Positions 1 to 64,000 are shown, numbered from the stretch's first letter. The stretch is DNA of 64,000 nucleotides from Vicinamibacterales bacterium (GCA_025456345.1 JALOKU010000008.1:609-64608), one strand, 5' to 3'. Numbers and translations: made by a program. Notes: generated from the letters alone by a model not told the origin.

Positions 1-26
1 GATCCCGCCCGCGTTCGCACAGCCGA

Positions 27-1109
27 TTAGATGCCGCCGCGCTCCAGCAGCGCATCGTGGAAGGCGCGCCTGATGGCTTGCATCGGTTCATTCGGCTCCG
101 CGACCGGGTGAACGCGATTGCTCAGCAGGACGGCGTAGAAGTCGCGCGCCGGGTCGATCCAGAGCGACGTGCCGGTGAACCCCGTGTGCCCGAATGCCGA
201 CGCCGACATCAGGGCTCCGCACGAGGAGGTGGGCCGCATCAGATCCCAGCCGAGCGCCCGGGAACTCCCGGGCACCGTCGACGGCACCAGAAACCGGCGG
301 ATGGTGGCGCTCGCGGCCAGCTGACGCTCGGCTTTCCGGTCGCCCCCGAGCGCCCGAAGCACCACGCGCGCGAACGCGCCGACCGAGGCGGCGGTGCCGA
401 AGAGGCCGGCGTGTCCGGCAACGCCTCCCATGGCCCACGCATTGTCGTCGTCGACCTCGGCGACGAGCAGCCGCTCGCGGGCGTCGCTGAAACGCGTGGG
501 CGCGGTCCGGCCCCGCCAGCCGGGCGGAGGCGTGAATCGCAGCGGCAGGCCCTCGCCGCCGCCGGCCGGCCAGTGCCCGCACACGCGATCGAACTGATCG
601 TCGAGCGTGGCCTGCCCGGCATGCTCCAGCACGGCGCCGAGCACGATGAACCCGACGTCGCTGTACACGCTCCGCGAGCGCGGGAGATACTCGAGGGCCA
701 CGCCTGACGCGGCGGTGGCGACCGCCTCCCGCCCCGCGTGGGCCTTCCACAGCGCCGCCCACGCCGGAAGGCCCGACGCGTGCTCGAGCAGATCCTGCAC
801 GGTGGCGCGCGCGCGATCGGCGCCGCGCCAGCGGTGCGCATGAACGGCAACCGGGGAGGCAAGGTCGAGCCGGCCCTCCTCGACCAGGCGCATGGCCACG
901 GTGGTTGCCGCGATGGGTTTCGTCAGGGAGGCGAGGTCGTACACCGTCGAGGCCGTCACCGGCGGCGAGTCCGGTTCGTAGCTCAGCGAGCCGACGGCCT
1001 GTCGCCATCGCGCCGCCGCCGCCGTGCCGGCTTCGGCACAGGCGCCGGGGAAGACCCCGGCCGACACGCCGCCCCGGATGACGTCGACGGCCCGGTGCTT
1101 CGCGCTCAC
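27..1109 (-). CDS. Serine hydrolase, beta-lactamase/AmpC-like family (AmiE-like candidate)
   Basis: C-terminal part of the 27..2501 ORF has SxxK (ASLTK), LLEHASG, YSD and HTG motifs. Start set at GTG 1109, which overlaps the upstream stop (GTGA). The rest of the long ORF is an off-frame shadow of the symporter gene. Confidence 0.85.
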
Positions 1110-2626
1110 GGATTCGCCGCCGGCTCCTCGCCGGACAGTCGGCTCGCGGTGACCCCCGCCGCGTACGTCACCAGTGAGCCGACCAGGACGTACCACTGCC
1201 ATGACGTGAGCGCGAACACCTTCACGGCCAGCATCACCGCCGTGCCGGCCACGATGCCCGCAAACGCCGAGCGCTGCCGCACGCGCGGCGCGAACGTGCC
1301 GAGGAGGAATACGCCCAGGATGATGCCGTTGGTGAACGACGCGATGCCGAGCACCTCGTCGACGGCGCGGGTCGAGAACTGGATGGCGACCAGCGCCACC
1401 GAGATCTGCACGACGCCCCAGAACGCGGTCAGCCAGCGCGAGACCCGCAGGTAGTGCGCATCGCTCGCCTGGCGCATCGGCATGTAGAAGTCGGCCATCG
1501 CCGTGGCGGACGACGAGTTCAGCGACGAGGCCAGCGTGGACATCGCGGCCGCGAAGACGGCGGCAATGACCAGCCCGACCACACCCGGCGGCAGGTGGGT
1601 GACGATGAAGTGGGGAAAGATCCGGTCGCTCTGGATGCGGCCGCCCACCGTGAACGCAGCCATCTCGGCCGGCGCCTGCCCCGTGTAGTAGACGTACAGC
1701 ATCGACCCGATCAGCAGGAAGAGCGCGAACTGCACGAACACCACGGCGCCGCTCGTGAGGAGCGCCACGCGGGCCTGCCGCGGCGAACTGGCGCACAGGT
1801 AGCGCTGCACCATCAACTGGTCCGTGCCATGGGTGGCCGTCGTCAGGAACGCGCCGCCGATGACACCAGACCAGAACGTGTAGTTCTTCGTGAGGCTCAC
1901 CGTGAAGTCGAACACCGTGAACTTCCCGGCGGATCCGCCCGCGCGGACGATTTCGGGCCAGCCGCCGGGGATCCGATCGACGAGGATGGCGGCGGCGAAG
2001 CCGGCCCCGACCAGATAGATCACCAGCTGGATCACGTCCGTCCAGATGACGGCGCTCATGCCTCCGAGGTAGGTGTAGACGATCGTGGTGAGCCCCATCA
2101 CCAGGACCGAGGCCACCATGATCGTGACCGCCGGTTCGAGCCCGGGGACCCACGCCCGGGCCGTCTGCGCCATGCCCGGCATGGCCAGCAGGAGCGCCGC
2201 CAGCACCAGGCCCGTGGCAAACAGCCTGACACCGTCCGCGAGGCTTCGCGTGACAAGGAAGAGCCCGGCGGCCAGCCGCTTCACGCCCGCGCCGAAGCGC
2301 ACCCCGAGAATCTGGTAGACGGTGAGCAGCTCGCCGCGGAAGTACGCCGGCACGAAGACGATGCTGACCACGATCCGGCCCACCATGTAGCCCATGACGA
2401 GCTGCAGAAACGTCCAGTTGCCCGTGAAGGCCACGCCGGGCACGCTGATGAACGTGACGGTGCTCGTTTCCGTGGCGACGATCGAGCCCATGATCGCCCA
2501 CCAGGGGACGGTCCGCCCGCCCACGAAGTAATCCTTGACGTCCTTCTGGCTGCGCGAGAACCAGGCGCCGAAGAGCACCGTTCCCGCAAGGTAGGCGACG
2601 ATGATGGCGAGATCGATCAGGTGCAT
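1106..2626 (-). CDS. Sodium:solute symporter (SSS) family protein
   Basis: Many hydrophobic helices; [34 protein letters not shown] and [13 protein letters not shown] are typical SSS motifs. Confidence 0.92.
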
Positions 2627-2655
2627 GTGCGAAACACCCCTGGCGCCGGACGGCC

Positions 2656-3867
2656 CTATTGGCCGAAGGCCCGGGCGCCGATGCGAGACAGATTGTCCGG
2701 CCCCCGCGCCGGGCCCACGAGGCTATCGTACGAGAAGAGCAGGACGCCGTCGACTCCGAGGGCGCGGGCCTCCTCGATCTGGCGCACCGCCTCGCCGCCG
2801 GTGAGCCGGTAGGCGCCGATCCCCGCCCACACCGCTCGTCCGCCGGCCAGCGATCTGGCCGCCTGCACCTGCTGGCGGAACACGCCGATGTCGATCGCGT
2901 ACGTCATCGGGCACAGCGCGTCGAGCGCCCCGTCGGCGGCCCAGGCCGGCCAGTCCTGAAACTTCGCCGCGACCGCGGTCTGCGCGTCCGGCACGACGGC
3001 GGCCGACACGATCGCCTTCGGCCGGCACCGGAGGACCACGCCGCGGAGCCGGCGCACCAGGTCGGTCAGGCTGGCCCGGCGGAACGTGTCCCATCTCACC
3101 GGAAACGCCTGCGTCCAGACCAGCGGGTTCGAGCGTTGTCTGCGATCGAGGATCTCCCGGTCCCGGCGCGGCAGGTCGGGCGCCACCTCCTCGCGGAATC
3201 GGCGAAGCGCCTCCCGGCTGTAGTCAAAGGCCGCGCCGGGGTAACGGACGTAGTCGAAGTGCACACCGTCGACCGCATATCGCGCCGCGAGATCTTCGAC
3301 GACGTGTGCGAGGTGATCGGCCGCGCCCCCGGACATCGGCGACGTGAAGAGGCCCTCGACCGTGGCCGACTGGCTTCGCGTCCACGAGGCCAGGGTGCGC
3401 ACGAACCGCGGCCCCCGCGGGTCGCCGATCGAGGAGGCAAGCTCCATCGGCACCATCAGCCACTCCGGGTGGCGGTTCACGACGTGGCGGGGATTTCCGG
3501 GCGGGTCTCCGGCGTCGGCGACCAGGTTGACGTTGACCCAGGCATGGACCGCGAGGCCCGCGGCATGTCCCTCGCGCAGCGCGGACGCGAGCGGGTCGAA
3601 CGATGCGGCCTGCGACGCGAGTGCCGCGGGGCGGGGCTCGAGGCGGCTCGCGAAGTAGGCGTCGCCCCGGCCGCGCACCTGCACGAACAGCGCGTTGACG
3701 CCGGCGTGCCTGGCGGCCGCCACCATCGCCGAGACGGAGGCCGGCGAGGTCAGCGACGTCCGGACGACCCAGAGCCCGCGGACCTCGCGCGGCGCGCCCG
3801 CGGCAACGACCGCGCCGGCCACCAGCGCGGCAAGCAGGGGAGGAGCGACGCGGCAGGCGCGGGGCAT
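2656..3867 (-). CDS. Secreted glycoside hydrolase-like family 10 (GHL10, DigH/YddW/YngK-like)
   Basis: Signal peptide, then [21 protein letters not shown] and [11 protein letters not shown]. Start at ATG 3867 fits the promoter just upstream. Confidence 0.85.
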
Positions 3868-3878
3868 GGGGTGGCGCG

Positions 3879-3908
3879 ACTGTAGCAACTGCCCGCGAAC
3901 CCTGTCAA
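3879..3908 (-). promoter_or_regulatory. Sigma70-type promoter for the GHL10-SSS-hydrolase genes
   Basis: Minus strand TTGACA-18 bp-TACAGT with TG extension, 11 nt before ATG 3867. Confidence 0.7.
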
Positions 3909-3965
3909 CGTGCCGCCCCGGTGACACTCGCGTATGGCTCGACCGGCGTGCCGGGCGGCGCGCGG

Positions 3966-4925
3966 TCAGTCGCGGGGGGCCGGCGCCGCGCTGAGGAGTG
4001 CGCGAAGCCGGGGCTCGATGTCTTCGCCGGCCGCCTCCCGCACCAGGCCGTCGGCCCGGCGCAGCCGCGACACGGCCTTCGCGTACGGCAGGCCGGTCTG
4101 CTGCATCACAATCGCCACCTTCACGTTCGCGTGGGCGCGCTTCAGTAACCGGTCGGCGGCGGCGGCGTCGAGGCCCGTGGCGATCATCAGGATGCGCCGC
4201 GCGCGGTCCTTGAGCTTCTCCGACGTGGGCTGCACGTCCACCATCAGGTTGCCGTACGTCTTGCCGGTCCGGATCATCGCGCCCGTCGTCAGCATGTTCA
4301 GCGCGAGCTTCGTGGCGCTGGCCGCCTTCAGGCGCGTCGACCCGGCGATCACCTCGGGCCCGACGCCGAGCGCGATGGTGAGATCCACGAAGGTCTGCAG
4401 GTCGGCGGCCGGGTCGCAGGTGACGAAGATGATGCGGGCCCCGGCATTCCGGGCGGCGGCGAGGCCGCCTCGGACAAACGGGGTGATCCCGCTGGCCGAG
4501 ACGCCCACGAACACGTCGCGCCGCGACGGGCGCAGGCGCGACACCGTGCGGGCGCCCTCGTCGTACCGGTCCTCCACGCCTTCACGCGCCTTGAACACGG
4601 CCGCCTGCCCGCCGGCCATGATGCCCTGCACCAGCGCCGGCGGCGTGCCGAACGTGTTCGGCATCTCGGCCGCTTCGAGCACGCCGAGCCGGCCGCTCGT
4701 GCCCGCCCCGATGAACACCAGCCGTCCCCCTTTGCGGAGCGCCTGGGTGATAATGTCCACAGCGAGGGCGATGCGCTCCCGCTCGCGGGTCACCGCGGCG
4801 AGCATCTTCCGATCTTCGGCCAGCATCACGTCGATGACCTCGGCCGACGACAGCTTGTCGATGTTGAGCGTGGCCGGGTTGATGGCTTCCGTCGGCAGCT
4901 GCTGCCACTTGGACTGGAGAGGCAT
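3966..4925 (-). CDS. murQ: N-acetylmuramic acid 6-phosphate etherase
   Basis: TEAINP, GAGTSGRLGVLEAAE, GPEVIAGSTRLKA and GKTYGNLMVDV motifs; start at ATG 4925 (MPLQSKW). Confidence 0.95.
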   Translation of the reverse strand: MPLQSKWQQLPTEAINPATLNIDKLSSAEVIDVMLAEDRKMLAAVTRERERIALAVDIITQALRKGGRLVFIGAGTSGRLGVLEAAEMPNTFGTPPALVQGIMAGGQAAVFKAREGVEDRYDEGARTVSRLRPSRRDVFVGVSASGITPFVRGGLAAARNAGARIIFVTCDPAADLQTFVDLTIALGVGPEVIAGSTRLKAASATKLALNMLTTGAMIRTGKTYGNLMVDVQPTSEKLKDRARRILMIATGLDAAAADRLLKRAHANVKVAIVMQQTGLPYAKAVSRLRRADGLVREAAGEDIEPRLRALLSAAPAPRD

Positions 4926-5919
4926 GGTGAGGCACCCCGGGGCCGCGAACGCGCGACGGCAGATACTAGCGCCCGGCCCCACCCCTGTCAAACGGCCCGG
5001 CGGCGAATCCGGCCGCCAGGCCGATGATGACGCGGCGCGGCGGGAGTTCGACCAGTACCTCGACCACCTGCGCGTGGAGCGGCGCCTCGCCAGCAATACG
5101 GTGGACAGCTACGCCCGCGACCTCGGGAGCCTGGCCGCGTTCGCGCGGCAGGCCGCCTGCCCGATCGGGGCCCTCACGCGGCCGCAGCTCGAGGCGTTCG
5201 TGCGGCAGCTGATCGCCGGCGGCCTGGCCCCGCGCTCGGCGGCCCGCGCCGTGGCGAGCACGCGGGGCTTCTACCGGTTCCTCGTGCGCGAGGGCCGCCT
5301 CTCGGCCAGTCCGGCCGAGGACCTGCACGGCGGCCGCCCGTGGCCCGCGCTTCCGCGGTACCTCACGCCCGACGAGGTCGATCGGCTCATCGAACAGCCC
5401 GACCCCGCCACGCCGCTCGGCCAGCGCGATCGGACCATGCTCGAGGTCCTGTACGCCACCGGCCTGCGCGTCTCGGAGCTGGTGGCGATCAGGGCCGCCG
5501 ACATGAACCTGTCGGCCGGGTACCTGACGAGCACGGGCAAGGGAGACAAGCAGCGCCTCGTGCCGCTCGGCGACCGCGCGGTGGACGCCGTCCGCCGGTA
5601 CCAGCAGCAGGCCCGGCCCGAACTGGCCCGGCCGGGTTCGCCGCCGCGGCTGTTTCTCAACGGCAGGGGAGGCGCCCTGAGCCGCGTCGGGTTCTGGAAG
5701 ATCCTGAAAGGCTATGTCCGAAAGGCGGGGCTGCGCGCGGACGTGAGCCCCCACGTGCTGCGGCACTCGTTCGCCACGCATCTGCTCGAGCGCGGCGCCG
5801 ACCTCAGGGCCATCCAGATGATGCTGGGGCACGCGGACCTGTCCACCACGCAGATCTACACCCACGTCCTCGAAACCCGCATGCGGGCCATCTACGACCA
5901 GTTCCACCCGCGCGAGTAG
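4924..5919 (+). CDS. xerD: Site-specific tyrosine recombinase XerD (start uncertain)
   Basis: ERRLASNTVDSYARDL N-terminal domain, LYATGLRVSEL, GKGDKQRLVP, SPHVLRHSFATHLL, LGHADLSTTQIYTHV, C-terminal FHPR. The only in-frame ATG/GTG before the conserved first helix are at 4924 and 4927. Confidence 0.9.
   Translation: MVRHPGAANARRQILAPGPTPVKRPGGESGRQADDDAARREFDQYLDHLRVERRLASNTVDSYARDLGSLAAFARQAACPIGALTRPQLEAFVRQLIAGGLAPRSAARAVASTRGFYRFLVREGRLSASPAEDLHGGRPWPALPRYLTPDEVDRLIEQPDPATPLGQRDRTMLEVLYATGLRVSELVAIRAADMNLSAGYLTSTGKGDKQRLVPLGDRAVDAVRRYQQQARPELARPGSPPRLFLNGRGGALSRVGFWKILKGYVRKAGLRADVSPHVLRHSFATHLLERGADLRAIQMMLGHADLSTTQIYTHVLETRMRAIYDQFHPRE
4963..4991 (-). promoter_or_regulatory. Sigma70-type promoter for murQ
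   Basis: Minus strand TTGACA-17 bp-TAGTAT upstream of the murQ start. Confidence 0.6.
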
Positions 5920-5934
5920 AATCGGAACGCCCTG

Positions 5935-7626
5935 ATGCGCTGGATCTCGCTGCTGCTCCTCGTCGTGCTGGCCTGGTTCGCGTGGGCCCTGCTCACGCTG
6001 CCGACCGAATCCGCCGCCCTCCGCCTGCCGGCGCCCTCGCCCGGCGACCCGCCCGGCGTGCGCGGCGCCTACCACGTGCACTCGCAGGCGTCGGACGGCA
6101 CAGGAACGGTGGCGGACATCGCCGCCGCGGCGGGACGCGCCGGCCTCCGGTTCGTGATTCTCACCGACCACGGCGACGGGCTCCGGCGCACGCCGCCGCC
6201 GCGCTACCTCGGCGGCGTGCTGTGCATCGAGGCGGTCGAAATCAGCACGGCCGGCGGGCACTACGCCGCCCTCGGGATGGCGCCGCCCCCGTATCCGCTC
6301 GGAGGCGAAGCGCGGGACGTGGTCGAGGACGTGGCGAGGCTGGGCGGGTTCGGCATCGCGGCGCACCCGGATTCGGCGAAACCCGAACTCCGCTGGGACG
6401 CCTGGGAGGCGCCGTTCGACGGCATGGAGTGGTTCAACGCCGACTCGCAGTGGCGCGACGAGCGGCGGTGGCGGCTGCTGCCGACGATCCTGCAGTACCC
6501 GGTGCGGCCGGCGGAAGCGGTGGCCTCGCTGTTTGACCGGCCCGCGGGCCTGCTGCGCCGATGGGACCAGCTCGGCTCACGCCGCCGCATCGTCGGCCTG
6601 GCGGCGGCCGACGCCCACGCGCGGATGGGGCTGGGAGGGAAGACCGACCCGTACGACGAACTGGTCTACGTGAAGCTGCCGTCGTACGAGGCGATCTTCA
6701 GGGCCTTCTCCCTCCACGTCGAGTTGCGCGAGCCGCTCTCAGGCGATCCCGACGCCGATGCGCGTGCCGTGGTCGCCGCGCTGCGGGCCGGTCGCGTGTA
6801 CACCGTGTTCGAGAGCATCGCCGGGCCGGGAGCGCTCGGGTTCACGGCCGAGTCCGGCGGGGACATCGCCCGCCAGGGTGACGCGCTCGCCGGCAGCGGG
6901 GCGGTCAGGCTGCGCGCCGTGACCAACGGCCCTCCACAGACGTCCCTGCAGCTGCTGCGCGACGGGGAGGTGGTCCGGCAGGCGGACGGCCCGGCGCTCG
7001 AGTGGGACGCCGACCGGCCCGGCGCCTACCGGATCGAGGCGCGGCTGCCAGGCGCGCCCGGCGAGCCTCCGCTGCCCTGGATGGTGAGCAACCCGATCTA
7101 CGTCGGCCGGCCCGCCGCCCGCCACGAGGCGGATGCGGTGCCGCCGGCGGCCGCCCGCCACGTGTGGCCTGCGGGCACCTGGCGCACCGAGCACGACGCG
7201 CGCTCGACCGGGCGGGCCGAGACGACCGCGTCCGACGGCGGCCTGATTCGCCACACCCTGCGCTTCGAGCTCGGCGGGGGCGCCGCCAGCCCCTTTGTGG
7301 CGCTGGTGACGGAAGAGGTCAGCGCGATGCACGACGCGGCGAGGATCGCGTTCCGCGCGGGGGCGGACCGGCCCATGCGCGTGTCGGTGCAGGTGCGCCT
7401 GCTCGATGGCGCGGTCGAGCGGCGCTGGCAGCGCTCGGTCTATCTCTCGCCCGAGCCGCGCGAGGTCACCGTCAGCTTCGCCGACATGCGCGCGGTGGGT
7501 ACGGGGGCGCGGCAGGCGTTCGCGCCCGCGCGCATCCACTCGCTGCTGTTCGTGGTCGACACGGTCAACGCGAGGCCCGGCGGCGGGGGAGCGCTGTGGG
7601 TCGAGGGCATCCGCACGGAGCGCTGA
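5935..7626 (+). CDS. Membrane-anchored or secreted PHP-fold metallohydrolase with a C-terminal beta-sandwich domain
   Basis: N-terminal hydrophobic segment; HVHS..SDG, TDH, AHP and DAH metal-ligand motifs; C-terminal domain resembles CBM11/CIA30-type folds (inference). Confidence 0.7.
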   Translation: MRWISLLLLVVLAWFAWALLTLPTESAALRLPAPSPGDPPGVRGAYHVHSQASDGTGTVADIAAAAGRAGLRFVILTDHGDGLRRTPPPRYLGGVLCIEAVEISTAGGHYAALGMAPPPYPLGGEARDVVEDVARLGGFGIAAHPDSAKPELRWDAWEAPFDGMEWFNADSQWRDERRWRLLPTILQYPVRPAEAVASLFDRPAGLLRRWDQLGSRRRIVGLAAADAHARMGLGGKTDPYDELVYVKLPSYEAIFRAFSLHVELREPLSGDPDADARAVVAALRAGRVYTVFESIAGPGALGFTAESGGDIARQGDALAGSGAVRLRAVTNGPPQTSLQLLRDGEVVRQADGPALEWDADRPGAYRIEARLPGAPGEPPLPWMVSNPIYVGRPAARHEADAVPPAAARHVWPAGTWRTEHDARSTGRAETTASDGGLIRHTLRFELGGGAASPFVALVTEEVSAMHDAARIAFRAGADRPMRVSVQVRLLDGAVERRWQRSVYLSPEPREVTVSFADMRAVGTGARQAFAPARIHSLLFVVDTVNARPGGGGALWVEGIRTER

Positions 7627-7647
7627 GGGGCCGCACGTGCCGCGCCC

Positions 7648-10005
7648 TCACGTCCGGACGGCGAGCAGGAGATAGGCCGCCGACACCGCGAAGAGGATGT
7701 TCGGCGCCCACGCCGCCAGCATCGGGTGAATCACGCCGCTCGCGCCGATGGCCCCGAACACGCTCAGCGTAACCCAGTACACGAGCGCCAGCACGATGCC
7801 CAGGCCGATCCCGTACATCGCGCCGCGCCGGCCTGTCGTCACCGCGAAGGGCAGCGCGATGAGCGTCATGATGAGGGTGACCCACGGGAACGACACCTTG
7901 CGGTGCAGCTCCACCTCGTACTCGGTCACGTTGATGCCGCTGGCCCGCAGTTCAACGATGTAGCGCTTCAGCTGCGCGTAGGTCATCCGCCCGGCGGGTG
8001 TCTGCTCGGTCATGAAATACTGCGGCGGCTCGAGAAACAGGTCCGCGCGCTCGACCGGCCGGTAGGCGCGCTGCTCGACCTGGCGGTCGAACTCCCGCAC
8101 CCAGCCGTCGCGCGCCTGCCAGACCACCGTCGGCTCGAAGCCGGTGGCCTCACCGGTGAAGGCCGCCGACTTGTAGAACGCCCGGCTCTGCAGGCGCCCC
8201 GCCCTGGGGGCGAAGCGGAACACGGAGAACTCCATCAGTTCGGTGCGCTTCGGGTCGAAGAACACGTAGTGGTAGATGTCGCCCTTGCGCCCGAGGATCC
8301 AGCGCCGGTCGAGCAGGTCCACCGTTCTGGGCGACCCGCCCCGGATGACGTGCTTGAGTTCCTCCGCGCGCCGGTTCGAGTGCGCCAGCACGTTCTCCTC
8401 GAACAGGAACAGGACCCCCCCGGCCACGACGGCGAACGCGAGCAGCGGCGCCGCCGCGCGGTAGAGCGAGATGCCGCAGGCCCGCATCACGATGAGCTCG
8501 CTTGTCCGCGTCAGGATGCCCATCGTCACCAGGCCGCCGATGAGCACCGACAGCGGAATGCACCAGTAGATGAACTGGGGCGTCTGGTACCACAGGTAGG
8601 TGAACAGCATCCCGGCCGTCGTCGTGCCCTTGAAGAGCTTGTCCGACAGGTCGATGAACGTCGAAATCTGGAAAATGCCGACCAGCGCCGCGAAGGTGAG
8701 CCCGAACACGCGAAGGTACATCTTGCCGATATACACATCCAGCACGTTGGCCCGCAGCTGCCACGCCCGCGGCCACCGGTTCCCGGCCTCCGCCGCGCGC
8801 CGCCTGGCGCCGCGCCCTGCCGCCACGCGCCAGGCCCCGAGCCGCGGCCACGCGCGCTCCAGCCGCGCGCGGGCGCCGCCGATCCAGGAAAGCCACCGCG
8901 ACTCCCGGATGCCGTGGCGCAGCAGCAGCGCGACGCCCAGGCCGCCAAGGAGGATGTTGGGAATCCACGTGGCCAGCCACGGCGGCACCCAGGCGCCCTT
9001 GGCCGCCGACTGGGCGTTCATCAGGATGAAGTAGTACACGTAGATGACGACGATGCCCTTGACGAAGCTCGCGAACTTGGCGTCGCGGCGGTTCGTAAGA
9101 CCGAACACCGCCCCGAGCACCGAGAACACCAGACAGGCCGCGGGAATCGAGAACTTCTTCTGGATCTCCATCACGGGGTTGTGCGTGGAGATCCCCTGTT
9201 GCCTGAGGTTGGCGATGAGGTTCCGCAGCTCGGCGATTGACATCTCGCGGTCGCCCTTGGCGGGGCCGCTCCGGGGGAACACCGTCTCAGGGTCCAGGCT
9301 CAGCACCAGCTGCTGGAACCGGGCCACGCTGTAGTCCTGCGGCGCGTCGGCCTTGCTCGTGTGCTGCGTGCCGTCCTCGAGCACGAGTTCGACCGTCCGG
9401 CGCGCGCGGTCGAGCACCATGTGCCCCTTGTCGGCCAGGTAGACGACCGGATTGTGCGGGTCGGTCGAATCGGCCAGGAACACATCCCGCCACAGCCCGC
9501 CGCCAGGGGGCACGTCGCGGACCAGCAGGACGCGGTTCGGAAAGTGGTCGAAGAACACCCGCGGCTTGATCTCGCCTTCGACCAGCTGGGCGACGACGCG
9601 GTAGCGGATCTCGCGGGCGGTCTGGTTCGCATCGGGAACCGCCCAGATGTACACGTACAGCGTCGCCGCGGTGGCGACGATGCCGAGGGCCATCACCGGC
9701 CTGACAATCCGGCCAATCCCGACGCCGCAGGCCTGCAGGGCGACCCATTCGAAATCGCTCGAGAGGCGCCCGAGTCCGACCAGCAGCCCCACGAGCAGCG
9801 CCATCGGGATGGTGACGGCGAGCGCCTGGGGAACCAGGGTCAGCATGAGGGCGAGCACCGTCGAGGCCGGCGCGCCCTTGGAAATCAGCGGCTCCGCCAG
9901 TTCCATGAGGAACGGCAGGATCAGCATGAACGTGAAGACCAGGAGCGCCATCAGCAGCGGCGGGATCACGGTTCGGATGACGTAGCGGTCGAGGACTCCA
10001 AACAT
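7648..10005 (-). CDS. lptF: Fused LptF-LptG LPS export permease
   Basis: Two tandem YjgP/YjgQ-type halves, starting LDRYV and LDVYI, with RLSSDFEWVALQACG and LTRTSELIVMRACG, each ending in W.PNI. Start at ATG 10005. Confidence 0.9.
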   Translation of the reverse strand: MFGVLDRYVIRTVIPPLLMALLVFTFMLILPFLMELAEPLISKGAPASTVLALMLTLVPQALAVTIPMALLVGLLVGLGRLSSDFEWVALQACGVGIGRIVRPVMALGIVATAATLYVYIWAVPDANQTAREIRYRVVAQLVEGEIKPRVFFDHFPNRVLLVRDVPPGGGLWRDVFLADSTDPHNPVVYLADKGHMVLDRARRTVELVLEDGTQHTSKADAPQDYSVARFQQLVLSLDPETVFPRSGPAKGDREMSIAELRNLIANLRQQGISTHNPVMEIQKKFSIPAACLVFSVLGAVFGLTNRRDAKFASFVKGIVVIYVYYFILMNAQSAAKGAWVPPWLATWIPNILLGGLGVALLLRHGIRESRWLSWIGGARARLERAWPRLGAWRVAAGRGARRRAAEAGNRWPRAWQLRANVLDVYIGKMYLRVFGLTFAALVGIFQISTFIDLSDKLFKGTTTAGMLFTYLWYQTPQFIYWCIPLSVLIGGLVTMGILTRTSELIVMRACGISLYRAAAPLLAFAVVAGGVLFLFEENVLAHSNRRAEELKHVIRGGSPRTVDLLDRRWILGRKGDIYHYVFFDPKRTELMEFSVFRFAPRAGRLQSRAFYKSAAFTGEATGFEPTVVWQARDGWVREFDRQVEQRAYRPVERADLFLEPPQYFMTEQTPAGRMTYAQLKRYIVELRASGINVTEYEVELHRKVSFPWVTLIMTLIALPFAVTTGRRGAMYGIGLGIVLALVYWVTLSVFGAIGASGVIHPMLAAWAPNILFAVSAAYLLLAVRT

Positions 10006-10111
10006 ACGCGGCTGCCGACACGATACCACACGCCCGCCAGGGGAACCGCGATCCCGGCCTCGATCGAGCCAACAGTTCATCAACAGGGGGCATTGTGGCT
10101 GCAATGACTCG

Positions 10112-10139
10112 ATGTCTGATAATATATGTTATGTTAACC
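10112..10139 (+). other. dif site (XerC/XerD chromosome dimer resolution site)
   Basis: ATGTCTGATAA-TATATG-TTATGTTAACC: 11-6-11 layout. The right arm matches the E. coli XerD arm TTATGTTAAAT at 9 of 11 positions and the left arm ends in the conserved ATAA. Intergenic and AT-rich in a GC-rich background. Confidence 0.88.
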
Positions 10140-10214
10140 AACCGGCCTGAACTGGGCCTCAGAACACCCGGCCGCTCTCTCGACGTCGTAACCGCGGCTG
10201 GCGGCGGAAAGCCC

Positions 10215-11042
10215 TTAGCGCTGCTGGCGGAGTTCTTCGATGATGGCCTCGAGCGCGCTGATAATCTCTTTGCGCTCGACCTGGCTCTTGGCAAACGACA
10301 GATGCAGCTTGAAGGCTTTCGTCGGCGGGCGGTAGTTGAAGACGTACGCCCGCGGCCTTCCGCGCTGCGGCTTGGCGGCAGCTTCCTTGCGGAGTCTCTC
10401 GCGCGTGGCATTGCCTTCGCGCGCGATCCTTTCGACCATGGCGATCATTTTCTGCGTGTCGCCAAGCCTAACTATCTGTAACAACAGAGACTTAGAGGAA
10501 ATGTCGGCCAGCCGACACAGGTTTTTCACCTCCGCCGGCATCTTGTGGAGCGCCAGGCTCTCGGTGATGGCCGTTCTCGACTTCCCCAGGCGCTTTGCGA
10601 GGTCCTCGTGCGTCAACCCGCCGCGGCTTGCCAGCGCATGCAGGGCATCAGCTTCTTCGAACGCGGTGAGGTCCTTCCGCTGCAGGTTCTCGACGAGCGC
10701 CAGTTCGATCACCTCCGCGTCGTCCACATCGCGAACGACGACCGGGAGCTCCTTCAGACCGACCTGGACCGCCGCCTGGTACCTCCGCTCGCCGGCGATA
10801 ATCTGATACCGGCCGCCGCGTATCCGAACGACGATCGGCTCGATGACACCTTTCTCGGCGATCGACGCCATGAGTTCCGACAGGTCGCCCATGGCCTGGC
10901 GCGGCTGGTCCGGATTCGGGTCGACCTGGTCGATTGCCAGGAGCCGGCCTATCGGCGTCCCGGCCGGGGCTGACAGCGTGGCGACGTAGTGTTCGTCGTG
11001 GCGCATCCGGATTGATTCTGGCAAGCCAGAACGCTTAGGCAC
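10215..11042 (-). CDS. parB: ParB/Spo0J family partition protein (divergent DNA-binding region)
   Basis: PNPDQPR, GVIEPIVVR, IIAGERRYQAA, ALVENLQRKDL and HTH LTHEDLAKRLGKSRTAITESL. Start set at GTG 11042, overlapping the end of parA. Confidence 0.9.
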   Translation of the reverse strand: MPKRSGLPESIRMRHDEHYVATLSAPAGTPIGRLLAIDQVDPNPDQPRQAMGDLSELMASIAEKGVIEPIVVRIRGGRYQIIAGERRYQAAVQVGLKELPVVVRDVDDAEVIELALVENLQRKDLTAFEEADALHALASRGGLTHEDLAKRLGKSRTAITESLALHKMPAEVKNLCRLADISSKSLLLQIVRLGDTQKMIAMVERIAREGNATRERLRKEAAAKPQRGRPRAYVFNYRPPTKAFKLHLSFAKSQVERKEIISALEAIIEELRQQR

Positions 11043-11790
11043 GGTCGATGACCTCCTCGCAAAGCCGGTAGTACTCGGTCGCCCCTGACGAGTCGGGCGC
11101 AAAGGTAAAAATCGGCTCCTTGTACGCGGGGCTCTCTTCCAGCCTCACGCTCTTGCTGATCACGGTGGCGAACACCAGTTCTCCGAAGACGGCCCGGATC
11201 TGGTTCCGGATATCTCTTGCGATGGCCGTGCGCCGGTCGTGCATCGTAATCAGCACGCCGAGCAGCCTCAGGTCAGGGTTGGCCCTGGCCCTGACCTTCT
11301 CCACGGTCTCCAGGAGGTCGTCGGTCCCCTCGAGCGCGAAATACGACGATTGGATCGGCACGAGGAGATGGCTCGACGCCACGAGGGCATTCGCCGTCAA
11401 CAGGCCGAGCGTCGGGGGGCAGTCGATCACGATGAACTCGTAGTCCTCGCGAACCGGGTCGAGCCGGTCCTTCAGCCGGAAGTGGGAGTCGATCTCCCCC
11501 ACCAGTTTCGCCTCGAGCTTTGCCAGCGCGATTCTGGCCGGTGCCACGAGCAGGTTCTTCACGTTCGACTCGACGATCACGTCCGCCAGCGAGCACTGAG
11601 CATCCGACAGGACGTCGTACAGGCTGCGCTCGACGCGTCGGATGTCGAGGTACGACATCGAGCTGTTCGACTGCGGGTCCATGTCGATCAGCAGCGTACG
11701 CCTGCCGCGCATGGCAAGCGCCGCAGCCAGGTTGATGGCGGTGGTCGTCTTACCGACCCCACCTTTCTGGTTGGCGATTGAAACAATCAT
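11035..11790 (-). CDS. parA: ParA/Soj family ATPase
   Basis: NQKGGVGKTT deviant Walker A, DMDPQ, IDCPPTLG, FALEG. Confidence 0.93.
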   Translation of the reverse strand: MIVSIANQKGGVGKTTTAINLAAALAMRGRRTLLIDMDPQSNSSMSYLDIRRVERSLYDVLSDAQCSLADVIVESNVKNLLVAPARIALAKLEAKLVGEIDSHFRLKDRLDPVREDYEFIVIDCPPTLGLLTANALVASSHLLVPIQSSYFALEGTDDLLETVEKVRARANPDLRLLGVLITMHDRRTAIARDIRNQIRAVFGELVFATVISKSVRLEESPAYKEPIFTFAPDSSGATEYYRLCEEVIDRA

Positions 11791-11817
11791 GAAGACTGGC
11801 CTGTGGACGGCGGGGCT

Positions 11818-11847
11818 ATTCTAGGTGCCGCCAGGAACGGGTGTCAA
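11818..11847 (-). promoter_or_regulatory. Sigma70-type promoter for parAB
   Basis: Minus strand TTGACA-18 bp-TAGAAT, 27 nt before the parA ATG. Confidence 0.75.
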
Positions 11848-11889
11848 GGATTGAGGCAAATACCGTGGAAATCCGGCGGAGCGCAACGC

Positions 11890-12375
11890 CTACATCTTGT
11901 ACTTCCCCAGCTCCTCCGGATCGAGGCTCTCGAGCCACTTCTGCAGGCGGTCGGCGCTGGCGGGCTCCGGCGCAAGGTCGACCGTCTTCGCGTTGTCGAT
12001 GACGTGCTCTTCCACGAAAATCGGCGCCTGGGTCCGCAGCGCCAGGGCCAGCGCGTCGCTCGGCCGTGCGTCGACGGCGACCAGCTCCTGTCCGACGCGC
12101 AGGTAGATCAACGCGTAGAACGTCGTCTCCCTCAGATCCGACACGACGATCTTCTCGACGTTTCCGTTGAGATCGCGGATGACGTTCCGCAGCAGGTCGT
12201 GCGTCATCGGCCTCGGCGTGGCGATGTTCTCGATCTGCAGCGCGATGGCGTTCGCCTCGAAGATGCCGACCCAGATGGGAAGGACCCGCTCGCCTTCCTT
12301 GTCGCGAAGAATGACGATGGGCATGTTGGTGACCGGGTCGACCATCAGGCCCTTGATGACCATTTCGCTCTGCAT
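11890..12375 (-). CDS. Bifunctional nuclease family protein (DUF151)
   Basis: LPIWVGIFEA, RPMTHDL and DARPSDALALA motifs; GAGGAG RBS before ATG 12375. Confidence 0.9.
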   Translation of the reverse strand: MQSEMVIKGLMVDPVTNMPIVILRDKEGERVLPIWVGIFEANAIALQIENIATPRPMTHDLLRNVIRDLNGNVEKIVVSDLRETTFYALIYLRVGQELVAVDARPSDALALALRTQAPIFVEEHVIDNAKTVDLAPEPASADRLQKWLESLDPEELGKYKM

Positions 12376-12459
12376 CGTGCTCCTCGCCTGCATCCGGACT
12401 GCGCCATCGTGACGCGTGCCGTCGCCCTTGGCATTGGCCCTCCTGGCAGGAGGACGCGT

Positions 12460-13812
12460 TTACAAAGTAGGGCCAGGTCGGGGCGCTGTCAAGGACCTGG
12501 GCCGGCCCCAGAGGCTGTGGGCCCCGGCCCGCTCGATCTCGACCATGGCGAAGGACCCCAACTCCCGCTGGTTGCCGGGAAAGTTCACGACGGTGTTGCC
12601 CGTCGTGCGCCCCGAAAGCTCCGTCTCCCGCCGGCGGCTGACACTGTCGATCAGCACTTCCACGGTCGACCCGACGGCCTCCTCGTGCAGCCTCGTCTGG
12701 ATGCCCTTCTGCAGATCCTGCAGCGCCGCCAATCGCCGGTCCTTCTCCCCTTCAGGAACATCGTCCGGAAGGCGCTTCGCCGCCAGAGTTCCGGGCCTCT
12801 CGGAGTACTTGAAGGAGAACATCGAATGGAACCCGACGGCTTCCACCAGGCTCAGCGTGTCGGCAAAATCCTCGTCGGCCTCGCCGGGAAACCCCACGAT
12901 CATGTCCGTTGACAGTTGGATGCCAGCCACGCCTGCCTTCACGGCGCGCACCAGTTCCAGGTATTCGTCCCGGGTATGGCGCCGCCTCATCGCCGAGAGG
13001 ACTCGAGTCGAGCCCGACTGGACCGGCAGGTGGAGGTGCTTGCACACGTGCGGCAGTTCCCTCATCGCGTCGATGAGCCTGGCGGTCACGTGCCTGGGAT
13101 GCGGGCTGGCGAACCTCACTCTCCGGATGCCCGGGATCGCATCCACGGCCGCGAGCAGGTCCGCGAAGTCGCAACCGGGGTCGTCTGGCGCCTGGTAGTG
13201 GTTGACGATCTGCCCGAGCAGGTGGATTTCGGTCCGACCGCTTTGAACCGCCTCCTGGACCTCTTCCAGGATCTCGCCCTTCGGACGCATCCGCTCATGA
13301 CCGCGGGTGTGCGGGACCACGCAGAAGGCGCAGTAGTCGTTGCAGCCTTCGATGATGGTCACATAGGCCTTCACCGGGTCCATCCGGCGCGCCATCCCGA
13401 GGGGGAACGACACGTCGTCGTAGGGGTTGATGTCGATCTGCCTCGAGCGCGTCCGAAGGGCCTCGTCGACGAGCAGCGGAAGCCTCCGCTCGGCCATTGT
13501 GCCGACGACTACGTCCACTCCCCTGGCCCGGCGGAACATCGCCGCGCCGTCCTGCTGCGCCAGGCACCCGGCCACGGCGATCAGCGGGGCCTGGCCGCCA
13601 GGCCCCGCCTCGCTTCGGATTTCACCGATGCGGCTGAGCACCTTGTCGTCGGCCTTCTCGCGGACCGTGCAGGTATTGAGCACAACGACGTCGGCGTCGG
13701 CGGGCTCCAACGCAGGCTCGTAGCCGGCCGCCTCGAGCAGGCCTGCCATGCGCTCGGAATCGTGGAAGTTCATCTGGCAGCCGAACGTCTCGATGAGGTA
13801 TCGCTTGGCCAT
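12460..13812 (-). CDS. miaB: tRNA-2-methylthio-N6-dimethylallyladenosine synthase
   Basis: TFGCQMNFHDSE, NTCTVRE, radical SAM motif CNDYCAFC, HLPVQSGS, C-terminal TRAM domain. Confidence 0.95.
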   Translation of the reverse strand: MAKRYLIETFGCQMNFHDSERMAGLLEAAGYEPALEPADADVVVLNTCTVREKADDKVLSRIGEIRSEAGPGGQAPLIAVAGCLAQQDGAAMFRRARGVDVVVGTMAERRLPLLVDEALRTRSRQIDINPYDDVSFPLGMARRMDPVKAYVTIIEGCNDYCAFCVVPHTRGHERMRPKGEILEEVQEAVQSGRTEIHLLGQIVNHYQAPDDPGCDFADLLAAVDAIPGIRRVRFASPHPRHVTARLIDAMRELPHVCKHLHLPVQSGSTRVLSAMRRRHTRDEYLELVRAVKAGVAGIQLSTDMIVGFPGEADEDFADTLSLVEAVGFHSMFSFKYSERPGTLAAKRLPDDVPEGEKDRRLAALQDLQKGIQTRLHEEAVGSTVEVLIDSVSRRRETELSGRTTGNTVVNFPGNQRELGSFAMVEIERAGAHSLWGRPRSLTAPRPGPTL

Positions 13813-15507
13813 CTATCTTCGCTTTCGCCTTTCGCCTTTCGCCCCGGCGCCGCTTTCGCCTTTCGCCTCTGGTTCGCTTTCGCCCTGGCGTGCCGCGAGC
13901 ATCTCCTTGGCCGTCGCCCGAGCACCGTCGGTCACCACCGAGCCGGCGATCATGCGCGCCAGCTCGTCGACGCGCGCCGGGCCCCAGAGCGCGTCGACGG
14001 TGGTGTGGGTCCGCCCTCCACGCTCGCCCTTGGCAACCCTGTAGTGGGACTGGCCGCACACGGCAATCTGCGGGAGATGCGTAATGCAGAGCACCTGAAA
14101 GACACGGCCAAGCGACTGGAGGCGCTGCCCCACCACGTCGGCTACTCTGCCGCCGATGCCCGCGTCCACTTCGTCGAACACCAGCGTCTTGCCCGGCGAG
14201 TCGGTGGTCGCCAGAGTCTTGAGCGCCAGCATCACGCGGGACAGCTCCCCGCCCGAAGCGACCCGCGCCAGGGGCCGGATGTCCTCACCCGGGTTGGGAG
14301 ACACGAAGAACTCGGCCACGTCGACTCCTCGAGACGTCCAGCGATCCTCGCCGATCTCGCCGTCGCCGAAGCGCACGTCGAAACGGGTACCGCCCATGGC
14401 GAGGCTCGCCAGCTCACCTTCGAGCGCCTTCGCAAAGTCGCGCGCGCGGTGCCGGCGCTTCGACGAAAGCACGGCGGCAGCCTTCATGTAGCGCTCTCCA
14501 GAAGACGCGAGCCGCCGCTCGAGGGCCGCGATGGTTTCAGCCGACGAGTCCAGCGCAGCCAGTTCGCCGGCACAGCGCGACCGCCGATCGAGGACGTCGG
14601 CCAGCGCCGGACCGTACTTCCTCTTCAGACGCTCGATGGAGGCCAGCCGGTCCTCCAGTTCCTGAAGCCGGTCGGGTGCCGCGTCGATGTGCGCGCCGTA
14701 CTCGCGGAGGAACGTCGCCAGTTCGCCGAGATGCGCCTCGACCGCCTCGCGGCCCTCGAGGTAGGGCCCGAAGCGCGGGTCGAGTTCGCGAAGCTCGTGC
14801 ACGCGTTTCCAGACAGCGGCGAGGGCGCTCAACGCCGACGAGTCGTCGTCATAGAGCCGCCCGTACGCCTCGCCGCACAGGCGGCGCAGCCTCTCGGCGT
14901 TGGCCAGCAGCACTCGCTCGCCGGCCAGTTCCTCGTCTTCACCGGCGCGCGGCGCCACGCGGTCGATCTCACTCTGCTGGAAGCGCAGAAACTCCACACG
15001 AGCGTCCCTGTCGCGTTCGCGGGTCCGTGCAGACACGAGATCGGCGCGCAGCGACGACCATTCGGCGTGGGCGACTTCGACCGCTTGGCGATCGCCCGCG
15101 AGGCCGGCGAACTGATCGAGCAGGTCCAGATGCACATCGGCGTTCAGCAGCGCCTGATGTTCGTGTTGGCCGTGCAGGTCGACGAGACTTGAACCTAATT
15201 CTTTAAGACTTCCGGCAGTCACCAGTTGGCCATCGACGAAGCTGCGGCTCCGCCCCTGCGCCGTGACCTCCCTCCTCACGATCACTTCCCGCCCGTCATG
15301 GTCGAAGACCGCCTGAACGACTGCCGTCTCTTCCCCGGTCCGGACAATGTCCGACGATGCCCGGTCGCCGAGGAGCAGCCCGACGGCGCCGACGACGATG
15401 GACTTGCCGGCGCCGGTCTCCCCGGTGATGACGTTCAGCCCGGGCTGGAAGCTCACCTCGAGGCTTTCGATCACCGCGAGGTTGCGAATGTTCAGGTAGC
15501 GCAGCAT
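13813..15507 (-). CDS. recN: DNA repair protein RecN
   Basis: TGETGAGKS, HGQHEH, ASGGELSR, FDEVDAGIGG, ITHLPQIA, ELARMI. Confidence 0.96.
   Translation of the reverse strand: MLRYLNIRNLAVIESLEVSFQPGLNVITGETGAGKSIVVGAVGLLLGDRASSDIVRTGEETAVVQAVFDHDGREVIVRREVTAQGRSRSFVDGQLVTAGSLKELGSSLVDLHGQHEHQALLNADVHLDLLDQFAGLAGDRQAVEVAHAEWSSLRADLVSARTRERDRDARVEFLRFQQSEIDRVAPRAGEDEELAGERVLLANAERLRRLCGEAYGRLYDDDSSALSALAAVWKRVHELRELDPRFGPYLEGREAVEAHLGELATFLREYGAHIDAAPDRLQELEDRLASIERLKRKYGPALADVLDRRSRCAGELAALDSSAETIAALERRLASSGERYMKAAAVLSSKRRHRARDFAKALEGELASLAMGGTRFDVRFGDGEIGEDRWTSRGVDVAEFFVSPNPGEDIRPLARVASGGELSRVMLALKTLATTDSPGKTLVFDEVDAGIGGRVADVVGQRLQSLGRVFQVLCITHLPQIAVCGQSHYRVAKGERGGRTHTTVDALWGPARVDELARMIAGSVVTDGARATAKEMLAARQGESEPEAKGESGAGAKGERRKRR
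13817..13884. repeat. Imperfect heptamer repeat (TTTCGCC)n at the 3' end of recN
   Basis: CTTCGCT TTCGCCT TTCGCCT TTCGCCC ... TTTCGCC TTTCGCC ... TTCGCTTTCGCC. Confidence 0.65.
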
Positions 15508-15569
15508 GGGTCCGTCCGGCTCCCGTCCAAGAAGGTGTGACGACGCGGAACTCCCATGATATCACGGGT

Positions 15570-15598
15570 TTGACAGGCCATGCCCTGCATGGTACTCT
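15570..15598 (+). promoter_or_regulatory. Sigma70-type promoter for the tol-pal operon
   Basis: TTGACA-17 bp-TACTCT with TG extension. A divergent extended -10 (TGnTATCAT, 15556-15564, minus strand) faces recN. Confidence 0.7.
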
Positions 15599-15684
15599 TG
15601 CTTGATTACGCTTGGTGCCGACCGTGATGGAGCCGGATTCACCGACGCCGTCGACCGGCATCGGCGCATCCGAAGGGACCTCGC

Positions 15685-16395
15685 GTGGGAGCCAATGCCA
15701 ATGCCGCTGGCAGCGTAGTCGAGCTGGTCCTCCGGTCCGGCCCTGCTGCCAAGATTGTCCTCCTCATCCTGCTGGCCTTCTCGGTGGTGTCCTGGGGCAT
15801 CATCCTCCACAAGTTGTGGTATCTGAGCCGCGTCCAGAAGCAGACGGGGACGTTCCGCGACATTTTCCGGCGAAGCACGAAGTTCTCCGAGGTCCAGGCC
15901 GTGTGCCGGACCTTCGAGCAGAGCCCGCTTGTGGGGATCTTCCAGGCCGGCTACGCCGAGCTGAACTCCCAGCTGAAGCAGGCCGCCCAGGAGATGAACA
16001 GTCCCGGCGCCACTCCCGGACGTCCAACCTTGAAGAGCCTCTCCGCGGTCGACCGGGCGCTGCTTCGGGCGGCAGCCGTGGAGGTCTCCAAGCTCGAGCG
16101 GCGGCTTCCGCTGCTGGCCACGACGGCGAGCATCACGCCGTTCATCGGATTGTTCGGGACCGTGTGGGGCATCATGACGTCGTTCCAGGGCATCGCGAGC
16201 GTCGGCTCGACCAGTCTCGGCGTGGTGGCGCCCGGGATCGCCGAGGCCCTCATCGCGACGGCCGCCGGCCTGTTCGCGGCCATCCCCGCAGTCTACTTCT
16301 ACAACCACTTTGTCGCCGTGGTGAAGGACCTCACGGCCTCGATGGACGACTTCGCGCTCGAGTTCCTCAACATCGCCGAGCGCAACTTCACGTAG
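15685..16395 (+). CDS. tolQ: TolQ (MotA/TolQ/ExbB proton channel)
   Basis: PFIGLFGTVWGIM and VAPGIAEALIATAAGLFAAIPA; first gene of the tol-pal cluster. Confidence 0.92.
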   Translation: MGANANAAGSVVELVLRSGPAAKIVLLILLAFSVVSWGIILHKLWYLSRVQKQTGTFRDIFRRSTKFSEVQAVCRTFEQSPLVGIFQAGYAELNSQLKQAAQEMNSPGATPGRPTLKSLSAVDRALLRAAAVEVSKLERRLPLLATTASITPFIGLFGTVWGIMTSFQGIASVGSTSLGVVAPGIAEALIATAAGLFAAIPAVYFYNHFVAVVKDLTASMDDFALEFLNIAERNFT

Positions 16396-16419
16396 GCGCG
16401 AGCCGAGGACCCGCGACCG

Positions 16420-16881
16420 ATGCCGAAGGTCAGCCCGACCGAAGAAGTCACGACGGGACGCACGGGCCGCGTGCGCCGCGTGACGGCGTCGATCTCCGAG
16501 ATCAACGTCGTGCCGCTGGTCGACGTGATGCTGGTGCTGCTCGTCATCTTCATGGTGACGGCGCCGATGCTGCAGCGCGGCGTCGACGTGAACCTGCCGG
16601 TCGCGCGGCGCTCCGAGCCGATTGCCGAGGAGCGGATCTTCATTACCCTGCCGCTCTCGTTTCGGAAGGACCGCACCGTCCGCCTCGGGACCGAGCGGGT
16701 CGGGATCGACCTCCTCGCCGAGCGCGTGCGCCAGATGATGGACGGCCGCAGCGATCGCAAGGTCTTCCTGCGCGGCGACGGCGCCATTCAGCTGCAGGAG
16801 TTGCTGGACGTGATGGACCGGCTCAAAGACGCCGGCATCGAGCAGGTGGGCATCGTCGCGCGCCTGCCGGAGGAGCGCTGA
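16420..16881 (+). CDS. tolR: TolR (ExbD/TolR family)
   Basis: SEINVVPLVDVMLVLLVIFMVTAPM...VNLP. Confidence 0.92.
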   Translation: MPKVSPTEEVTTGRTGRVRRVTASISEINVVPLVDVMLVLLVIFMVTAPMLQRGVDVNLPVARRSEPIAEERIFITLPLSFRKDRTVRLGTERVGIDLLAERVRQMMDGRSDRKVFLRGDGAIQLQELLDVMDRLKDAGIEQVGIVARLPEER

Positions 16882-16886
16882 TCGCG

Positions 16887-17684
16887 ATGGAAGCGGTCAC
16901 TGGAGTCCTGCTCGAGCGCGCGCGCCACGACACGGGCCTTCCCCGCATGGTCACCGCGTCGCTGGTGGGCCACGTCGCGCTCATCGCGGTGCTGGCGGCG
17001 GCCTCGGCCATCAGCGGCCGCGCCCGCAATCCCGACCTTCGCGACGTGATGACCATCTCGCTCGGCGGCGCGCCCGGCCCGAACGCGGGCGGTATGACGA
17101 TGATGGGCAGCCCGGCGCCGCGGCGCGTCGCGGCGCCACGCGACGCCGTGACGAAACCGTCGCCGGTCGTTCCGCCGCCCGCGGCGGCCACGCCGGCGAT
17201 GACGCTGCCGGCGCCGGCCAGGCCGGCCAGGACGCCGCCCAAGCCCGCGAAGCCCTCGGCGGGAGCCGGGACTGCCGCCCCCGCGGTGCCCGCCGCGCCC
17301 GCCGCCGGTGTTCCCGGCGGCGAGGCGCTGAATCCCAACCGCGGCCTGGGATTCAACGGGCTGTCGACGGGCGGCGGCATGGGCTCGGGCAGCTACCTCG
17401 ACGTCAAGGGCTTCTGCTGCCCCGACTATCTCGTGACGATGATTCAGGTCATCAAGAGCAACTGGAGCGCGCGCCAGCAGGTGGCGGGCGTCGCGATGGT
17501 GATGTTCCGGATCCAGCGGGACGGGCGGCTCACCGACATCGAACTCGAGCGATCGAGCGGATTCGCCGCGCTGGACCTGACGGCCCAGCGCGCATTGTTC
17601 GTGACCCAGAAACTGCCGCCGCTGCCGGCGGCGTTTCCCGACGACCACCTGACGGTGCATCTGAATTTCGAGTACACACGGTGA
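16887..17684 (+). CDS. tolA: TolA/TonB-type energy transducer
   Basis: TM helix with S...H motif (SLVGH), Pro/Ala-rich linker and C-terminal TonB/TolA domain (FRIQRDG..SSG..LD); lies between tolR and tolB. Confidence 0.8.
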   Translation: MEAVTGVLLERARHDTGLPRMVTASLVGHVALIAVLAAASAISGRARNPDLRDVMTISLGGAPGPNAGGMTMMGSPAPRRVAAPRDAVTKPSPVVPPPAAATPAMTLPAPARPARTPPKPAKPSAGAGTAAPAVPAAPAAGVPGGEALNPNRGLGFNGLSTGGGMGSGSYLDVKGFCCPDYLVTMIQVIKSNWSARQQVAGVAMVMFRIQRDGRLTDIELERSSGFAALDLTAQRALFVTQKLPPLPAAFPDDHLTVHLNFEYTR

Positions 17685-19060
17685 ACATGCCTACCAAGCG
17701 CCTGTTGTCGATTGCCCTCGTCACGCTCGCGGCGGGTGCCGCCCTGCGGGCGCGGCCCGCGGTGCCGGCGGCCCCGGCGCCCCAGTCCCCGCAGCAGTCC
17801 GAGGTCATCCTGAGCATCTCGGGCGAGCCTGGCGCGCGGCCGCGGTATGCGGTGCCCGACTTCATCGCGCGGGCCGGCGACGCCGAGACCCAGGCGGCGG
17901 CCAGGCTCATGGGCGCGGTGCTCTGGGACGATCTCGCCTTCGAGCGGGAGCTCTACATGGTGCCGCGCGACACGTACCGCACGATTCCCGCCGCGCGGTC
18001 GTTCGCCGAGATCCCGTTCGACCGGTGGCGCGAACTGGGCGCCGACGGTCTCGTGATGGGCAGCGTCGAGCGGACCGCGCCGGGGACGTTCCGCGTCGAG
18101 GTGCGCCTCTACGACGTGCGCACGCGGCGCTCGGTGATGGCCAAGGAGTACACCGGGACCACCGCGAACCCGCGGCTCTACGCGCACACCGCGTCCGACG
18201 ACATCCATCTCCAGCAGCGGGCGCTGCGCGGGGCCGCGCGATCGAAGCTGACGTTCTCGTCGGACCGCGACGGCGAGCGCGTGGCCAACGCGATCGTGGA
18301 GCGGGACGTCAAGGAAATCTACATCTCCGACTACGACGGCGCCAACCAGAAACGGGTCACGGTGACGCGGAAGCTGAACATCTTCCCGCGCTGGGCGCCC
18401 GATGCGCGGGCCATCGCCTACACGTCCTACCGCCGCGACTTCCCGGACGTCTTCATCTCGCTCATCTACCAGGGCACGCTCGAGAACCCGACCGGCGGGC
18501 GCGGCCAGAACTGGCTGCCGGCGTGGTCGCCCGACGGCACGCGGCTCTGCTTCACGTCGACGCGCGACGGCAACTCGGAACTCTACCTGATGAACCGGGA
18601 CGGCTCGAACATCGTCCGGCTGACGAACAACCCCGCGATCGACACGTCGCCGACCTGGTCGCCGGGCGGCACCCAGATCGCGTTCACGTCGGATCGCTCG
18701 GGCTCGCCGCAGATCTACATCATCGACGCCGACGGCCTGAACCTGAACAAGATCACCGCGGAGTCGTGGTGCGACCGGCCGACGTGGTCGCCGGCGCCCT
18801 TCAACGAAATCGCCTACGCGTCGAGGACCGGTCCGGGCTACGATATTAGAATCTACGACCTGGCCACGCAGGAGCGCCGCCAGTTGACCGGGGGCCAGGG
18901 CAGCAACGAGAGCCCGGCCTACGCGCCCAACGGCCGGCACGTGGCGTTCATGTCGACGCGAACGGGCAAGAAGCAGATCTTCGTGATGGGCCGTGACGGG
19001 TTGGGACTCAGGCAGATCACCACGGCCGGGAACAACTACACGCCCGACTGGTCGAAGTAG
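17681..19060 (+). CDS. tolB: Tol-Pal beta-propeller protein TolB
   Basis: Signal peptide, TolB N-domain, multiple PD40 repeats (PAWSPDG, PTWSPGG). Confidence 0.92.
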   Translation: MNMPTKRLLSIALVTLAAGAALRARPAVPAAPAPQSPQQSEVILSISGEPGARPRYAVPDFIARAGDAETQAAARLMGAVLWDDLAFERELYMVPRDTYRTIPAARSFAEIPFDRWRELGADGLVMGSVERTAPGTFRVEVRLYDVRTRRSVMAKEYTGTTANPRLYAHTASDDIHLQQRALRGAARSKLTFSSDRDGERVANAIVERDVKEIYISDYDGANQKRVTVTRKLNIFPRWAPDARAIAYTSYRRDFPDVFISLIYQGTLENPTGGRGQNWLPAWSPDGTRLCFTSTRDGNSELYLMNRDGSNIVRLTNNPAIDTSPTWSPGGTQIAFTSDRSGSPQIYIIDADGLNLNKITAESWCDRPTWSPAPFNEIAYASRTGPGYDIRIYDLATQERRQLTGGQGSNESPAYAPNGRHVAFMSTRTGKKQIFVMGRDGLGLRQITTAGNNYTPDWSK

Positions 19061-19084
19061 CTCGAGATGGAAGGGGTCAATCGT

Positions 19085-19666
19085 ATGCGCATCCGATCGG
19101 CATCCGTCGCAGTACTCGCGGGAATCGTCGCGGCTTCGCTGGCGCTCGGGGCCTGTGCCCCCAAGAAACCGCCGGTCGCGCGGCCGCTGCCGCCACCGCC
19201 GCCGCCCACCACCCAGGAGGCGCCGCCGCCCCCGCCGCCGGCCCCGGTCGCCGAGCGGCCGGTCGTCGCGCCCCCGCCCATCGCGGAAGACCCGATGATG
19301 TCCCGCTCGGTCGACGAACTCAACCGCGACTCGCCCATGCGCGTCGCCTACTTCGGCTACGACAGCGCGGAGCTCTCGGCCGAGGCGCGTGCCGCGCTCG
19401 ACGCCAACGCCGCGATCCTCAAGAAGTACCCGACCTGGACCGTCACGGTCGAGGGCCACTGCGACGAACGCGGGACCGCCGAGTACAACCTCGCCCTGGG
19501 CGAGCGCCGGGCCGTCGCGGCGCAGTCGTACCTGGTGGCGCTCGGCATCCCGGCGAGCCGCGTCAAGATCGTGAGCTACGGCAAGGAATTCCCGTTCGAT
19601 CCCGGACACGACGATGCCGCCTGGACCAAGAACCGGCGCGCGCACTTCGTCATCACCGGGAAGTAG
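19085..19666 (+). CDS. pal: Peptidoglycan-associated lipoprotein Pal
   Basis: Lipobox LGAC, EGHCDERGTAEYNLALGERRA, SYGKE, KNRR. ATG 19085 has the better RBS; 19067 is an alternative. Confidence 0.95.
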   Translation: MRIRSASVAVLAGIVAASLALGACAPKKPPVARPLPPPPPPTTQEAPPPPPPAPVAERPVVAPPPIAEDPMMSRSVDELNRDSPMRVAYFGYDSAELSAEARAALDANAAILKKYPTWTVTVEGHCDERGTAEYNLALGERRAVAAQSYLVALGIPASRVKIVSYGKEFPFDPGHDDAAWTKNRRAHFVITGK

Positions 19667-19690
19667 TCGGGCCGGAAGCGAGACCAAGCC

Positions 19691-20518
19691 ATGATCCGAC
19701 ACTGTGGGCTGTTCTTCGCGGTGGTGCTTCTCCTGGCGTTTTCGGCCACCCAGCCGATCGAAGCCGCCAACAAGGAGCACCAGCAGATGATGGCGGACAT
19801 CCGGATGCTGCAGCAGCAGAACACCCGGCTGCAGGCGCAACTGGCCGCGGTGGCCAGGCTGCTGGAGTCGGTCACCGCGCGCCTCGAGGAGCAGGCGGCC
19901 GTCAACCGGAAGGCGTTCGCCGACCAGAAGACCCTCGCGGACGTCATGAGCGCCGACGTGCGCGTTCTCCGCGAGAAGATCGACGAGTCGAACGTGCGCC
20001 TCGGCTCGCTCTCCGAGGAAGTCGAAGCGGTCCGCCTGGCGCAGGCGGCCGTTCCGGCGGCCGCCGCGGACCCGTCGGCCGCCGCGGCGCCGCCCGGCAC
20101 GACGCCCGCGCCCCGTCCGGGCGGCTTCGGCGCCTCACCGTCCCAGGCGTTCGAGACGGCCAGGTCGGACTACTACATGGGCAACTGGAGCCTCGCCATC
20201 CAGGGCTTCGAGAGCTTCATGAAGACGTTTCCGAAATCTGATCTCACCGACGACGCGCAGTACTACATCGGCGAGACCTTCTACATGTCCGGCCGGTTCC
20301 CGGACGCGCTGACGGCGTACAATGCCCTGATCGAGCGCTACCCGTCGAGCAACACCCTCCCCGACACGTACTACAAGCGCGGGATGGCGCAGAAGGCGCT
20401 GGGGCAGCTGCCGCAGGCGAGAGAGTCGCTCTCGTTCGTGATCAAGACGTATCCGTCGAGCGACGCGGCCTTCCTCGCCAGGCAGGCCCTCGATCAGCTC
20501 AACGTGCCGAAGAAGTGA
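19691..20518 (+). CDS. cpoB: Tol-Pal accessory protein CpoB/YbgF
   Basis: Signal peptide, coiled coil and C-terminal TPRs (AQYYIGE, YPSS); directly after pal. Confidence 0.88.
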   Translation: MIRHCGLFFAVVLLLAFSATQPIEAANKEHQQMMADIRMLQQQNTRLQAQLAAVARLLESVTARLEEQAAVNRKAFADQKTLADVMSADVRVLREKIDESNVRLGSLSEEVEAVRLAQAAVPAAAADPSAAAAPPGTTPAPRPGGFGASPSQAFETARSDYYMGNWSLAIQGFESFMKTFPKSDLTDDAQYYIGETFYMSGRFPDALTAYNALIERYPSSNTLPDTYYKRGMAQKALGQLPQARESLSFVIKTYPSSDAAFLARQALDQLNVPKK

Positions 20519-20557
20519 CGGCGGCCCGGGCCGCCGTCGCCCGGTGAAAGGACTCGC

Positions 20558-20983
20558 ATGGCGAACAGCTACAACAAGATCATCCTCGTGGGGCGAATCG
20601 GGAGAGACGCCGAACTCCGGGCCACGCCGAAGGGCACGCAGGTGGCCGAGACCAGCGTGGCCGTCGACGACCTGGCGAAGAAGAAGCCCGAGGGCGGATT
20701 CGAGACCGAGTGGTACAGGATCAAGGTCTGGGGCCGTCAGGCCGAGACCCTCGCGCCGATGCTGCTCAAGGGCAACCTCGTCCTGGTCGAGGGCCGGCTG
20801 TCGATCAGAACCTACGAGGACAGGGACAAGCGCAATCGCTACTCGCCCGAGGTGTCGGCCGACCGCGTGGTCCTGCTGGGCAGCCCGGGCGGCCAGCGCG
20901 CCGGGGCGTCCCGCGAGCCGCACCCCGTGGACGAACTCGACCAGGCGCCGAGCGACATCAATGCGGACGATATTCCGTTCTGA
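20558..20983 (+). CDS. ssb: Single-stranded DNA-binding protein
   Basis: NKIILVGRIGRDAELR, TEWY, KGNLVLVEGRL, acidic tail DDIPF. Confidence 0.95.
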   Translation: MANSYNKIILVGRIGRDAELRATPKGTQVAETSVAVDDLAKKKPEGGFETEWYRIKVWGRQAETLAPMLLKGNLVLVEGRLSIRTYEDRDKRNRYSPEVSADRVVLLGSPGGQRAGASREPHPVDELDQAPSDINADDIPF

Positions 20984-20991
20984 CGAAAGAC

Positions 20992-21085
20992 AGAAGTAAG
21001 AAGCAAGAAGCAAGAAGTAGAACGAGGATGCGGATGGGGGGCCTTCTGACGTTCGTCAGTGGGCCCTTCTTGCTTCTTGCTCCTT
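20992..21085. terminator. Probable bidirectional terminator framed by inverted heptamer repeats
   Basis: (AAGAAGC)n at 20998-21017 and its near-perfect reverse complement at 21066-21085 flank an inner hairpin GGGCC..CTGAC-GTTC-GTCAG..GGCCC, between the convergent ssb and cupin genes. Confidence 0.6.
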
Positions 21086-21101
21086 GATTCTGACGGACTG
21101 T

Positions 21102-21470
21102 CTAGCTGCCCGCCCTCCCGTACCGATCCTCCAGCCGCACGACGTCGTCCAGTTCGGGCGTCGACACCTCGATGATGTCGGCGTCTTCGATCGCCGTGAC
21201 GCGGTGCACGGTGCCCGCCGGGATGTGCAGGCGATCGCCAGGCGAGAGGTCCAGCGACCGCAGCGCGTCGCCGTCCTTGATTTCGTACCTGACCCTGCCC
21301 GACGCCAGGTACACGGTTTCCGTCTTCACGTGGTGGTACTGCAGGCTGAGCGCGTGCCCCGCGTTCACGTGGATGATCTTGCCGGCGTAGTGGTCCGTTC
21401 TGGCCCACAGCAACTCGTATCCCCAGGGCTTGTCGACACGAACGATCCCGGGTTTCACGTCTTCACTCAC
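21102..21470 (-). CDS. Small cupin (mannose-6-phosphate isomerase type II-like)
   Basis: KPWG, LSLQYH..KTE, IPAGTVHR, EVSTPELDDVVRLEDRYGR; GTG 21470 overlaps the ptsI stop. Confidence 0.85.
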   Translation of the reverse strand: MSEDVKPGIVRVDKPWGYELLWARTDHYAGKIIHVNAGHALSLQYHHVKTETVYLASGRVRYEIKDGDALRSLDLSPGDRLHIPAGTVHRVTAIEDADIIEVSTPELDDVVRLEDRYGRAGS

Positions 21471-23257
21471 GAGTGACCCTCCATGTGCGGGCGGCCGTCG
21501 CGGCCGAGGGGCCACGATGCCAGCGCCGGAAACCGGGCCGCCAGCAAGGCGGCGATGTCCAAAGATGTCGGCAGGCTGAGGGCACGCGCCGCCGCACGCC
21601 GCACCTCGCCCATCGTCACCCGGCGCACCAGGTCGCGCGCCTCGGGAATGGCCGCCGGGCTCATGCTGAACTCGGTCACCCCCAGCCCCAGCAGGAGCAG
21701 CAGGGCGCCCGGGTCGGCGGCCATCTCGCCGCACACCGCCACCGGCCGGCCGCGCGGCCGTGCGAGCCGGACCACCTGGCGGATGACCCTGAGAATGGCG
21801 GGGTGCAGCGGGTCGAACAGCCCTGCCACGCGGCGGTCGGCCCGATCGACAGCCAGGCAGAACTGAATCAGGTCGTTGGTGCCGATGCTGAAGAAGTCCG
21901 CCTCGGCGGCCAGCAGATCGACCGTCAGCGCAGCGGACGGCACCTCGACCATGACGCCAACGGGCATGGCCGTCAGTTCGGGGCCGGTGCCCTGCACCGC
22001 GTGGGTGGCTGATCGCAGCGCGGCCCGGGCGCTGCGGAGCTCGTCGACGCTCGACACGAACGGCAGCAGCACCCGCACCGACCCGTGACGGCTCGCCCTC
22101 GCGAGGGCGCGCAGCTGCGTCTCGAAGGCCTCGCGATGCCCCAGGCTCAGGCGGATCGCGCGCAGGCCCAGCGGGCCCCTCGCGCGGGACCCAGCCTCCG
22201 GCTCCGCGTCCGCGCGGCCCGACGCTTGCGACTCCTCGATGTCGAAGCTGCGGATGGTCACCGCGTGCGGCGCCATCCGCTCGACGAGATCGCGGTAGAC
22301 GCCGTACTGCGCCTCCTCGTCGCAGGCGTCGACGGCGCGGCCACCCAGCAGGAACTCGGATCGGAACAGGCCGATGCCTTCGGCGCCAGCCGCTCTGGCC
22401 GCCTCGACTTCCTCCAGCCGCTCGATGTTGGCCAGGAACCGGACGGCGGCGCCGTCGGCGGTCAGCACGGGCCCGGACGGCCGCGCGCGGGGGGGGGCCG
22501 CGCCCGCCGCGCGCCTGTCGCGCCGCCGACGGGCCTCTTCAACGACCCCGGGCGTCGGATCGATCACGACCTCGCCGGCGTCGCCATCGACGAGCACGAG
22601 GGTGCCCGGCCTGATGTAGGTGGTCACCAGGGCCGCTCCGGCCACGGCGGGGATGCCGAGCGACCGGGCGAGGATCGCCGAATGATGGGTGCGGCTGCCG
22701 GTTTCGAAGGCCACGCCGAGAATCATCGCCGGATCGATCTGGGCCGCGAACGAGGGTGCGAGTTCGTCGGCCACGAGCACGGCCGGCGCGGCCAGGGCCG
22801 CGGGTGCGCCGCCGCCCGAGCCGGCGGGCCGCAGGTTCCGGCGAAGCCGCCCGACGACATCGGCCACGTCCCCGCGGCGCTCGCGCAGGTAGTCGTCGCC
22901 CACGTCGGCGAACACCGCACAGAACTGGTCGAACGCCCGGTCGAGGGCCCACTCGGCATTTACGCGATCGGACTCGACAATGCGCCGCGCACGCGGCACG
23001 AGCAGGTCGTCGTCGAGCATGAGCAGCTGCGCCTCGAACAGGCTCGCGAGGTCGGCGCCGGCTTGCTGCGCCACTCGGGCATGGATGGCCCGCAACTGCG
23101 TGGCGCTGGCCTCCCTGGCCCGGTCCAGCCGGCCGCGTTCGCGCTCGACGTTCGCCGCGGCGATGCCGCAGCGCATCACGGGATGGCGCTCGAGCATGAG
23201 GGCCGCCGGCCCCCAGGCCACGCCCGGCGACACGGGCAGGCCGGGAACCCTCGTCAT
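21467..23257 (-). CDS. ptsI: PTS enzyme I
   Basis: THHSAILARS phospho-His motif, GIGLFRSEF, LGLRAIR, FSIGTNDLIQ, CGEMA. Confidence 0.95.
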   Translation of the reverse strand: MTRVPGLPVSPGVAWGPAALMLERHPVMRCGIAAANVERERGRLDRAREASATQLRAIHARVAQQAGADLASLFEAQLLMLDDDLLVPRARRIVESDRVNAEWALDRAFDQFCAVFADVGDDYLRERRGDVADVVGRLRRNLRPAGSGGGAPAALAAPAVLVADELAPSFAAQIDPAMILGVAFETGSRTHHSAILARSLGIPAVAGAALVTTYIRPGTLVLVDGDAGEVVIDPTPGVVEEARRRRDRRAAGAAPPRARPSGPVLTADGAAVRFLANIERLEEVEAARAAGAEGIGLFRSEFLLGGRAVDACDEEAQYGVYRDLVERMAPHAVTIRSFDIEESQASGRADAEPEAGSRARGPLGLRAIRLSLGHREAFETQLRALARASRHGSVRVLLPFVSSVDELRSARAALRSATHAVQGTGPELTAMPVGVMVEVPSAALTVDLLAAEADFFSIGTNDLIQFCLAVDRADRRVAGLFDPLHPAILRVIRQVVRLARPRGRPVAVCGEMAADPGALLLLLGLGVTEFSMSPAAIPEARDLVRRVTMGEVRRAAARALSLPTSLDIAALLAARFPALASWPLGRDGRPHMEGHS

Positions 23258-23532
23258 GGCGCCTCCTCGAACCCGGAGTCCACCAGACGGCAGAGCGCGC
23301 GGAGCGCCTCCTCCTCGCCGGCCCCGTCGGCGGTGATGCGGAGGGTGACGCCCCGCGCGGCCGCGAGGAGCAGGAGCCCCAGGATGCTCTTGCCGTCAAC
23401 GACGCGATCGGCGCGATCCTCGCGCGTCACCGTGACCCGGCACGGGAACGCGCCGGCGGCGTGCACGAACCGCGCGGCCGCCCGCGCGTGCATGCCGAGG
23501 GCGTTCCGGACGGTGACGGCGCGTTCCCGCAT
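23254..23532 (-). CDS. ptsH: Phosphocarrier protein HPr
   Basis: GMHAR (His15) and GKSILG (Ser46 equivalent). Confidence 0.95.
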   Translation of the reverse strand: MRERAVTVRNALGMHARAAARFVHAAGAFPCRVTVTREDRADRVVDGKSILGLLLLAAARGVTLRITADGAGEEEALRALCRLVDSGFEEAP

Positions 23533-23533
23533 G

Positions 23534-23947
23534 TCAGCTCTTGTCCTCGGACCGGAGCAGGTCCGACGCCACGTGAATCGCGCTGCGCCCCGTTTCGCGC
23601 AGCTCGCGGGCGACGGCCAGCAGCGCCGGCTGCGCGGGCCGCAGGCTGGAGAGCTTGATGAGCATCGGGAGGTTGACGCCGGTCACCACCTCGACCCGAT
23701 CCGGCTCGACAAACGACAGCCCCAGGTTCGTCGGTGTGCCGCCGAACATGTCGGTCAGGACGAGCACGCCGCTGGCGCCCTGCAGGCGCGCGATCGCCTG
23801 CCGGATCTCCTCGCGCGCGTCCTCGGTGTCGTCGTGCCAGCCGATCGAGACCGCGGCGAACCGCGGCAGGTCGCCGACGATGGCTTCCGCGGCGTTGACC
23901 AGCTCCGCGGCCAGCTGTCCGTGCGTCACCACCACCACGCCAATCAC
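23534..23947 (-). CDS. PTS EIIA component, mannose class
   Basis: VVTHG, TDMFGGTP and GVNLPML motifs. Confidence 0.92.
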   Translation of the reverse strand: MIGVVVVTHGQLAAELVNAAEAIVGDLPRFAAVSIGWHDDTEDAREEIRQAIARLQGASGVLVLTDMFGGTPTNLGLSFVEPDRVEVVTGVNLPMLIKLSSLRPAQPALLAVARELRETGRSAIHVASDLLRSEDKS

Positions 23948-24897
23948 GTTCGTACTCCTTGCCCGCGCCGCCGCGCGGCTGCCGACTCGCCGCCGGGCGT
24001 CATGTCACGATGCCGCACGTGCAGACGCACGCCGCGGATGGCCCCCAGATCGCGCCGGAGCTGCTCGGCCACGTAGACCGACCGGTGCTGGCCGCCGGTG
24101 CAGCCGATCCCGACCGTCAGATACGTCTTGCCCTCCTCCGCGTACTGCGGAATCAGGAACTGCAGCAGGGCCGCCAGGCGGTCGACGGTCGCCTGCGTCG
24201 CCGGGTGCCGCTTCATGAACGCCTTCACCGCGCGATCGCGGCCGGAGAGCGGCCGCAGGCGCGGAAAGAAGTGGGGGTTCGGCAGGAACCGCACGTCGAA
24301 CACCAGGTCCGACTCGACGGGGATCCCGCGCTTGAACCCGAAGCTGACGAAGGTGACCTGGAGCGGCCGCTCCCGCACGGTCCCGCGGGCAACCGTCATG
24401 AACACATCGCGCAGGTCGTACACCGTCAGATCCGACGTATCGACGATCTCGTCGGCCATGGCACGGATCGCTTTCAGCGCCCGCCGCTCCTCGCGGATGC
24501 CGTCGAGCACCGGCCGGTCTTTCGCGAGGGGATGCGGGCGGCGCGTCTCGCTGAACCGGCGCACCAGGGCGGCGTCACGGGCCTCGAGGAAGATCAGGAT
24601 CGGCTTCAGGCCCGGCACCCGCTGGATCCGCCGGAACACTTTCGCGAACTGAGACAGGAACGCCCCTTCGCGGACGTCCACGACAATGGCCACCTTCTCG
24701 AGGCCCGATCCCGCGCGGCTCGCCAGTTCCGCCATCGTGGGGATCATCATCGTCGGCAGGTTGTCGACGCAGAAGTACCCGAGATCCTCGAGGGCGCGGA
24801 TGGCCTGCGACTTTCCCGCCCCGGACAGCCCCGTCAGCACGACGAAGCGTGCCTGCGCCGTGCGCTGCGCCACTGACGATCGCCTCGCCCCTGCCAT
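23944..24897 (-). CDS. rapZ: RNase adapter RapZ (YhbJ/YvcJ family)
   Basis: TGLSGAGKS, GYFCVDNLP, ETRRPHPL, SFGFK, FDVRFLPNP, GCTGGQHRSV; start ATG 24897. Confidence 0.95.
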   Translation of the reverse strand: MAGARRSSVAQRTAQARFVVLTGLSGAGKSQAIRALEDLGYFCVDNLPTMMIPTMAELASRAGSGLEKVAIVVDVREGAFLSQFAKVFRRIQRVPGLKPILIFLEARDAALVRRFSETRRPHPLAKDRPVLDGIREERRALKAIRAMADEIVDTSDLTVYDLRDVFMTVARGTVRERPLQVTFVSFGFKRGIPVESDLVFDVRFLPNPHFFPRLRPLSGRDRAVKAFMKRHPATQATVDRLAALLQFLIPQYAEEGKTYLTVGIGCTGGQHRSVYVAEQLRRDLGAIRGVRLHVRHRDMTPGGESAAARRRGQGVRT

Positions 24898-25898
24898 CAG
24901 TCGCCCTCCCGTTCGGCGGACTCGTCCGGTTCGGCCACCGCGCCGCGGTCGCCGTCCTTCAACTGCTGCTGCAGGCGATCGGCGAGCGCTCTCGCCGCGT
25001 GGTGCCCCCGGGCCCGCAGCAGCTGGTTGCGGGCGGCGACCTCCACGAGGTTGGCGATGCTGCGCCCCGGCGCCACCGGCATCCGGTTCATCGGGACGCG
25101 CAGCCCGAGGATCTCGACGAATCGGTCGTCCAGCCCGAGGCGCTCGTATTCGCGCCCGCTCTCCCAGCGCTCGAGCTGGACCACGAATTCGATCCGCTTC
25201 GACGACCGCGTGGAGGCGACGCCGAACAGGTCCCTGATGTTGAGGATGCCCAGCCCGCGGATTTCCATGTGGTGGCGCGTGAGCTCGGGGCACTCGCCGA
25301 TGAGGACCGACTCGGCGCGGCGGCGGACGTCGACCGTATCGTCGGCGACCAGCCGGTGCCCGCGCAGCACGAGGTCCAGCGCGCACTCGCTCTTGCCGAT
25401 TCCGCTCTCGCCGGCAATCAGCACGCCGAGGCCCAGGATGTCCATCAGGACCGCGTGCACGACGGTCCGCTCCGCCAGGACGTCTTCCAGGAAACTGGTG
25501 AGCCTCGCGATGGCGATCGGCGTCGCCACCGGCGTCCGCAGAAGCGGCACGCCGGCGCGCCCGGCCTCGGCGGCGACCTCGGGCGGCAGCGCCAGCCCGT
25601 CGGTCACGAGCACGCAGGGAATGGGCCGAGCCATGACCCGGGCAAGGCTGGCGGCGCGCACGGAGGGATCCTGCCCGTTGAGGTAGCCGATCTCGCTGGC
25701 GCCGAACACCAGCACGCGGCCTTCCTGGAGATAGCTGTCGAACCCCGCGAGAGCGAGCCCGGTCTTCAGCACGTAGGGGCTGGTGATGCCGCGCCCGAGC
25801 CCGTCTGCCCCGGCCAGGATCTCCAGGCCGAGGTTCAGACGGTCCGCGCGGGCGCGCAGCAGGGATCCAACCGTGACTGGAAGCGGCGAGGGCGTCAT
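24897..25898 (-). CDS. hprK: HPr kinase/phosphorylase
   Basis: GESGIGKSECALDL, GHRLVADD, MEIRGLGI, PVAPGR, EVAARN. Confidence 0.95.
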   Translation of the reverse strand: MTPSPLPVTVGSLLRARADRLNLGLEILAGADGLGRGITSPYVLKTGLALAGFDSYLQEGRVLVFGASEIGYLNGQDPSVRAASLARVMARPIPCVLVTDGLALPPEVAAEAGRAGVPLLRTPVATPIAIARLTSFLEDVLAERTVVHAVLMDILGLGVLIAGESGIGKSECALDLVLRGHRLVADDTVDVRRRAESVLIGECPELTRHHMEIRGLGILNIRDLFGVASTRSSKRIEFVVQLERWESGREYERLGLDDRFVEILGLRVPMNRMPVAPGRSIANLVEVAARNQLLRARGHHAARALADRLQQQLKDGDRGAVAEPDESAEREGD

Positions 25899-25926
25899 AG
25901 ACCGAAACGGGCCGGCCCGCCAGGCC

Positions 25927-26457
25927 TCAGGCCTTCGGCTCAATCAGCCCGATGTCCCCGTCCTTTCGCCGGAAGACGACGCTGACCGCGTCGGTGTCGG
26001 TGTTGCGGAACACCAGGAACGCGTCCGGTTCCGGAGCCAGCGCGAGGGCCGCCTCCTCGACGGACATGGGCCTGACCGGGTAGCGCCGCGCCCGGATGAC
26101 GCGGCGCCTCCGCACGGCGTCCCGGGGCTCCGGGATGGTGCGCTTGACGGGCCGCGCCTCGCGGGTGCGTTCCTGCCACTTGCCCTTCAGCTTCTTCCCC
26201 TGCTGGATCAGGCGATCCACGGCCAGCGACAGGGCCTCGTCCCACGAGGTGGCGACGGCCCGCCCCTTAAGCATGTGCCCGCCTCTCGCGTGCACGTGCA
26301 CTTCGACGACGTGCCGGAACTTCTCGGGCCACAGCTCGACCTGCCCCGACACCGCCCGGGTGTTCAGGACGCGCTCGAGCCGCGCCATCTTCCGCTCGAC
26401 CAGCCGGGTGATGGCCGGCGTGATCTCAACGTGTCTGCCCGTCAAGGTGAGTCGCAT
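25927..26457 (-). CDS. hpf: Ribosome hibernation promoting factor (long form)
   Basis: TGRHVEIT N-terminal domain plus C-terminal PMSVEEA...FRN...VFRRKDGDIGLIEP; follows rpoN. Confidence 0.9.
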   Translation of the reverse strand: MRLTLTGRHVEITPAITRLVERKMARLERVLNTRAVSGQVELWPEKFRHVVEVHVHARGGHMLKGRAVATSWDEALSLAVDRLIQQGKKLKGKWQERTREARPVKRTIPEPRDAVRRRRVIRARRYPVRPMSVEEAALALAPEPDAFLVFRNTDTDAVSVVFRRKDGDIGLIEPKA

Positions 26458-26464
26458 GATGGCC

Positions 26465-27892
26465 TCAGTAGAACACCTTGCGCTGATTGGACGTGGGGAT
26501 CTTGAGCTCCTCGCGGTACTTCGCGATGGTGCGCCGCGCCAGCACCAGGCCCTCCTTCTGAAGGATGCTGACGATCTTGGAGTCGCTCATCGGCTTGCGG
26601 GCGTCTTCGCCCTCGATGATCTTCCTGATCCGCTGCTTGATCGTCACCGACGACACGTGGTCGCCGTACGAGCTGCTGATCCCGCTATGGAAGAAGTACT
26701 TCATCTCGAACACGCCCTGGGGCGTGTGCATGTACTTGTTGGTGACGACGCGGCTGACCGTCGACTCGTGCATCGAGATGTCGTTGGCCACGTCCCGCAG
26801 CACGAGCGGGCGCAGGAACTCGATGCCGTGATCCAGGAAGTCGCGCTGGAAATTGATGATGCTCGTGGCGACCTTGTGAATCGTCCGCTGCCGCTGTTCC
26901 ACCGACTTGATCAGCCACAACGCCGACCGGAACTTGTCCTTCACGTACGCCCGCGTCTCTTCGGGGTTCTCCGTGCTCTTCTCCAGCAGCCGCCGGTACA
27001 CGGGGCTAATCCGCAGCTGCGGCAGTCCGTCTTCGTTGAGCGCCGCCACGTACTGGTCGTCCACCTTGACCACGTAGACGTCGGGGATGACGTACTGGGA
27101 CTCCCGCCGGTTGAACCGGCTGCCCGGCTTCGGGTCGAGGTGCCGGATGGTCTCGATGTGCGGTTTCAGGTCGTCCACCGACAGCCCGAGCTTCTTGGCC
27201 AGTTCGGGGATCTGGTGGTTCTGGAGCATCCGCAGGTGCTCGGTGACGATGCGCTCGGCGGGCGTGCCCTCGAGGCCGATGTGCCGCAGCTGCAGCCACA
27301 GGCACTCCTGCAGGTCGCGCGCGGCCACGCCGATCGGATCGAACCCCTGCATCAGCCGCAGCGCCGCCTCGACCTGGTCGGGCGACCAGTTCCCCATCAG
27401 CGCGATCTCGTCCACCGACGCCACGAGGTACCCGTCGTCGTCGAGGTTGCCGATGATGGCTTCGCCGATCGTCCGCGTGCTTTCGTCGGTGGCCTGCAGC
27501 GACAGCTGCCACTCGAGGTGATCGGCCAGCGACGACGCGGTCGAGAGGGTGTTCTCGATGGGCGGCAGCTCCTTGACTTCCTGCTGCGCCCGCGGCCGGT
27601 AGCCCTCGTCCAGGTAGTCGCCGAAGAAGTAGGCGTAATCCCCGTCGTCCCAGCCGTCCACTTTCGTGGCCGCCCCGGCCTCACCCTCCGTCTTGTCCGG
27701 CGCCGCTCCGTCCGCCGCCTGCGCGTCGTCGGACTGGACTTCCTCCAGCAGCGGATTCTCGACCACCTCCTGGTTGAGCATGTCGGCCAGCTCGAGGGTC
27801 GACATCGGCAGCAGCTTGATCGCCTGCTGCAGGGAGGGCGTGAGGATGAGTTTCTGGACGAGTTTCGTGTGCAGTCGTTGCTGGAGCGCCAT
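26465..27892 (-). CDS. rpoN: RNA polymerase sigma-54 factor
   Basis: LQQAIKLL, ENPLLE, MHESTVSRV and RpoN box ARRTIAKYR. Confidence 0.97.
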   Translation of the reverse strand: MALQQRLHTKLVQKLILTPSLQQAIKLLPMSTLELADMLNQEVVENPLLEEVQSDDAQAADGAAPDKTEGEAGAATKVDGWDDGDYAYFFGDYLDEGYRPRAQQEVKELPPIENTLSTASSLADHLEWQLSLQATDESTRTIGEAIIGNLDDDGYLVASVDEIALMGNWSPDQVEAALRLMQGFDPIGVAARDLQECLWLQLRHIGLEGTPAERIVTEHLRMLQNHQIPELAKKLGLSVDDLKPHIETIRHLDPKPGSRFNRRESQYVIPDVYVVKVDDQYVAALNEDGLPQLRISPVYRRLLEKSTENPEETRAYVKDKFRSALWLIKSVEQRQRTIHKVATSIINFQRDFLDHGIEFLRPLVLRDVANDISMHESTVSRVVTNKYMHTPQGVFEMKYFFHSGISSSYGDHVSSVTIKQRIRKIIEGEDARKPMSDSKIVSILQKEGLVLARRTIAKYREELKIPTSNQRKVFY

Positions 27893-27927
27893 GGGTGTTC
27901 ACCGGGAGTGTAGTGCGTCGTGCAGCA

Positions 27928-28653
27928 TCAGTCCAGCCGGAAATCCGACCCCAGATAGACGCGGCGGACCTCCTCGTCTTCCGCCAGGCTCTCGGGCGTT
28001 CCGCTCCGGAAAATCGCGCCTTCGTTGACGATGTAGGCCCGATCCGTGATCCGGAGCGTCTCGCGCACGTTGTGATCGGTGATGAGCACGCCGATGCCGC
28101 GCTCGCTGAGGTGCGAGACGATGTCCTGGATGTCGGCCACGGCGATGGGGTCGATGCCGGCGAACGGCTCGTCGAGCAGGATGAACCGGGGCGAAATGAC
28201 CAGCGCGCGCGTGATCTCGACCCGGCGCCGCTCCCCGCCCGACAGCGTGTAGGCCGGCGAGTCGGCCAGCGGCGTCAGGTTCAGCTCCGCCAGCAGGGCC
28301 CCCAGCCGCGTCCGGCGTTCAGCCGCCGAGAGGCTGAGCGTCTCGAGAATCGCCAGGATGTTCTGCCGGACCGTCAAGCCCCGGAACACCGACGGCTCCT
28401 GCGGCAGGTACCCGATGCCCTTCCTGGCGCGGATGTACATCGGGTCGTGCGTCACGTCCGCCCCGTCGAGCAGCACCCGCCCGGAGTCCGGCGCCGTCAG
28501 CCCGACGGTCATGTAGAAGGTCGTTGTCTTGCCCGCCCCGTTCGGGCCGAGGAGCCCGACCACCTCGCCCGAGCGCACCTCCACGCTGACGCCGCGGACG
28601 ACCGTCCGTCCGCCGTACGACTTGGTCAGGGCGTCTGTTCGCAGCGTCGCCAT
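27928..28653 (-). CDS. lptB: LPS export ABC ATPase
   Basis: [48 protein letters not shown]. Confidence 0.96.
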
Positions 28654-30801
28654 CTATTTCCGCTCGGGAACCACGCAGTTGGGCACCGATTTCACCTGCG
28701 TGCGGAACTGGTCGTTCGGCTCAACGTCGATGTTATTGGTCGATCTGTAGAAAGTCAAAGTCCGGCCCGTCGTTTCGCGGCAGTCCGCGAGGATCTTCAC
28801 CGGCGACCCCACGACGAGGTAGCGCCCCTCGGCGGCGGTGTACGTGAGGCGGTCGCCCGACACGGTTCGCGTGGCATCGTTGAGCGCCACCGCGGTGAAC
28901 GCCTCCACGCGCTGAAGCTCGTTGACGTCCGCCGCGAGAAACAGCTCGATGCGCGAGGCCCGCAGGTCGCCCTGGGGGCCCGACACGTGGGCGGCGCCCG
29001 TGTAGGTGGCCTGGCGCGGGCCGTCCTCATACAGGAAGTCGTCGGCGCTGCCGATGGAGGTGGTCTGCTGCCGCGCTCCGGTCTTCTCGTCCCGCTCCTC
29101 GATGAGGAACGCGGTGGCCACGCTGCCCTTCCCCGCCAGGTTGCCCGTGGCGTCGTCCACCGTGAGCCGATCCGCCTGGATGGTGGTGTCGCCCTGCCAG
29201 AGCCTCGACTGCGCCGGGGCCTCGGCGGTGTAGACGGCCACCCGCGCCGTGCTGTCGTAGTCGAGCGCGGCGGACGTGGCGTAGACCGGCTGGTCCTTCT
29301 CCAGCATCCCGGCGCGCCTGACCTCGCCCCCGGAGGCCCGGGCCTCCTGCGTGGCGGCGGGCTGCATGACGCTCCGCACGTCGCCCTTCGCCGCGATGCG
29401 GCGGGGATCGGTCGTGATCTCGATGTGCCCCGCGTCGATGGCCACCTCGCCGTCGGTGACGCGCGGCGACTGCCCCGTGGTCTGGTCCACGCCGTCGAGG
29501 TCGATCCGGCCGCGGTCAACCAGGTAGCGGGCCTGGCCGGACGCCCCTCGCGTCGGCCCTTCCTCGAAGCGGACGGCCCCGGCGAACCGCGCGTCGGTCA
29601 TGGCGCCGAGCCCGGGCGCGGTGGCGGTCTCGAGCGTACGCGCGCGGACAACCCTCGGGGTGCCGCCCGCGGGCGATTCCTTGTACTCGACATTGTCCAC
29701 GAATCGCGCCGCGTTCAGCGACGTGCCGCCCTCCGCCTTCGCGGTGAGCGTGACGGCGGTGATCGTCCTCGGCGGCTCCTTCGGCGTGGCGGGCAGCGTC
29801 AGCGCCGCCGACTCGCGCACGGTGAGCCCGTTCACCGTCGAGCCGTCGGGCGCGAACCGGAGATCGATCCACTGGCCGGCGACGCGCCGGGCCCCGCCGT
29901 CGGCGCCGATCTCGATGCTCGCCCGCCCCGGCCGCGCGCTCGCCAGCGTGGCGCCCGCGAGCGTCTTCCCGTCGCCGGCGAACTCGAGGTTGATGTCGTC
30001 GGCGTCCATGCCGCGCAGCGCGCCCGCGCCCTCGCCGACGCCCGTGATGCGGGACTGCCCCCGCATCTCGAGCGTCTGGACGCGCGCGCCGTCCTCGGTG
30101 AGGTAGGCGGTCGCGCGCGTGCTCGACAGCGTCCGCCCGCCGGACACCAGCGTGAAGCCGCGCTCGTACTGCACGTAGTGATCGGCGCGCGCGAAGTACG
30201 CCGAGCCCGCGGCGATGTCGACCGGCCGGTCCTCCGCCGTCTCAGGAGCGAGCGCCATCACCGCCTTGTCGAGCATCGAGATGGCATCGCGGCCCTTGTC
30301 GTACGTCATGCCGACCGACGCGCCCGACATCCGGCCCCTGGTGAACGACGCCGGGCCGGGGGCCCGGAGGATGCCCTCGCTCTGGCTGTAGGTGGCCGCC
30401 TCCGTCTTCGCCACGAGGCCGTCGGACCCGTCGAGTTGCACCGCGCCTTCCATGCGGATGGCATCGCCGCCGGCGCCGACGTCGGCTTCGCGCGCCTTGA
30501 CGGTGAAACTGCGGCCGCCCCGGTTGGGAACCGTCACCCGCGCCCCTTGCAGCTTCTGGCGGCCGTCGGGATAAACCAGGTGCTGGTCGAAGTCGATCTT
30601 GTAGTTCTCGGTGTCGCGGCGCAGGTTGAGCAGCGTTCCGCTCGTACTCTGCGCGGTCGCCGCCGGGTCCTCGCGCGTCACGCGTCCGACGCCGGCCGGC
30701 GGGCCGCCGGGCCTGGGTGCGCGAAAGGCCATGTAGAGCACGACCAGGAAGGCCGCGCCGAAGACGGCGATCCCGATCCGGAGCCGCTGCGGCCATCTCA
30801 T
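28654..30801 (-). CDS. Long LptC/LptA-type periplasmic LPS transport protein
   Basis: Single N-terminal TM helix, then about 680 aa of beta-strand-rich OstA/LptC-like segments (e.g. LWQGDTTIQADRL, ATYTGAAHV); directly upstream of lptB. Confidence 0.78.
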   Translation of the reverse strand: MRWPQRLRIGIAVFGAAFLVVLYMAFRAPRPGGPPAGVGRVTREDPAATAQSTSGTLLNLRRDTENYKIDFDQHLVYPDGRQKLQGARVTVPNRGGRSFTVKAREADVGAGGDAIRMEGAVQLDGSDGLVAKTEAATYSQSEGILRAPGPASFTRGRMSGASVGMTYDKGRDAISMLDKAVMALAPETAEDRPVDIAAGSAYFARADHYVQYERGFTLVSGGRTLSSTRATAYLTEDGARVQTLEMRGQSRITGVGEGAGALRGMDADDINLEFAGDGKTLAGATLASARPGRASIEIGADGGARRVAGQWIDLRFAPDGSTVNGLTVRESAALTLPATPKEPPRTITAVTLTAKAEGGTSLNAARFVDNVEYKESPAGGTPRVVRARTLETATAPGLGAMTDARFAGAVRFEEGPTRGASGQARYLVDRGRIDLDGVDQTTGQSPRVTDGEVAIDAGHIEITTDPRRIAAKGDVRSVMQPAATQEARASGGEVRRAGMLEKDQPVYATSAALDYDSTARVAVYTAEAPAQSRLWQGDTTIQADRLTVDDATGNLAGKGSVATAFLIEERDEKTGARQQTTSIGSADDFLYEDGPRQATYTGAAHVSGPQGDLRASRIELFLAADVNELQRVEAFTAVALNDATRTVSGDRLTYTAAEGRYLVVGSPVKILADCRETTGRTLTFYRSTNNIDVEPNDQFRTQVKSVPNCVVPERK

Positions 30802-32525
30802 CGCGGCCCCGCGTTGGACGCCCTGACGTCCGCCACGGACACTTCGAGCGTCGTGTGGCCGTTGAAGGTGTTCCGCTCGATCGAGTACGCCACGTCGAGG
30901 CCGTCGCGCGCGGCGGCGATCTCGGGCGCCCGTTCGGCGGCGCGCCAGAAGACCCCGCGCAGGGCCACGCCGTCATGGCGCAGGCTCATGCTCAGGTGCC
31001 GCTCCTTCATCCGCCGCGGCCCGTCGGCGACCTGCGCCGCGGGCGTCCAGAAGGTCGGCTTCGGGTTCCCGATGCCGAACGGGGCCAGCTGGCCAATCCC
31101 GTCGAAGAGGCGCGGCGTGATCTGGCGGAACCCGAGCAGCCCGTCGATCCGCAGCCGCGGCCGCAGGTCGTCGGGCCCGAGCCGGTCGCCGGCCCACTCG
31201 GTCAGGGCCTCGCGAAAGGCCCGGATGCGCGACCGGCCCATCGTCAGCCCGGCCGCAGCGCGATGGCCCCCGAACTGGTCGAGGTGCCCGGCGCACGCGG
31301 TCAGCGCCTCCAGCATGTCGAAGCCCGGAATGCTGCGGCACGACCCGTGGGCCGTGTCGCCGTCGATCGAGATCACCACGGCCGGCCGGTGGAACGCGTC
31401 GACCAGCCGCGACGCCACGATCCCGATGACGCCGCGATGCCAGCCCTCGCCGGCGACCACGAGGGCCGCGCGGGCGCCCACGTCGGGGTCGGTCTCCACC
31501 ACCGTGCGGGCTTCGGCCAGGATCGCCCGCTCCTCCTGCTGCCTCCGCTCGTTCTCCGTGTTCAGCTGCGCCGCCAGCTCCCGCGCTTCCGCGATCATGC
31601 CGTCGTCGGCGGCCAGCAGCAGCCTGAGCGCGATGTCGGGGGAACTCATGCGGCCGGCGGCGTTCACGCGCGGCGCGAGCATGTACGACACGTGGTAGCT
31701 GTCGATGGGCTTCCCCGCGAGGCCCGCGCTCTCGATGAGCGCGCGCAGGCCGGCCTTGTGCGGGCCTGTCGAGAGCGCCTCGAGGCCGAGCTTGGCGATG
31801 ACGCGGTTCTCGCCCACCAGCGGCACGACGTCGGCCAGCGTGCCGATGGCCGCGATCTTGACGAACGCTGGCAGCCAGGCGCCGCGCCCGGCCCGCGCGG
31901 TGAGCGCCTGGACCAGCTTCAGGGCCACCCCGACCCCGGCCAGGTTCTTGTCCGGATACGTGCAGTCGCGGCGCTTCGGGTTGACCACCGCGAGCGCATC
32001 CGGCAGCTCGTCGCCGGGTTCGTGGTGGTCCGTGATGATGAGATCGACGCCGAGTTCCTTCGCTCGCCGTGCGGCCTCGGCGCCGCGGATGCCGCAGTCG
32101 ACCGACACCACGACGCGGGCCCCCTCCGCGTGCAGCCGCTCGATCGCCGGCGTGTTGAGGCCGTACCCGTCGCGCATCCGGTCGGGCACGAAGTGCACCA
32201 CGTCTGCGCCGAGCAGTTCGAGCGTCCGGCGCAGGATGACCGTCGCCGTGATGCCGTCGACGTCGTAATCGCCGTGCACGGCGATCCGCTCGCCGGCGGC
32301 GACGGCTTCGAGCAGGCGCTCGACCGCCGCGCCCATCCCGGCCAGGCGCATCGGGTCGTGGAGGTGGTCGAGGCTGGGATGCAGGAAGCGGCGGGCGGCC
32401 TCGGCATCGGTGATGCCGCGCAGGAGGAGCAGCCGGGCCATGGCCAGGTCGACGCCGGCGTCACGGGCCAGGTCGCCGGCCGCCGCCTCGTCACAGGCTT
32501 CGTGTTCCCAGCGGTACGGCACCAT
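30798..32525 (-). CDS. recJ: ssDNA-specific exonuclease RecJ
   Basis: HGDYDVDG, DGYGL, VDCG, TDHH, GTLADVVPL, PRVNAAGR, GSCRS, FGGH, PFGIGNP; start ATG 32525. Confidence 0.96.
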   Translation of the reverse strand: MVPYRWEHEACDEAAAGDLARDAGVDLAMARLLLLRGITDAEAARRFLHPSLDHLHDPMRLAGMGAAVERLLEAVAAGERIAVHGDYDVDGITATVILRRTLELLGADVVHFVPDRMRDGYGLNTPAIERLHAEGARVVVSVDCGIRGAEAARRAKELGVDLIITDHHEPGDELPDALAVVNPKRRDCTYPDKNLAGVGVALKLVQALTARAGRGAWLPAFVKIAAIGTLADVVPLVGENRVIAKLGLEALSTGPHKAGLRALIESAGLAGKPIDSYHVSYMLAPRVNAAGRMSSPDIALRLLLAADDGMIAEARELAAQLNTENERRQQEERAILAEARTVVETDPDVGARAALVVAGEGWHRGVIGIVASRLVDAFHRPAVVISIDGDTAHGSCRSIPGFDMLEALTACAGHLDQFGGHRAAAGLTMGRSRIRAFREALTEWAGDRLGPDDLRPRLRIDGLLGFRQITPRLFDGIGQLAPFGIGNPKPTFWTPAAQVADGPRRMKERHLSMSLRHDGVALRGVFWRAAERAPEIAAARDGLDVAYSIERNTFNGHTTLEVSVADVRASNAGPR

Positions 32526-33544
32526 CAGCGCGAGCGGGAGGCGCGGCCGGCCGGCTTGGCCGGGACGCCGGCGTCCGCCACCGTGTCCGCGAAGTCCACC
32601 CCGAGCCGCCCCATCTGCCGCAGCCGGCCATAGCGTTGTTCGAGGCGTGCCGCCACGGGCATCGCCGAGACCGCGGCCAGCGTGCGCCCGATCGCCTCGT
32701 CCACCAGCTGCGCCGCCAGCGCGGGATCCTGGTGAGCGCCGCCGACCGGCTCGGGCACGATGTCGTCGACGATGCCGGCCGTGAGCAGGTCCGGCGCGGT
32801 CAGCTTGAGCGCCGCGGCGGCTTCGACCTTGCGGTTCGCGTCGCGCCAGAGAATGGCGGAGCAGCCTTCCGGCGGGATGACGCTGAAGATGGCGAACCGC
32901 TGCATGAGCACGCGGTCGCCGACGGCGATGCCCAGCGCGCCCCCGCTGCCGCCCTCGCCGCAGACGACGACCACGATCGGGACCTCGATGACGGCCATCT
33001 CCCGGAGGTTGAACGCGATGGCTTCGGCCACGCCGCGCTCCTCCGACTCGATGCCCGGATAGGCGGCCGGCGTGTCCACGAACACGATGATGGGCCGCTG
33101 GAACTTCTCGGCCATCCGCATGGCGCGCAGCGCCTTGCGGTACCCCTCGGGCCTGGCGTAGCCGAAGTTGCGCGCGATCTTCTCCTTCGTGGTCCGGCCC
33201 TTCTGGTGCCCCACGACGAGCACGGGCGCGCCGTGGTACAGGGCCATTCCGCACACGATGGCCGGGTCGTCGGCAAACCGGCGGTCGCCGTGCACCTCCA
33301 CGAACTCCGTGAAGAGCCGCTCGATGTAGTCGAGCGTGCCGGGCCGGCTCGCGTGGCGCGACACCTGCACGACCTGCCACGGCGTGAGGGCGCCGAACAG
33401 CTCGGCGCGCAACTCGGTCACCCGGCCGCGGAGCCGGGCGATGTCGGCCGCGCGCGCCTCGGTGTGCGGCATCATGCTCAAGGCGTCGATCTCCTTGAGC
33501 AGCACGCCAATCGGTTCTTCGAAGTCGAGCAGATCTGCCGCCAT
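32525..33544 (-). CDS. accA: Acetyl-CoA carboxylase carboxyltransferase alpha subunit
   Basis: LDFEEP, HGDRRFADD, PEGYRKA, DTPAAYPG, GEGGSGGALG, PEGCSAILW. Confidence 0.96.
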   Translation of the reverse strand: MAADLLDFEEPIGVLLKEIDALSMMPHTEARAADIARLRGRVTELRAELFGALTPWQVVQVSRHASRPGTLDYIERLFTEFVEVHGDRRFADDPAIVCGMALYHGAPVLVVGHQKGRTTKEKIARNFGYARPEGYRKALRAMRMAEKFQRPIIVFVDTPAAYPGIESEERGVAEAIAFNLREMAVIEVPIVVVVCGEGGSGGALGIAVGDRVLMQRFAIFSVIPPEGCSAILWRDANRKVEAAAALKLTAPDLLTAGIVDDIVPEPVGGAHQDPALAAQLVDEAIGRTLAAVSAMPVAARLEQRYGRLRQMGRLGVDFADTVADAGVPAKPAGRASRSR

Positions 33545-33567
33545 GGCTCTCCCGCGTTGCCCTGATC

Positions 33568-36500
33568 CTACCGCACCGTGACCGACCCCGGCCCGCAGAT
33601 CCGCTCGAGGGCCGCCACCAGCTGATCCGAGGGCCGCACGCGCACCTGCCCCGACACGTCCACCCGGACGCGCAGCGGCGGCTCGGTCTGCGTCGTCACG
33701 ACGAACGCCACGCGCCGGTCGCCCTTGTGGCGTCCCAGCACCTCCGACACCGCCTCGAAGGTCAGGCGGTCGTGGCGCGCGGCGTCGAGGGTGACCACCA
33801 CCTCGCGCGCCAGGTGCTCGCGCACCTTGTCGATCGGGAGTATCTCGGCTGCCAGCAGTCTGGTCGAGTCCTCGTCGCGCTCGAACCGGCCCTTCACCAG
33901 GACCAGCGCGTCGGTCTGCAGCAGGGAGGCGGACTTCGAGAACGCCTCGGGGAAGACCACCACCTCCACGGTCCCGTATGGGTCGTCGAGGACGAAGGCG
34001 CACATCCGGTCGCCCTTCCGGGTCTTGAGCGGCCGGATGGAGGCGACGATGCCGCCGACCGACACGTCCTCGCTTGTCCGGCCTGGCGGCCGCCCGCCAT
34101 TGATGGCGGGGTCCTCCTCGTCGGCGGCGGCGGGCTCTTCCTGCGCCGCGAGCAGCTCCTCGAGGCTCTTGGCGCCGTAGGCCGCGAGGTCGGCCTTGTG
34201 GCGGTCGATCGGGTGGCCGCTCAGATAGAGCCCGAGCGCATCCTTCTCGAAGGTGAGCTGCTGGGCCTCGGTCCAGGGCGCCGCCTGCGGGAGCGGCGCG
34301 TCGGCGCGCGACACTCCGCCGTCGTCGCCGCCGCCAAACAGCTGCGTCTGCCCCTTGTCGCGGTCGCGCTGGTGGCGGTTGCCGTACTCGACGGCGCCAT
34401 CGAGGGCGGCCAGCACCCTCGGCCGCAGCTTCGCCGAGGCCGCGGCCCCGCCGGGCTCGCCGGCCGCCAGCGAGTCCATGGCTCCGCTCTTGATCAGGCT
34501 CTCGAGCACCCGTTTGTTGACCAGGCGCAGGTCGATCTCCTCGCACAGGTGGAAGAGCGACGAAATGCGCCCGTGCGCCGCGCGCGCCTGCAGGATCGAG
34601 GCGATGGCCGACTCGCCCGCGTTCTTCACCGCGCCGAGGCCGAAGCGCACGCCGTCGGGGCGCACCGTGAAGGCCAGCTCGCTGCTGTTGACGTCGGGGG
34701 GCAGGATCGGCACGCGCAGTTCGCGGCACTCGTGGAGGTAGGAGGCCAGCTTCGCCGTGTTCTGCGACTCGATGGTCAGCAGGGCGGCCATGAAGTGCCA
34801 CGGGTAGTTGGCCTTCAGGTAGGCCGTCTGGTAGGCGAGCAGCGCGTACGCCGTCGAGTGCGACTTGTTGAAGCCGTATCCGGCGAACTGCTCCATCAGG
34901 TCGAACACGCGCGTGGACTTCTTTTCGCTGATGCCGCGGCCGGTCGCGCCGGCGACGAACTTGTCGCGCTGCGCCTGCATCAGGGCGGGGTTCTTCTTCC
35001 CCATCGCCTTGCGCAGCAGGTCGGCCTCGCCGAGGCTGAAGCCGGCCAGCTCGCTCGCCACGCGCATGACCTGCTCCTGGTAGGCCATCACGCCGTAGGT
35101 GTCCTCGAGAATCGGCCGCAGCTTCTCGAGCTCGTACCGGACCTCGACGCGGCCGTGCTTCCGGTTGATGAAGTCGTCGATCATGCCGCCCTTGATCGGC
35201 CCGGGGCGATAGAGGGCGTTCAGGGCGATGAGGTCTTCGAACTTCCTCGGCTTGGCCTGCCGGAGGATCTGGCGCATGCCGGAGCTCTCGAACTGGAAGA
35301 TGCCGAGGGTCTGGCCTTCACAGAACAGGTCGAACGTCTTCTCGTCGGTGAGGGGCAGCTCCTCCATCACGATCCGCGCGCCGGCGGTGGCCGCGATCTC
35401 CTCGAGGGCGTCGTGGATGAGCGTGAGCGTGCTCAGCCCCAGGAAATCCATCTTGAGCAGGCCGATGCGCTCGATCTCCTTCATCCCCCACTGGGTGGTG
35501 ATTTCGTCGCGGCTGCCCTTGTAGAGCGGGGCGAACTCGGTGATGGGCCTCGGCGCGATCACGACGCCCGCCGCGTGCACCGACGCGTGGCGGGCCATGC
35601 CCTCGAGGCGCTTGGCCACGCCGAGCAGGTCGGCCACGCGCGCGTCGTTCTTCTCCATCTCGCGCAGCGCCGGGTTCTCCTCGAGCGCCTTGTCGAGGGT
35701 CATCTCCAGCACGGCGGGGATCTGCTTGGCCACGCGGTCCACGTCGGCGTAGGGCATGTCCATGGCGCGGCCGACATCGCGCACGACGGCCTTCGCCTTC
35801 ATGGTGCCGAAGGTGATGATCTGCGCCACGTTCTCGCGCCCGTACTTCCGCGTGACGTAGTCGATCACCTCGCCCCGGCGGCGCTCGCAGAAGTCGATGT
35901 CGATGTCCGGCAGGGAGATGCGCTCGGGGTTGAGGAACCGCTCGAACAGCAGGTCGAACTGCAGCGGGTCCACGTCGGTAATGCGCAGGCAGTACGCCAC
36001 CAGGCTGCCCGCGGCCGACCCGCGCCCCGGCCCCACCGGAATGCCCTGCTCCCGCGCGTAGCGGATGAAGTCCCAGGTGATCAGGAAGTATCCCGGGTAC
36101 TGCATCCGCTTGATGACATCGATTTCGTACTGCAGGCGCGCGCGGTACTCGTCGATCGCATGACGCAGCGCCCCGGCGGCCCGCCGCTCCTCCAGCCGGG
36201 CGCGGCGCATGTCGAAGCCCTCGCGCACGACGTGCTCGAAGTAGCCCTCCAGCGTGAACCCCTCGGGCACCTGGAAGTTCGGCAGGTAGGGGCCCGAGTC
36301 CGACAGGTCGACCTCGCACCGGTCGGCAATGGCCACCGTGTTGCGCATCGCGTCCGGCAGGTGGCCGAAGACGGCCGCCATCTCCTCGGGCGTCTTCAGG
36401 TAGAACTGATCGCCGTAGTAGCGCATGCGCTCCGCGTCGTTGACCGTGCGGCCCGTGCCGATGCAGAGCAGCACGTCGTGCGGGCGGAAGTCGTCGCGCC

Positions 36501-37131
36501 GCAGGTAGTGCACGTCGTTCGTGCAGACCAGCGGGATGCCCACGTCGCGCGACAGGGGCAGCAGGCCGTTGTTCACGATCCGCTGCTCCTCGATCCCCTG
36601 GAACTGGAGTTCGAGAAAGAAGTTGCCCGCGCCCAGGATGTCCCGGTACGTCGCCGCCGCTTTCGCTGCCGCCTCGAACTGATTGGCGCGCAAGGCGCTC
36701 GGCACTTCGCCCTTGAGGCAGCTGCTGAGCCCGATGAGCCCCCTGCTGTGGCGGGCGAGCAGATCCTTGTCGATGCGCGGCTTGTAGTAGAAGCCCTCGG
36801 TGTAGGCCGACGAGGTGAGCTTCACGAGGTTGTGGAACCCCTCGTTGGTTTCCGCCAGGAGGATGAGGTGGTTCGCCGTCTCGCTGATCGGCCCGCCCTT
36901 CGCCAGGCGGCTGCCCGGGGCGACGTACACCTCGCAGCCCAGGATCGGCTTGATGCCCCGCTGCCGCGCCTTGTCGTGAAAGACGATCGACGAGAACAGG
37001 TTGCCGTGCTCGGTCACCGCCAGCGCGGGCATCTTCAGCCGCTCGGCCTCGGCCAGCAGCTCCCCGATGCGGCACGCGCCGTCGAGCAGCGAGTACTCCG
37101 TGTGCAGGTGGAGGTGGACGAATTCGGGCAT
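33568..37131 (-). CDS. dnaE: DNA polymerase III alpha subunit
   Basis: HLHLHTEYSLLDG, GPGRGSAAGS, PDIDIDF, HAAG, KMDFLGL, YGFNKSH, C-terminal OB fold. Confidence 0.98.
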   Translation of the reverse strand: MPEFVHLHLHTEYSLLDGACRIGELLAEAERLKMPALAVTEHGNLFSSIVFHDKARQRGIKPILGCEVYVAPGSRLAKGGPISETANHLILLAETNEGFHNLVKLTSSAYTEGFYYKPRIDKDLLARHSRGLIGLSSCLKGEVPSALRANQFEAAAKAAATYRDILGAGNFFLELQFQGIEEQRIVNNGLLPLSRDVGIPLVCTNDVHYLRRDDFRPHDVLLCIGTGRTVNDAERMRYYGDQFYLKTPEEMAAVFGHLPDAMRNTVAIADRCEVDLSDSGPYLPNFQVPEGFTLEGYFEHVVREGFDMRRARLEERRAAGALRHAIDEYRARLQYEIDVIKRMQYPGYFLITWDFIRYAREQGIPVGPGRGSAAGSLVAYCLRITDVDPLQFDLLFERFLNPERISLPDIDIDFCERRRGEVIDYVTRKYGRENVAQIITFGTMKAKAVVRDVGRAMDMPYADVDRVAKQIPAVLEMTLDKALEENPALREMEKNDARVADLLGVAKRLEGMARHASVHAAGVVIAPRPITEFAPLYKGSRDEITTQWGMKEIERIGLLKMDFLGLSTLTLIHDALEEIAATAGARIVMEELPLTDEKTFDLFCEGQTLGIFQFESSGMRQILRQAKPRKFEDLIALNALYRPGPIKGGMIDDFINRKHGRVEVRYELEKLRPILEDTYGVMAYQEQVMRVASELAGFSLGEADLLRKAMGKKNPALMQAQRDKFVAGATGRGISEKKSTRVFDLMEQFAGYGFNKSHSTAYALLAYQTAYLKANYPWHFMAALLTIESQNTAKLASYLHECRELRVPILPPDVNSSELAFTVRPDGVRFGLGAVKNAGESAIASILQARAAHGRISSLFHLCEEIDLRLVNKRVLESLIKSGAMDSLAAGEPGGAAASAKLRPRVLAALDGAVEYGNRHQRDRDKGQTQLFGGGDDGGVSRADAPLPQAAPWTEAQQLTFEKDALGLYLSGHPIDRHKADLAAYGAKSLEELLAAQEEPAAADEEDPAINGGRPPGRTSEDVSVGGIVASIRPLKTRKGDRMCAFVLDDPYGTVEVVVFPEAFSKSASLLQTDALVLVKGRFERDEDSTRLLAAEILPIDKVREHLAREVVVTLDAARHDRLTFEAVSEVLGRHKGDRRVAFVVTTQTEPPLRVRVDVSGQVRVRPSDQLVAALERICGPGSVTVR

Positions 37132-37132
37132 G

Positions 37133-38674
<1,542 letters not shown>

Positions 38675-38709
38675 GGGGCCAACTTGGGGAGAACAGGAAT
38701 GCTCTGTCG

Positions 38710-38716
38710 TATTATA
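38710..38716. promoter_or_regulatory. Overlapping divergent -10 elements
   Basis: TATTATA reads TATAAT on the minus strand (towards guaA) and TATTAT on the plus strand, 6 nt before GTG 38722. Confidence 0.5.
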
Positions 38717-38721
38717 CCGGT

Positions 38722-39921
38722 GTGGTTCCGCGGGCGGACAGGACATCTTCCCATCGCTGTCCCCGGCGTGCCCCGCGCGCGAGGCGAGGCGCGCTGCGAG
38801 GCGTCCGCCTCGCGCTGGTCCTTGCCCTGCTTCCCGGCCCGATCTCGGAGGCCCGCGCCCAGCAGCTCGCGTTTCCCGGCGGGGTGATCTGGCAGGTCGT
38901 CCTCGATCCCCCGCCCGCCCAGCTCCCGGCGTTCGACAACCGCAGCGCCTACCTCGTCCTGCGCGACGGCCACGTGCGCGCAATCGACCACGCCACCGGC
39001 GCCACGCGATGGACCTCACCCGCCTCATCGACCGTGCGGCCGGCCTCCTCGGGCCGCCACCTGGTCGGCGCTGACGGCGGCATGGCGTGGGCGATTGACG
39101 CGGAGTCGGGACGCGAGGCCTGGCGGCGCGACCTCGGCTCGGGCGCCGCGGCGGTCCCGGCCATCTCTCCGGCCGGCGCCGTGTTCCTCACCGGACAGGG
39201 CGACCTCGTGCTGCTGGCGTGGGCGGACGGGCGCGAAGTGTGGAGGGCGCGGATGCCCGCGACGGTGTCGGCGCCGGTCGTGGCGAGCCCCGACCATGTC
39301 TTTGTCGGACTCGACGACGGTCGCCTGCTGGCCCTCCGGTCGAGCGACGGCGCGACCGCCTGGACGAAGACCCTTCGGGGGCGCGTCCTCGAATTGACGC
39401 CCATCAACGACCGGCTCTTCGCCGGGGCTGCCGACAACTTCCTGTACGCGCTGAAGCCCAAGGATGGCGATCTCGCGTGGCGCTGGCGCACCGGCGGAGA
39501 CGTCGCCGGGCATGCCGTTGCCGACGACCGGCGCGTGTACTTCACGTCGCTTGACGCCATGCTGCGCGCCGTCGACCGGCGGCACGGCGATCTGCGCTGG
39601 CAAAGACCCCTCACCACCCGCGCGGTCGGAGGGCCGACGCTGGCGGGAACGCAGGTCATCGTGGCGGGGGTCTCACCCGAGTTGCGGGCCTTTCGCGTCA
39701 GCGACGGCGGCATGACCGCCACCGCGCCGCTCCCGGGCCGCCCGATGCACGGGCCGTTCCTCGCGCCCGAGAGCGCCTCCGCCCCGCTGCGGCTCGTTCT
39801 CCTGACGGCCGGCGGACGCCTGCTGGCCATCGGCCAGACGGTGGAGCCGATGCTGGTTCCCCTCGACGGGCTCCCCGGGAAGAAGCTCCCGCCGGAAGTG
39901 CTGCCGGTCATCAAACGGTGA
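38722..39921 (+). CDS. PQQ-like beta-propeller repeat protein (BamB-like fold)
   Basis: Repeated A.D..TG...W motifs ([33 protein letters not shown]) after a signal-like segment; start uncertain. Confidence 0.78.
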
Positions 39922-39978
39922 CAGCTCGCATTTCCGGCTGGACCGGGCCAGGAATGGCGCCTGTCACCGAAGACCGCG

Positions 39979-40938
39979 TCACGGCGCCTGGTATCGCCGG
40001 TAGAGCGTCAGGTACGCGCTGAGCGCGCTGAGGCCGAGGAACTGGAACACCAGGCCGCGAAACAGCCACGCGAGCAGTTGCAGCGGCACGACGGCAAGCC
40101 CGACCAGCGGGACAAACGCGATCAGGCCGAGGCTCGTGGTCGCAATCAACGACACGATGGTGGCGCCGGCCACCAGCAGCAGCACCACCCCGAAGACGCC
40201 GAACGTCAGCCTCGGCTCGGCCCGGAGGAACTTCCCGACGCGACGGGTCGCGGACCGCACGCTGCAGTCCTCGACGACGACGACCATCTGGATCAGGAGA
40301 TAGAGGAAGTTCACGAGCGTCACCCACGCCACGAGCACCGTGGAACCGATCCCGGCGATCGCCGTCCAGCCGAACTGCCCACCGGTGAACCACTCCGCGC
40401 CGTGGAGCAGCACCGCGAGGTACGAGGCCGCCGACGCCAGGTACACGAGGATGAGGATGAGTCCCAGGCGCAGGAACCGGCGGAAGTACCTCCGGCAGCC
40501 CAGGTCGTAGCCGCGCACCGAGAAACGCGCCGCCGTCCAGAACGGCTCCAGCCGCAACGGAGGTTCCTCGACGGCGGCCGCGTCGCGCTCGGCTTGCGCG
40601 AGCACGGCGACCGTGCCGCCTTTCAGCAGGAACATGAACGCGGATCCGGCCAGCCCGACAATGGCAAACGCCAGCAGGAACGAGATGAGCGCGGGCGGCT
40701 CGGCCGCCAGGGCCGTCGCCACGAACGTGGCGCTCTCACGAATGCCGGCCGAGAACACCTCGGGCAGTTCGCGACCCAGGACGAGCACGACCAGCAGCAC
40801 CCCGCCGGCGACGGGGACGCTCAGGAGCATCTTGAAGGTCGACTCCGCCATGAACTGGATCACCGTGACCTGCCAGTTCGCGGCCGCGACCAGCGCCCCG
40901 CGCTTCAACACCGTTCTCACGTCGACCGCTGCCAGCAT
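39979..40938 (-). CDS. Hypothetical multi-pass membrane protein
   Basis: About six hydrophobic helices; GGAG RBS and TGnTATAAA upstream. Confidence 0.7.
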   Translation of the reverse strand: MLAAVDVRTVLKRGALVAAANWQVTVIQFMAESTFKMLLSVPVAGGVLLVVLVLGRELPEVFSAGIRESATFVATALAAEPPALISFLLAFAIVGLAGSAFMFLLKGGTVAVLAQAERDAAAVEEPPLRLEPFWTAARFSVRGYDLGCRRYFRRFLRLGLILILVYLASAASYLAVLLHGAEWFTGGQFGWTAIAGIGSTVLVAWVTLVNFLYLLIQMVVVVEDCSVRSATRRVGKFLRAEPRLTFGVFGVVLLLVAGATIVSLIATTSLGLIAFVPLVGLAVVPLQLLAWLFRGLVFQFLGLSALSAYLTLYRRYQAP

Positions 40939-41012
40939 CCCGGCTCCGATTTATAGCACGCTTCGTGGCCGGCCGCCGATGGCGGCGCTTGTCCGGCCCG
41001 CCCGGCGGGGCT

Positions 41013-44000
41013 ATGCTGCAGACAACCGTGCGCGCGACGCATCGACCCCGGACGTGGCGGCTCCTGGCCTGGTTCCTCACGGCCTTCGTCGTTGTCTGGC
41101 TGGCGGGCCGGGCGTACGAGGTCCGCACGCTCGGGCGGACCGACGAGGCGGGCCGCCGGCTCATCGCCGACGGCGTGAGGCGGGAGTTCACGCGCCTGGT
41201 CGACGCGCTCGACCTGGCCGCCGGCGTGGCGTCCAAGCGGCCCGACCTCATGCTTGGCGCGTCGCGCGACCTGGCGGCGGCGCGCGCATTGTTCGCGTCG
41301 CTCGCCGCGCTGGACGGCTCGCAGGTGGCCGTCACGGTGTACGGCAGCGACGGCTCCCCGCTGGCCTGGTCCGGGCGCCCGTCGGAACTGCCGGGCGCCA
41401 GGCTCACCGGCCCCGCCGCCTTGCTCGTGGCGCCCGGCGCGCCGGGACTGCGGCTCGTCCTGGTGCGGCCGGTCGATGCCACCGAGGGCGCACCACCTCG
41501 CCAGCTCGGCGCGGTTGTGGCGGAAGTCCCCCTCCCGACCAGCCGGTCTCAGTACGGCCTCGGAGCCGAGGCGCTCACGTGGACCGGCGCAGCCGTGACC
41601 GTCGCCCTGCGCCCGGGCTACGAAGGCGGAGGCGCGTTGACGTCGCCCGACGCCTTCGTCCTCACGGACCTGGCAGGTCGCTCACTGCTCGAGGGCCGGG
41701 TGCGCCTCGAGGATGTCGCCTCAGCCAGGCTCGCCGTTCGACAGCACACCTCCGCCGCGCTCTTCGGGCTGGCGGCGCTGTTCATCGCCTGGCTCGCCGT
41801 GCCCCTGATCGCGTGGCGGCGCAGAGCCCGGACGCCCTGGGCCCTGCTCGGCCGCACGGCCGTCCTGGCCGCGCTCATCGCCGGCGCCCGGGCCGTCGCG
41901 TGGGCCGCCGTGCCGCGTGCCGGCGCGATCGCTCCGCTCGGAGGCCCGGGGCCTGCCGCAGCTCCGGCGTGGCTGTGGATGCGCTCCCCCGCTGATTTCC
42001 TCCTCACGGCGGCAGCCTGCCTCGCCATCGTCATCCTGGCAAGTGACGTCGTGACCCGCCTGAGAGTCGGCCTGCGGCGCACGAGGCGCTCGCCCTCGGC
42101 AACGTGGGCGGGCCGCATCACGTTCTTCCTGGCGCATCTGGCGGCCGGCATGTCCGCCACGGCGGTGCTGGCCTCGTATCTCCGACTCGGCAGCGTGCTG
42201 TCGGGGATGACCAGCATCGACTGGCTGCGCTTCTCGCTGCATCCGTGGGACGGCGCCCAGCTGGCCGTCGCTGCCGGGCTGGTCTGCATGCACGCTGCGG
42301 CCGTCTGGGGTGCGGTCACCATCCTGCGATTCGCGGCAGCCTGGTGGCGGGTCCGGGCCGCGGGTGCCGAGCAGTTTGGCGCGCTCCTGGCCTGGGCGCT
42401 GCCCGTCGCGCTGTGGGTGGCGGTGCCCGGCGCATTGGGCGCCCCGTACCCCAGCCGGGTGCTGCTGCCGCCCGCCATGCTGGCGGTCGCGCTGGCATGG
42501 GGATCGGCGAGGCTGCTTCGCTGGCGCCGCCGCTGGTCGCAAGCCGCGTCGATCGTGGCGATGTTCCTCGCCCTGGCCCTGCCCGCGGTGGCGTTCTACC
42601 CGGCAGCCGTGGCCCAGGCCGACACGTCGAAACGCCTGGCGGTCGAGACGCGGCTGGCGCCCCAGGCCATCCAGCAGCGCGACCAGGTCCAGGCACGGGT
42701 CAGGCGCGCGATGACGCAGGTGGACGCCGTGCCGGGCCTCATCGACCTGGTTCGTTCCCAGGCGCCGCCGGTCGCCGGGCAGGTCCCGACGGAGTACGCC
42801 TTCCTCGTCTGGTCTCAGACGGATCTCGCGGCGTACCGGCTGACGTCGGCAATCGAGTTGTACGGCGAAGACGGCGCCATCACCAGCCGCTTCGCGCTGA
42901 ACCTGCCCGAGTACACGCAGGCGCAGCAGCGATGGCAGGAAGACGGGTGCGGGTGGGAAGTGTTCGAGGAGGTGTCGCCGTTCGGGTCAGAGGAGCGGCG
43001 GCTGCTGCACGCCGGCCGCGGGCTCTGCGTCGAGGAGGACGGCCGGACGCGCGTGGTCGGCACCGTCGTGATCCATGCGATGCTCGACTACGGCTCTCTG
43101 CCCTTCATCACGTCGCAGAACCCGTACGTCGAGCTCTTCCGGACCCCGTTGTCGTTCGATGACGGGGGCTCCCTGGGCCGGGACGTCGGCTTCGTCGTGT
43201 ATGGCTGGAGCCTCCGGCCCATCTACGCGTCGACGCTGGCGACGTGGACGATCGACGCCGCCACGTTCCGGCGCGCCTACGCCTCGCGCACCCCGTTCTG
43301 GACGCGGCAGGACGGCGGAGGGCGCCGCGACCACGTGTACCTGGCCAACGATCGCGGCGGCATCTACGCCCTCGGCTACCCGGCCACGACCGTGGTCGGC
43401 CACCTGGTGTCGCTTGCCGAACTGGTCACGCTCGCCGGCGCGGTCTTCGTCCTCCTGATGCTGTTGCGATCGGCGGGCATGGCCGCCGCAGGCGTGGGGG
43501 GCGAGCGCGGGCGCGATCTGCTCCACGAGATCCGCGCCAGCTTCTACCGGAAGCTCTTCCTCGCTTTCGTGGCGGTGGCGGTGATTCCCGTGCTGACGCT
43601 CGCCTTCGTGGCCCGGGCGTACATGATGGACCGGATGCGCGCCGACGTCGAAGAGTCCGCGATCCGCACGACGAAGGTCGCCCAGCGGTTCATCGAGGAC
43701 TCCAGCCGCATCCAGGAGCGCGGCGAAGGCACGGCGCTCTCGCTGACTGACGATGCGATTGTCGGGATCTCGCGCGTGATCGACCAGGACGTCAACGTGT
43801 ACGACGGCGCGCGCCTGGTGGCCACCAGCAAGCGCGATCTGTTCGCGTCGGGCCTGCTGCCGACGCGAACCAACGCCGATGTGTACCGGGCCATCGTCCT
43901 GGATCGGCGCGCGACGTTTCTGGGAGAGGAGCGGTCGGGACCGTTCCCGTACATGGTGGCGGCCGCGCCCCTGAAGATCGCGGGCCTCGATGGGCTCATC

Positions 44001-45002
44001 ACGGTGCCGATGACGCTCCGGCAGCGCGCCATCGACCGCGAGATTGACAGCCTGAACCGGCGGATCCTGCTCGGCGTCCTCGCGTTCATCCTGATCGGGT
44101 CGGCGCTCGGGTACTGGATGGCCGAGCGCATCGCCGATCCGGTGAATCGACTGCAGCGCGCCACGGCCCGGCTCGCGCGCGGCGACCTCGACGCCAGGGT
44201 CGCCGTCACCTCGTCCGACGAACTCCGCCGGCTCGTGGAGGCGTTCAACAGCATGGCCGCCGAGCTGCAGCGCCAGCAGGGCGCGCTCGAACGCACGCAC
44301 CGCCTCGAGGCGTGGGCCGACATGGCGCGGCAGGTGGCGCACGAGATCAAGAACCCGCTCACGCCGGTGCAGCTGTCGGCGGAGCACCTGCGCCGCGTCC
44401 ACGCCGATCGCGGCAACCCGCTGTCGCCGGTGCTCGAGGAGTGCGTCGACACGATTCTGGGGCAGGTCCGCCTGCTCCGCCAGATCGCCGCCGAGTTCTC
44501 GAGTTTCGCCTCCGCCCCGGCGCCGAGGCCCGTGGCGGCGAGCCCGGCCGAGTTGGTGGCCGAGGTTGTGGAACCCTATCGCGCCGGGTTGCCCGCCGGG
44601 GTGGCGCTGACGGTCGACGTCCCTGCGGACCTGCCGGACTTCAGCGTCGACCGCAGCCTGGTGGGCCGTGCCCTCACCAACATGATCGAGAACGCGCTGC
44701 ACGCGATGCCCCGCGGCGGCGCGCTGCATTTCGGGGCGCGGCTCTCAGCCGACGGAAGCGCCATCCAGATCCAGATCCGGGACAGCGGCGTCGGCATGGA
44801 TCGCGCCGCCCTGGAACGGATTTTCGAGCCGTACTTCTCGACCAAGGCCGTCGGCACCGGCCTGGGCCTCACCATCGCCAAGCGGAACGTCGAGCTCCAC
44901 GGCGGCACGATTTCCGTGGAGAGCGCGCCGGGACGAGGGACCACCGTGCACGTGGAGATTCCCCGGGCCGGCGCCGCCCGGCCTCCGCTGTCGTCAGGCT
45001 GA
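41013..45002 (+). CDS. Large multi-TM HAMP-domain sensor histidine kinase (NtrY-like core)
   Basis: HAMP (PVNRLQRAT..GDL..DELRRL..FNSM), H-box AHEIKNPLTP, NMIENA, DSGVG, FEPYFSTK, GTGLGL. Start could also be GTG 41028 or 40965. Confidence 0.9.
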   Translation: MLQTTVRATHRPRTWRLLAWFLTAFVVVWLAGRAYEVRTLGRTDEAGRRLIADGVRREFTRLVDALDLAAGVASKRPDLMLGASRDLAAARALFASLAALDGSQVAVTVYGSDGSPLAWSGRPSELPGARLTGPAALLVAPGAPGLRLVLVRPVDATEGAPPRQLGAVVAEVPLPTSRSQYGLGAEALTWTGAAVTVALRPGYEGGGALTSPDAFVLTDLAGRSLLEGRVRLEDVASARLAVRQHTSAALFGLAALFIAWLAVPLIAWRRRARTPWALLGRTAVLAALIAGARAVAWAAVPRAGAIAPLGGPGPAAAPAWLWMRSPADFLLTAAACLAIVILASDVVTRLRVGLRRTRRSPSATWAGRITFFLAHLAAGMSATAVLASYLRLGSVLSGMTSIDWLRFSLHPWDGAQLAVAAGLVCMHAAAVWGAVTILRFAAAWWRVRAAGAEQFGALLAWALPVALWVAVPGALGAPYPSRVLLPPAMLAVALAWGSARLLRWRRRWSQAASIVAMFLALALPAVAFYPAAVAQADTSKRLAVETRLAPQAIQQRDQVQARVRRAMTQVDAVPGLIDLVRSQAPPVAGQVPTEYAFLVWSQTDLAAYRLTSAIELYGEDGAITSRFALNLPEYTQAQQRWQEDGCGWEVFEEVSPFGSEERRLLHAGRGLCVEEDGRTRVVGTVVIHAMLDYGSLPFITSQNPYVELFRTPLSFDDGGSLGRDVGFVVYGWSLRPIYASTLATWTIDAATFRRAYASRTPFWTRQDGGGRRDHVYLANDRGGIYALGYPATTVVGHLVSLAELVTLAGAVFVLLMLLRSAGMAAAGVGGERGRDLLHEIRASFYRKLFLAFVAVAVIPVLTLAFVARAYMMDRMRADVEESAIRTTKVAQRFIEDSSRIQERGEGTALSLTDDAIVGISRVIDQDVNVYDGARLVATSKRDLFASGLLPTRTNADVYRAIVLDRRATFLGEERSGPFPYMVAAAPLKIAGLDGLITVPMTLRQRAIDREIDSLNRRILLGVLAFILIGSALGYWMAERIADPVNRLQRATARLARGDLDARVAVTSSDELRRLVEAFNSMAAELQRQQGALERTHRLEAWADMARQVAHEIKNPLTPVQLSAEHLRRVHADRGNPLSPVLEECVDTILGQVRLLRQIAAEFSSFASAPAPRPVAASPAELVAEVVEPYRAGLPAGVALTVDVPADLPDFSVDRSLVGRALTNMIENALHAMPRGGALHFGARLSADGSAIQIQIRDSGVGMDRAALERIFEPYFSTKAVGTGLGLTIAKRNVELHGGTISVESAPGRGTTVHVEIPRAGAARPPLSSG

Positions 45003-45815
45003 GGGCGGCAGCGTCCCCCGCCGCCGGAACCGCGCCCAGACCGCGCCCCCGATCCCCCCCAGCATGTAGAGGTACGAGAGCGCCAGCAGGACGATGTTCG
45101 GGTGAAGCTGGATGACCGCGATGATGAGCGCCACCAGCGCGAGCACCTTGTAGGAGCGCCGCTGCTGCGTGTCGATCTTCTTGAAACTGCTGAATCGGAT
45201 GGTGCTCACCATCAGGAGCGCGGGCACCACCATGACGGCGAGGGCAACCAGCGCCCATCTCGGATCCTGGATCCCCTCGGGGTAGAAGAACACCGTCGAG
45301 GCGGGCACGGCGGCCGCGGCCGGGCTGGGCATCCCGACGAAGTGGCGCTTGTCGGTGGGCGTGACGCTCTGGATGTTGAACCGCGCCAGGCGCAGCGCGG
45401 CCGCGCTGAGGTAGATGAAGCCGACCGCCCAGCCGAGCCGCTGCAACGGCTGGAGCCCCCACATGAACGTCAGCACCGCCGGCGCGATCCCGAACGAGAT
45501 GACGTCGGCCATCGAATCGAATTCCACGCCGAACGCGGTGGCCGTCCCGGTCATTCTCGCGATGCGGCCGTCGAGCATGTCCAGGACGACGGCGACGCCG
45601 ATGAGCGGCGCGGCCACGGCGAACTCGCCGCGGATCGCATAGAGCACGCACAGGTAGCCGCAGAACATGTTGCCCATCGTGAAGAGGCTGGGCAACAGGT
45701 AGACGCCGCGTCGCAGTCTCGGCCGGCGTTCGGCCCGCCATCGGCCGAAGTTCAGCGGGTCGAACTCGTCGCCGCCGTCGCCGTCCCGCCGCGCATCGCG
45801 ATCCGTTTTCACCAT
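44994..45815 (-). CDS. pssA: CDP-diacylglycerol--serine O-phosphatidyltransferase
   Basis: LPSLFT, DMLDGRIAR..FG.EFDSMADVISFG, LRLARFN, F.GMPSP; coupled to psd. Confidence 0.94.
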   Translation of the reverse strand: MVKTDRDARRDGDGGDEFDPLNFGRWRAERRPRLRRGVYLLPSLFTMGNMFCGYLCVLYAIRGEFAVAAPLIGVAVVLDMLDGRIARMTGTATAFGVEFDSMADVISFGIAPAVLTFMWGLQPLQRLGWAVGFIYLSAAALRLARFNIQSVTPTDKRHFVGMPSPAAAAVPASTVFFYPEGIQDPRWALVALAVMVVPALLMVSTIRFSSFKKIDTQQRRSYKVLALVALIIAVIQLHPNIVLLALSYLYMLGGIGGAVWARFRRRGTLPPSA

Positions 45816-46429
45816 GTCGCCACCACCGTTTCGCCGCCTCGGACCCTGTCGCCCCGTGCCACGCGCAGCGTCACGTGCGGGGGGAGATACAGGTCGATCC
45901 GCGATCCGAATTTCATCAGGCCGTACCGGTCGCCGGTGCGCACGACGGCCCCCGGGGCCACCCGGCAGACCAGCCGTCTGGCGAGCACCCCGACGACCTG
46001 GCGGCACATGACCGTGCCGCCGTCGCGTTCGATCCAGACGTCGTTGCGCTCGTTCACGCGGGCCGACTCAGGCCGGTAGGCCGCGAGGAAGCGGCCGGGC
46101 GTGTACTCCACGCGCGTAACGCGCCCGCCGATGGGGATGCGATTGATGTGCACGTCGAGGGGCGAGAGGAAGATGCTGATCTGTTTCCAGGCGCCGGGCG
46201 GCGCGGACCCGGGTTCGGCCTCCCCGGCGATGAGCACCCGGCCATCCGCGGGCGACACGACGGCGTCGGGCTGGTCCGGGACGGTCCGCTCGGGATCGCG
46301 GAAGAAGTACACCATGAAGAGCGCGACGATGCCGAACAGGACCGCCAGCCAGGGCAGAACCGCGGCGAGCACCACCGCGGGTATGAGCGCCCCGTGCACG
46401 AACGGCCAGCCGGCCCGATCGATCGTCAT
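45809..46429 (-). CDS. psd: Phosphatidylserine decarboxylase proenzyme
   Basis: FFRDPER, SPADG, IFLSPLDVHINR, KFGSR autocleavage motif. Confidence 0.94.
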   Translation of the reverse strand: MTIDRAGWPFVHGALIPAVVLAAVLPWLAVLFGIVALFMVYFFRDPERTVPDQPDAVVSPADGRVLIAGEAEPGSAPPGAWKQISIFLSPLDVHINRIPIGGRVTRVEYTPGRFLAAYRPESARVNERNDVWIERDGGTVMCRQVVGVLARRLVCRVAPGAVVRTGDRYGLMKFGSRIDLYLPPHVTLRVARGDRVRGGETVVATW

Positions 46430-46563
46430 AGGGTGCCCATTGTACTTCGACGGCTCAGCCCGGGTGCCGGCGGGCCCGGAAACGCCAACAGCCAGCGCCC
46501 GCCATCGGGGCCGCTGGCTGCTGGATCTGCGCGCGCGGGCGGGCCCCGCGCCGAAAACCCGGT

Positions 46564-46800
46564 CTACGCGGTTCGCCTCGTTTCGTCAAAACGCCGCACG
46601 ATGTCTTCCATCCGGTCCTTGAGCTGGAGCTTCCGCTTCTTGATCGTCGCCTGTTCCAGGTGTTCGGGTTCGGTGAGGTGGGCCTTGTCGGCGAGTTCCA
46701 CGAGACGCTGTTCGAGTTCCTTGTGCCTGGCGGCCAGTTGCCGGAACTCATCGTCGGTCTGGAGAAGCATGGAACGGTGATCCTGCACGTTGACGGTCAT
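46564..46800 (-). CDS. DUF465 (YdcH-like) small coiled-coil protein
   Basis: FRQL...H..L...L and KKRKLQLKD motif; AAGGAGG RBS. Confidence 0.85.
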   Translation of the reverse strand: MTVNVQDHRSMLLQTDDEFRQLAARHKELEQRLVELADKAHLTEPEHLEQATIKKRKLQLKDRMEDIVRRFDETRRTA

Positions 46801-46922
46801 GCTTTCCGCCTCCTTGTATCGGGGCTCTCGAGAAGCGCGTGAGTGAGCCTGTGAAGAAGCATGAAGAACCTTGCGGCCCGAGGGCGGCCGCAGGAGTCAC
46901 AGTCGATCCGTTTCCTACGCGA

Positions 46923-46951
46923 ACGGTAGCACAAGGGTCCCGCCGATTCAA
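46923..46951 (-). promoter_or_regulatory. Sigma70-type promoter for the DUF465 gene
   Basis: Minus strand TTGAAT-17 bp-TACCGT with TG extension. Confidence 0.5.
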
Positions 46952-47430
46952 GCGGCCGGATCCTCTCCAAGATTCCGGACATCTCTTGCCAGCACCAGGG
47001 CGTCTTCCTCGGGGTGGCTGTAGTAGCGACGCCGCTCGCCGACCTGCACGAACCCGAGGCTGAGATAGAGGCGTTGCGCCGCCAGGTTCGACCGCCTCAC
47101 CTCGAGCAGCGCCGTCAGCGCGCCGGCCGCCCGGCCATGCTCGAGGGCGTGTTCCACGAGGGCCCGGCCGAACCCGCTCCGCCGATGCTCCGGCCTGACG
47201 GCGACGTTGTTGATCTGCACCTCGCCGGCGACGAGGCGGTAGGCGCAGTAGCCGGCCAGCGGCGTGGCGCCCGTGCGCAGGACGATGATGAAGGCGGTCC
47301 CGGCGTGCCGGAACTCCTCCTCGTACATCGCCCGCGTCCACGGCGACGGAAAGCTGAGGCGGTCGACCTCCTGAATGGCGTCGAGATCCGCCGGCCCGCC
47401 GGCCACGTCGATGCGGTAAGGTTCGATCAC
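46948..47430 (-). CDS. rimI: Ribosomal protein S18 alanine N-acetyltransferase
   Basis: SFPSPW, INNVAV.P..RRSGFG, LEVRRSN, RRRYY..P.EDA; GTG 47430 overlaps the tsaB stop. Confidence 0.92.
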   Translation of the reverse strand: MIEPYRIDVAGGPADLDAIQEVDRLSFPSPWTRAMYEEEFRHAGTAFIIVLRTGATPLAGYCAYRLVAGEVQINNVAVRPEHRRSGFGRALVEHALEHGRAAGALTALLEVRRSNLAAQRLYLSLGFVQVGERRRYYSHPEEDALVLARDVRNLGEDPAA

Positions 47431-48158
47431 GGGTGCTCCCGCCGGCGATCGCGCGCCAGCTCCGCGTCGGGCCGGCGCACGTAGAGCGGCCGGATCGCGT
47501 GAGGCAGGATGCTCTCCCCGGCCCGGGCCCGCCGTTCGGCGACCAGGGCCATCGTGGCGGCGAGCGGAGGCGGCTCTATCACGGGCACCGGCGAGCCGGC
47601 CGTCTCGGAGAGCAGGTGGCGGTACCTGGCCGCGCCATCCCCGGCCACGGGACACCACGCCGTGCGAAGCAACTGGTGCCATCGGCCGGCGGTCGTGGCC
47701 GGGTCGCCCACCGCGGGCCCCTCGATGGTGTCGAGGCTCGCGTCCGGGCCGGCGCCGGTCACCGCGTAGAGCGCCGAGAACACTTCGTCGCGCTGGGCAT
47801 CCATCCAGACGCCGAGGCGCGTGTCGGTCCCGAGGCCCCCGGCCGCCGATACCGCCAGCGCGAGCGCCTCCAGCGCCGACACCCCGACCACGGGCCGGCC
47901 CGCGGCGAACGCGCACCCCTGGATGGCGGCGATGCCGATGCGCAGGCCGGTGAAGGACCCGGGGCCAATCGCCACCGCAAACACGTCGACATCGCGCAGG
48001 GTGGCCCCCGCCCGCCCGAGAGACCGCACGAGGTCGGCAGGCACGCGCTCCGCGTGCGGCCGGTCTGGGTCCCCCGCCAGCAGGTCCAGCACGCGGCCGT
48101 CCTTCGCCACCGCCACACTCCCCGCCCGGGTCGTGGTGTCGAGCGCCAGCACGAGCAT
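47427..48158 (-). CDS. tsaB: tRNA threonylcarbamoyladenosine biosynthesis protein TsaB
   Basis: LALDT, GPGSFTGLRIG, DAQRDEVF, PLYVR.PDAE. Confidence 0.94.
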   Translation of the reverse strand: MLVLALDTTTRAGSVAVAKDGRVLDLLAGDPDRPHAERVPADLVRSLGRAGATLRDVDVFAVAIGPGSFTGLRIGIAAIQGCAFAAGRPVVGVSALEALALAVSAAGGLGTDTRLGVWMDAQRDEVFSALYAVTGAGPDASLDTIEGPAVGDPATTAGRWHQLLRTAWCPVAGDGAARYRHLLSETAGSPVPVIEPPPLAATMALVAERRARAGESILPHAIRPLYVRRPDAELARDRRREHP

Positions 48159-48205
48159 GCTGAGATTGTGCCCCAGAGCGGTGGGGTGATGCTATATTCC
48201 GAATC

Positions 48206-50923
48206 GTGTCTCCCTCCGATCGATCCGCCTCGCCGAAGGCCGTCGCGAACGCCACGCCGGCGATGCGCCAGTATCTCGAGGCGAAACGCCAGTATCGCGA
48301 CGCCATCGTCTTCTTCCGGATGGGCGACTTCTACGAGATGTTCTACGAGGACGCGCTGGTGGCCTCGCGCGCCCTCGATCTGACCCTCACCTCGCGCAGC
48401 AAGGACGCCGACGGCGGGAGCATTCCGATGTGCGGCCTGCCCTACCACGCCGCGGAGGCCTACCTCACCCGCCTGGTCAAGAAGGGCTTCCGGGTGGCGA
48501 TCTGCGAGCAGGTGGAAGACCCGCGCAAGGCCACGGGGCTGGTGAAACGCGAAGTGGTGCGCGTGGTCAGCCCCGGCACGTTTACGGAGGGCGGGTATCT
48601 CGACGCGCGCGAGCCGGCCTTCCTGATGGCGGTGGCACCTGTCGGCTGGTTCGCCGACGTCGACGACGCTCCGGCGGCCGGGCGATCGCGATCGCCGCAG
48701 GCGGCCCAGGCGTCGGCCTCCATCGGCGTGGCGCTGCTCGATCTGTCGACGGGTGAGTTCATGGCGGCCGAGTACCCGGGGCGCGACGGGCTTCAGGCGC
48801 TGCGCGACGAGCTGTCTGTCCTCCGGCCGCGCGAGATCCTCGTGCCCGCCGACATCCCCCTCGACCGGCTGCTGCCGGCGCCGTCGAGGGGCACCGCCAG
48901 CGTCACGCCCGTGGACCCGTGGGCCTTCGACGCCGACAGCGCCCGCCGGGCCCTGCTGGCGCAGTTTCGCACGCACTCGCTCGACGGTTTCGGCCTCGAA
49001 GGCCATCCGGCGCCGGTCGGGGCGGCAGGCGCGCTGGTCCACTACCTGAAGGACACCCAGAAGACGGACCTGACCCACCTGCGCGGCGTGGTGTTCAAGG
49101 AGCACGCCGACCGGCTGATTGTCGATCCCCTCACGCTGAAGCACCTCGAGATTGTCGAGGCGATGGACGGCGGGCGCGCGGGCTCACTGCTCAACGAGCT
49201 CGATCGCACGATGACGCCCATGGGGGCGCGCCTCCTGCGCACCTGGCTCATCCGCCCGCTCCTCTCGCTCGAGCGCATCCGCGACCGCCTCGACGCGGTC
49301 GAGGACTTCGCGTTCCGCACGACTGAGCGCGGCAGATTCCGCGACGCGCTGCGGACGATGCACGACATCGAGCGCCTGGTGGCCAGGACCGCGCTTGGCA
49401 CCGCCGGGCCGCGCGACCTGGTGGCGCTGCGCACATCGCTGGCGGCCGTGCCCCGCCTCCGCCAGCTGCTCTCGGGGTTCCAGGCGCCGTTTGTGTCGAG
49501 CCTCGCCTCCGAGTTGGACGAGGTGGCGGAGGTGAGGGACGCCATCGGGCAGACGCTCATCGACGAGCCGCCGGCGCTCTCGCGCGACGGCGGCTACGTC
49601 CGCGACGGCGTCGACCCGGAACTGGACGACCTGCGGAGGATCTCGACGTCGGGCAAGCAGGTGATTGCCGAACTCGAGGAGCAGGAGCGCGCCCGTACCG
49701 GCATCGCGTCGCTGAAGGTGCGCTACAACCGCGTCTTCGGGTACTACATCGAGGTCTCGAAGTCGAACCTGCACGCGGTGCCCCCCGACTACCACCGCAA
49801 GCAGACCATTGCGGGCGGCGAGCGGTTCGTGACGCCCGCGCTCAAGGCGCACGAGGAGCGCGTGCTCGGCGCCGACGAGCGGATCCTCGAACGGGAGATC
49901 GAGATGTTCGAGGCGCTGCGCGCGGCGGTGGCCGCCGAGGCGCCGCGCCTCCAGGACACCGCCCGGGCCGCCGCCACCCTCGACGTGCTCGCGGCGCTCG
50001 CCGAGGCCGCCGCGCAGCACAACTACGTCAAGCCGAACGTCCACGACGGCGACGAGTTGACCATCCTCGACGGGCGGCACCCGGTCGTCGAGCGCTACAG
50101 CCCCGACCCGTTCGTGCCCAACGACACGCAGCTGGACGGCAAGGATCGCCAGCTGGTGATCCTGACCGGTCCCAACATGGGCGGAAAGTCCACGTACCTT
50201 CGCCAGGTGGCGCTCATCGGCATCATGGCGCAGGCCGGGTCCTTCGTCCCGGCGCGCGACGCGAAGCTGGCGATCCTGGACCGCGTCTTCGCGCGGGTCG
50301 GGGCGTCGGACAACATCGCCCGCGGCCAGTCCACGTTCATGGTGGAAATGCAGGAGACCGCCAATATCCTGCACTCCGCCACGTCCCGCAGCCTCGTGAT
50401 CCTCGACGAGATCGGGCGCGGCACGTCGACGTTCGACGGGCTCAGCATCGCGTGGGCGGTCGCCGAACACCTGGCCACGAACGCGCGCGCACGGCCGAAG
50501 TCCCTCTTCGCCACGCACTATCACGAGTTGACCGAACTCGCCGACACGCTGCCGGGCGTCGTCAATGCACACGTCGCCGCGCGGGAGTGGCACGACGACA
50601 TCGTGTTTCTCCGCAAGGTGGTGGCCGGGCGATCGGACCGCAGCTACGGCATCCAGGTGGCGCGGCTCGCCGGCCTGCCGCCGGCGGTGATCGGCCGCGC
50701 GCGATCGATCCTCGACGCCCTCGAACAGGATGCGCTGGCCCGCGGAGGGCGCCCGGCGATTGCGACCACCGGATCCGACGCGCGTCAGCAGCTGGCCCTC
50801 TTCGAATCCGCCACGCCCGCCGACGCCATCGCGCGGCGGCTCAAAGATGTCGACCTCAACCGGCTGACCCCGCTCGAGGCCCTGGCCTTGCTGGCCGACC
50901 TGCAGCGGGAGGTCGGCGGATAG
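48206..50923 (+). CDS. mutS: DNA mismatch repair protein MutS
   Basis: TPAMRQY, FFRMGDFYEMF, TGPNMGGKSTY, STFMVEM, DEIGRGT, SYGIQVA. Confidence 0.98.
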   Translation: MSPSDRSASPKAVANATPAMRQYLEAKRQYRDAIVFFRMGDFYEMFYEDALVASRALDLTLTSRSKDADGGSIPMCGLPYHAAEAYLTRLVKKGFRVAICEQVEDPRKATGLVKREVVRVVSPGTFTEGGYLDAREPAFLMAVAPVGWFADVDDAPAAGRSRSPQAAQASASIGVALLDLSTGEFMAAEYPGRDGLQALRDELSVLRPREILVPADIPLDRLLPAPSRGTASVTPVDPWAFDADSARRALLAQFRTHSLDGFGLEGHPAPVGAAGALVHYLKDTQKTDLTHLRGVVFKEHADRLIVDPLTLKHLEIVEAMDGGRAGSLLNELDRTMTPMGARLLRTWLIRPLLSLERIRDRLDAVEDFAFRTTERGRFRDALRTMHDIERLVARTALGTAGPRDLVALRTSLAAVPRLRQLLSGFQAPFVSSLASELDEVAEVRDAIGQTLIDEPPALSRDGGYVRDGVDPELDDLRRISTSGKQVIAELEEQERARTGIASLKVRYNRVFGYYIEVSKSNLHAVPPDYHRKQTIAGGERFVTPALKAHEERVLGADERILEREIEMFEALRAAVAAEAPRLQDTARAAATLDVLAALAEAAAQHNYVKPNVHDGDELTILDGRHPVVERYSPDPFVPNDTQLDGKDRQLVILTGPNMGGKSTYLRQVALIGIMAQAGSFVPARDAKLAILDRVFARVGASDNIARGQSTFMVEMQETANILHSATSRSLVILDEIGRGTSTFDGLSIAWAVAEHLATNARARPKSLFATHYHELTELADTLPGVVNAHVAAREWHDDIVFLRKVVAGRSDRSYGIQVARLAGLPPAVIGRARSILDALEQDALARGGRPAIATTGSDARQQLALFESATPADAIARRLKDVDLNRLTPLEALALLADLQREVGG

Positions 50924-50936
50924 TCCCCGTGCCGTC

Positions 50937-53888
50937 GTGACACGATTCAGACCCGTCCTGACGGCGCTGTGCGCGGCCGCGTTCCTCGCCAGCGCCACGC
51001 CGGGCCTTGCCTCCGGCCGCTACGACGCGGCACTCCGGTTCCGCGTGCTTCGCACGCCCCACTTCACGATTTACTATCACCAGGGCGAGGCCGACATGGC
51101 CCGCCGCCTGGCCGTGATCGCCGAGCGCGTCCGCGGCGATCTTGCCGGGCGCACCGGCCTCGAGGCGCCATCGCACGCGCACGTGGTCCTGGTGGACCAG
51201 TCGGACATCGCCAACGGATGGTCGACGCCGATCCCCTACAACCTGATCGAGATTGCCGCCCTCCCGCCGCCGCCGTCCTCGTTTCTCGGACATCACGACG
51301 ACTGGCTGCGCATCGTCTTCACGCACGAATACACGCACGTCGTTCACCTCGACCGCACCGGCGGCGTCATGAAGGGCGCCCGGTGGATTCTGGGGCGCAA
51401 CCCGGCGACGTTTCCCAATCTGTTCGTCCCGCAGTGGCAGGTGGAAGGCATCGCGACGTGGGCCGAGAGCGCCGTGACCGGATTCGGGCGCCTGCACGCG
51501 GCGGACGTGGCCGGCGTGGTCGCCGCTGCCTCGGCCAGCGGCCGGGCGTCGATCGATCGCGCGGGCGGCGGCCTTCTGGCCTGGCCGTCCGGGCACACGC
51601 CCTACTTCCAGGGCGGAGTGTTCGACGAGGCGATTGCCGCGCGCTATTCCCCGCAAGCCCTGGGCGATCTGTCGCGCGAAACGGCCCGGCGCCTCCCCTT
51701 CCTCGGCGCCGGCGCGTACAAGAAGGTGCTGGGCGCGCCGGCTGGCGAGTTGTGGAAGGAGATCTTCGCCGCGCCGCCCGAGCCGTCCGCACGCCACGCG
51801 TCCGGGCTGGAGCGGCTCACGCACGACGGGTTCGCCGTGAGCGGCCCGCGCATCGTCCGCCGGCGCGCGGGGCCGGCCGATGAACCGGACGTGGTGGTCT
51901 ACAGTTCGCAGGGCCCGCACCGCTTTCCGGACATCAGGCGGGTCGGCCTCGGCGGCGGGCCTTCTTCGCGGGTGGTGACGAGGTTCGACGGGCAGACGCT
52001 GTCGGCGGACGGCAGGTGGCTCTACTTCGACCAGCTCGAGTTCGACGGTCCGATCGCGATCGTCTCGGATCTGTACGCGCGGGATCTCGAGTCGGGCCGC
52101 CAGCGGCGTTTGTCGCGCGGCGAACGCCTGACGGACCCGGACGTGGATGCGGCCGGCACGCGCCTGGTGGCCGTCAGGGCGCGCACGGGCGAGACGCGCC
52201 TCACGACGTGGCGCATCAGCCGGGCCGCTGATGGCACTCCCGCCCTCGGGCAGGAGCCGGAACGCGTGCTCGGGTCCGCGGGCTGCCAGTACGCCTCGCC
52301 GCGATGGTCACCCGATGCGACGCTCATCGCCGCGGTCCGCCACTGCACCGGGTCGCTGCCCCTCATCGTCGAGATTGCCCTCGCCGACGGCGCGGAGCGC
52401 GTGATCGCCTCTGGCGGGCGGAACGTCACCCCAGCGTGGTCGCCGGACGGCCGGACCGTGCTGTTCGCGTCGGACCGCGAAGACCTGCGCTTCAAGCTCT
52501 ACGCGTGCGACAGAACCGGGGGCGCGGATCCTGGCGGGGCTCCGGCGCTCGTGCTGGACGCCCCGGGCGGCGTCATGTGGCCCGACATGGCCTCGGATGG
52601 AACCGCCGTCGTCTTCACCAGCCTCACGGCCGACGGCTACGACGTGTTTGCGGCCCGTATCCCGCAGGCCGCCCTCCGCGCGGCGGGCCCCGCGCCGGCG
52701 GCCGTCACATCCGGCGGCCAGGCAGCCGCGCCGGCGCCAGGCCAGGACGGCGTGGACCCCGGCGCTCCGCAGACGCCTGATGGCGGCGCCTACTCCCCAT
52801 GGAGGACGCTGCTGCCGAGAGCCTGGTCGCCACAGCTCAACGTCAATGGCGGCGACGTGGACATCGGCGCGTCGATCGGCGCCTCCGATGTCCTCGGCTA
52901 CCACGAGTACACCGCAGCGGCGATGTGGCGGGCATCCGGCCAGCAGGCCGACATCGCGTTCGACGCGCCGCCCGTCGGCTGGAGCGTGTCTTACGCGTAC
53001 AACCGCTGGAGGCCATCTTTCCTGCTCTCAGCGTGGTCCAGCGTCGATACCGTCGCGGTCTCTGCAGCCGGGTCGTCGAGCACGCTGATCTCCCAGGAAC
53101 GCAGCCAGGGGGTCTTCGCGGGCGTCCTCCTCCCCTGGCGCAGGGTCCGGCTCTCCCAGAGCTGGCTCGCCGGCGTGGGAGTTGACGAGCGGCGCCTTCC
53201 GGATGCCTCCGGAGCTGCCGACCGATCGCGCAACGGCGTTCGAGGCGGCTGGGCGCTGAACAGCTCCCGGCAGTACGGCTACTCGATCAGTCCCGAGGAC
53301 GGCATCTGGATGGCATTGAACGTGGAACGGGTCACCCCCGGGCTTGGCGCGGATGCGAACGCCCTGACGTTGACCGGAGACTGGCGCGGCTACGCCCGCG
53401 GCCTCGGACGCCACCACGTTGCGGCGATCCGCCTCGGCGCAGCCTCGAGCACCGGCGACACCGGGATGACGCGCACGTTCAGCCTTGGCGGGAGCGGCCT
53501 GTCAGCCGCGCCTTTCGCGATGGGACAACGCGCGGTCGGGCTGCTCCGAGGGCTGCCGCAGGACCAGCGTTTCGGCACGGCGGTATGGGTCGCCAACCTC
53601 GACTACCGCGTTCCCCTCGCGCGCGTGGAACGAGGCGCCGGGACCTGGCCCGTCTTCCTCCGCGATATCCATGGCGCCGCCTTCGCCGACGCCGGCTCGG
53701 CGGGGAACGCGATGGACGCGCTGCCCGCCGCCGCCTTCTCGTTGGGCGGCGAACTCGGCGCGCGGGTCACGCTTGGGTACAGCTGGAACCTCACCCTGGC
53801 GGCCGGAGCCGCGTGGGTGCGCGACTCATCCCGTCCCGGAGAGCCCGACCGCTTCGCCATCTTCGTCCGCACCGGCTACGCGTTCTGA
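50937..53888 (+). CDS. Outer-membrane protein: zincin-like domain + PD40 propeller + Omp85-like barrel
   Basis: Signal peptide, HEYTH..WQVEG, SPRWSPD and PAWSPDG repeats, LRG..Q and DYRVPL barrel motifs, C-terminal GYAF. Confidence 0.78.
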   Translation: MTRFRPVLTALCAAAFLASATPGLASGRYDAALRFRVLRTPHFTIYYHQGEADMARRLAVIAERVRGDLAGRTGLEAPSHAHVVLVDQSDIANGWSTPIPYNLIEIAALPPPPSSFLGHHDDWLRIVFTHEYTHVVHLDRTGGVMKGARWILGRNPATFPNLFVPQWQVEGIATWAESAVTGFGRLHAADVAGVVAAASASGRASIDRAGGGLLAWPSGHTPYFQGGVFDEAIAARYSPQALGDLSRETARRLPFLGAGAYKKVLGAPAGELWKEIFAAPPEPSARHASGLERLTHDGFAVSGPRIVRRRAGPADEPDVVVYSSQGPHRFPDIRRVGLGGGPSSRVVTRFDGQTLSADGRWLYFDQLEFDGPIAIVSDLYARDLESGRQRRLSRGERLTDPDVDAAGTRLVAVRARTGETRLTTWRISRAADGTPALGQEPERVLGSAGCQYASPRWSPDATLIAAVRHCTGSLPLIVEIALADGAERVIASGGRNVTPAWSPDGRTVLFASDREDLRFKLYACDRTGGADPGGAPALVLDAPGGVMWPDMASDGTAVVFTSLTADGYDVFAARIPQAALRAAGPAPAAVTSGGQAAAPAPGQDGVDPGAPQTPDGGAYSPWRTLLPRAWSPQLNVNGGDVDIGASIGASDVLGYHEYTAAAMWRASGQQADIAFDAPPVGWSVSYAYNRWRPSFLLSAWSSVDTVAVSAAGSSSTLISQERSQGVFAGVLLPWRRVRLSQSWLAGVGVDERRLPDASGAADRSRNGVRGGWALNSSRQYGYSISPEDGIWMALNVERVTPGLGADANALTLTGDWRGYARGLGRHHVAAIRLGAASSTGDTGMTRTFSLGGSGLSAAPFAMGQRAVGLLRGLPQDQRFGTAVWVANLDYRVPLARVERGAGTWPVFLRDIHGAAFADAGSAGNAMDALPAAAFSLGGELGARVTLGYSWNLTLAAGAAWVRDSSRPGEPDRFAIFVRTGYAF

Positions 53889-53899
53889 ACCACACTCCG

Positions 53900-53983
53900 C
53901 CCTCTCCCCCCTCTCGCCTATCCCCTCTCCCCTGTCCCCTCTCCCCTATCCCCTCTCCCCTATCCCCTCTCCCCTCTCCCCTT
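53900..53983. repeat. Heptamer tandem repeat (TCCCCTN)n
   Basis: Nine consecutive TCCCCTN units at 53921-53983 plus degenerate units upstream. Confidence 0.92.
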
Positions 53984-53996
53984 GTAGAATCCCCCG

Positions 53997-54887
53997 ATGG
54001 CCCACGATCTCCCCTATCACGCCCAGTTGCCCTTCACCTTCGGCGCCCTCGAACAGGACGCCGGTTCGTTCGATCGTGCCGGCGCCGTCATCCTGCCGGT
54101 GCCGTTCGAGCGGACGACCTCCTACGTGCCCGGCACCAAGAACGGGCCGCGCGAGATCATCGCCGCGTCGGGGCAGGTGGAGTTGTACGACGAGGAACTC
54201 GGACGCGAGATCTGCGATGCCGGCATCCATACGCTGCCGGCGATGGAATCGCCCTTCGCTTCCACCGAGGACGCCTTCGCGGAAATGCGTCGCGTCTCGG
54301 CGTGGCTCGCCGGCGCCGGGAAGTTCTTCATCGCCCTGGGCGGCGAGCACGCGCTGACGGCGCCGCTGGTGGCCGGCGTGGCCGGCGTGCACCCGGGCGT
54401 CACGGTGCTGCAGATCGACGCGCACGCGGACCTGAGGGAAAGCTACATGGGCGACCGGCACAGCCACGCGAGCGCGATGCGCCGCGTCCTGGAATACGCG
54501 CCGGCCGTGCAGGTGGCCATCCGCAATCTGTCGGCGCCGGAAGCCGAGGCGATTCCCGGCCTCAACACGACGGTGTTCTACGACTGGAACATGCGCGACG
54601 ACCCGGCATGGATGACGCGGATTGTCGACGCGCTGGGCGAGAAGGTGTACATCACGATCGACTGCGACGGTATCGACCCCGCCGTCATGCCGGCGGTCGG
54701 GACGCCGGAACCGGGCGGGCTGACCTGGCGGGAACTGCTGACGCTTCTGAAGCTGGTGATGACGAACAAGACCGTCGTCGCGGCCGACGTGGTCGAGCTC
54801 TGCCCGATTCCCGGCCTGGTCGCGCCGACGTTCCTCGCCGCCAGGCTGGTCTACAAGCTCATCGGCTACCGGTTCTTCGCCCGCTAG
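53997..54887 (+). CDS. speB: Agmatinase
   Basis: TTSY.PG...GP, GGEH, DAHAD, DCDGIDP, GTPEPGG ureohydrolase motifs. Confidence 0.92.
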   Translation: MAHDLPYHAQLPFTFGALEQDAGSFDRAGAVILPVPFERTTSYVPGTKNGPREIIAASGQVELYDEELGREICDAGIHTLPAMESPFASTEDAFAEMRRVSAWLAGAGKFFIALGGEHALTAPLVAGVAGVHPGVTVLQIDAHADLRESYMGDRHSHASAMRRVLEYAPAVQVAIRNLSAPEAEAIPGLNTTVFYDWNMRDDPAWMTRIVDALGEKVYITIDCDGIDPAVMPAVGTPEPGGLTWRELLTLLKLVMTNKTVVAADVVELCPIPGLVAPTFLAARLVYKLIGYRFFAR

Positions 54888-54888
54888 C

Positions 54889-55614
54889 CTACACGCCGTC
54901 TGCCTCGCGCCGGGCGGCCGGCGCGTAGGGCGATTGCGGGAACTCGTCCACCAGGCGCTTGAAGGTTTTCTTCGCGTCGTCGGTCTTCCCCGCCAGCCGG
55001 TAGGCGCGGCCGATCTGCATCAGGACGCCGTCGACGGGCACGTCCTCGGACTTGAGCGACTCCACTTCCTTGAACGACGCGATGGCCTGGTCGTACTGCC
55101 CCGACATCATGTGGGCCTCGGCGATGCCCAGGCGGGCCATCGACTGGTAGGCGCCCCGGCCCTTCTCGACGACTTCCTTGTAGCGCTGGATGCCGTCCTG
55201 CGTGCGGCCGACGGCCACCAGCGCGGCCGCGGCGCGGTAGCGGGCCATGATGCCCGCGTCGCTCCCGGGATACGCCTCGGCCACCGCCAGCAGCATCGGC
55301 AGCGCCGCCTCGAGGCGGGCGCGATCCGTCGGGAACGTCCCGGGACGCTGGACCGGGGGCTTGCCGGCTTCGGCCGGCGCCGGCGGCAGGACGGGCGCTT
55401 CGGCAACGGCGAGCGCCCCGGCCAGGGCCGACGACGCCTTCCCGGCGGCCGACTGGCGGAAGGCCAGGGTGCCCATGACGGCCACCAGCGCCAGCGCGGC
55501 GGCGATGCCGATGTACCCGACGGTCCTGCTGTTGGCCTCGTACCAGTGCTTCGCCCCGAGCAGCCACTCGGCGAACTCGTTCTCCTTGAGATGATGGCGT
55601 TCGGTGCGTTTCAT
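54889..55614 (-). CDS. Membrane-anchored TPR protein (YfgM-like)
   Basis: MKRTERHHLKENE, one TM helix, TPR repeats ending FPQSPY. Confidence 0.8.
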   Translation of the reverse strand: MKRTERHHLKENEFAEWLLGAKHWYEANSRTVGYIGIAAALALVAVMGTLAFRQSAAGKASSALAGALAVAEAPVLPPAPAEAGKPPVQRPGTFPTDRARLEAALPMLLAVAEAYPGSDAGIMARYRAAAALVAVGRTQDGIQRYKEVVEKGRGAYQSMARLGIAEAHMMSGQYDQAIASFKEVESLKSEDVPVDGVLMQIGRAYRLAGKTDDAKKTFKRLVDEFPQSPYAPAARREADGV

Positions 55615-55841
55615 GCTCGTGCTGTCCCTTCGAAAGTGGCGTCGGCCGTCGGGCTGGACCACGCGGCGCTCCCGTCCGGCAGCGCGTACACGCCGCAGGT
55701 CGGTTTGGATCCCAATTCAATATCGTATCCCATCGGACGGGAGACGTCATCCCGGACCCTGACGGGCTTACAATGGACTGCCCTCACCCGGATTGCTCGG
55801 GGCCTGCCCCGCCGGGCGCGGCACGAACGGAGGACCTCCCC

Positions 55842-56675
55842 ATGCCACGCGTCCTGCTCATCGGCCGTGACTCCGGGTTCCACCGCGCGCTGTCGGAATC
55901 CGGCCCGCTCGACGGCTGCGCCGTCGTCGCGGCCGCCGGCAACGTGGACGCCGTGCACCAGGTCCGGGTGCGGGCGACCGACGTCGTCGTGACCGATCCG
56001 GACACGCCGGTTGAAGACGACCTCGCGTTGATCGAGGAGCTCCGCGCCTGCCGGCCGGGGATTCGGGCGATTGTCCTGGCGCCGGCGGCCACGCCAGCCG
56101 AGTTCATCACCGCGATCCGCTCCCGCGTCTTCGCCTGCTTCGTCGCGCCGTTCGACGTCTCCGCCATCGCGGACATGACCAGGCTGGCGATTGACACGGC
56201 GGACTGGCGAGACGGCCTCCGGATCGAATCGGGGCTGCCGGACTGGATTTCGCTGACCGTCAGCTGTCAGCGCGTCACCGCCGACCGCCTCGTCCACTTC
56301 ATGAACGAGTACCGCCGCGAGCTGCCGGACTCAGAGCGGGACGACCTCATGCTGGCGTTCCGCGAGGTCCTGATCAATGCGATGGAGCACGGCGCCGGGT
56401 TCGATCCCGAGAAGGTGGTCAACGTGACCGCCGTCCGGACCGAGCGGGCGATCGTCTTCCACTTCCGGGACCCCGGCAGAGGGTTCGATCGCGCACAGCC
56501 CGATCGGCCGGTCCTGTACGGCGCGGACCCCGATCCGATCGCGATGATCGAGCGGAGGGTCGAGATGGGTCTCCGGCCGGGAGGCTTCGGGATGCTGCTG
56601 GCCAAGAAGGCGGTCGACGAGATGTTCTACAACGAGCTGGGCAACGAGGTGCTGCTCATCAAGCGCCTCGTCTGA
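55842..56675 (+). CDS. Receiver-like domain fused to an RsbW-type HATPase_c domain
   Basis: Degenerate receiver fold, then EVLINAMEHG, DPGRGFD, GGFGMLL, YNE.GN; GGAGG RBS before ATG 55842. Confidence 0.82.
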   Translation: MPRVLLIGRDSGFHRALSESGPLDGCAVVAAAGNVDAVHQVRVRATDVVVTDPDTPVEDDLALIEELRACRPGIRAIVLAPAATPAEFITAIRSRVFACFVAPFDVSAIADMTRLAIDTADWRDGLRIESGLPDWISLTVSCQRVTADRLVHFMNEYRRELPDSERDDLMLAFREVLINAMEHGAGFDPEKVVNVTAVRTERAIVFHFRDPGRGFDRAQPDRPVLYGADPDPIAMIERRVEMGLRPGGFGMLLAKKAVDEMFYNELGNEVLLIKRLV

Positions 56676-56722
56676 CCGCCGCGGCCCGCCGGACCGGATG
56701 GCCCCGGCGGAAGCGTGAGGTG

Positions 56723-56799
56723 TGGTGCCCCTGGCCTGACTCGAACAGGCGGCCTACGGTTTAGGAAACCGTTGCTCTATCCACCTGAGCTACAGGGGC
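56723..56799 (-). tRNA. tRNA-Arg(CCT)
   Basis: Minus strand GCCCCTG-TA-GCTC..GAGC-A-ACGGT-TTCCTAA-ACCGT-AGGCC-GCCTG-TTCGAGT-CAGGC-CAGGGGC-ACCA: complete cloverleaf with encoded CCA, 77 nt. Confidence 0.97.
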
Positions 56800-57103
56800 A
56801 GCGAGTTTCAATGCTAGCACGGAGCGGCGGGTAGCGAGATTCCGCAGCCCCAGGCGAGGGGACCGGTCCGCTGACTGTGCCCGGGACTGTGGCCGCAACT
56901 TCCGCATCGAGCCGCCGGGGGCGTTCCGCAACCGGACACATTGGCCTCCAGACGCGCGAGATAAATGTCGCCGCCCGCACAGACTTCTGTGGCGGCAAAG
57001 TCGATCCTGAGTCAGCCCCGGACAACCCTACATCTGCGCCAACGCCTTCACTTTCAAAGACTTACCGAGGCCGCACAGCCCCAGCGACCGCCACGATGGC
57101 GAG

Positions 57104-57119
57104 GGGCATGAACGTTGCT
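57104..57119 (+). promoter_or_regulatory. Sigma54 (-24/-12) promoter for the PEP-CTERM gene
   Basis: GGGCATGAACGTTGCT versus consensus TGGCACGNNNNTTGCW; IHF-like TTTCAAAGACTTA at 57052-57064 and TGT-N10-ACA at 56966-56981 upstream. Confidence 0.65.
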
Positions 57120-57285
57120 AAAGTGTAACGCCCGTTAATCGTCTCGACGAAGCCCTCATCGGCGTGACCGCGTGGCGCATGACTGGCCGGGAGCCGCGGG
57201 ACACCTCGCGACCACCGGCCGCTCAGTCGGCCTGGACCGCTTGCTGAGCCAGTCACGCACTGGCTCTGGAGGGAGTGCAGAGACC

Positions 57286-58038
57286 ATGAACAAGTTGCCT
57301 GCGCTGCTGCTCGCGTTGTTGATGTCATTTGGCGTGACGATGGCGGCAGATGCCGACCCCATCCGCCCGTCATTGAACCCGGCGGCTTGGAACAGGTATC
57401 CGGTGGTGATTGGAGGCACCAACTATAATTCGGGCTTCTCCACCATCGACGTCACGGCAGCGGGTCATCTTCGGGGGACGATGACGGCGGAAACACTGGG
57501 ATCGAGCTGGATGGTGGGGCTCGAGACTGTTGACTCATACGATTTCCAGAATGCGACATTGGACTACCAGTGGCTGGTCAACGGGCAGGGGATGTACTCG
57601 AGCATCTACTCCGGAGTCCATGGACTGGTCTACAACGTCGATCCCAATTCACCATATTTCGGCGGCCTGACGACAGGTTGGAAGTATGAGGGAATTGGTG
57701 AAGTGATTCCGAGCAATCAATGGCTCTATACCCAGTTCGTGTTCTCTCAAACCGGCTACCAGTTCTCTGTCAGCAAGACCGGCTACGGCAACACCGACTT
57801 TCTGAGCGGTAGCAAGGCCTACAGCCAAGCCACGTGGGATGCGCTTGCCGATGCGCATCTCTTCTTCCAGTTCGGCAACAACTGCAAGGCGGGCGCCTAC
57901 TTCGAAGTTGCCGAGGCAGCGATCTATCAGCCGGTGGCGGCGGCGCCGGCAGCGGCACCCGTCCCCGAACCCGCCTCGCTGCTGCTGTTCGGCACCGGAC
58001 TGGCCGGCCTCCGCGCCTGGCGGAAACGGCGGCAGTAA
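57286..58038 (+). CDS. PEP-CTERM sorting domain surface protein
   Basis: Signal peptide ending A.ADPI; C-terminal VPEPASLLLFGTGLAGL..WRKRRQ; GGGAG RBS; visibly lower GC than its neighbours. Confidence 0.92.
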   Translation: MNKLPALLLALLMSFGVTMAADADPIRPSLNPAAWNRYPVVIGGTNYNSGFSTIDVTAAGHLRGTMTAETLGSSWMVGLETVDSYDFQNATLDYQWLVNGQGMYSSIYSGVHGLVYNVDPNSPYFGGLTTGWKYEGIGEVIPSNQWLYTQFVFSQTGYQFSVSKTGYGNTDFLSGSKAYSQATWDALADAHLFFQFGNNCKAGAYFEVAEAAIYQPVAAAPAAAPVPEPASLLLFGTGLAGLRAWRKRRQ

Positions 58039-58051
58039 GCTGCGGTCAGAG

Positions 58052-58101
58052 GCGTACGGATCAGTGAGGGCCACCATCGCGGTGGCCTTCGCCGCGTACG
58101 C
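58052..58101. terminator. Hairpin between convergent genes
   Basis: GTGAGGGCCACC-ATCGC-GGTGGCCTTCGC stem with outer GCGTACG/CGTACGC pairing; no clear U tract. Confidence 0.5.
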
Positions 58102-58144
58102 GTGAGCCCGGCGCGAACGGCCTCGACCGATTTGAGCTCAGGGG

Positions 58145-59230
58145 CTACAGGCGGGGCAGCATCCGGCGGTAGAGCTGCCGGAACAGCAGGCCGGTCTGCG
58201 GCCTGACGTACATCTGGCGCAGCCTCGCCAGTCTGCGCTCCCGGCGCTGCCGCTTCGCCTCGTCGGCGGCCAGCCGGGCGGAAAGCTCGGGGTCGAGCGC
58301 CACGTCGATGTCGGCGCCGAGTCCATTGCGGTCGATCGCCACGAAGGCGTCCCGCAGGCGGGCGTGGAACGCCTCGCGCTCGTGCTCGCGGAGGCGCTCG
58401 AGCTCCGGCGCGAGGCTCTTCCGCGCGTGCGCCGGTGGCATGCCGATCGTCGGGTTCAGGTTGATTTCCCAGGTCTGGGGCGCGCCGTTGAGCATCCCGT
58501 AGTCGATCCGGCCGTAGCCCGCGCCCGCGATGGAAAACACCTGGCGCAGCCACGCCTCGTGGGGGTTGCCCTCGACATAGGCCATGTTCTCCCGGATCAA
58601 CGACTCGTCCGGCTCGCTGCTCTCCGACTTCACCGCCCACTGATGCGACGCCAGGACGTGGCAGGGCACGATGCGATCCCCCACGGCGAACGCGCTGTAC
58701 TTCCTGTAGACGCCGTGCGCGTCGGACGTGTCGCAGAACTCGACGACGAGCAGCTCGTCGAGGCGCCAGCCCCGCGCCCGGAGCGCCCACAGCGCCTTCG
58801 ACACCTCGCGCCGCGAGTGCAGCAGCCCCGTGAGCGGGCCGTTGTGATCGTCGGCCTCGCGGAGGAAGACCGGGTACCGCGTGATCTCGCGGGCGTCGGT
58901 CGCCCTCAACGCCCTGAACGAGTTGAGGCCGGCCGCGTGGAGCGCCGTGAGCAGCTCGAACCGCATCACCACGCGCCGGGGATCGTTCAGCCTCGGCGCG
59001 GCGGGTACACGGGCGGCGAGCGCATCGTGCAGCACCGCCGCCGCCTCCCGCTGGTTCGCCGTCAGGCGGTCCAGCGACGCGAAAATGTGGGCGCCTGCGC
59101 GAAGACGCACCGGCGATCCGGCGTCCTCGTACACGCGGCACTCGAAACGGCCGGCGATCGCCAGGCCCCGGCGTGCACAGTAGTTCGGAATCGCCTGACT
59201 ACTGGATCGATTCGCCCAGAACGAGATCAT
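58145..59230 (-). CDS. Uncharacterised ATP-grasp fold protein
   Basis: LNDP, YPVFLR, LLVVEF, YGRIDY and WEINLNP occur in the order expected for RimK/ATP-grasp motifs; GAAGGGG RBS before ATG 59230; overlaps the ABC gene end by 32 nt. Confidence 0.65.
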   Translation of the reverse strand: MISFWANRSSSQAIPNYCARRGLAIAGRFECRVYEDAGSPVRLRAGAHIFASLDRLTANQREAAAVLHDALAARVPAAPRLNDPRRVVMRFELLTALHAAGLNSFRALRATDAREITRYPVFLREADDHNGPLTGLLHSRREVSKALWALRARGWRLDELLVVEFCDTSDAHGVYRKYSAFAVGDRIVPCHVLASHQWAVKSESSEPDESLIRENMAYVEGNPHEAWLRQVFSIAGAGYGRIDYGMLNGAPQTWEINLNPTIGMPPAHARKSLAPELERLREHEREAFHARLRDAFVAIDRNGLGADIDVALDPELSARLAADEAKRQRRERRLARLRQMYVRPQTGLLFRQLYRRMLPRL

Positions 59231-61070
59231 CCCCTTCTCCACGGAACACGTGTCCGCCGGCCGGCAACGCCTGGGCGAATTGCTGCGTTTCCCAGAGCTC
59301 ACGATAGAGCGGGCAATCCCTGAGCAGGGTGTCGTGACAGCCGAGGCCGACCGCGCGGCCGTCGTCGAGCACCACGATGATGTCCGCGTTGCGCAGCGTC
59401 GAGAGCCGGTGGGCGATCACAATCGTCGTCCGTCCCCGCATGAGCCGCTCGAGGGCGGCCTGCACTTTCACCTCCGAGATCGAATCGAGGCTCGACGTCG
59501 CCTCGTCGAGCATCAGCAGCGGCGCGTTCTTGAGCAGCGCGCGGGCCACGCTCAGGCGCTGCACCTGCCCGCCCGACAGCAGGCGGCCGCCCACGCCGAG
59601 GACGGTGTCGTATCCCTCCGGAAGCGCCGCGAGATCGTCGTGGATCTCGGCGGCACGGGCGGCCGCCTCGACCTCGGCGTCGGTCGCCTCGGGGCACCCG
59701 TACCGGATGTTGTCGCGGGCGCTCGTGCCGAACACGAAGGGATCCTGGGTCACCATCGCCATGTGGCGGTACAGATCCGCCAACCGGTACTCGCGGAGAT
59801 CGCGGCCGTTGAGCAGCACCCGCCCCGCCGTCGGATCGTAGAATCGCGCGATCAGGCTCACCAGCGTCGTCTTGCCCGCGCCGGATGGTCCCACGATGCC
59901 CACCCGCTGGCCGGCCTTCACCTCGAGCGACAGATCCTTCAGGATGGGCGGGCCGCCCGCGTAGCCGAACGACACGCCATCGAATCGCAGCGTCTCGATC
60001 GGGCCGCGCAGCGCCACCGCGTCCGGACGGTCGCGGATCTCCGGTTCGGTCGCGAGCAGGCTCCGAACCCGCTCCACGGACGCCCAGTTCTTCTGCACTT
60101 CGAGGAACTGGGAGAAGGCGTTGTTCAGCGGGCCGTGCATGGCGCGGATGGCCACCAGGAAGGCCACCAGCCCCGGAAACGACATCCGCCCCCGCATGAC
60201 CTCGAAGCCGCCCATCACCGTCACAATCACGACGCTGAGGCCCGCGATCGACTCGAGCATCACGTCGCCCAGCGCACGCACGCGCACCTGGGCCACCAGT
60301 TCGGCGAAGTAGCTCCTGGCACGGCCGATGCTGTTCCGGGTTTCCGCCTCCTCGCCGGCGTAGATCTTGACGATCCGGACCCCCTGCAACAACTGGAGCA
60401 GCAGGTCCGTCAGGTGGTAGCCGTGGCGGCGCAGTGCGAACGACCGCCGCTGCAGCTGCCGGCTGATCCATCTTGTCGGCACCGCCGCGACGAGGAGCAC
60501 AGGCACCGACATCAGGGCCAGGCGCGGGCTCAGCAGTACCACCGAGAGCAGGTAGCCGGCAACCTGGGCCCCGTACGTCGCCGACTCCATGGAGGCGGCG
60601 ATCGCGGAGCGCGTCCGCGACACGTCCTGGCGGACCGAGTCGAGCAGGTCGCCCTTCCGCTGCCGGTCGAAGAACGACACCGGCAGCGTCAGCAGGTGGC
60701 GCATCAGGCGCTGCATCAGGTCGAGTTCGAGCAGCCGCACCAGGCGCTGCATCACCACCTGGGTGTGGTACGCGAGCACGCTGCCCGCGATGAACGTCAG
60801 CAGCAGCAGCCCCGCGAGCACCCAGAGCGCCGCGCCCTGGCCAATCGATCGCGCCAGGCCCGCGGCCAGCCCCTGCTGTTCGGCGAGCACGCCCGCCAGG
60901 AAGTCCCGGATGAGCAGTACCACCGCGACCGTGGTGATCGTGCGGCAGAGCGAGGCGGACACGAACCGGGCGAGCATCCGCCACTGGGTCCGCGCAAACG
61001 CGCGCCCCTCCTGCCACACGAAGTCCCTGGCAGACGATGGCGAGGCCGCGGTGTCGCTCGGCGCCATCAC
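59199..61070 (-). CDS. ABC exporter, fused TMD-NBD (MsbA-like)
   Basis: Six-TM domain, GPSGAGKTT, RFYDP, LSGGQ.QRL, LDEATSSLD, IAHRLST; no C39 peptidase domain. Confidence 0.93.
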   Translation of the reverse strand: MMAPSDTAASPSSARDFVWQEGRAFARTQWRMLARFVSASLCRTITTVAVVLLIRDFLAGVLAEQQGLAAGLARSIGQGAALWVLAGLLLLTFIAGSVLAYHTQVVMQRLVRLLELDLMQRLMRHLLTLPVSFFDRQRKGDLLDSVRQDVSRTRSAIAASMESATYGAQVAGYLLSVVLLSPRLALMSVPVLLVAAVPTRWISRQLQRRSFALRRHGYHLTDLLLQLLQGVRIVKIYAGEEAETRNSIGRARSYFAELVAQVRVRALGDVMLESIAGLSVVIVTVMGGFEVMRGRMSFPGLVAFLVAIRAMHGPLNNAFSQFLEVQKNWASVERVRSLLATEPEIRDRPDAVALRGPIETLRFDGVSFGYAGGPPILKDLSLEVKAGQRVGIVGPSGAGKTTLVSLIARFYDPTAGRVLLNGRDLREYRLADLYRHMAMVTQDPFVFGTSARDNIRYGCPEATDAEVEAAARAAEIHDDLAALPEGYDTVLGVGGRLLSGGQVQRLSVARALLKNAPLLMLDEATSSLDSISEVKVQAALERLMRGRTTIVIAHRLSTLRNADIIVVLDDGRAVGLGCHDTLLRDCPLYRELWETQQFAQALPAGGHVFRGEGDDLVLGESIQ

Positions 61071-62411
61071 TCACCCTTCGTGGCGGGAGTCTCCGTGCGG
61101 GGTCGTCCCGGCCAGCGCGGCGGCCTGCGGCCACGCGCCGGCGCGCGCCTGCACGGCGCCCGGCGACCGGGCCCCTCCCGCGAAGCGATCGACGAGGACG
61201 GCCGCGGCAAGGTACCCGGTCGAGTTCAGCAGAGTCATGAGCATGTCCATCATCCAGGTGGTCGCCCCGAGCAGAACGACGTACTCGGCCGGGATACCCG
61301 CCGCGACGTACGCGGGCAGGCTCCGTGTGGCAGAGGCCACCGTGGGCACGCCGGGCGTCGCGGGGCTCATCAACAGCACGGTTGCCGTGAACACCCCAAC
61401 CTGGCCAGGCGTGAGGGCGATCCCCAGCACATGAGCCAGGAACAGGAACTTCGTCGAGTTCGAGACGGCCCTGGAAAGCTTGAGCGTCGCACCCGCCAGC
61501 GGGATCACCGAGGCCGTGACAACCGGTGACAGGCCCAGCGACTGTTCGGCCGAGAGCATCAGGCTTGGGACGGTGGCCAGCGACGACCTCGTCGTGAGGG
61601 CGGCGAGCTGAGACGGCACCGCGGCCCGTGCGAACGGCACGAGCCCGGTGCGCCCGAACATCGCGACCAGGGGGTAGAGCGCGCCAACGCAGCCGACCAG
61701 CACAGCCGACTCGATGACGACAAACGTCAGCACGACCCCGCCCACACCCAGGCCGGCGTCTGCGGTCATCCGGCACGTCAGCGCGAAGATGATCACGGGG
61801 GACGCCGCCATGAGCCAGCCCACCAGCACCAGCGTGGTGTCGCGAACGGCTCCGGCCAGCTGATCGAGCGGCCCCGTGTCCGAGGTCACCCGCCTTGCGG
61901 CCAGCGCAAACAGGCACGTGAAGACCATCACCGGCAGGATGTTGTCGGCCGACGCCGCCAGGACGACGTTGGACGGGATCAATCCGTCGATCCATCGAGG
62001 GGCGGCGGCACCCGCCGCCGCCGCCGGCCCCGAAACGCCCGTCGAGACGGGCAATCCGAGTGACGCCAGCGCAGGAAGCCGCAGCAGACCCGAGACGCTG
62101 ACCAGCGCGAACAGGGCCGACGCCACGAGCAACGCCGCGAAGACAGCCGGGATCGCGAGACCGAGCCGGCCCGAGTGGCTGCTCTTGCCGCGGAGAGCGC
62201 CGACCGCAAGGAAGAGCTGCGACACAATCAGCGGCAGCACGATGGCGCGGAGGGCGTTCGTCCACGCGCCCACGAGCGCGTCCAGCGCGGCAAACAGGGA
62301 GTCCGACATCGGATGGGGATACTCCCTGGCGAGGAGCCCGGCGCCGAGACCGGCCAGCAGGGTCAGGCTGAGGCTGAGCACCGACGGTACCGACATGCGT
62401 GGCGTCGACAT
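61071..62411 (-). CDS. Divergent dicarboxylate/amino acid:cation symporter (DAACS/SDF family)
   Basis: NALRAIVLPLIV, LIPSNV, SPVIIFAL, RSSLATVP, PGVP, D...T.LN.TG; AGGGGAG RBS before ATG 62411. Confidence 0.85.
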   Translation of the reverse strand: MSTPRMSVPSVLSLSLTLLAGLGAGLLAREYPHPMSDSLFAALDALVGAWTNALRAIVLPLIVSQLFLAVGALRGKSSHSGRLGLAIPAVFAALLVASALFALVSVSGLLRLPALASLGLPVSTGVSGPAAAAGAAAPRWIDGLIPSNVVLAASADNILPVMVFTCLFALAARRVTSDTGPLDQLAGAVRDTTLVLVGWLMAASPVIIFALTCRMTADAGLGVGGVVLTFVVIESAVLVGCVGALYPLVAMFGRTGLVPFARAAVPSQLAALTTRSSLATVPSLMLSAEQSLGLSPVVTASVIPLAGATLKLSRAVSNSTKFLFLAHVLGIALTPGQVGVFTATVLLMSPATPGVPTVASATRSLPAYVAAGIPAEYVVLLGATTWMMDMLMTLLNSTGYLAAAVLVDRFAGGARSPGAVQARAGAWPQAAALAGTTPHGDSRHEG

Positions 62412-62522
62412 CGCTCCCCTTCCTGTCACCACCCGGCAACCGCTGCTCGCCCGACCCCCGGAGTGGCGGAGCCTAGCGGCAGGAGTCGAACGGGAGTCTG
62501 TCCCCCATCGAGAAGCTGAACT

Positions 62523-62538
62523 AGCAAGAGCGCTGCCG
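62523..62538 (-). promoter_or_regulatory. Sigma54 (-24/-12) promoter for the DAACS-ABC-ATP-grasp operon
   Basis: Minus strand CGGCAGCGCTCTTGCT (GG-N10-GC with GGCA and TTGCT), about 110 bp upstream of the start codon. Confidence 0.6.
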
Positions 62539-62658
62539 CGTCGGGATCGGGCTGGAAAAACCAGTTCTCCTTGATCCGGATGGCTGAAGTCGCGTGGCGC
62601 GCCGACTTCTGTCTGCCTGGCCTCCGATCGCCCCACCAATCATTGTGGCCCGCTGGCC

Positions 62659-63378
62659 TCAGAGCACCTTGACTCGTAGGTTGCGGAATTCAACATGGGC
62701 GCCATGGCCGAGGAAGCCGATGTGGCCCTTGGTGTTCGCAATCCCCTGCGAACCTTCCGGCTTGCTCAGGTCGCGGTGCTCTTTGAGCGTGGCTTCGTCC
62801 GTCACGTCGTCAAGGTTGGCGTCCACGATCGTGGTGCCGTTGAGCTTGACGGTGATGTGCCGGCCGTCGGCGATGATCTCCTCGGAGTTCCACTCTCCAA
62901 CAGGCTTCTGGAAACCGCGTCTGGCCGGTACGACCTTGTAGATCGAGCCGTGGTACTGGCCGGGGAGCAGGTTCGTGTACTCCGATCCGCCGTCGTCGAG
63001 CACCTGGATCTCCATGCCCGCGTAGGCGGCGTCACCCACGAGCGGCGCCCGGATGCCAATGCCGTTGTTGGCGTTCGGGGTGAGCCGGAACTCGAAGCGG
63101 AAGATGAAGTTGGCGTATTCCTTTTCGGTGTACAGGTTGCCGCCGTCTTCCCTGGTCGAGTAGATGACGCCGTTCTCGATCTGGTACCCCTTGCCCGACT
63201 TGTTCTCGGTGCCGTTGGCACGCTGGCCGTAGACCCAGCCCGTGAAGTCCTTGCCGTTGAAGAGCGGCGTGAAGCCGGCTTCCTTCTCCTGCGGCGCAGG
63301 CATCGCCGCCGACAGCACGACAGTCATGGCCGCCGCGAGGCAGGCCATCAGCAGAATGAACGGACGTGACATGGACAT
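62659..63378 (-). CDS. DUF1080 (3-keto-disaccharide hydrolase-like) secreted protein
   Basis: Signal peptide, LFNGKDFTGW, NNGIGIR, EIQVLD, GEWN..EI, GHIGFLGH, FRNL; GAGGAG RBS before ATG 63378. Confidence 0.9.
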   Translation of the reverse strand: MSMSRPFILLMACLAAAMTVVLSAAMPAPQEKEAGFTPLFNGKDFTGWVYGQRANGTENKSGKGYQIENGVIYSTREDGGNLYTEKEYANFIFRFEFRLTPNANNGIGIRAPLVGDAAYAGMEIQVLDDGGSEYTNLLPGQYHGSIYKVVPARRGFQKPVGEWNSEEIIADGRHITVKLNGTTIVDANLDDVTDEATLKEHRDLSKPEGSQGIANTKGHIGFLGHGAHVEFRNLRVKVL

Positions 63379-63453
63379 GGGTGACTCCTCGCGCGGCATG
63401 ATAGCCGGTTTCGCGAGGAATCCTAAGAAGAACGGCGGCGACGTGGACTCGGG

Positions 63454-64000
63454 CTACTTCGCGGTGATCAGGAAATGCCCGCGGCGGTTGCGGGCCCAGC
63501 ACTCTTCGTTCTGCTCGGTGCAGACCAGCTGCGTCTCGCCCACGGCAACGACCTCGATGCGATCGAGCGCGATGCCCTGCGAGACCAGGAAGGCCCGGAT
63601 GACGTCGGCGCGGCGCATCCCCAGGCCGAAGTTGTACTCGTTGGTGCCCCGGGGGTCCGCGCAGCCATCGACACGAACCGCCACCGAGGGCCACTTCCGG
63701 AGCCATGCCGCGTTGCGCCGCAGCGTCGCTTCCGCGTCCGGCCGGATGTCGGACTTGTCGAAGTCGAAGAACACGTCGTCCAGGGGCTTCTGGCGGTTCA
63801 GATCGTCGAGGCTCATCCGCGCGAAGAGGTCCTCCTCGGACGGAACCGGCGGCTCGGGCGGTCTCGGCGGCTCGGGTATGACGACGTCCATCGGCACTGG
63901 CGCGGGGGCCGCCGCCGGCGGCTCCCACGGAATCGTCGCCGGGACGGTCGGTTCCCCGATCACGATCCGGTAGAGCGCTTTCCCCCGGTCCGCTTCCGTC
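63454..64000 (-). CDS. OmpA/Pal-like peptidoglycan-binding domain protein, 5' end outside the window
   Basis: VFFDFDKSDIR, DPRGTNEYN..LG.RRA, WARNRR. The frame stays open from 63963 to the window edge (…TEADRGKALYRIVIGE…). Confidence 0.85.
   Translation of the reverse strand, partial: TEADRGKALYRIVIGEPTVPATIPWEPPAAAPAPVPMDVVIPEPPRPPEPPVPSEEDLFARMSLDDLNRQKPLDDVFFDFDKSDIRPDAEATLRRNAAWLRKWPSVAVRVDGCADPRGTNEYNFGLGMRRADVIRAFLVSQGIALDRIEVVAVGETQLVCTEQNEECWARNRRGHFLITAK

Follow-up and report, generated by a model that had tools for sequence, protein, structure and literature searches.

We found that a parA-parB operon and a 16-bp palindrome located beside the dif site in the 64,000-nucleotide stretch of DNA analyzed here (the window) likely form a second partition system. 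The window comes from contig C62, which belongs to an assembly of 253 contigs (5.07 Mb, 91% complete), and the name Acidobacteriota used here for its phylum is the one attached to the homologues of the assembly's ParB proteins in a homologue search. The features on which the argument draws are as follows, with positions counted from the first letter of the window.

5050-5919, plus strand: xerD, matching TIGR02225 over its cutoff; start approximate.
7648-10005, minus strand: lptF-lptG fusion, a dif neighbor kept with or without parAB2.
10066-10086, plus strand: DnaA-box-like repeats in tandem, recurring every 11 bp, on the XerC side of dif.
10112-10139, plus strand: dif (XerC arm, 6 bp, XerD arm), with the XerD arm toward the parB2 stop.
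10215-11042, minus strand: parB2, with N terminus GLPxxxxMRHDxH[YF]V, ParB-N with GERR and ENLQR, HTH, and a beta-beta-alpha C-terminal domain.
10502-10517, no strand: candidate parS2, TGTCGGC-CA-GCCGACA, inside parB2 (codons C-R-L-A-D-I), 363 bp from dif.
11035-11790, minus strand: parA2, a Soj-like ATPase with a deviant Walker A motif and no N-terminal HTH, overlapping the parB2 start.
11818-11847, minus strand: candidate sigma70-type promoter of parA2-parB2, TTGACA-18-TAGAAT.
11890-13812, minus strand: miaB and a gene with a bifunctional-nuclease domain, conserved upstream neighbors of parAB2.

The dif site reads ATGTCTGATAA-TATATG-TTATGTTAACC over 28 bp, and its arms are labeled XerC and XerD on our assumption that they correspond to those of the E. 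coli site. The original prediction of an 11-6-11 dif at this position held up when the whole 5.07-Mb assembly was scanned, since 10112-10139 was the sole match to the dif pattern with up to two mismatches and no better dif was found elsewhere; relatives mostly have a single dif copy per genome. As had been described, the parB2 stop lies at 10215, leaving 75 bp between the end of the gene and dif, and xerD is found about 4 kb away (its end is ∼4.2 kb from dif, and the protein scores above the NCBIfam cutoff). A second Xer gene is located on contig C227. In each of the four near-complete genomes examined for ftsK (G004, G031, G144, and G160), this gene is ∼50 to 185 kb away from dif. The lptF and lptG genes, which are fused in the window, are immediate or close neighbors of dif whether or not a lineage has parAB2 (the window; L272 to L285), and the dif-lptFG linkage is old. 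Between parB2 and dif of another locus (L022), we observed a duplicated unit with two further partial XerD-arm-like repeats (TATGTTATGTTAGC). The DnaA-box-like repeats sit 25 to 45 bp off the XerC arm of dif. With a box pattern fitted after these repeats had been seen, a DnaA-like box was found within 110 bp of dif on the XerC side in 12 of 19 loci of the family, 3 of 12 further loci of the order, and 7 of 57 other loci, versus 1.2% of background tiles. Similar boxes also flank dnaA on contig C60.

The same contig, C60, carries the canonical partition locus of this genome, mnmE-gidA-gidB-parS-parA-parB, with dnaA and dnaN. This is the second parAB near gidAB that the original prediction had proposed to look for, and because it is separate from the window and has its own parS, the pair in the window represents a second system, whose products we refer to as ParA2 and ParB2. 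They are 42% and 47% identical, respectively, to the origin copies.

The near-consensus promoter from which parA and parB were said to be transcribed toward dif is present as TTGACA-18-TAGAAT at 11847-11818, matching the consensus at 11 of 12 positions (0.3 expected from shuffles). In nearly all loci, parA2 overlaps or adjoins parB2, and ParA2 is conserved more strongly than ParB2. Its deviant Walker A motif (KGGVGKTT, residues 9 to 16) and its DPQ motif are invariant or nearly so, the mean column identity over 60 sequences is 68%, and seven differences from other ParAs are fixed, with the catalytic motifs intact. In ParB2, the CTP-pocket motifs (G84-E85-R86-R87, E118-N119, and R122) were invariant in 61 sequences. 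The predicted fold (pLDDT 88) comprises ParB-N, HTH, and a small beta-beta-alpha domain; Pfam matches were to the ParB family only, and the Pfam profile search detected no MatP or ZapT domain in the protein. At its N terminus, ParB2 carries the conserved, basic peptide GLPxxxxMRHDxH[YF]V in the place of LGRGL in canonical ParB. The N-terminal peptide of ParB is described as the contact with ParA in excerpts of PMC7333895 and PMC11229316. When a ParA2 dimer, ATP, and ParB2 residues 1 to 34 were modeled as a complex, the score was 0.29 versus a mark of 0.32.

The surface with which ParB2 would read DNA is altered. The GERRxxA motif and a post-HTH segment unlike the canonical one had both been claimed, and both are there, the segment being ISSKSLLLQIVR; its change matches the different binding site. 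We then compared ParB2 with the canonical parS-reading residues at the specificity positions named in PMC7383237, which showed that R173 is kept, while the other positions have changed to Q162H, N178E (100%), G201K/R, and R204L (in ParB2 numbering, R156 corresponds to R173 and K/R184 to G201). According to excerpts of this paper, R173 pairs with base G1 of the site and a basic residue 201 with C6. Both G1 and C6 are present in parS2, and under the rules of PMC7383237, R173 and the basic residue 201 of ParB2 would fit them.

The palindrome at 10502-10517 did not form part of the original prediction. Among 250 candidate 16-bp palindromes, TGTCGGC-NN-GCCGACA ranked first, being found in 77 of 90 loci with up to two mismatches, and the runner-up (29 of 90 loci) was the dif core. 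An exact copy is present in 127 of 170 ParB2 genomes (and missing in the other 43) versus 4 of 131 genomes without a ParB2 match, counts to which we give no p-value weight, since related genomes are not independent; three of these four "ParB2-negative" genomes do have ParB2 by profile. The consensus parS, TGTTTCAC-GTGAAACA, was found in none of 122 ParB2 loci versus 27 of 48 other ParB loci. We also considered parS2 as a mere by-product of the conserved peptide that it encodes. In the 68 of 120 parB2 genes encoding CRxADI, the Cys codon is TGT in 99%, compared with 20% in the rest of these genes, and the Arg codon is CGG in 97%, compared with 26%. In 23 of 60 phylum loci, parS2 is not in parB2 but in the spacer immediately before parA2 or after parB2. 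This codon bias and the intergenic copies rule out the by-product explanation.

Most ParB2 genomes hold a single parS2 copy; excerpts of PMC4368675 state that in P. aeruginosa one parS site can be enough for segregation. Where multiple copies exist (four to eight per genome in G160, G202, G151, and G266), they gather at the terminus, with five exact copies within 130 kb in G160 and four within 53 kb in G202. A matS-like layout was seen in G266, where eight sites with up to one mismatch are spread over a 760-kb terminal region (C1:759-1521 kb) and ParB2 is divergent. In G341, two parS2 copies flank dif, and the parAB2 genes are on a different contig. The distance between parS2 and dif is at most 2.5 kb in 79 of the 81 loci holding both (median, 540 bp). 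The present assembly contains a second exact match, at C147:585 within an apparent ABC-transporter coding sequence, which we rejected as a real second site because two exact matches are within chance (60 permuted arms gave a mean of 0.7 and a maximum of 5). Co-occurrence, co-loss, and codon constraint together tie parS2 to parAB2 as its presumed cognate palindrome.

To describe the distribution of the module, we relied on two genome sets. ParB2 is present at full length in 56 of 60 relatives (62 to 93% identity), the four misses being fragmented or incomplete assemblies, and in 170 of 301 phylum genomes (E ≤ 1e-50). Each of the 301 is at least 90% complete; they include the unpublished G082, G196, and (negative) G105, and no single claim rests on these. 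The adjacency of dif and parB, which the original prediction had put forward as a test, is kept in relatives: dif lies at most 1.3 kb downstream of parB2 in 54 of 57 genomes of the order, a count that was read off by hand and includes this genome, and the remaining three have dif on another contig. The XerD arm faces parB2 in all 28 fetched order loci with dif. Across the phylum, we fetched 60 of the 170 ParB2 loci, hand-picked across families, and found dif within 2 kb downstream of parB2 in 41 and within the 7 kb fetched in 43. Among the 19 loci without dif within 2 kb, traced cases have it 6 to 94 kb off or on another contig, and at four such nonadjacent dif loci (L261 to L264) there is no parS2 nearby. 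We also scanned 1/64 of the species collection and kept 80 loci, of which 16 of the 32 named ParB2 loci had dif within 2 kb downstream versus none of the 48 other ParB loci. These 32 are labeled Acidobacteriota or subgroups thereof, apart from one record without a label, which the tree places within this group.

The neighbors of parAB2 are as syntenic as dif (among 60 loci, nuclease gene in 48, miaB in 43, dif in 41, and lptFG in 31), and the proximity to dif is therefore partly old gene order. With this query, about 130 of the 301 genomes have no ParB2. In 13 of 14 dif regions from ParB2-negative genomes, the genes and parS2 are both gone and lptFG or miaB is retained; in the fourteenth, ParB2 is cut at a contig end. 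With both gone together and the neighbors intact, the loss has affected the module as a whole, and some lineages can therefore do without it.

The proposed location at the terminus is borne out by replicon maps, on which ParB2 lies at 0.45 to 0.50 of the replicon length from dnaA in 10 of 10 closed or main replicons (three lengths rounded). The contig has only 10.7 kb to the left of dif; the switch in GC skew and KOPS polarity that the original prediction called for was examined in closed relatives. It is clear in G160, where the cumulative GC skew has its maximum 5 kb away from dif and the ratio of KOPS-like octamers changes from 47:21 to 18:36, and unclear in G031, where the skew turns at a distance of 93 kb from dif and the KOPS polarity is not significant. 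To the right of dif in the window, six KOPS-like octamers point toward it and one points away. The statement that most genes on this side point toward dif stands for both tRNAs, but the bias is weaker than claimed, with 24 of 43 genes toward dif in a crude, error-prone ORF call. Strand bias was dropped as evidence because the crude gene caller chose shadow frames for several genes.

To gain an idea about the origin of the module, we built the ParB phylogeny that had been asked for, in which, as a quick, midpoint-rooted tree, ParB2 is set apart from the chromosomal ParB group. A first quick tree of 147 rows, from which 24 near-duplicate or partial loci were dropped by name and others by length, placed ParB2 on one side, following host families and classes. 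A profile search of 1.84 billion proteins yielded ParB relatives with a ParB2-type recognition helix but different N termini, and 28 of these, together with four plasmid ParBs, were added to a second tree. In this second tree, again quick and here midpoint-rooted, 20 chromosomal rows including the phylum's ParB1 form one side (support 99), 30 ParB2 rows form another (97), and ParB2 groups with the database relatives and two Nitrosococcus plasmid ParBs (83). A duplication of the phylum's own ParB1 as the source of ParB2 is not supported by the trees.

The two Nitrosococcus plasmids, pNWAT01 (NC_014316.1) and pNHAL01 (NC_013958.1), carry the palindrome AGTCGGAC-GTCCGACT at the same parB codon, with a second copy 83 to 92 bp downstream of both parB genes. 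We regard it as a candidate plasmid centromere related to parS2, and its position at the same codon lends independent support to parS2 as the target of ParB2. In the stretches fetched from these plasmids (L447 and L449), the perfect palindrome is located at 2984-2999 and the copy at ∼3400, followed by a tyrosine recombinase gene. We know these units from annotation alone and found no study of them. Raw identity speaks against a plasmid origin, being lower for ParB2 and ParA2 to the plasmid copies (35 to 36% and 36 to 37%) than to the chromosomal ones (47% and 42%). Nor was a ParB2 orthologue found among 72,556 plasmids and 50,697 phages (best match, 42%). The 160 loci obtained by scanning metagenome and viral contigs included a single protein with a ParB2-type helix, itself a ParB2. 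An Atlas search returned only ParB clusters without a protein name, mostly from Acidobacteriota. The parAB2 genes themselves are chromosomal and sit among housekeeping genes. On balance, a plasmid unit was likely captured near dif in an ancestor of the phylum.

By its sequence features, parAB2 is a variant ParABS that differs from the canonical type in site, residues, location, and tree position. The best PDB profile matches of ParB2 are chromosomal ParABS proteins (M. xanthus ParB 7bnk, T. thermophilus Spo0J 1vz0, and C. crescentus ParB 6t1f), and the system shares with Soj/Spo0J-parS a Soj-like ParA followed by ParB, the GERR and ENLQR motifs, the HTH, and a 16-bp TGT-initial palindrome in or near the operon. 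Unlike chromosomal ParABS, it is located at the terminus, additional to a complete origin system, and it has a different site, the changes Q162H, N178E, G201K/R, and R204L, GLP...MRHD for LGRGL, and a position outside the chromosomal tree group. The parAB units of pNWAT01 and pNHAL01 resemble it in the Glu of the recognition helix, the xRTSD...SKSxL segment, and the near-identical palindrome at the same codon with a downstream copy; in contrast to the ParB2 system, they are plasmid-borne, only 35 to 36% identical, and devoid of GLP...MRHD, with no clear dif in the fetched stretch. Noc/NBS of Firmicutes is likewise a ParB relative with a new 16-bp target, a basic residue 201, and C6 in its site, and Noc was the top Foldseek match. 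However, ParB2 scores 159 bits versus the Noc cutoff of 315, keeps R173, and has a ParA partner, and the Noc specificity residues QKKR contrast with R-S-K-K in the ParB2 of the window. In Noc, a peptide binds the membrane, and the NBS sites are kept out of the terminus. The folds of MatP and ZapT are unrelated to that of ParB2. MatP/matS (enterobacteria and Vibrio) and ZapT (Caulobacter) are comparable as DNA-binding factors for the terminus, linked in excerpts of PMC7188993 to late segregation and division. They have many sites and no NTPase motor, whereas ParB2 usually has one site (four to eight in a few genomes) and a ParA partner.

A further protein of this genome, encoded at C107:4377-5528 (G000; L003 802-1956, minus strand; P0123), is a fusion in which an acidic N terminus and a GLP...MR..H peptide precede a ParB-N that does not have the glutamate of GERR; the remaining part has a histidine-kinase-like fold and, in structural comparison, best matches the kinase domain of DivL. 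Its peptide is the only occurrence in the genome besides ParB2. Of 121 order genomes, 16 encode the protein at full length, in differing gene surroundings, and it may be an adaptor or cargo of ParA2. It is ParB-N derived, as is PadC of Myxococcus xanthus, described in excerpts of PMC7333895 as an adaptor engaging ParA; unlike PadC, it bears the ParB2 peptide, no longer has the glutamate of GERR, and continues into a histidine-kinase-like fold.

The explanation that we favor, and consider reasonably probable, is a terminus-positioning ParABS, a domesticated plasmid-type system in which ParB2 clamps would load at parS2 and spread over dif while ParA2 would act as a ratchet. It starts from what is directly observed, i.e., the genes and the site, their joint occurrence and loss, the place opposite the origin, the intact catalytic motifs, and the altered DNA-reading surface, and borrows its functional steps from known ParABS chemistry. 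ParB2 would bind CTP and form clamps at parS2, which is separated from dif by 363 bp; the clamps would spread from there across dif, and the N-terminal motif of ParB2 would stimulate nucleoid-bound ParA2. In low-copy plasmids, a ParA diffusion ratchet centers one focus and moves two apart. In the same way, the ratchet would center a single terminus focus on the nucleoid and separate the two replicated foci, and dif would thereby be brought to the site of FtsK and XerCD action. The distinct site and the distinct N-terminal peptide would prevent cross-talk with the origin system.

Four other explanations were weighed against this one. ParB2 could be a marker of the division site, tagging the terminus while ParA2 relays its position to the FtsZ ring (compare MipZ, or ZapT with MatP) and the DNA is not moved. 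A search for MinC was positive in 6 of 14 controls and in none of the 301 genomes of the phylum; terminus-to-Z-ring links are known elsewhere (excerpts of PMC7188993), and MipZ is a ParA-family ATPase that uses ParB as a landmark (excerpts of PMC9178275). However, genomes without ParB2 also lack MinC, and a complementary ParB2/MinC pattern was therefore rejected. Moreover, ParA2 scores 199 bits with the Soj-like AAA_31 profile, far above the 52 bits with MipZ, and belongs to a parA-parB-site unit, as in plasmid systems. We consider a division marker unlikely.

We consider it quite unlikely that ParB2 organizes the terminus without a motor, its spreading loading or blocking SMC, compacting the terminus, or gating the access of XerCD and FtsK to dif. 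The short parS2-dif distance (at most 2.5 kb in 79 of 81 loci; median, 540 bp) is in line with such a role, as are the presence of SMC and FtsK (SMC and FtsK-gamma each in 5 of 5 genomes tested), the loading of SMC at parS by ParB (excerpts of PMC7333895), and the spread of parS2 sites over 130 to 760 kb in G160 and G266. For an organizer, one would expect numerous sites, but a single one is the rule, and the near-constant company of ParA2, better conserved than ParB2, also argues against it.

Kinship with plasmid parAB-site units that have a tyrosine recombinase gene next to them, equally syntenic neighbors, and clean loss in several lineages could instead point to the relic of a plasmid integrated at dif, with a site that serves self-regulation or plasmid incompatibility and a location kept by gene order only. 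Such a relic is improbable in our view, given that the ParB2 tree tracks host families and classes with invariant catalytic motifs, that extra sites lie tens of kb from the genes yet only around the terminus and remain at dif when the genes move, and that the 72,556 plasmids and 50,697 phages hold no ParB2 orthologue (best, 42%). That ParA2 is mainly a general cargo-positioning ATPase, with the terminus as one cargo or reference point, is very improbable: a second protein (C107:4377-5528) does bear the ParB2-type N-terminal motif on a degenerate ParB-N with a kinase-like fold, and ParA-type cargo systems such as PpfA and McdA are known (excerpts of PMC9178275), but that protein is full length in just 16 of 121 order genomes, where ParB2 is nearly universal.

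If the terminus-positioning ParABS is extended to the phylum, a tentative and rather doubtful picture is that most Acidobacteriota have two-centromere chromosomes. The plasmid unit captured at dif would have become an orthogonal ParABS that positions the terminus and, in this phylum devoid of MinC, also fixes the plane of division, and in some lineages the ParA2-activating peptide would have been grafted onto a kinase-like protein riding the same machine.

A full-text literature search returned no description of a terminus ParB2 system; most subscription papers and supplements were outside its scope, so a mention in a parS survey is possible. Excerpts of PMC3025954 predict dif in three Acidobacteria and do not mention parB, and in excerpts of PMC7333895 and PMC7188993, ParABS is described for the origin region and the terminus is left to FtsK/Xer, MatP, or ZapT. 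If our favored explanation is true, one chromosome can bear two orthogonal centromeres at opposite ends, which would bear on how the terminus is positioned without MatP and how division is placed without Min. ParB2 and parS2 would be a natural pair with a new specificity, on which the ParB/Noc recognition code can be tested, and the system is a likely example of plasmid machinery recruited to the core cell cycle.
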